20,000 nucleotides of DNA, from positions 58,279-78,278 of the IMG/VR virus record IMGVR_UViG_3300031851_000007; one strand, given 5' to 3'. Below the pieces are notes generated by a model. The model did not search any database. It worked only from the letters and a program-made list of their open reading frames with translations, and was not told where the DNA came from. The stretch comes from an uncultured virus (IMG/VR IMGVR_UViG_3300031851_000007) (lineage: Duplodnaviria > Heunggongvirae > Uroviricota > Caudoviricetes). The position numbers were made by a program, and so were the translations under genes. The stretch's first letter is position 1, and every line of letters starts with the position of its first letter. Of this stretch, positions 1-20,000 are shown one piece after another.

Positions 1-816
1 CTGTGGACTAACTGCTGTACTTCTACCTATTTGCTTTAATACATCTTTTAAGTGTGTATATGCAGCAATAGTTGCTGTTTTTTCTTCACTATCAATTTGT
101 AGATTACCTGTACTACCGTCATAATATGCAAGACCTGCTTGAATACTTTGCCAGTTACCTGTATATACTAAGTCGTATACAACTGCATCTGAAATAAATG
201 CAACATCTTTTTTGCATGATGTTCTACTATAATCTAAGTTTGGATACTGGTCTTTAATGTAAGCAATAACTTCTTGTTGTATAAACTCTTTGTTTGTACT
301 AATCATGTCAGCTGCTTTTTGAAAATCTCCATCTGTTGAAGCACTTGCTGGAATTTCTCTTCCTAGCTGTGTTTGTAATGAAGAGTCAATATTTCTTATT
401 AGTATTTTTGAAAGCATTTCTGCAGAATCTCTTTCTGCAGGCTGACCTAATGGAAATTGTGCAAACTGAGTTACGTTATTTCCTGATGTTGGCGTTACGG
501 AGGTACCGTCTACAACATCACCAATAATTTCAGTAAGTCTGTTTAATGCATGATGGCTAAATCTAAAGTCCTTTCTAGGAGTTAGTGTAGCGTTTGTTGC
601 TTTTCTAGGTTGTACGTTAGTTGAACGTAATTCGTCACCTATAATACATGTTTCTGCTGGAACACGTATCGGAAGCACTTCAGTATAAGTACCTGTTGCT
701 ACTTTTACTAAACTGTTCCTAATTTCTCTGGGTGGTACATTAGTATCCACACCTGCTGTTACTGCATCGGTAATTATTTCACCGAGCGATTGTACTCTTT
801 CAAATACTGTAGCCAT
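1..816 (-). CDS. Partial CDS (runs off the left edge; absent from the ORF track): large virion structural protein, C-terminal continuation of the 816..2840 protein
   Basis: ATG at 816-814 overlaps the upstream TAA (TAATG). SD GGAGGA lies 8 nt upstream. The frame appears open to position 1 (272 codons): MATVFERVQSLGEIITDAVTAG...VKVATGTYTEVLPIRVPAETCIIGDELRST...NKEFIQQEVIAY...CKKDVAFISDAVVYDLVYTGNWQS. This matches motifs in the 1921-aa paralog (ISTGRFEETLPIIVPKNCVIMGDELRST). Confidence 0.9.
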   Translation of the reverse strand, partial: MATVFERVQSLGEIITDAVTAGVDTNVPPREIRNSLVKVATGTYTEVLPIRVPAETCIIGDELRSTNVQPRKATNATLTPRKDFRFSHHALNRLTEIIGDVVDGTSVTPTSGNNVTQFAQFPLGQPAERDSAEMLSKILIRNIDSSLQTQLGREIPASASTDGDFQKAADMISTNKEFIQQEVIAYIKDQYPNLDYSRTSCKKDVAFISDAVVYDLVYTGNWQSIQAGLAYYDGSTGNLQIDSEEKTATIAAYTHLKDVLKQIGRSTAVSPQ

Positions 817-2840
817 TAGTAGTATCCTCCGCCGTCATTGTCGCCACCGCCGTAGCCGCCACTACCAGTTGCATCTGGATCTTGGATAGATGCGTTAACG
901 CCCAATGCTGTTCCTGTAGAGCCTCCGGCTCCGTTATATTCTAGTGTATCTAAGCTAGTAAAGTTAGTATCAAAATACTGTGCAACTACTGCTGTTGAAT
1001 TATCACCGTTTGTTGTTTGGTAATTTACTGCTGGTGCTTCACCTAGAAGCACTTTTTGTATCAATGCAATGCCGTAGTTAATACTAGCTACAGTTTCTGC
1101 TTCTTGACCAAGTGCATAAAATTTTCCTGGATCTCTTACATAACGTAATGCTGCTTCTCTTGATTTTACATTTCCGCCATGTGTTAAATCATATATAAAG
1201 GCGTCAACAATGAAACCCATATCTCTTTCACATTTTTCTTGTGCATATGTAAATGCTGCTGTGAAAGGAGCAATGTCATTTGTTACTTGATAATCTGTCC
1301 ACTCAACAATTTCTCTTGTTATAAATTGTCTGTTTAATTCTAACATACGTGCAACTGCTGGAACTCTTGATCCATTTTCAATTGCTTCACATGCATATCT
1401 AATAGTTTTGAAAGGCTTATCAATTGTGCGTCCTGCATCTGGAGCAGGCTTATCAACACCATGTGGTGCAACATAGTAAACATCGTCTGTTGCGCCCAAG
1501 TATGACCATTCTGGAATTGCTCCGTCGCTTACACGTAATACTTGTCCTTCGCTGCCTACTGGTAATCTTGTTGGACCTGCACCGCCGTAATAAACCAAGT
1601 CGCCTTTTGTAGTTAGGAATTCTGCTTCACTACCAACTGTTAGAACGTTCCAGTATGTACCTGTTGCGTCTAGGTCTGGACGTGAATTTTCATTTCCGCC
1701 TCCGCCTGCGCCAACTTGTACTGTTGAAAAGTCATCACCTTCTGACCAGTGTGCATTTACACAAACATAACTGCTTGATCCGTAACGTACTACATCACCT
1801 AATATATAACGTGAATCATCTACCCATGCGCCCTTCCAATTAAAGCCACTGTTTAGTCTTGTCCAATATGTTGCGTCTGGTGGTTCATTGTTATTACTGT
1901 CTTTAATACACAAGTATGTGTATCCGCCGTGCTTAACAACTTCACCAACTTTATAATCTTGGTTAGTTGAGTCTTCGCCCCAAGCGTTTAAGAATCTAAA
2001 GTTTTCTGTAAATAGCTGCCAGTTATTAGGATCATCTGTTTCATCTGTTGGACGTGATCCTGTATGGTTTTCTAATGCTACATACTGATTACCACCGTAT
2101 CTAACAACATCACCTTTTTGGTAAACTTTGTAAGTATCCCAATCATCTTCAAATTGGAAACCTTGAACAAACTGTGTCCAATTTGACTCATCTGTTGAAA
2201 AGTTATTAGTACTTGAATGAGCAGTTGTTGCAAGCCAAAGACTTGCACCGTACTTAACAACATCATTTATTTTATATCTTGTTGCAGAACCTTGCCAGTT
2301 ACCTTTGTATTCAATACCTGCATTAAGAACGGACCATTTAGATTGATCTGCTTCTAAACCAAGCGATGCTGTTGCTGACGATGTATGTGGAGTAATACAT
2401 ACATATGAATAGCCACCATATTTAACTAGGTCGTTTATTTTATATTTTGTGCTTACTGACCATGTACTTTTGAAGTCTAAGCCTTCGCCAAAGACATCCC
2501 AGTTTCCAATATCAGCTTCTAATCCGTCATCAGCAGATGCTTGTGATGTATGTACTGCTGTTGCTACATACAAGCGGGCGCCGTATTTTACAATGTCATT
2601 AAAGATGTATGCTGTGCCTGTTGACCAGTCACCTTTCCACTGAAATCCATCACTGACAATATTCCATTTTGGCGGAACAACGTCAAAGTCACTATAAAAG
2701 TTTGCCTGACTTTCGTGTCCAATGACACAAATATACATTCTGCCGCCGTTAAAGACAACATCGTCTTTATAGTATGTGGTACTGGTTGTCCAATTGTTTT
2801 TCCAGACAAACCTAATTCTACCTAGTTTAAATTCTGCCAT
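816..2840 (-). CDS. Virion structural (fibre/spike-like) protein, 674 aa: 7 Trp-rich CBM5/12-like repeats, half of a beta-helix N-cap motif, a helical repeat and a Gly-rich tail
   Basis: ORF track. Repeats follow WxxxTxYxxNDxVxYGxxxYVCxxxH...W. Also contains LTTKGDLVYYGGAGPTRLPVGSEGQVL and YYVAPHGVD...PFKTIRYA. SD GGAG and a GATAAATA box lie upstream. Confidence 0.85.
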   Translation of the reverse strand: MAEFKLGRIRFVWKNNWTTSTTYYKDDVVFNGGRMYICVIGHESQANFYSDFDVVPPKWNIVSDGFQWKGDWSTGTAYIFNDIVKYGARLYVATAVHTSQASADDGLEADIGNWDVFGEGLDFKSTWSVSTKYKINDLVKYGGYSYVCITPHTSSATASLGLEADQSKWSVLNAGIEYKGNWQGSATRYKINDVVKYGASLWLATTAHSSTNNFSTDESNWTQFVQGFQFEDDWDTYKVYQKGDVVRYGGNQYVALENHTGSRPTDETDDPNNWQLFTENFRFLNAWGEDSTNQDYKVGEVVKHGGYTYLCIKDSNNNEPPDATYWTRLNSGFNWKGAWVDDSRYILGDVVRYGSSSYVCVNAHWSEGDDFSTVQVGAGGGGNENSRPDLDATGTYWNVLTVGSEAEFLTTKGDLVYYGGAGPTRLPVGSEGQVLRVSDGAIPEWSYLGATDDVYYVAPHGVDKPAPDAGRTIDKPFKTIRYACEAIENGSRVPAVARMLELNRQFITREIVEWTDYQVTNDIAPFTAAFTYAQEKCERDMGFIVDAFIYDLTHGGNVKSREAALRYVRDPGKFYALGQEAETVASINYGIALIQKVLLGEAPAVNYQTTNGDNSTAVVAQYFDTNFTSLDTLEYNGAGGSTGTALGVNASIQDPDATGSGGYGGGDNDGGGYY
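1650..2804 (-). repeat. Seven tandem ~50-aa Trp-rich repeats (protein level, CBM5/12-like)
   Basis: Units start WKNNW, WKGDW, FKSTW, YKGNW, FEDDW, FLNAW and WKGAW, each followed by Y-x-x-x-(D/E)-x-V-x-x-G-x-x-x-(Y/W). Confidence 0.8.
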
Positions 2841-2858
2841 TTTCTACTCCGCTCAAAG

Positions 2859-2866
2859 TATTTATC
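2859..2866 (-). promoter_or_regulatory. Putative T4-type late promoter box GATAAATA
   Basis: Intergenic, 18 nt upstream of the ATG at 2840. The same motif recurs in three other intergenic gaps. The T4 late consensus is TATAAATA. Confidence 0.7.
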
Positions 2867-2892
2867 CTAATATGTTGATTGCTCATTTTTCC

Positions 2893-5800
2893 TTAAAAAC
2901 TACCGTCACTAAAGTCATTGTCAATGCTAAAGTCATTTCCGCTTTCGCTTAGAATGATCATTTGCTTAACTATTGTTCCGCTAATCTCTGCTCCTTTATC
3001 AATTACCATTCTTCTCGGTAATAATATTTCAATACCAGTTGTAGTGTCAATATACTGGTCCTCTGTTCCTTTGTTACCTAGACGTGTAACACCTGCAATA
3101 AGTGTTCCTGTTTCAAGAGCACTACCACCTTGGCTAAGTCTGTTTTGCAAGAATGTTGCTATTGCTCGTTGTGTCGGAACAACGTTGTTACTATCTTCAG
3201 TAAAGTTTGGATCTGTTGAGAATTCTCTAACAACAGCACCCGAACCACCAAGTCTAACTCCGCCTAGTGCTAATTCACTCAACCCATCTAAGTCAAAGAA
3301 CTCAGCACTAATTGTAACAATACCTGTTGCCTGTTGCACACTAAACAACTCACCTGCTCTAAAGTTACCATCTTGGTCTGTACTTGTATAGAACACTCGT
3401 CCACCGTTTTCTTCTTGTACTTCGTTTTCAGGTGCAGCAACAAAGTAAGCACCGTCTGAATAAACATCTGGATAGTTTGTTATTATAAAGTTTCCTGTTC
3501 CGATATCTAAGAAGTCGTGTCCTGAAATACGACACTGTGAATAACGTTCACGTATTGTTATTACAGTAGCGTTTTGAAGACTGTCTAAGTTTTCTATAAT
3601 AGGTGTAAGTTTTATTCCTGCTTTTAATTTTCCATTATCATCAGCACCAAGTGGTGTTATCTGCTGTACTGTGAAAATCTTTAAGTCGTCTTCGTTAGCA
3701 GTGTCTAAGTCTGGAATACTTGCAAACAAGAACTGTGCACCTGGTCCTGGATATACGTCTAAATTATCTACAACTATATCTGCACCAATTGGAATAATAT
3801 CTGCAAAACCGTCACCACTTATGTTTGCTCGTGTGCTAGATGTTCTATATCCAAAACCTCTAAATACAAAGCTAGGTTGTGCAAGAACGCCGTTGCCTAT
3901 TCTGTTTTCTGTTAATACTGCAACTGAAAATGCGTTATCAACTATTGTTATTACAGCAGGATCTTCTGCTGTATACCCACTACCTGGATCCCAAACTTTA
4001 ATTTCACTAAACACACCAGTATTAATATTAGCTCTCAATTTTGCTCTACAACCAGTAAACACTCTACATGTTCCGTCACCAATGTCATTCTCAGCTGTTA
4101 GCATCCATCTGCCTCTGCCTTCAAACGAACCAAATGCACATGATCTATATTTTTGTCTTGGGCTTGGTAGTTCTCTGTTGGTCCATATAATTCCATCTTC
4201 AGATGTTGCTGCAAATGTAGTTTCACCAAAAGTCGGGTCCCGTCCAACATCTCTACTACCTGTATCACCTACTGCAAAAAATATGCCTTGTCCGTATCTA
4301 ATTTTAGTCCAGTTATGATGTGATGATCCGTCTTGTTTTGGCATAGTTGCTGATGTCCATGTTTCGCCATCAAAACTATATGCTGCTTCACTGTTTGTTC
4401 TTGATATAGCAACATAACGGTTGTTACCGTATGCAATACTTTGCCAATCAGTAACTACCGGAAGTGCATCTTCGTAAACTGTCCATGATCCTGTACCAGC
4501 TGTCGGCGATGTTGCAATTACATTATCAGCATTTGATAATACTACAAACTTATTTTTTCCGTATGTAATTGACTGCCATTGTGTTGCTGTTGAGTCACCA
4601 ACTCCTCCGGAAGTAACATCTGGAAATACTTGCTCAGTCCAAGTTATGCCATCTTCTGATATTGCATAATCTTGAGAGTTTGCTGCAATAGCAACAAATT
4701 TATTCTTTGCATATATTACATCTATCCATTCTCTGTTTTGTGGTAAGAATCCTCTAGTCCAATTTATGCCATCTAAACTATATGCCATTCTTGCTGATGC
4801 ATCTCTAATTGCAACAAATCTGTTGTTTCCTGCTGCTACTGCTGTCCAGTCTCCTGAATCAGGCAAGTCAGCTGGTGACCACGAGTCTCCGCCATTACTA
4901 GAATATGCTGCACTTAGTGAACTTTTAAGTACTGATACAAACCGTCCTTCTGTACCTATACCTGTTGTTGTAAAGTTTGAAATACTGTTTGTACTATCAT
5001 TTGATATTTCTGTGACAGTAATTACAATATTGTTAAGTGGTGTTGTACCGCCAACTGATGCGCCAACAATTGTAATAGTATCGCCTACAGCATATCCTGC
5101 TCCATCAAAACCGTTTCTTAATGTTACAACGTAACTTTGTCCTGTCTTTGTAACATTAAATCTAGCAACTTGTGCAACTACATCAGTAGTTTCTCCTGTA
5201 CCAAATTCGCCTGCAATATCTAAGAAAGTTTCAGTTGTGCCGCCAAAGGCAACATCTACCCAGTTACCGTTTCCTGGAATAAATTTTTGTTCTGCTGTAA
5301 AGGCAGGAGCATTTACAGTTAATCTTGGTTCAATTCTATATGTTGTACTGCTTATAAGTTCACTAGCAATTTCAGTACCTGCAACAACATGATCCCAACC
5401 TGGCTCATCATTACTTTCTTTATAAACAGATGCTACTTTTGTTACTGAATTGTAAGATTGTATATATCCATACTGTCCTGTACCTACGCCTGATGTAATA
5501 AGAATTCGCTGCCCTGTATACGCTGCTGCGTCATTATCATCTGCTGTTGCAAGAGTAATAGTAGTTTCGTCACCATCTTGTGCGTTGTTACCTTCAAGTG
5601 TATATCCACTGCCGCCGGCGCTACCTGAATCTGGTGGTGTAAGCAATCTTGCTTCGAATAATCCGCCATCTCTTATATCTTCAAATACAGCATTTGCTTG
5701 TGCTCCTGAACCAGTAAATGCAACATTGGCATTTGTATAGTTTTGACCTGCGTTACTATATTCTAAGTTAAGAATAAAGTCACTAACTTCGCCAGCGAAC

Positions 5801-8658
5801 ACTGCACTTACTTGTGCGTCTTGATTTCTGTTAAACACTGTTGCAGTTTTAGAAATTTCGTTTGGATCAATACCTTCTGCTACTGCTCCGTATCTACCAT
5901 ATGAGTTGTTACCGTTTGTTGCACGTATAACTCCGCCTTGTGTAGCTAAGTATCCAACTTGATTATAATATGTAAATACGGACACAAGTTCTGCTCTACC
6001 ATTATTATCAATCCATGCTCCAATACCATCACTTAATACTTGTGTAAAGTCGTTAGCTGTCATTGACTTATTACCACCGTTGTGTAATGCTCCGTCAACT
6101 TTCATGCCAATACATGCTGTACCTAATGTTGTTACACCTTGTATATAAGGTGATCTAGTCATAATCCAGCAACGCTCATCTTCTGGTCCCCAACCTGGAT
6201 CTAGTGATGCATAAGCACCAGCTGTCGGACGTTGGTAAAATTCAAATACTCCTGGAGGATTAAGTACACCTTTAAGACCTTCAATAGTACATTGTCTCAT
6301 GCCTGTTGCATCTCTAAAGTAGAACATATCTTCTAAGTTACTACCTAAAATATCATTTGTGTAATATCTTGCAGCTAGTTTTGTTTTATAGTTTCCTGGA
6401 TATAATAAATCATATCTTAGTGCTTCAATTAATAGACTTATGTCTAATGTAACTTGCTGTGCTTTATAATCGTAATATTGCTGTACTGTTTTAACTTCAC
6501 TTGTTAAATCAACTGGGTCATCACCTACACGCTTCGATACTTTGAAAGTAATATTATCTATAATGCTGTGTACATAGTAACGTACATTTGCTTCTAGGCC
6601 GCCAATTGTATCTGCAAATTTGATAGGTAACCCTACAGTCAAGTTACCTGTTGCACCAATTAGCCAATCTTCTGAACCATTAGCACTTGTAACATCTGCT
6701 CTAAAGTTATCCATAGTAGCTGTTGCTTCGCCAATTATAAAGTTTCTATTGTTTAATAAAATATCGCGAGCATAACCAACTTCAGTTGACGTTTCGGCGC
6801 CGTTGTTACCTTCAGTATCTGCAACATTACCTATACTTCCTATGTAAAAGTCTAAATAGTCGTCATATGTATCAAGCAACACTTGTAAGTTATTAGTGTT
6901 TGTAGAATCTGATGCAGGGAATGTATTATCAAAATCAAATGTATTGCCTGGAGTTTTTTCAAATTCGCCTCCTGACAGCATATTTGGCATAATTGCTCTT
7001 AATCTAGCAATAACTGTTTTTCTGTAAGAAAGATCGACTGCTAAGTCAGGATCAGGTGAGCCTGCAGCAATTGTTGTTGAACGAAGTTCGTCTCCCATAA
7101 TTACACAATTCTTTGGTACAATAATAGGCAGGGTTTCTTCAAATCTACCTGTACTAATAAATATTTTACAAAGCTCGCCATTAAAGTTTTTATCAGCATA
7201 TTCAGCTGCATACTTAACTGTTCTAAATGGTAAATGTATTGATCCTCTTAAAGTATCAGTTTCGTCGTCAATACCGTCAAGTGAAACATATAGTTGGTTT
7301 GATGCTTTAGAATAATATTCATAACCTAATGTTTCATTATCGTCTACCATTAGTACTTGTTGACGTTCACCGATAGGTACGTTAGTTACATCAAATGTTG
7401 ACCCGTCACCTTGTAATCTACGTGAAAGATTATAAGTTAGTAAGTCACCTGTATTGTTCATACCAACTGTGTTACCAGACTGTACTAATAAGTCCCAATA
7501 GTTAAATCCACTACCGTTATCGCCCGGAAAGTTGTTATCTGTTGATAAGTGTGACTGAGAAGCATAATATGTGTTACCAAAGAAGTTAACAATATCGCCT
7601 CTACCATAAGTTGTGTCTTGTGTCCAAGGACCTTTCCAATTTTGTGACGGAACTACAAGTTCCCAATCGTTATCGTCTAAATAATCAAGTGTCGAACCGT
7701 CATTAAGTGTGTTTCTTACACATCTAAATAATTCACCACCCCTACGTACTAAATCACCTGTTGAATAAGTTGCAGTTGCGTCCCAGTCGCCTCTAAAGTT
7801 GTTAGAGTGTGAAACTTTTAACCAAGTCGAACTTGAATCAATAAAGTCTGGTTTTTCACCTGTTGTAGACGTAATAGCTAGGTATACGTTACCACCGGAT
7901 CTTACTAAATCTCCTTCTTGATAACTATTATCTGCGTTCCATTCGCCTTCTGTGTTTTGTCCTGGAAATTCTACATTAAAGTATCTGTTGTCAATTGGGT
8001 TAGCACCACTGTGTCCTACTGTACATTTCCAAATAGAACTACCATACTTAACTAAATCATTTTTTCTATACCTTGTTCCAGCAGCATAATTTCCTACAAA
8101 TTCAACACCGTCTAAGAACACTTCCCATTTACCTGCTGAGTCATCACCAAATTCGTCTTCAATACCAATTAAAGCACTTTGACTTAAATGTCCTACTAAA
8201 CACTTGTAAACAATACCGTTGTACTTTACTAGTGCATTTGGACCGTAATATGTTGTTGGAGCCCAAGGTCCTACAAATTTATTTCCTATTGCTAACACGC
8301 TCCAGTTTGTTATTTCAGCTCCAAACTCAGCAGCAGTATGCGCAACTACACAATAATATAATGTACCTGAATATAATGTAACATCACCTAATCTGTACTC
8401 GTTACCAATTGTCCAGTCACCAACAAATGTTGATTTACCGTCTGTCATTACTTTCCATTTTGGCTGTGATACCGGTGGATTTGAATTAGGTAATATGTAA
8501 TCTAAATCAACGTAGAAGTTTGCGTCAGCTGTGTGTGTTACAACACATACATATGATTTTGCGCCATGTCTTACAACGTCATCTCTTTTATAACTTATGA
8601 AAGGTGTCCAATCACCTGTCCAGTTATACTTAAATCTTTCTAAATTAAACTCTGCCAT
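2893..8658 (-). CDS. Large virion structural (fibre/spike-like) protein, 1921 aa: 7 CBM5/12-like repeats, a beta-helix-like region and a beta-propeller of WxxVxYGxxxFVA repeats
   Basis: ORF track. N-terminus MAEFNLERFKYNW is paralogous to MAEFKLGRIRFVW. Propeller-type repeats include WTAVAAGNNRFVA, WIDVIYAKNKFVA, WQSITYGKNKFVV and WQSIAYGNNRYVA, with Asp-box-like SxDGxxW motifs. Confidence 0.85.
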   Translation of the reverse strand: MAEFNLERFKYNWTGDWTPFISYKRDDVVRHGAKSYVCVVTHTADANFYVDLDYILPNSNPPVSQPKWKVMTDGKSTFVGDWTIGNEYRLGDVTLYSGTLYYCVVAHTAAEFGAEITNWSVLAIGNKFVGPWAPTTYYGPNALVKYNGIVYKCLVGHLSQSALIGIEDEFGDDSAGKWEVFLDGVEFVGNYAAGTRYRKNDLVKYGSSIWKCTVGHSGANPIDNRYFNVEFPGQNTEGEWNADNSYQEGDLVRSGGNVYLAITSTTGEKPDFIDSSSTWLKVSHSNNFRGDWDATATYSTGDLVRRGGELFRCVRNTLNDGSTLDYLDDNDWELVVPSQNWKGPWTQDTTYGRGDIVNFFGNTYYASQSHLSTDNNFPGDNGSGFNYWDLLVQSGNTVGMNNTGDLLTYNLSRRLQGDGSTFDVTNVPIGERQQVLMVDDNETLGYEYYSKASNQLYVSLDGIDDETDTLRGSIHLPFRTVKYAAEYADKNFNGELCKIFISTGRFEETLPIIVPKNCVIMGDELRSTTIAAGSPDPDLAVDLSYRKTVIARLRAIMPNMLSGGEFEKTPGNTFDFDNTFPASDSTNTNNLQVLLDTYDDYLDFYIGSIGNVADTEGNNGAETSTEVGYARDILLNNRNFIIGEATATMDNFRADVTSANGSEDWLIGATGNLTVGLPIKFADTIGGLEANVRYYVHSIIDNITFKVSKRVGDDPVDLTSEVKTVQQYYDYKAQQVTLDISLLIEALRYDLLYPGNYKTKLAARYYTNDILGSNLEDMFYFRDATGMRQCTIEGLKGVLNPPGVFEFYQRPTAGAYASLDPGWGPEDERCWIMTRSPYIQGVTTLGTACIGMKVDGALHNGGNKSMTANDFTQVLSDGIGAWIDNNGRAELVSVFTYYNQVGYLATQGGVIRATNGNNSYGRYGAVAEGIDPNEISKTATVFNRNQDAQVSAVFAGEVSDFILNLEYSNAGQNYTNANVAFTGSGAQANAVFEDIRDGGLFEARLLTPPDSGSAGGSGYTLEGNNAQDGDETTITLATADDNDAAAYTGQRILITSGVGTGQYGYIQSYNSVTKVASVYKESNDEPGWDHVVAGTEIASELISSTTYRIEPRLTVNAPAFTAEQKFIPGNGNWVDVAFGGTTETFLDIAGEFGTGETTDVVAQVARFNVTKTGQSYVVTLRNGFDGAGYAVGDTITIVGASVGGTTPLNNIVITVTEISNDSTNSISNFTTTGIGTEGRFVSVLKSSLSAAYSSNGGDSWSPADLPDSGDWTAVAAGNNRFVAIRDASARMAYSLDGINWTRGFLPQNREWIDVIYAKNKFVAIAANSQDYAISEDGITWTEQVFPDVTSGGVGDSTATQWQSITYGKNKFVVLSNADNVIATSPTAGTGSWTVYEDALPVVTDWQSIAYGNNRYVAISRTNSEAAYSFDGETWTSATMPKQDGSSHHNWTKIRYGQGIFFAVGDTGSRDVGRDPTFGETTFAATSEDGIIWTNRELPSPRQKYRSCAFGSFEGRGRWMLTAENDIGDGTCRVFTGCRAKLRANINTGVFSEIKVWDPGSGYTAEDPAVITIVDNAFSVAVLTENRIGNGVLAQPSFVFRGFGYRTSSTRANISGDGFADIIPIGADIVVDNLDVYPGPGAQFLFASIPDLDTANEDDLKIFTVQQITPLGADDNGKLKAGIKLTPIIENLDSLQNATVITIRERYSQCRISGHDFLDIGTGNFIITNYPDVYSDGAYFVAAPENEVQEENGGRVFYTSTDQDGNFRAGELFSVQQATGIVTISAEFFDLDGLSELALGGVRLGGSGAVVREFSTDPNFTEDSNNVVPTQRAIATFLQNRLSQGGSALETGTLIAGVTRLGNKGTEDQYIDTTTGIEILLPRRMVIDKGAEISGTIVKQMIILSESGNDFSIDNDFSDGSF
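7495..8622 (-). repeat. Seven tandem Trp-rich repeats (protein level), same family as in 816..2840
   Basis: Units start WTGDW, FVGDW, FVGPW, FVGNY, TEGEW, FRGDW and WKGPW, most followed by Y-x-x-x-D-x-V. Confidence 0.8.
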
Positions 8659-8669
8659 TTAAAAACCCC

Positions 8670-9050
8670 TTAGTATCCTTCTGCTGAAATATTTTGCGGA
8701 TACTCATATCCTTCACTAATTCTTAATATAAGTTGACCATCTGCTGGATCAACGTAGTACAATATTGATCTACCATCCCATTTAATTTGAGGATATCTTA
8801 AATTTTCATAAAGAAAGTTATGATCTTCATCAATACCGTCTAAGAAATCAATACCTTCTTCAAAGTCTGGAAAGTTTCCATCTGCTGTTCCAAGATCGTT
8901 AACTGTAACTGTTTGTTCTTCGCCGCCTTGTAACTGATCGGATCTAACTAGAAATAGTTCTCCGTCATCGTTTCTGCGCATACCGTAGAAATAACGTTTA
9001 ATAATTCCGTTTACTACGTCTTGTGGATTGTTACCTACATAATATGACAT
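8670..9050 (-). CDS. Hypothetical phage protein, 126 aa (probably virion-associated)
   Basis: ORF track. Tightly packed in the structural operon (10-11 nt gaps), with an upstream AAGGA SD. Confidence 0.8.
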   Translation of the reverse strand: MSYYVGNNPQDVVNGIIKRYFYGMRRNDDGELFLVRSDQLQGGEEQTVTVNDLGTADGNFPDFEEGIDFLDGIDEDHNFLYENLRYPQIKWDGRSILYYVDPADGQLILRISEGYEYPQNISAEGY

Positions 9051-9060
9051 ATCTATTTCC

Positions 9061-9390
9061 TTATGTAATCTCTACGTAACTTAATACGCAATCAATTGAA
9101 TCGTTTACACTTGCTTGTACAAGTAATTTGTTTGACGGTGCAATAATTAATTTTTCACCTGTTGATACTACTCGCAAACTTGTGTTTGCTGGCAACAATG
9201 TTTCTTTTAAGTAGAAACCAGTAACACTAGTATCATCCTGTATTAATACACTACAGTAAACAAAACTAGTAGTTAAATTTGTTAAACTTAGTCCAATCAC
9301 TGTTGCCCTGTTTGCTGGCGTTGTCTGTAGAATTTCTACAGGCTTTGTGCCAATTTCTTTTATTACGTTATTTCTAAAAAATGTTGCCAT
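9061..9390 (-). CDS. Small beta-rich protein, 109 aa (paralog of 17635..18012); possible fibre adaptor or chaperone
   Basis: ORF track. LLPANTSL...EKLIIAPSNKLLV...SYVEIT aligns by eye with LQLPAGETF...EKIILESGDKVVI...SYLEV. Confidence 0.8.
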   Translation of the reverse strand: MATFFRNNVIKEIGTKPVEILQTTPANRATVIGLSLTNLTTSFVYCSVLIQDDTSVTGFYLKETLLPANTSLRVVSTGEKLIIAPSNKLLVQASVNDSIDCVLSYVEIT

Positions 9391-9394
9391 TGTG

Positions 9395-12300
9395 TTATCC
9401 TAAGTATAAAACTGTTTCTACTGCTAAGAAACCTGCGTCAATTGTTGTAATAGCACCTGTTTGTCCAGCAACTGAACCCCATTGCAATCCGTCGTATGCT
9501 TCAACTCGTCCATCTGACGTATTAAATCTTAACATACCAACTTCTGTGAAAGCTGGGGCCGGTCTATTAAGGTTTGTACCTACCGGAATAACAACACCGT
9601 TGGTGCCATCAATTTTTACGTACCCGTTACCTGTGCTAACAAATTGTGTTATACTATCAGTAACTGTATTAGTAATTTTGTTATCATCAAATGCAAAATT
9701 CTCTAATAATACGCTGCCTGTTCCTTGTGCCTTTAGTTCTAAATCTGTATCTGTTGTAACTGTAGTTATCACATTAGTGTCGATTTCGATGTCATCTACG
9801 GTTAATCTTGGAACTGCTAATCTTGTTCCATTAAGGTCTGCTACAGTAGTGCCTGCAATATCAAATCTTATAATATTGTCATTTGCACCTTGTGTTTGTT
9901 CAGCTCTAATTTGTGTATCACCATCAAGATCAATAACACCATTTAGTTGTATCCAGTCACTTCCATCGTAACCTTCAAATCTGTTCAACTGTGTATTAAA
10001 TCTTACAATGCCTGGTTCAACTGCTGGTCTTTCTGCTGTAGTACCTGTTGGAAGTTTTATAGCACCAGTAGTTTGTATTTTTACATATCCGCTTGCTGCT
10101 GCTAAATTTATATCTGATGTACTTGAAACTGTAATGTCGTCTACAGTCAAGTTATCAATTACTATACTACCTGTACCACTTGATCTTAATTCTAAGTTAG
10201 CGTTTGTTGCTGTAGTAGTAATATAATTTTGTGTGATTCTTATATCGTCTATTTCTGCTTGATTAGCCCAAATATTTTTCCAAATTCTACTAGGAGTACC
10301 TAAGCTATATGTACTGTTTTGTGCAGGAACAATATCACTGTTTATGCCAGCTATAAATTCTATTGCGTCAGATGCTTCATCACCAATTGTAATGTCGCCG
10401 CCAATTGTAACATTACCAGTAACATCTAAGTTTCCTGTAATATTAACATTATTGTTTAAATTAATTTGATCACTTGCAGCAGTTACGTTAACGTCTCCTG
10501 AAAGGCTTTCTAATGTATTACCACTAAGTCTTAAATTACCTGTGTCAATTCTATTGCCGTCAACAAATGTAGTGTTGCCGCCATCTGTGAAAGTAAGTCC
10601 TTGTCCAGCAGATACATTAAAGTTAGAACTTGTAAATGTTATTACGCCAGTTTCTTGGTTAACGTAGAACAAGTCGCCTACTCTAAAGTCGCCTTTATGG
10701 TCAACTGAGTTGTATCTTACTTTTGCATTGTTTAATTCAACTACTTCGTTTGCTTGTATAACTGTTGTTGCATCGTTAGTAACTTCTTTGCCGTTACCAA
10801 TGTATGCTAAGTTTTGTCCAATTGCATATACAATAACCCCTGGACCGTCGCCCCAAATACCATAGTTACCATATACACTTGCACTACCAATCATTCTAAC
10901 TTCTGCGCCGAAATCTGTGTAATCTGCAAGTGTAATTCTAGTTGCTGTTGCACCGCCACTAAATCTAATATCTTGTGCGTAAATTACTTCATCTTCAAAA
11001 GTTGTAGACTCATCAACTCCGTTAAATCTAAGTAATAATACTGTAGTAGGAGTTGCATATAAATTTACTGTAGGTGCAGTAAAGTTTGCAGTATATATTG
11101 CTGTACCTTTTATAACTCTAACATCATCAAAATGACCTGTTGTTGCATCAGATGCATCATGTGCTGCACCAATTGTTAATGGTTTAGCAGTTCCGTAATC
11201 ATTATTATCAGTGTAAGTTGTACCTACTTGTGTTCCGTCTACAAATAATTTTGTATCAGTGCCGTTACGTGTTAAAGCAATATGATGCCATGTTGTTGCT
11301 GATATTGCGCCTGCTGCTGTAATCTTATTTGCATTGTCAGTAAAGTAATAAAGAGATCCATTACTTGTTTTAAGCATTGGAGCAACGTCACTATCAAGTG
11401 CTGCTCTTAAATCTATTAATACATTGTTGGTTGCAGGTGTTGAAGGAAGGTAAATCCAAGTTTCAATTGTAAAGTCGCCAGTTCCAAAACCAAAATCATT
11501 TTGTGGCTGTATACTTGCATAATCACCAGTGCCGTCAACTTGTAAACTTGCTGTACCAAACTTTTTGATAGATGTGTCAAGTTGTGCGTCACCGTTTGCG
11601 GTAACTTGTTTTCCTGGGCGTTCTTCAGCTGTTTCAAATCCTGTAACTTTTCCACTTACATAAAATTTGTTATCTGCATCAACACTTTCGACTGTGCTTG
11701 TTGCTAATACTGTTACTCCGTCTGTATCATAATATGTTACAGTTTCGCCTTGTGTAATTGTTCCTGTTAAATCACTAACACGAAGTGCTGTTTTGCCAAC
11801 ACTTGCTTTTCCGTCTGTGCCATCAACACAGTATACGCCTCTATTAGCAAAATATGTAAAGCAGTTTAGCCATTCTATTCTAACACCATTTGTAAATGTA
11901 ACAGCATCAACTCCAGGAGTAATAAATGTTACAGCGTGAAATAAACATGCTGCTTCTTTACTTGCAGGCGTTGCTAAACTTCCGTCTAAGTATGCACCTT
12001 TACCTGCATCACCTGTATTAAATCCTCTTGGATCTTCCGCTGTAGTTGTTGTACCTGTTGTAATAACACTTACGTTTCTTATGTAAGGTGATCTGCTGTT
12101 TACTTGGAATGTTGAATTAAACTTAAATGCGTAACCTGTGTTGTTGCCGGCATCAAAATTAAATCCTGTAATTGTTAATTCTTCAACTGTAGTTTCACCA
12201 TTTAGAATAAACGCATCATTAGTTACTGTACCAGCAGTTGGTTGTATTGTAACACTTCTCAAACTATGTCCGTGTACATTTACACCTGTAGGTATTGTAA

Positions 12301-13126
12301 GTGGAAACACTTCTGTATAAACACCAGGCATAATATAAACAGTATCACCTGCTGTTGCTGTTGTTAATGCTTGTGCTACACTAGCATATGGTGCTTGTGG
12401 ATGATCACCTGAACTAGCATCATCACCATTTTCTGCAACAAAGATTGTATTGCCTGGGCGTAGATTTAAATCTATGCCGTCAACTATTAATCCAGTTGTA
12501 TCAATTGTTCCTGCAAAGAAATTTTGCACATAGACATCACCCCATTGCTTACCTCCTAGATCAGGATCACTACCTAAGCTGTATGTGTTATCTATGTCTG
12601 GTATAATATTACTGTTTACTTCAGCATTAAATGTAATGAAGTCTGTATCAGCATCACCAATAGTAATTTCGCCGTCTGCTGTAATATTTCCTGTTGCAAA
12701 TATGTTACCTGTTACGTTCATGTCAGAATGTACTTCGACACTACCAGTTCCGTTTGGTCTAAATTCTATATTTGCATTTGTATTGTCTGTACTAATAACA
12801 TTATTTTCTAAATTAATGTCATCAATTTCTAATCTGTTTTGATATACTACATTGTCGCCTGTACCGATTGTAAGTGTGCTATTTGTAGTAGATATTGTAT
12901 CACCAGAGAATTGAACGCCGCTTATATCGGCGAATGTTGTTGCTTCAACAGTGGGGGTGCGTACTATACCATTAACATCTAAATCGAATTGAGGATTTGT
13001 TTTGTTAATACCGATGCGGTTGTTATTCACATCTAGATAAAGTAAGTCAGTCTCAAAAGCTAAGTCTACTCCTTCACGAAGTAAGTTTTGCTTCAAGAGC
13101 GGACCGGATATGCGACCAACAGCCAT
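9395..13126 (-). CDS. Tail-fibre-like structural protein, 1243 aa, with a beta-helix region and an inserted LamG/concanavalin-A-like lectin domain
   Basis: ORF track. SD GAGGAG. LamG-type motifs: FGTGDFTIETWIY, WHHIALTR, LFVDG, LTIG, GHFDDVRV. Two PxGTxxxRP...RFNT...E(G/A)YDGxxW units. Confidence 0.85.
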   Translation of the reverse strand: MAVGRISGPLLKQNLLREGVDLAFETDLLYLDVNNNRIGINKTNPQFDLDVNGIVRTPTVEATTFADISGVQFSGDTISTTNSTLTIGTGDNVVYQNRLEIDDINLENNVISTDNTNANIEFRPNGTGSVEVHSDMNVTGNIFATGNITADGEITIGDADTDFITFNAEVNSNIIPDIDNTYSLGSDPDLGGKQWGDVYVQNFFAGTIDTTGLIVDGIDLNLRPGNTIFVAENGDDASSGDHPQAPYASVAQALTTATAGDTVYIMPGVYTEVFPLTIPTGVNVHGHSLRSVTIQPTAGTVTNDAFILNGETTVEELTITGFNFDAGNNTGYAFKFNSTFQVNSRSPYIRNVSVITTGTTTTAEDPRGFNTGDAGKGAYLDGSLATPASKEAACLFHAVTFITPGVDAVTFTNGVRIEWLNCFTYFANRGVYCVDGTDGKASVGKTALRVSDLTGTITQGETVTYYDTDGVTVLATSTVESVDADNKFYVSGKVTGFETAEERPGKQVTANGDAQLDTSIKKFGTASLQVDGTGDYASIQPQNDFGFGTGDFTIETWIYLPSTPATNNVLIDLRAALDSDVAPMLKTSNGSLYYFTDNANKITAAGAISATTWHHIALTRNGTDTKLFVDGTQVGTTYTDNNDYGTAKPLTIGAAHDASDATTGHFDDVRVIKGTAIYTANFTAPTVNLYATPTTVLLLRFNGVDESTTFEDEVIYAQDIRFSGGATATRITLADYTDFGAEVRMIGSASVYGNYGIWGDGPGVIVYAIGQNLAYIGNGKEVTNDATTVIQANEVVELNNAKVRYNSVDHKGDFRVGDLFYVNQETGVITFTSSNFNVSAGQGLTFTDGGNTTFVDGNRIDTGNLRLSGNTLESLSGDVNVTAASDQINLNNNVNITGNLDVTGNVTIGGDITIGDEASDAIEFIAGINSDIVPAQNSTYSLGTPSRIWKNIWANQAEIDDIRITQNYITTTATNANLELRSSGTGSIVIDNLTVDDITVSSTSDINLAAASGYVKIQTTGAIKLPTGTTAERPAVEPGIVRFNTQLNRFEGYDGSDWIQLNGVIDLDGDTQIRAEQTQGANDNIIRFDIAGTTVADLNGTRLAVPRLTVDDIEIDTNVITTVTTDTDLELKAQGTGSVLLENFAFDDNKITNTVTDSITQFVSTGNGYVKIDGTNGVVIPVGTNLNRPAPAFTEVGMLRFNTSDGRVEAYDGLQWGSVAGQTGAITTIDAGFLAVETVLYLG

Positions 13127-13129
13127 CTT

Positions 13130-13236
13130 TTCTCCTCAATACGGGGATCCTGTCCCTCTAGCCTAATTCTCACCCTTACGGTTCTTTGCTGGCTAACCAC
13201 AGTTTGTCCCTGCAAGTATTGGTCATACGTTGCATT
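13130..13236 (-). ncRNA. Candidate structured cis-regulatory 5' leader RNA of the 1243-aa gene
   Basis: Relatively GC-rich untranslated stretch between a GATAAATA box and the SD. Nested helices GGGA/UCCC, CUGU/ACAG and UAGCC/GGCUA, a CC-GUAA-GG tetraloop, and a 5' hairpin UGCAA-c-GUAU...AUAC-UUGCA. Confidence 0.55.
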
Positions 13237-13241
13237 AATAA

Positions 13242-13249
13242 TATTTATC
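13242..13249 (-). promoter_or_regulatory. Putative late promoter box GATAAATA
   Basis: Intergenic copy of the recurring motif, directly after a terminator-like hairpin. Confidence 0.7.
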
Positions 13250-13277
13250 AAAAATAAAGAAAAGGGCTACGTTAGCC
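13250..13277 (-). terminator. Possible weak intrinsic terminator overlapping the stop codon of the 1273-aa gene
   Basis: Minus strand reads GGCTA-ACG-TAGCC-CTTTTCTTTATTTTT. The stem is only 5 bp. Confidence 0.45.
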
Positions 13278-16200
13278 TAGGATTAACGTCCATTCGTTAC
13301 TAAGATCTTCCATAACTTCATTAGTTACAGGATCTTCTTCTTGACCAGTACCTGGTATCCATATTGTACCATTGTATACTTCTTGTTGCTTAGAACCTAT
13401 ATTAAATCTTATTGCACCAATTTCAGGACTAACACTTTCATCAGTAGAATATCTAAGTGATAAATCAGTAACCCCAAAATTATCGCCATCATCTAATGAT
13501 GTAACGTTTTCAAACAATCTAAATTTAACTTGTGATATATCTGTACTTACTTCATCTCTTGTCGCATCAATATTAAATCGTAGTTGCCACCAGTCTCCAA
13601 TACCTACAGTATCAAAACTAATATCGCTAGACGGATTTACACTAACTTCAAATCCTGTTTGAAAATCTACTTCATTAAGCAAACTAGTTATATCAATATT
13701 TGTTCCGTTGGTGCTTGGCAAAAATACTGCACTGTCACCTGCATCTTCTGTTTCGCCTATTCTATATGTTACACCGTTAATTGTTACATCAACATATTCT
13801 GTATTATCACCAAAGTCACCTCTAAACTCAATTGAAGTAATAGTTGCATTATCAGGTTCAAATCCTAACAAGTCTTCAATATTTAATCTAAAGGTTTGAT
13901 TGCTTGCATTTGACGAACTTCCAATTTCAGATGTTGTTATAGATCCATTTGCAGCAGGAATAGCAAGTCCAAATACGTCTAATGGTACTCTAACTTCAAA
14001 GTCAGACCAATCAGCTTGTTCTGCTGCTGTTGCTCCTGATGCAATAGTTCCTATAGTTTGCCAATTTGTGTTATCATCTGACCATTGGAACAACAATGTT
14101 TCTAAATTTTCTGGACGCTGTCTACCATTTGATCCTGTGCCAACAATAACTTTACCTTCCAAAGAAGCTCCGCTAAAGTTAGTAAGATCAAGTTCGCTTG
14201 TTTCTATGCTAGTATTAGATGTACTTGTAAATAGATAGTGTGTGTTAGTTGCAAACCCTCCATTATCACCTACTCCGGTTCCTGCAGATTGTATACTTAC
14301 ACCACCAGCTGTTGTTGCAAAAATATTAGATCCAGTAACAGTATTTGTAGCAATACTTACTGCTGATATATCATCTATTGAAACTTGACCACTTGTACTA
14401 AGGAACGTACCTGTAGTACCTACAAACTTTATAAATCCGTTATCTGTAGTACCTAATATCATTGCCCCAGCAGGATTATTATTTGTAATTATATTATCTC
14501 TAATATATTCTTGATCATTTAATCGTATAGTTTCGTTTGTTGTTCTGCGTAGTTCTAAATTTGCATTAGTTTCGTTAGTAGTAATTACGTTATCGTTAAT
14601 TAATATTCCGTCACTTTGTAATCCGTTTATTTCTAAACCCATTGCATTAACTTCGCCAACTTCTATATTATTAACATAGAAGTTTAAAGTATTATTTGTT
14701 TTGTGTGCAACTACTTTTGTTCTTTGATCATCTGAGTATACGCCTCTAAATGTAATCCTACCATCGCCGTATCCTTCAAACAATCCTGTTTGTGTGTTAA
14801 ATCTTAATGCAGACTGATTACTAATTTGTTGAGCTGTTGTACCATTAGATAGTACAAATTTTTCACTTTGTATATCAAGGAAATCAGTTGTGATATTTAA
14901 ATTTAGATCTCCGGCATACGTACTAATAACATTATCTCTAAATGTAACGTTTTCCAACGATACAACTCCTGACCCGCCGTTGCTAAGAAGTTCTAAATTT
15001 GCATTAGTATCTTTAGTAGTTATTTGGTTATCAAAAATTTGTATACCATCTAATTCTGCTTTACTTAGGTATGCAACATTCCATCTGTAACTAGAAGATC
15101 CTAATATATGTTCTTGTGTGTTATCAGGATTAAGATTTTGATCAATGTCTACATTAAATGTAACTGTGTCTTGAAACTGATTACCAAAAGTTATTAATGT
15201 CCCATCAATAGTAAAGTCGCCTGTCATTGACAAGTCTTTTTTCATACTTACATTATTTTGTAAATTAGTTGTTGAAGTTGCCGCAGTAACATTTACATCG
15301 CCTGATAAAGAAAATAATGTGTTACCAGCAAGTCTTAAATTGCCAGTATCTACAGCTTCTGAACTTAATAATGTTCTACTATTGGTTCCTTGTATAGCAA
15401 GGCTATTTAATCCATCAAAATTCACATTTGAAGTGTCAATATTTGTAATACCTTTGTCTAAATCTACAAAGAAATCATCACCAACATTAAATTTACCTAC
15501 TTGATCTGTAGCACTATAGAATATCTTACCAGTATTAAGCTGTAATGCTACTTGAGACGAATCAACAAGTGTAGCATCATTTGTAATATCTTTACCAACA
15601 CCGATGTATGCAAAGTTATGATTAATAAGATACATTATTGTACCATCACCGTCTGCTTCAGCACCAATGCCGCCGTATACGTTTGCAGAACCAATTGCTC
15701 TTACTTCTGCTCCGTATTCAACTGTGCTACCATCTGTACTAGTTCTACCTGTTGAACCTCTAACTGCTCGTAATCCTTTTGCTGCAAAGTAAGTAAATGA
15801 GTTTAACCATTCGACTCTACAACCGTTTGTCATTGTTACAGCATCGACTCCTGGAGTAATAAATGTTGCAGCATGAAACAATAATGCAGCATTTATACTT
15901 GCATTATCTAATTCAGCACCATCAATGTATGCACCGCGTCCTGCATCGCCTTGATCGTAACCTCTTGGATCACTAACTGACGTAACACTACCTGCTGTAA
16001 TTACTGTACAATTCCTAACATACGGAGATCTAGTAGTGACTGCGCCGCCGTTTCTAAATCTGAAGGCATGTCCGGTGTTATTTCCGCTATTATAAAAGAA
16101 ATCTTTGATAGTTAAATTTTCTACCCCTGTACTATCGTCAAGTAAGAATACATCTTTATCAGTGTATCCTGCTGCTGGCGATATTATACAATTTCTTAAG

Positions 16201-17093
16201 TCAGCGCCTGCAACTGTAGTATTAGGAGGAATTATTAATGGTAATTGCTCTTGGTATTCTCCAGGTGTTATTTTTATATTAACCGGTCCGCCTGCACTTG
16301 AGTCTGCTGCTTGTAATGCACGAGTTAATGTTCTAAATGGACCTTGAGGATGATCACCTACATTAGTATCGTCGCCGTTTATTGAAACATAAAATATATT
16401 TCCTGGACGTAATTCACTGTTTACAATATTTGTTGATATTGATCCTGCTCGGATTGCATCGCCATTAAGTAAATTAATATGAGCAGATCCCCAACGTTTA
16501 GTTGGACTTCCTAAATTATATGTACTAGAAGCATCAGGTATAAGATCACTGTTTACGTCAACGTCAAATGCAACTGTGTCTTCAGCAAGATTATCACCAA
16601 ATATTAAGCTACCTGCATGTGAAATGTTTCCTGTTGCATTTAGTGATCCAAATACATTAACATCATTGAATACATTTACTGTACCGCCAGTACCAGGTTG
16701 TAAATTAATATTACTATCAGTAAGTCTACTTCTAATTTCTTGATTATCTATTATTAGATCAGCAACAGCAATACTACTACTAACAATTTTTGTTGCAGCA
16801 CCAATGTATGTAGTTGGGCCTATATTATTTGTAATGTTGCCGTCGATAGTAAAGTTAGGCAAATACATTGTATCTGCATCAAGATGTGTAGTACGAATTT
16901 TAACAGGAGCTTCTAACGGACGAGATGGATTTTCCATATTTACACCAATCCTACTTGTTAGTGGATCTATGTGTAATACTGCTGTGCTTGCGCCAGAATT
17001 CTTAAAATTTAGAAAATCTTTTCCTGCATTATTTTCATTAATTTCAATGTTGGCTCTTAGAACGCCGCCACTTATTCTACCAGACTGTGACAT
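13272..17093 (-). CDS. Tail-fibre-like structural protein, 1273 aa, paralog of 9395..13126 with a different inserted domain near the C-terminus
   Basis: ORF track. Shared blocks with the paralog: GRISG, LRPGNxxxVxxNGDD...GDHPQxP, RSPYxRNxxVIT, FHAxTFITPGVDAVTxTNGxRxEWLNxFTYFA, GAEVRxIGSAxVYG and C-terminal xLxLG. Confidence 0.85.
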   Translation of the reverse strand: MSQSGRISGGVLRANIEINENNAGKDFLNFKNSGASTAVLHIDPLTSRIGVNMENPSRPLEAPVKIRTTHLDADTMYLPNFTIDGNITNNIGPTTYIGAATKIVSSSIAVADLIIDNQEIRSRLTDSNINLQPGTGGTVNVFNDVNVFGSLNATGNISHAGSLIFGDNLAEDTVAFDVDVNSDLIPDASSTYNLGSPTKRWGSAHINLLNGDAIRAGSISTNIVNSELRPGNIFYVSINGDDTNVGDHPQGPFRTLTRALQAADSSAGGPVNIKITPGEYQEQLPLIIPPNTTVAGADLRNCIISPAAGYTDKDVFLLDDSTGVENLTIKDFFYNSGNNTGHAFRFRNGGAVTTRSPYVRNCTVITAGSVTSVSDPRGYDQGDAGRGAYIDGAELDNASINAALLFHAATFITPGVDAVTMTNGCRVEWLNSFTYFAAKGLRAVRGSTGRTSTDGSTVEYGAEVRAIGSANVYGGIGAEADGDGTIMYLINHNFAYIGVGKDITNDATLVDSSQVALQLNTGKIFYSATDQVGKFNVGDDFFVDLDKGITNIDTSNVNFDGLNSLAIQGTNSRTLLSSEAVDTGNLRLAGNTLFSLSGDVNVTAATSTTNLQNNVSMKKDLSMTGDFTIDGTLITFGNQFQDTVTFNVDIDQNLNPDNTQEHILGSSSYRWNVAYLSKAELDGIQIFDNQITTKDTNANLELLSNGGSGVVSLENVTFRDNVISTYAGDLNLNITTDFLDIQSEKFVLSNGTTAQQISNQSALRFNTQTGLFEGYGDGRITFRGVYSDDQRTKVVAHKTNNTLNFYVNNIEVGEVNAMGLEINGLQSDGILINDNVITTNETNANLELRRTTNETIRLNDQEYIRDNIITNNNPAGAMILGTTDNGFIKFVGTTGTFLSTSGQVSIDDISAVSIATNTVTGSNIFATTAGGVSIQSAGTGVGDNGGFATNTHYLFTSTSNTSIETSELDLTNFSGASLEGKVIVGTGSNGRQRPENLETLLFQWSDDNTNWQTIGTIASGATAAEQADWSDFEVRVPLDVFGLAIPAANGSITTSEIGSSSNASNQTFRLNIEDLLGFEPDNATITSIEFRGDFGDNTEYVDVTINGVTYRIGETEDAGDSAVFLPSTNGTNIDITSLLNEVDFQTGFEVSVNPSSDISFDTVGIGDWWQLRFNIDATRDEVSTDISQVKFRLFENVTSLDDGDNFGVTDLSLRYSTDESVSPEIGAIRFNIGSKQQEVYNGTIWIPGTGQEEDPVTNEVMEDLSNEWTLILG

Positions 17094-17111
17094 ATTAACT
17101 CCTATACAATG

Positions 17112-17119
17112 TATTTATA
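17112..17119 (-). promoter_or_regulatory. T4-type late promoter box TATAAATA (exact consensus)
   Basis: Lies in the 30-nt gap between the stop at 17124 and the ATG at 17093, followed by an AGGAG SD. Confidence 0.75.
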
Positions 17120-17123
17120 GGTT

Positions 17124-17633
17124 TTACTTGTCAAAGTTATGTAGTACAGTAACTGGTTTTCCGAATGGAACTGCTGTGCTAAACCTAATATACCATCCTG
17201 GTGTTTTTCCTGCTGGATTTTGAACCAGTATATAGTTTGTTGTTGAAATTTGGAATACGTTTTCAACAAATACTAAGACATTTTGTGCAGCAGCTGGCAC
17301 AGGAAAGTCTGCATCAGCACTGTTTAATGGTCCAAAGTCTGTTTCAACTTCGTCGCCGACACCTAATGACTGCTGTACAATACCAGGATCTTGATTAGGT
17401 TCTTTAAACTTAATATTTCTCCAAGCACCGTTTTGATATGCTTCTAATTGACTTGTATTTGTATTATATCTAACAAATCCATTTTCAGGATAAAAAGGTC
17501 TATCTCTTTCAGGTCCTTTAGGCACAAGCATACCAGTCTTTGAATCCATAATAACTTGGTCATTTATATCGTACCTAACGCCTTTGCCTCGGATACTTCT
17601 TAAATTTGTGCTTTGTGCTTTAATTAATCTCAT
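17124..17633 (-). CDS. Phage structural protein, 169 aa
   Basis: ORF track. Carries the PKGPERDRP...GFVRYNT...LEAYQNGAW unit shared with the fibre-like paralogs, and VLVFVENVFQ...Y...F...P of a small beta-sandwich type. Confidence 0.8.
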   Translation of the reverse strand: MRLIKAQSTNLRSIRGKGVRYDINDQVIMDSKTGMLVPKGPERDRPFYPENGFVRYNTNTSQLEAYQNGAWRNIKFKEPNQDPGIVQQSLGVGDEVETDFGPLNSADADFPVPAAAQNVLVFVENVFQISTTNYILVQNPAGKTPGWYIRFSTAVPFGKPVTVLHNFDK

Positions 17634-17634
17634 T

Positions 17635-18012
17635 TTATACCTCTAAGTAACTTACCGTTGCACTTAGATTAGTGGGCGATTCACCTACTATAACTACTTT
17701 ATCACCTGATTCTAGAATTATTTTTTCTGAATCAAAAGTAAATGTTTCACCTGCAGGTAATTGTAAAGCATTTATAATCTTATTTGTGTCACTCTTTGGT
17801 TCATCTCTTTTAACAAGATGCAAATCAAAATTTGTTATACCATCTTCTTCATGAACTGGATTAGGTACCCAAGTATTACAAACCATAATAGTTGTAATTG
17901 CATACCTTATTGTAGGTTCAGGTGATGTTGCAGGATCCCATCCTGCAACCGGATCTGGTACAAGTATTAAATCTGTATCTGTATTTGCTACTGCTACACT
18001 GCTAATTGCCAT
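17635..18012 (-). CDS. Small beta-rich protein, 125 aa (paralog of 9061..9390)
   Basis: ORF track. AAGGA SD upstream. Same C-terminal pattern as the 109-aa protein. Confidence 0.8.
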   Translation of the reverse strand: MAISSVAVANTDTDLILVPDPVAGWDPATSPEPTIRYAITTIMVCNTWVPNPVHEEDGITNFDLHLVKRDEPKSDTNKIINALQLPAGETFTFDSEKIILESGDKVVIVGESPTNLSATVSYLEV

Positions 18013-18022
18013 CTTTTATCCT

Positions 18023-19024
18023 TTAAAATATCATACTATAAACTATTGATCTATTCTTACTTATTAATTCGTCTCTAGTTAGATCCTGATGTTTGAAGAA
18101 AACTCCGCTACCGCCAAATTCTCTTTCTTTTACATATAGTCTAATACCATTACTCGGAAAGCTAGGTTCATATTGTACACCTGCTTGTAATAAGTTTTGA
18201 TCTGGATCGTCAATACTAGGTGTTGACGATATCTCTAGTACGTCTTGTACTCGTACTACGCCTGATCCTGGTGTAGAAAGTACTAAGTCTTCATTAGAGT
18301 TAACTGTTTCTAGTTTTGTTCCTTCGATTCTTAAATCGTTTAATTCTATTCTGTTGCGGTAGAACTCTGCTACAACAACATCGTCTAGTCCAATCTTTAC
18401 AACACTTGGAAGTGTTGTGTCTTCGTTATCTTCAACTTCGACAAACGAAGGAAGTACAGACCCTTCACCAATTCTTGCTTGGAATACTGTAGCAAACGCA
18501 TTAATAATTTCATCATCTACATATTTCTTATTAGGAAGGTGGTCATCGTCAGTAACATTATTTTCATAGTTGTTTGTACCTGATACACTAACAACACCAG
18601 TACTTGAATTAATTAAGTATAAGTCGCCGCCGCCTGTTGATATACTATTACATCGTAAGCCAACTGCTCCGCCGTTTACATCTTTGAAAACAAACGCACC
18701 TTCTCTTAAACTATCTGTTACTGGATCAGTCCATGTTAAGTCTTCGTCAAACACCATAAATGCATCAACTAAACTACCTCGATCAATTCTTAATCCTGCT
18801 TCATTTAATGTAACACCTACACCTGCTTCTCCGTCATTAATAACAATTATGTTATCTCTAACACTCATGTTCTCAGACTGTACAGTTGTTGTGTCGCCTT
18901 CAACTACAAGATCTCCAGTGATACGAACTTGGCCTGTTTGAAAGCCTGTATCTAATACAATAGATCCTTGATCTTGTACTTGTATTTTGTAATCACCGTT
19001 TGGTACTTTAAGAAATCTTGACAT
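18023..19024 (-). CDS. Fibre-shaft-like structural protein, 333 aa
   Basis: ORF track. Contains ITGDLVVEGDTTTVQS...DNIIVIN...AGLRIDRG and NKKYVD, motifs typical of phage fibre shafts, and NEDLVLSTPGSGVV, matching the NxNLELxxxGxGxV repeats of the large paralogs. Confidence 0.75.
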   Translation of the reverse strand: MSRFLKVPNGDYKIQVQDQGSIVLDTGFQTGQVRITGDLVVEGDTTTVQSENMSVRDNIIVINDGEAGVGVTLNEAGLRIDRGSLVDAFMVFDEDLTWTDPVTDSLREGAFVFKDVNGGAVGLRCNSISTGGGDLYLINSSTGVVSVSGTNNYENNVTDDDHLPNKKYVDDEIINAFATVFQARIGEGSVLPSFVEVEDNEDTTLPSVVKIGLDDVVVAEFYRNRIELNDLRIEGTKLETVNSNEDLVLSTPGSGVVRVQDVLEISSTPSIDDPDQNLLQAGVQYEPSFPSNGIRLYVKEREFGGSGVFFKHQDLTRDELISKNRSIVYSMIF

Positions 19025-19042
19025 TATGTAATCCTAGCTAAG

Positions 19043-19067
19043 TGTAGGGGGAATAAATCCCCCTACA
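19043..19067. terminator. Perfect 10-bp inverted repeat hairpin between the 146-aa and 333-aa genes
   Basis: TGTAGGGGGA-ATAAA-TCCCCCTACA. A T-rich tail (TTATTTTT) follows only on the + strand, not on the coding strand. Confidence 0.6.
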
Positions 19068-19073
19068 TTATTT

Positions 19074-19514
19074 TTAGTCGTCGCCTTCAGTATCGTCAGC
19101 ACCTGTTAGTACGTCATCATCTGTACCTAGTACTGTGTCAGTACCTGCGCCTACGGCTGTACCAGCTTCTTCAATTGCTACTGTATCACCAGTACCTGTG
19201 AAGTCCCAAGTTGTAATTGATCCGTCATCTAAAGTAACTTTGCGTCCTGTAATCTTAGTAACTTGACGTGCTGTGCCGTCGTCGTCTACTGTAATTGTCA
19301 TTTCGCCTGCTAGAATATCTGCTGAATCTTTATCTACTAGTGTACAAAGATCTGTTTTTGTTCCGCCGGCATTTGAACAATTAAAACGCTTTGAACCTTT
19401 TTGGTTAACAATGTATCCTGGCATTGAACCAGAGCCGTCATTAAATTGTACTTTGATTTCAGATCCATCTGTTGTTGGTGCTCCGAAAAATCTTTTATTA
19501 AGTGGTCTTCCCAT
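19074..19514 (-). CDS. Hypothetical phage protein, 146 aa, with an acidic low-complexity C-tail; probably a late virion protein
   Basis: ORF track. Strong AGGAG SD at 19522-19526 and its own late-promoter box. Confidence 0.8.
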   Translation of the reverse strand: MGRPLNKRFFGAPTTDGSEIKVQFNDGSGSMPGYIVNQKGSKRFNCSNAGGTKTDLCTLVDKDSADILAGEMTITVDDDGTARQVTKITGRKVTLDDGSITTWDFTGTGDTVAIEEAGTAVGAGTDTVLGTDDDVLTGADDTEGDD

Positions 19515-19519
19515 TTGTT

Positions 19520-19605
19520 TTCTCCTATTTAAGTAGTCCTATGCCCGTTCTATGAGCTACGCTGTGGGTACAGCATAAGTCCGCCTTGCGGCACACTATT
19601 TGACA
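19520..19605 (-). ncRNA. Candidate structured cis-regulatory 5' leader RNA of the 146-aa gene
   Basis: Three consecutive hairpins: GCC-GCAA-GGC (GNRA; 19583-19592), UAUGCUGU-ACCC-ACAGCGUA (19558-19577) and GCUC-AUAGAAC-GGGC (19543-19557). Confidence 0.55.
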
Positions 19606-19609
19606 ATAG

Positions 19610-19617
19610 TATTTATC
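19610..19617 (-). promoter_or_regulatory. Putative late promoter box GATAAATA
   Basis: Fourth intergenic copy, just downstream of a terminator. Confidence 0.7.
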
Positions 19618-19630
19618 AAAGGTCTAAGAG

Positions 19631-19669
19631 AAAAGAAAAAAGGCCTACCGCATTAGTGGGTAGACCTTT
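19631..19669 (-). terminator. Intrinsic terminator
   Basis: Minus strand reads AAAGGTCTACC-CACTAATGC-GGTAGGCCTTT-TTTCTTTT: an 11-bp stem with one G-U pair, followed by a U-tract. Confidence 0.85.
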
Positions 19670-19671
19670 AA

Positions 19672-19881
19672 TAATAATGTGATAGGTTGGACTTTGAGAA
19701 TACCAACAACCTCCTAGTAGCTCTCGCATAATTCGGAGGAGCCTAGTATCGGATAGTTACTTCCAAAAACATATCTTTGTATCTCTACACTCATATGTTG
19801 CCACTACAGCTACTAGCCAAGTTGTGTCACTACGCAACACCGTTCCTTGCACTATCTAATCTAAACCGTCGTCTAGCTTAT
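19672..19881 (-). ncRNA. Candidate independently transcribed structured ncRNA (~210 nt)
   Basis: Bracketed by a sigma70-type promoter and an intrinsic terminator, with no convincing ORF. Contains multiple helices, a GAGA tetraloop and a perfect 9-nt long-range complement (CUAGUAGCU/AGCUACUAG). Confidence 0.65.
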
Positions 19882-19887
19882 ATATAC

Positions 19888-19915
19888 ATAATAGCATCTA
19901 TATATAAGATGTCAA
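19888..19915 (-). promoter_or_regulatory. Sigma70-type promoter (-35 TTGACA, 16-bp spacer, extended -10 TGcTATTAT)
   Basis: TTGACA at 19915-19910 and TATTAT at 19893-19888, preceded by TGn. An A-tract upstream resembles an UP element. Confidence 0.75.
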
Positions 19916-19925
19916 CCTTTTTTTT

Positions 19926-20000
19926 CTAAAAAGAATATTTAATTGTAGCTTTTATACTATCAGCATATTCAGTTCTTTGACCGGTCCATGTGTTTGTTCT
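19926..20000 (-). CDS. Partial CDS (3' end only), possibly an outer-membrane beta-barrel or porin-like protein
   Basis: Open frame ...RTNTWTGQRTEYADSIKATIKYSF* with TAG at 19928-19926. It ends in an alternating hydrophobic strand with terminal Y-x-F. Confidence 0.5.
   Translation of the reverse strand, partial: RTNTWTGQRTEYADSIKATIKYSF

Follow-up and report, generated by a model that had tools for sequence, protein, structure and literature searches.

The described leaders closest to the one reported here are those of E. coli rpsO and of the alpha operon. According to the portions of PMC3985624 and PMC3616713 on which we draw, the knots of these two mRNAs enclose the start and act by entrapment of the 30S subunit, with a protein holding the knot shut. 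For viruses, the relevant section of a 2010 review named the gene 32 pseudoknot as possibly the sole viral pseudoknot in translational autoregulation (PMC3014915). These three sources, together with excerpts of PMC7652899, PMC5737381 and PMC10690425, form the background literature of this study. Here we compare with them a leader encoded on the minus strand of a 20,000-nucleotide stretch of viral DNA (the window). Running from a late promoter at 13248 to codon 5 of the gene behind it (13113), it is, as judged from its homologues, a real, widely conserved and uncatalogued folded mRNA element.

The window belongs to a virus record of 78 kb from an uncultured aquatic jumbo phage, relatives of which reach 357 kb (estimated completeness 96-100%). 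Among cultured phages no protein relative was found, and DNA matches occurred at chance level only. The same record holds frames which, from their sequences, we take to encode tail sheath, tail tube, terminase, recombinase and ssDNA-binding proteins. In G000:C1:39539-47181 (+), about ten frames of 200-250 aa are presumably 2OG-Fe(II) oxygenases and one of 567 aa is presumably a tryptophan halogenase. The predicted target of the leader is a fibre- or baseplate-wedge-like virion gene of 1243 aa with a LamG domain (9395..13126, minus strand). Its product matches PHROG baseplate-wedge and virion families and the LamG domain, and the repeats at its N-terminus show weak similarity to trimeric fibres of known structure. 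In a structure model of residues 1-350, the N-terminus is of low confidence and the C-terminal part is beta-helix-like. The Atlas gave nothing informative on the N-terminal module of the fibre or on the 126-aa protein encoded further along, and a scan of 10 window proteins detected no RNA-binding family. Two small genes of 109 and 126 aa (8670..9390, minus strand) lie directly downstream on the same predicted late transcript and are candidate co-regulated genes or regulators. Since past the leader the next promoter motif in the window occurs only at 2865, and gene gaps are 4-11 nt, the leader probably heads a four-gene transcription unit.

The first-pass annotation of this DNA had drawn attention to the 145-nt gap ahead of the fibre gene, and the gap does stand out, as the other minus-strand gaps in the window measure 1-52 nt. 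Its coordinates took in neither the late promoter nor the coding-region pairing described below, and the inner pseudoknot was also missed. The T4-type late promoter ATAAATA is located at 13242..13248 (minus strand); the motif resembles the T4 late promoter TATAAATA and recurs before many minus-strand genes, and TAAATA is present in 262/265 leaders. The shortest leaders are nine viral ones of class D without the 5' hairpin (P0), which begin 5 nt after TAAATA. From this spacing we infer the 5' limit of the core and, for the window, a transcript start near 13236. Contigs assembled from RNA runs, two of which resemble one data set, cover both genes, with none crossing 13138-13254. Each of the two paralogues of the window, alternative fibres according to the first-pass annotation, has a separate late promoter, and a weak terminator-like hairpin with a U run lies over the stop of the upstream paralogue (13265..13277, minus strand), a feature that by eye, uncounted, is not evident in most homologues. 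Elsewhere in the window, a freshwater-2 RNA (RF02980) is found at 19595-19512 (minus strand) with 70.3 bits, above the gathering score, and with an ATAAATA promoter at 19616, which gives this phage another structured late leader. A manA-like RNA at 19876-19676 (minus strand) scores 43.3 bits, below the gathering score.

Protein-led searches and pattern scans yielded at least 344 distinct homologues of the fibre-gene leader. The first protein-led search returned 41 loci, and the leader is present in 37 of the 38 having complete upstream DNA. The sole exception, L038 (2965-3003), is an orthologue that lacks the whole leader, with the promoter 23 nt from the AUG and no clear Shine-Dalgarno (SD) sequence, and provides a natural deletion control. 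A second protein-led set comprised 74 distinct leaders, with the motif in 73 and one truncated; because its query was built from motif-bearing genes, this set is not independent as regards distribution. Among the 120 metagenome matches listed, the promoter is seen in 118, a visible GRISG start in 115 and at least one of both in all 120. The first 90 residues of the downstream proteins have a median identity of 60%. In five of five records the motif occurs once per record, on the last of two or three paralogues. These paralogues share an N-terminal module, the upstream ones are without the leader motif, and the body of the motif-bearing gene varies from 505 to 1828 aa. That leader and N-terminal module go together may simply reflect their being neighbours. 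In 3/5 records, the motif-bearing gene is directly followed by the genes of 109 and 126 aa.

A model scan found no second copy of the leader in this genome, the next score being 9.6 bits as against 81.7. The matches inspected in four bacterial bins sit before the same gene family. Two of the bins carry two copies of leader plus gene (G001, C57 and C77; G003, C300 and C532), probably phage contigs binned with cells. Of the checks suggested in the first-pass annotation, the alignment of leaders revealed conservation with compensatory changes across homologues, and the Rfam search returned no family: Rfam 15 gave no covariance-model match at the window leader (E<=5) nor at 20 homologous loci (E<=10), and no further match in the rest of the genome record. 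A literature search found no paper on the element. The motif may be listed in the alignment and position files that accompany PMC10690425 or in the supplementary material of PMC5737381; in the part of the PMC10690425 supplement covered, motif strings (three files) and contig ids (four files) gave no match.

At the heart of the leader lies an H-type pseudoknot with stems of 3 and 7 bp, a GG loop and an A-rich loop, its strands being assigned by homologue comparison (all coordinates on the minus strand). UGU at 13201-13199 (stem 1, 5' strand, 13199..13201) pairs with GCA at 13189-13187 (3' strand, 13187..13189) inside the loop of the 7-bp stem 2, which is formed by UUAGCCA (13190..13196) and U(A bulge)GGCUAG (13158..13165). 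An invariant C (13202) stands just before the 5' strand of stem 1 and the invariant GG loop (13198-13197) just after it. The A-rich loop 3 (13166..13186) contains an optional inserted hairpin with a GUAA loop (13183-13172). Both the UAGCC/GGCUA stem and the GUAA hairpin had been drawn in the first-pass annotation and are supported by homologues, the hairpin as an optional element of the family; loop 3 is 8 nt long and has no hairpin in 61/175 cores. Six leaders (L165, L249, L291, L355, L452 and L486) carry a second hairpin in loop 3, which therefore tolerates two insertions.

The pairing of stem 1 was followed with a free-partner scan, in which a non-U was demanded at its first position and the pairing partner was left unconstrained. 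All 51 distinct variant cores before the gene turned out to be compensated (28 C-G and 23 A-U); two further real rows, outside the 51, are also A-U and the other rows are chance matches elsewhere. Across 175 distinct cores (drawn from 265 leaders, 2 unparsed), this variable pair is Watson-Crick in every one, with 126 U-A, 30 C-G and 19 A-U. Parsimony on a noisy protein tree gives 30 steps on each side and 30 joint steps. Inner-knot counts from a parse that itself demanded the pair would be circular and are left aside here. When 31 short class A cores are aligned without gaps, 100% of the cells of knot, stem and the hairpin P3 are paired and 7/14 pairs are compensatory, and the inner-knot result holds across classes (76 sequences). 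The unpaired positions are nearly invariant, namely C1, the GG loop, A17, and the G and AA of loop 3. Taken as comparative evidence, these observations leave hardly any doubt that the inner knot and P3 are real.

The hairpin at the 5' end of the leader, which the first-pass annotation had recognised, also has the support of the homologues. This element, P0 (13211..13234), is variable in sequence and carries the loop GACCA (13224-13220). Its median z against shuffles is -2.7 over 334 leaders, it is absent in 10/344, and GACC is unpaired in 233 of the 253 leaders that have it. A variable linker (13203..13210) follows, holding most of the non-conserved first AGGGACA copy. The hairpin P3 (13144..13156) is the local GGGA-CAGGA-UCCC hairpin proposed earlier, which the homologues sustain. 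Its sequence is replaceable, and hairpins of other sequence take its place in classes B, C and D: class A has C...GA loops, classes B and C have GNRA-plus-one loops and class D has longer stems. The position of P3 is narrowly set; it ends 17 nt before the AUG in the window and 16-18 nt before it in 227/265 leaders, a distance that corresponds to the edge of the 30S footprint. The SD begins 5-8 nt after P3 in 248/265 leaders and reads GAGGAG in the window (13132..13137), inside the loop of the probable outer knot. An upstream open reading frame in the leader was considered and rejected, as an early AUG is missing from 173/344 leaders and lengths are scattered.

The remaining pairings of the first-pass annotation fared differently. 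The sequence and coordinates quoted there, both copies of AGGGACA (13211-13205 and 13157-13151, the only two places in the 78-kb record) and the motifs CAAUAC and GUAUUG had all been read correctly. The long interrupted stem exists as the nested minimum-energy fold of the window (-28.4 kcal/mol, z -2.4, 0/200 shuffles as good), but large parts of it are not shared by the homologues. Its energy in this genome is 6 kcal/mol lower than that of the nested pairs of the conserved fold (family median about 4), in an energy model that leaves out knot and tertiary energy, and this advantage arises from the AGGGACA repeat of this genome. The CUGU/ACAG helix shows no compensatory change and 13 broken cells in 31 sequences. 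For the long-range GGGA/UCCC pairing, the linker complement is present in 8/129 leaders with UCCC and in 0/39 variant leaders. The first AGGGACA copy is found in 3/262 leaders and both halves of the CAAUAC-GUAUUG pairing in 5/262. The 5' region pairs no better with its own SD tail (-6.19 kcal/mol) than with the tails of others (-6.62 kcal/mol). The two mutually exclusive pairings proposed and the duplicated AGGGACA are private to this genome and never compensated, and the candidate for blocking the SD is a different pairing, that of the GACC loop with codons 3-5.

The coding segment UUGGUC(G) at 13113..13119 (minus strand), in codons 3-5, is the probable partner of the P0 loop in this outer pseudoknot. 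UUGGUC, at +8 to +13, has its complement in the loop GACCA(A), and the pairing would enclose the SD and AUG. Coding GGUC is kept in 253/253 leaders with a GACC loop compared with 72/91 without GACC (Fisher value 2e-12, which ignores kinship); as background, 41% of the Gly codons in these genes are GGU and 64% of the Arg codons are CGN. The tree implies about 11 losses of GGUC, none of them in a leader with GACC. A GUCC loop occurs together with coding GGAC in two leaders, six combine a loop UUGGYY with GGCCAA over the start codon, where the old site reads GGA AGA, and four more pair near +1 to +8; with the variant loops GGCC, GACU and GAUC, G-U pairs are formed. Two groups (L221, L225, L238, L257, L177, L543 and L240, L534, L631) have an altered P0 loop that pairs over the start codon and not with codons 3-5. 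The next pair outward is Watson-Crick in 77% as compared with 61% when shuffled, and on the tree the flanking pair co-changes in 5/21, no more than control sites (0-9). About 59/344 leaders seem to be without an outer knot.

GGUC is also present in 39/49 leaders with a hairpin that lacks a partner loop and in 9/10 without P0, and the next Gly codon (window 13105-13103, minus strand) is GGU in 227/253 leaders as against the 41% background. Therefore, other constraints or ancestry contribute to GGUC. The excess of GGU at the second Gly codon possibly reflects an alternative register or another constraint. A pairing of the GACC loop with GGUY just after the inner stem was also tried and discarded; it shows no covariation by eye, and the coding partner fits better. 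Overall, the comparison makes it very probable that the GACC loop pairs with codons 3-5. With moderate confidence, the leader has the entrapment layout of rpsO and the alpha operon, that is, a coding-region pseudoknot with the SD and start codon in its loop.

As one pseudoknot would close over the ribosome-binding site, the leader would set the output of the fibre gene and its neighbours, and control of translation initiation is, on comparative grounds, its highly probable role. The control element put forward in the first-pass annotation survives in this respect, being a conserved, covarying, cis-acting leader tied to the gene with translational control as its likeliest role, but not in the mechanism proposed there. 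We suggest that the leader forms the 5' end of the late mRNA and acts as a translational operator. The 30S subunit would reach the SD and could not load the mRNA until the outer knot opens, the outer pairing covering bases that must enter the mRNA channel. A protein binding the inner knot and P3 would stabilise the closed state, so that less fibre protein is translated and, through coupling, less of the small proteins encoded downstream. Since rpsO and the alpha operon, in which a protein traps the 30S subunit, have this layout, we moderately favour, by analogy, a protein-stabilised operator of this kind. The likeliest binder would be an unassembled product of the unit, either the conserved N-terminal module of the fibre or the 109- or 126-aa protein, and the result would be feedback on virion stoichiometry. 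That the binder is encoded in this unit is put forward tentatively, and assembly feedback in the manner of ribosomal proteins, exerted by a virion protein on the mRNA that encodes it, would be unprecedented and is a somewhat unlikely outcome.

It is also conceivable, though rather unlikely, that the leader is a fixed tuner or protector without ligand, its 5' hairpin and knot stabilising the late mRNA of about 10 kb or serving as a landing site for ribosomes, and the outer knot setting a constant initiation rate. The structure does begin at the predicted 5' end, the sequence of P3 is freely replaced between classes, and both P0 and the outer knot can be lost, all of which would suit such a role. 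However, the near-invariant unpaired bases exceed what plain stability needs, although base triples could explain them, and the other late genes of this phage have short plain leaders.

Improbable, in our estimation, is a phage riboswitch class in which the inner knot senses a host metabolite, a signalling nucleotide or an ion and the outer knot is the expression platform. In its favour are the compactness of the pseudoknot, the invariant bases in its loops, the optional hairpins that it accommodates and its place directly 5' of an SD. At the loci retrieved, however, the leader stands before one virion gene family only, with no metabolic or transport genes, it matches no Rfam riboswitch, and no direct anti-SD was found, nor any conserved alternative pairing with the SD apart from the outer knot, which could serve as the switching pairing. 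If this reading were true, a jumbo phage would match its production of tail fibres to the condition of the infected cell.

Very improbable is a non-regulatory role, be it self-cleavage or pairing of the loop of one mRNA with the coding region of another, which would bring mRNAs together when the trimeric fibre is assembled. Covariation cannot tell intra- from intermolecular pairing and the product has trimeric-fibre repeats, but the leader matches no ribozyme family and its constant distance from the SD is more in keeping with initiation control. Scarcely to be expected is binding of host CsrA/RsmA to the CAGGA loop and the GGA of the SD, suggested by the CsrA/RsmA-type GGA loop of the first-pass annotation. 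That loop is indeed present in P3 of the window, where ACAGGAU comes close to the SELEX consensus RUACARGGAUGU, and in 171/195 class A leaders; it is not family-wide, being absent from 146/146 class B/C and 24/195 class A loops (171/344 leaders overall have it), the closing GU of the consensus is lacking, and no CsrA gene was found in five phage records by a search whose control was detected in only 3/14. The least credible reading of all is a two-state switch through the duplicated AGGGACA and CAAUAC/GUAUUG, which has the nested minimum-energy fold of this one sequence in its favour and against it the want of conservation and compensation, with the linker following P3 changes in 0/39.

The protein-stabilised operator thus remains our preferred reading of a doubly knotted, uncatalogued late leader whose structure is well supported by its homologues and whose function we infer as the most likely one. 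Next to gene 32, it would be a second and more elaborate knotted leader, present in hundreds of uncultured aquatic jumbo phages, and our literature search found no precedent for such control on a structural operon. Small and well defined, and with natural variants in which parts are lost or the register has shifted, it may serve as a probe of how giant phages balance their virion parts, and it offers a ready new RNA family and a marker for this phage group.

Among known systems, the freshwater-2 RNA (RF02980) is likewise a structured late leader, in the same window and with the same promoter motif, but belongs to a separate family that does not match the fibre-gene leader. With riboswitches the leader shares a conserved folded domain that lies 5' of a gene and contains unpaired bases that do not vary. 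The gene 32 leader of T4, T2 and RB69 is another pseudoknot-bearing phage leader; as far as the consulted section of PMC3014915 describes it, the present leader differs in having about 6 nt to the SD in place of a long A/U-rich tract, an extra outer knot, and a fibre/baseplate-like gene downstream instead of one for a ssDNA-binding protein. Unlike the rpsO and alpha-operon leaders, it does not precede a ribosomal-protein gene, and it matches neither RF00114 nor RF00140. In the excerpts of PMC3985624 and PMC3616713, the E. coli rpsO (S15) leader resembles it in that a 5' hairpin loop pairs with the coding start and the SD and AUG lie in a large loop; in the phage leader this loop also holds a separate H-type pseudoknot and a hairpin, the conserved double-hairpin state that sequesters the SD is absent, and the gene encodes a virion protein. 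The topology of the alpha-operon leader bound by S4 (RF00140) is different, as the inner knot of the phage leader is wholly 5' of the SD, and the two do not match in sequence. Yet, as portrayed in the same part of PMC3616713, that leader too is a double pseudoknot overlapping the first gene, with a variable, covarying 5' helix, and the phage leader could, like it, be bound by the product of a downstream gene.

Follow-up and report, generated by a model that had tools for sequence, protein, structure and literature searches.

A probable stand-alone manA RNA of divergent sequence in an uncultured marine giant T4-like phage

The locus and its transcription signals

The window, the whole 20,000-nt stretch of DNA analysed here, is the end of an IMG/VR virus record of 78,278 bases that CheckV puts at about 22% complete and that encodes, among others, proteins of the baseplate wedge and tail fibres. 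Upstream of the RNA under study, an identical, longer record encodes the C-terminal end of a major capsid protein of the Gp23 type and has a 335-aa open reading frame (ORF). Baseplate and fibre genes together with a Gp23-type capsid protein point to an uncultured giant T4-like phage, and the sequencing runs that contain the stretch are labelled as metagenomes of marine or seawater origin. All features given below lie on the minus strand. They are a 201-nt core assigned to the manA RNA family (19676..19876), a promoter before it, a terminator after it, and then the signals and coding region of a 146-aa ORF (19074..19514, beginning MGRPLNKRFFG), the first gene of a block of fibre and baseplate genes. 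The 146-aa protein has no family match. Relatives of it are encoded at 33 viral loci, 20 of which were scanned with Rfam, and weak relatives occur in the jumbo phages Atu_ph07 and Phosso.

The promoter (19888..19915) is sigma70-like: a -35 hexamer TTGACA (19915-19910), a 16-nt spacer with TG before the -10 element, and a -10 hexamer TATTAT (19893-19888) match the consensus at 11 of 12 positions and place the predicted transcription start near 19881. At the other end an intrinsic terminator (19631..19669) begins 6 nt past manA. It consists, in the minimum free energy (MFE) fold, of a hairpin AAAGGUCUACC...GGUAGGCCUUU (19669-19639) followed by a U-run to 19631, and a terminator scan scores it at -15.7 kcal/mol. 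A consensus scanner leaves this hairpin unlisted, probably because its 9-nt loop exceeds that scanner's limit of 8. The original prediction had named both elements, the TTGACA-16-TATTAT promoter and the intrinsic terminator, and both are recovered here.

The gene that follows has candidate signals of its own. A late-promoter-like motif, GATAAATA, lies at 19610..19617; it is conserved, and we take it to resemble the T4 late promoter TATAAATA. The motif is enriched before ORFs. It has 11 copies in the 78-kb record, of which 7 are intergenic and no more than 150 nt upstream of an ORF on the same strand, and DNA eligible in this sense makes up about 4% of the record by crude ORF calls; within the 20-kb window, three of four near-matches precede same-strand ORFs. 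At related loci a conserved TTTGATAAATACTTGTGTCAGATAG comes after the terminator. About 13 nt past the motif starts freshwater-2 (RF02980; 19512..19595; 70.3 bits, cut-off 49.9), a leader whose 3' end comprises the ribosome-binding site and AUG start codon of the 146-aa gene. All 20 of the related loci scanned have it, with or without manA, and it always reaches up to the start codon; it would form the extreme 5' end of a late message. Although found as a neighbour of manA in this phage group, freshwater-2 is a separate 84-nt leader outside the flagged RNA. Our statements about it are based on the Rfam label and this analysis, a full-text literature search having returned only unrelated papers among the matches listed. 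The 146-aa gene thus has, as sequence elements, a putative late-type promoter motif and a freshwater-2 leader to itself. The promoter and terminator scans, taken with the motif enrichment, agree with the earlier expectation of a sigma70-type unit set beside a neighbour with a late-type promoter.

Membership in the manA family

In an Rfam search of a 601-nt segment, positions 19676-19876 match manA (RF01745) from model position 1 to 192 of 192 at 43.3 bits (E = 7.7e-10, or 2.3e-11 against the phage's own 78-kb record). This score falls below the gathering cut-off of 55.2 bits, and the match surfaced under E-value reporting; at Rfam cut-offs the sole match in the 20-kb window is freshwater-2. 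The original prediction had proposed that homologs be sought by synteny upstream of the MGRPLNKRFFG protein, and manA is indeed found upstream of the homologous gene in 13 of the 20 loci scanned. Seven of these copies exceed the cut-off, at 77.1-88.2 bits, and six fall short of it, at 43.3-54.5 bits; the latter include a copy identical to that of the window.

The related copies were used to build covariance models. The first, R1, made from five strong, near-identical copies and the Rfam-derived structure, missed both the window copy and the copy at locus L006 when run with default filters. The second, R2, was made from 12 related-phage copies representing two lineages, with the window and L006 left out. 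Run with filters off, R2 returns exactly 19676-19876 (201 nt) at 65.6 bits (E = 1e-19), and L006 at 26.7 bits. For comparison with canonical cyanophage manA, a consensus pattern yielded 120 stretches, for 80 of which DNA was retrieved and 20 of which were examined. These 20 score 152-197 bits with the Rfam model, and R2 recovers every one of them at 41-82 bits. The R2 score of the window lies in the middle of that range, which argues that the window RNA and canonical manA belong to one family; by this comparison the window copy appears continuous with the accepted members.

The E-values from both models are far beyond chance. The MFE of the 256-nt unit is mildly unusual (z-score -1.93, with 6 of 200 shuffles equally good), and ARAGORN finds no tRNA or tmRNA in the window. 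BLASTN searches of 50,697 phage records with the region and with a strong homolog, L007, gave no match, which we attribute to an RNA sequence too divergent for this kind of search. Judged from its sequence, the flagged stretch is a genuine folded RNA gene and a divergent copy of manA, with no new class of RNA to be described. The original prediction of a complex structured non-coding RNA is upheld by the covariance-model matches and by the family fold described below. Its view that the RNA belonged to no recognised class is refuted by the full-length RF01745 match, the R2 score and the ability of R2 to find the canonical members. The Rfam search that it had itself proposed, with manA among the motifs named, confirmed the RNA through a full-length match below the cut-off, and took away its novelty. 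The window copy differs from canonical manA in its score relative to the Rfam cut-off, in being AU-richer (42% GC) and in its carrier, a giant gp23-type phage rather than a canonical cyanomyovirus.

Leader of the next gene or separate RNA

The available portions of PMC2864571, PMC9964418, PMC7657543 and bioRxiv 10.64898/2026.07.01.735769 treat manA as a putative cis-regulatory element, and those portions make no mention of a stand-alone, terminated manA. Rfam, and Weinberg et al. (2010, PMC2864571) in the part available, class it as a cis-regulatory riboswitch candidate. Applied to this locus, such a reading would make manA a ligand-sensing aptamer and the 19669-19631 hairpin its expression platform, with conditional read-through into the 146-aa and fibre genes. 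The position of manA upstream of a same-strand gene is as this reading expects, and the canonical cyanophage loci lend it some substance. The scan used for the window finds a terminator in 7 of 20 canonical loci, one of the seven being doubtful. Of the 13 lacking one, 12 have an open frame that starts no more than about 35 nt away in a crude ORF scan, in keeping with the published interpretation of manA as a leader or cis-regulatory element; the remaining locus, L041, has a tRNA gene next. The strict promoter pattern defined below is present in 14 of the 20 canonical loci, and the other six have a TTGACA-like -35 element with an off-pattern -10.

Where canonical manA runs into an ORF, the window RNA gives way to a strong terminator and then to a late-type promoter motif for the next gene alone, and its relatives are arranged in a comparable way. 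A promoter-like site precedes manA in 12 of 12 related loci. Eight of them have the strict pattern TTGAC-N16-19-TAnnnT, with the -10 element ending 8-12 nt before helix P1 of the RNA, and TTGCTT-N17-TATATT is found at the remaining four. All 12 loci also have a terminator, which starts 5-11 nt after manA and scores -14.6 to -20.0 kcal/mol; the stem sequence varies from locus to locus, while the hairpin and U-run are kept. Throughout this phage group, these predicted signals place manA between a promoter of the sigma70 type and a strong intrinsic terminator.

An expression platform would involve pairings that exclude one another, and no conserved set of this kind is found here. The terminator starts beyond the closing helix of manA, across the same 5-11 nt, and does not overlap it. 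Duplex folding of each terminator arm against its own manA, with shuffled-arm controls, reveals no conserved antiterminator: in 10 loci the 5' arms give z-scores of -0.65 to +0.98 at scattered sites, and the 3' arms that stand out (L007, z = -2.8; L004, z = -2.2) do so at different sites. Nor does the window copy occupy the 5' leader of a protein-coding gene, as the Rfam type Cis-reg would have it, a point that concerns genomic context rather than structure. No ligand is named in the manA literature found by full-text search.

The neighbourhood of manA also changes from phage to phage. In L010-L012, manA and its terminator are separated from freshwater-2 by a promoter of the TTGAC type, a cspA gene and an ORF of 139 aa, in that order. 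At seven loci (L013, L020, L022, L024, L025, L030 and L034) the 146-aa homolog lacks manA altogether; at L020 a glutamine riboswitch with small ORFs occupies the slot, and at L030 the terminator, late motif and freshwater-2 remain in place with manA absent. The cassette comes and goes independently of its neighbours, which argues for a separate RNA gene, some read-through being possible. Given in addition that the 146-aa gene has a late-type motif and a conserved leader of its own, we consider it unlikely that manA serves here as a riboswitch or attenuator for the genes behind it.

Parts of the stretch also occur in six RNA-library runs, and the contigs of four of these were compared with the window. 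One contig of 265 nt (X15) matches 19674-19885 with 11 differences and another of 471 nt (X17) matches 19674-19881 with 7, each with flanks unlike those of the window. They represent relatives whose manA cores share 95-97% identity with that of the window, and the block of homology stops exactly at the borders of that core. Both contigs include promoter-side sequence and are silent on transcript ends and level; for this reason, and because they come from relatives, they do not show a discrete RNA.

It would appear, then, that the host RNA polymerase transcribes the manA of this phage early, into a discrete molecule of about 250 nt that runs from about 19881 to about 19632. Such an RNA would act in its own right rather than as a switch for the next gene.

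Fold, loop contacts and possible assembly

Aligned to the family model, the window RNA is a nine-helix manA fold with a single multibranch architecture, forming 51 of 59 model pairs. The predicted helices are P1 (19861-76, with a GACG loop), the closing helix P2 (19852-56 with 19681-85, GAUAG/CUAUC), P3 (19818-49, containing CAAG/CUUG and GUGUUGC/GUGACAC), P4 at the inner junction (19811-16 with 19743-48), P5 (19800-10), P6 (19769-98, with the GNRA loop GAGA at 19782-85), P7 (19750-65), P8 (19710-39, CCUCC/GGAGG) and P9 (19686-19707, GUUGG/CCAAC). The pairs missed are the four of the P8 inner stem and single pairs in P4, P5, P6 and P8, so that every helix of the family appears to be present bar that inner stem, in place of which the window P8, unlike the canonical one, has a 20-nt loop. 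Besides the fold itself, the window shares with manA the GACG loop of P1, an AGUG after P2, the GNRA loop of P6, a P9 hairpin of the form GGUA...AGUCC, a promoter of the sigma70 type right at its 5' end and its occurrence in marine phages.

In the 12-sequence R2 alignment, which was itself fitted to the model structure, standard pairs fill 92.8% of cells, and compensatory changes are seen at 46 of 59 pairs. With the 3' partner shifted by one to three columns as a control, 40-45% of cells are paired, and none of 500 shuffles reaches the observed values. The closing helix P2 is a clear example, as four of its five pairs switch between G-C and A-U from lineage to lineage, with about half of the sequences each way. 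Plain MAFFT alignments (A1 and A2) mis-registered several helices between lineages, and RNAalifold recovered only 27 pairs from A1; covariance-model alignments were used instead.

Five hairpins of the original prediction reappear base for base in this fold: 19861-76 as P1, 19824-40 with its CAAG/CUUG as P3, 19768-99 with its GAGA loop and AACAUAU/AUAUGUU stem as P6, CCUCC/GGAGG as P8 and GUUGG/CCAAC as P9. Its arrangement of them does not survive. It divided the RNA into two domains, the first closed by GAUAGU/ACUAUC (19851-56 with 19752-57) and the second possibly by GAUA/UAUC. The family fold instead joins GAUAG (19856-52) to CUAUC (19685-81) as P2 and divides ACUAUC between loop L7 and the 3' side of P7, and the GAUA/UAUC helix finds no support. 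Since P2 and P7 take up the strands of the supposed closing helices, the molecule is modelled as one multibranch fold rather than two domains.

The two domains had been joined by a proposed 9-bp pseudoknot or kissing helix between 19808-16 and 19714-22. The complementarity is real, as CUAGUAGCU (19816-08) and AGCUACUAG (19722-14) pair at 9 of 9 positions in the window, and a perfect complement of at least 9 bp arises in only 12 of 300 dinucleotide shuffles of the RNA. Conservation is another matter: at the same alignment columns of 11 homologs just 1-4 of the 9 pairs form, so that the covariation check proposed for this helix finds it kept in none of the 11. The helix would also use up the 5' strands of P4 and P5, for which the alignment shows covariation with other partners. 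The X15 and X17 relatives carry no substitutions in either 9-nt segment and are uninformative on this point. We read the 9-bp complement as specific to this lineage, the product of chance or at most an alternative conformer. With a full-length manA match from both Rfam and a model that also finds the canonical members, a new, uncatalogued two-domain RNA built around this pseudoknot is very improbable. The idea of a kissing helix nevertheless contained something correct, in that loop-loop pairing appears to be part of the design; it was placed on the wrong pair, and the pairs that are kept are L5-L7 and L8-L9.

That the stretch instead encodes a small protein can be dismissed: ORFs of 26, 31 and 37 codons do exist on the minus strand, but stops interrupt the 26-codon frame in 8 of 11 homologs and in L012, where it is open, it reads unrelated sequence, the segment varies between 70 and 85 nt by differences that are not multiples of three, and changes in the helices are compensatory, so that the 26-codon ORF is rejected as a gene, its frame not being conserved, and the earlier statement that the unit holds no well-supported ORF, with only these 26- to 37-codon frames inside it, is upheld.

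Contacts between loops have been discussed for manA before. The part of Weinberg et al. (2010, PMC2864571) available draws the RNA with a "pseudoknot?" and notes weak covariation. A recent preprint (bioRxiv 10.64898/2026.07.01.735769), in the portion available, reports cryo-EM structures of manA RNAs as decamers, octamers and a 60-subunit cage built from pentamers. The contacts it describes are intermolecular kissing loops, L5-L7' and L8-L9' (or L3-L8'), together with an L6-P6' GNRA-receptor contact (bioRxiv 10.64898/2026.07.01.735769). The same portion describes oligomerisation in vitro only, at 10 mM Mg with refolding at 50 C, and for family members other than that of the window (bioRxiv 10.64898/2026.07.01.735769). 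We assigned the preprint's labels L5, L7, L8 and L9 by counting hairpins in the Rfam consensus, so the correspondence of loop names is inferred.

On this mapping, both loop pairs are complementary in the window. By alignment and duplex folding, loop L5 (UGUAGUG, 19802..19808) contains UAGU (19806-03), the complement of ACUA (19757-54) in loop L7 (AGUAACUA, 19754..19761); the canonical loops have UGGU/ACCA at this place, the Rfam consensus reading GUGGUG and uaACCA. Ten homologs form 5 of 5 bp between L5 and L7, one position being A-U in six of them and G-C in the other four, a swap between two lineages. The window's own L5-L7 pairing has 4 bp with a one-column shift and is weak (-1.8 kcal/mol). 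It is not partner-specific, since 10 of 28 foreign L7 loops pair with the window L5 at least equally well.

The second pair behaves differently. In the window, GAGAG in the large loop L8 (19721..19725) is complementary to UUCUC in L9 (19696..19700), with a duplex energy of -5.2 kcal/mol. Each lineage has its own version of the pair: CUGUA/UACAG, AUGUA/UACAU and similar in canonical manA, GGU/ACC in the two giant-phage lineages, and GAGAG/UUCUC in the window. Across the family the mean L8-L9 energy is -4.10 kcal/mol within the same RNA (n = 29) against -1.97 between different members (n = 752). The best that the window L8 achieves with the 28 other L9 loops is -1.2 kcal/mol, and the best for the window L9 with the 28 other L8 loops is -1.3. 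The L8-L9 pair of the window is therefore specific to its own partner. The replacement of this pair, wholesale but matched, supports natural selection on the kissing contacts, and the lineage-specific loops are ready-made compensatory variants for assembly tests.

Through the matched sequences of L5-L7 (UAGU/ACUA) and L8-L9 (GAGAG/UUCUC), copies of manA may dock on each other, as the available part of the preprint reports for manA RNAs in vitro, with pentamers, decamers and a 60-mer cage built by kissing loops. Taken together, the joint reading that we regard as probable is that of a divergent manA in an uncultured marine giant T4-like phage, made early as a discrete stand-alone RNA and equipped with loop pairs for docking.

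A functional analogy is offered by the prohead RNA (pRNA) of phage phi29, which multimerises through intermolecular loop-loop base pairing and works on the packaging motor together with proteins. Both would be stand-alone structured RNAs made by a phage, with matched loops for docking. The likeness goes no further than function, as manA has no sequence or fold relationship to pRNA, and we know of no protein partner or role for manA.

A bolder proposal, which we put forward tentatively and would not yet favour, is that manA of giant marine phages, far from switching a gene, is made early as a free-standing RNA and self-assembles inside infected cells into shells or scaffolds based on pentamers, with a matched kissing-loop "address" peculiar to each lineage so that only like copies co-assemble. 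If that were true, manA would be a natural, virus-made compartment or decoy consisting of RNA only. Since 2010 the family has stood among the orphan riboswitch candidates, and the available part of the 2026 preprint describes RNA-only cages in vitro. As a discovery the present locus is modest, the family being a known one. It adds a divergent manA lineage missed by the Rfam cut-off. The promoter and constitutive-looking terminator at 12 of 12 related loci, the independent late promoter of the next gene and the independent presence of the cassette favour an RNA acting alone, and the locus thereby adds comparative support for free-standing expression of manA and for selection on its kissing loops.

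Freshwater-2 leader and late-promoter-like motif

The start of the 146-aa gene is directly preceded, in the window as in the related viral loci L002-L034, by a freshwater-2 leader (RF02980), which together with an upstream late-promoter-like motif occupies window positions 19512-19617 (-). An Rfam scan finds this leader in all 20 of 20 related loci, and matches above cut-off occur as a single copy per record, each time at the 146-aa gene (5/5 phage records). Its 3' end is AAGGAGAAAACAAAUG, and the conserved motif, GATAAATA, lies about 13 nt ahead of its start. (The name freshwater-2 notwithstanding, sequencing runs containing the window copy carry marine labels.) The motif has 11 copies in the whole 78-kb record, which includes the window at 58279-78278. 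Because seven of these copies are intergenic and lie no more than 150 nt ahead of an ORF on the same strand, in a record with roughly 4% intergenic DNA, their placement suggests that GATAAATA is the late promoter of the window phage. Also encoded in the window, at 816-8658 on the minus strand, are a 674-aa and a 1921-aa protein, both large and tail-fibre-like, each with five to six CBM_5_12 carbohydrate-binding repeats.

A variable site ahead of the leader

Related loci differ in the cassette that separates the freshwater-2 leader from the gene upstream. In L020 (1007-1054) the occupant of this variable site is a glutamine riboswitch accompanied by small ORFs. In L010, L011 and L012 (about 514-962) it is a cspA gene, along with a match resembling the cspA leader that reaches 50 bits against a cut-off of 78. 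In L030 (upstream of 248) the site contains nothing but an orphan terminator. Locus L006, whose 146-aa protein is the closest to that of the window (90% identity) after two identical copies, has a reduced, 175-nt manA (L006:1172-1346) in which a 33-nt insert takes the place of helices P5-P7; it scores 46.5 bits with the Rfam model and 26.7 bits with R2, the covariance model built from 12 manA copies of related phages, window and L006 left out. In the window itself, UAGACCUUU at 19618-19626 (-), just 3' of the U-run of the manA terminator, is complementary to AAAGGUCUA at 19669-61 and duplicates the pairing potential of the terminator 3' arm; it is absent from the spacers of the nine other loci compared.

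Surroundings of manA in canonical cyanophages

Directly after manA, five of the 20 canonical cyanophage loci examined (L049, L051, L053, L058 and L062) share a conserved element, roughly 40 nt long (AGACCUAAGAUGCAACU...GGGCAGAUGGUCU), followed in four of the five by a U-run. The element, which matches no Rfam family at the family's own cut-off, could act as a terminator with structure of its own or represent another RNA motif. A tRNA gene lies within about 50 nt after manA in two of the 20 loci (L041:209-282 and L053:675-745), and a glutamine riboswitch lies a few hundred nt or less from manA in two others (L058:159-207 and L038:868-919). With such genes or riboswitches nearby in four canonical loci, manA therefore tends toward small RNA-gene neighbourhoods.
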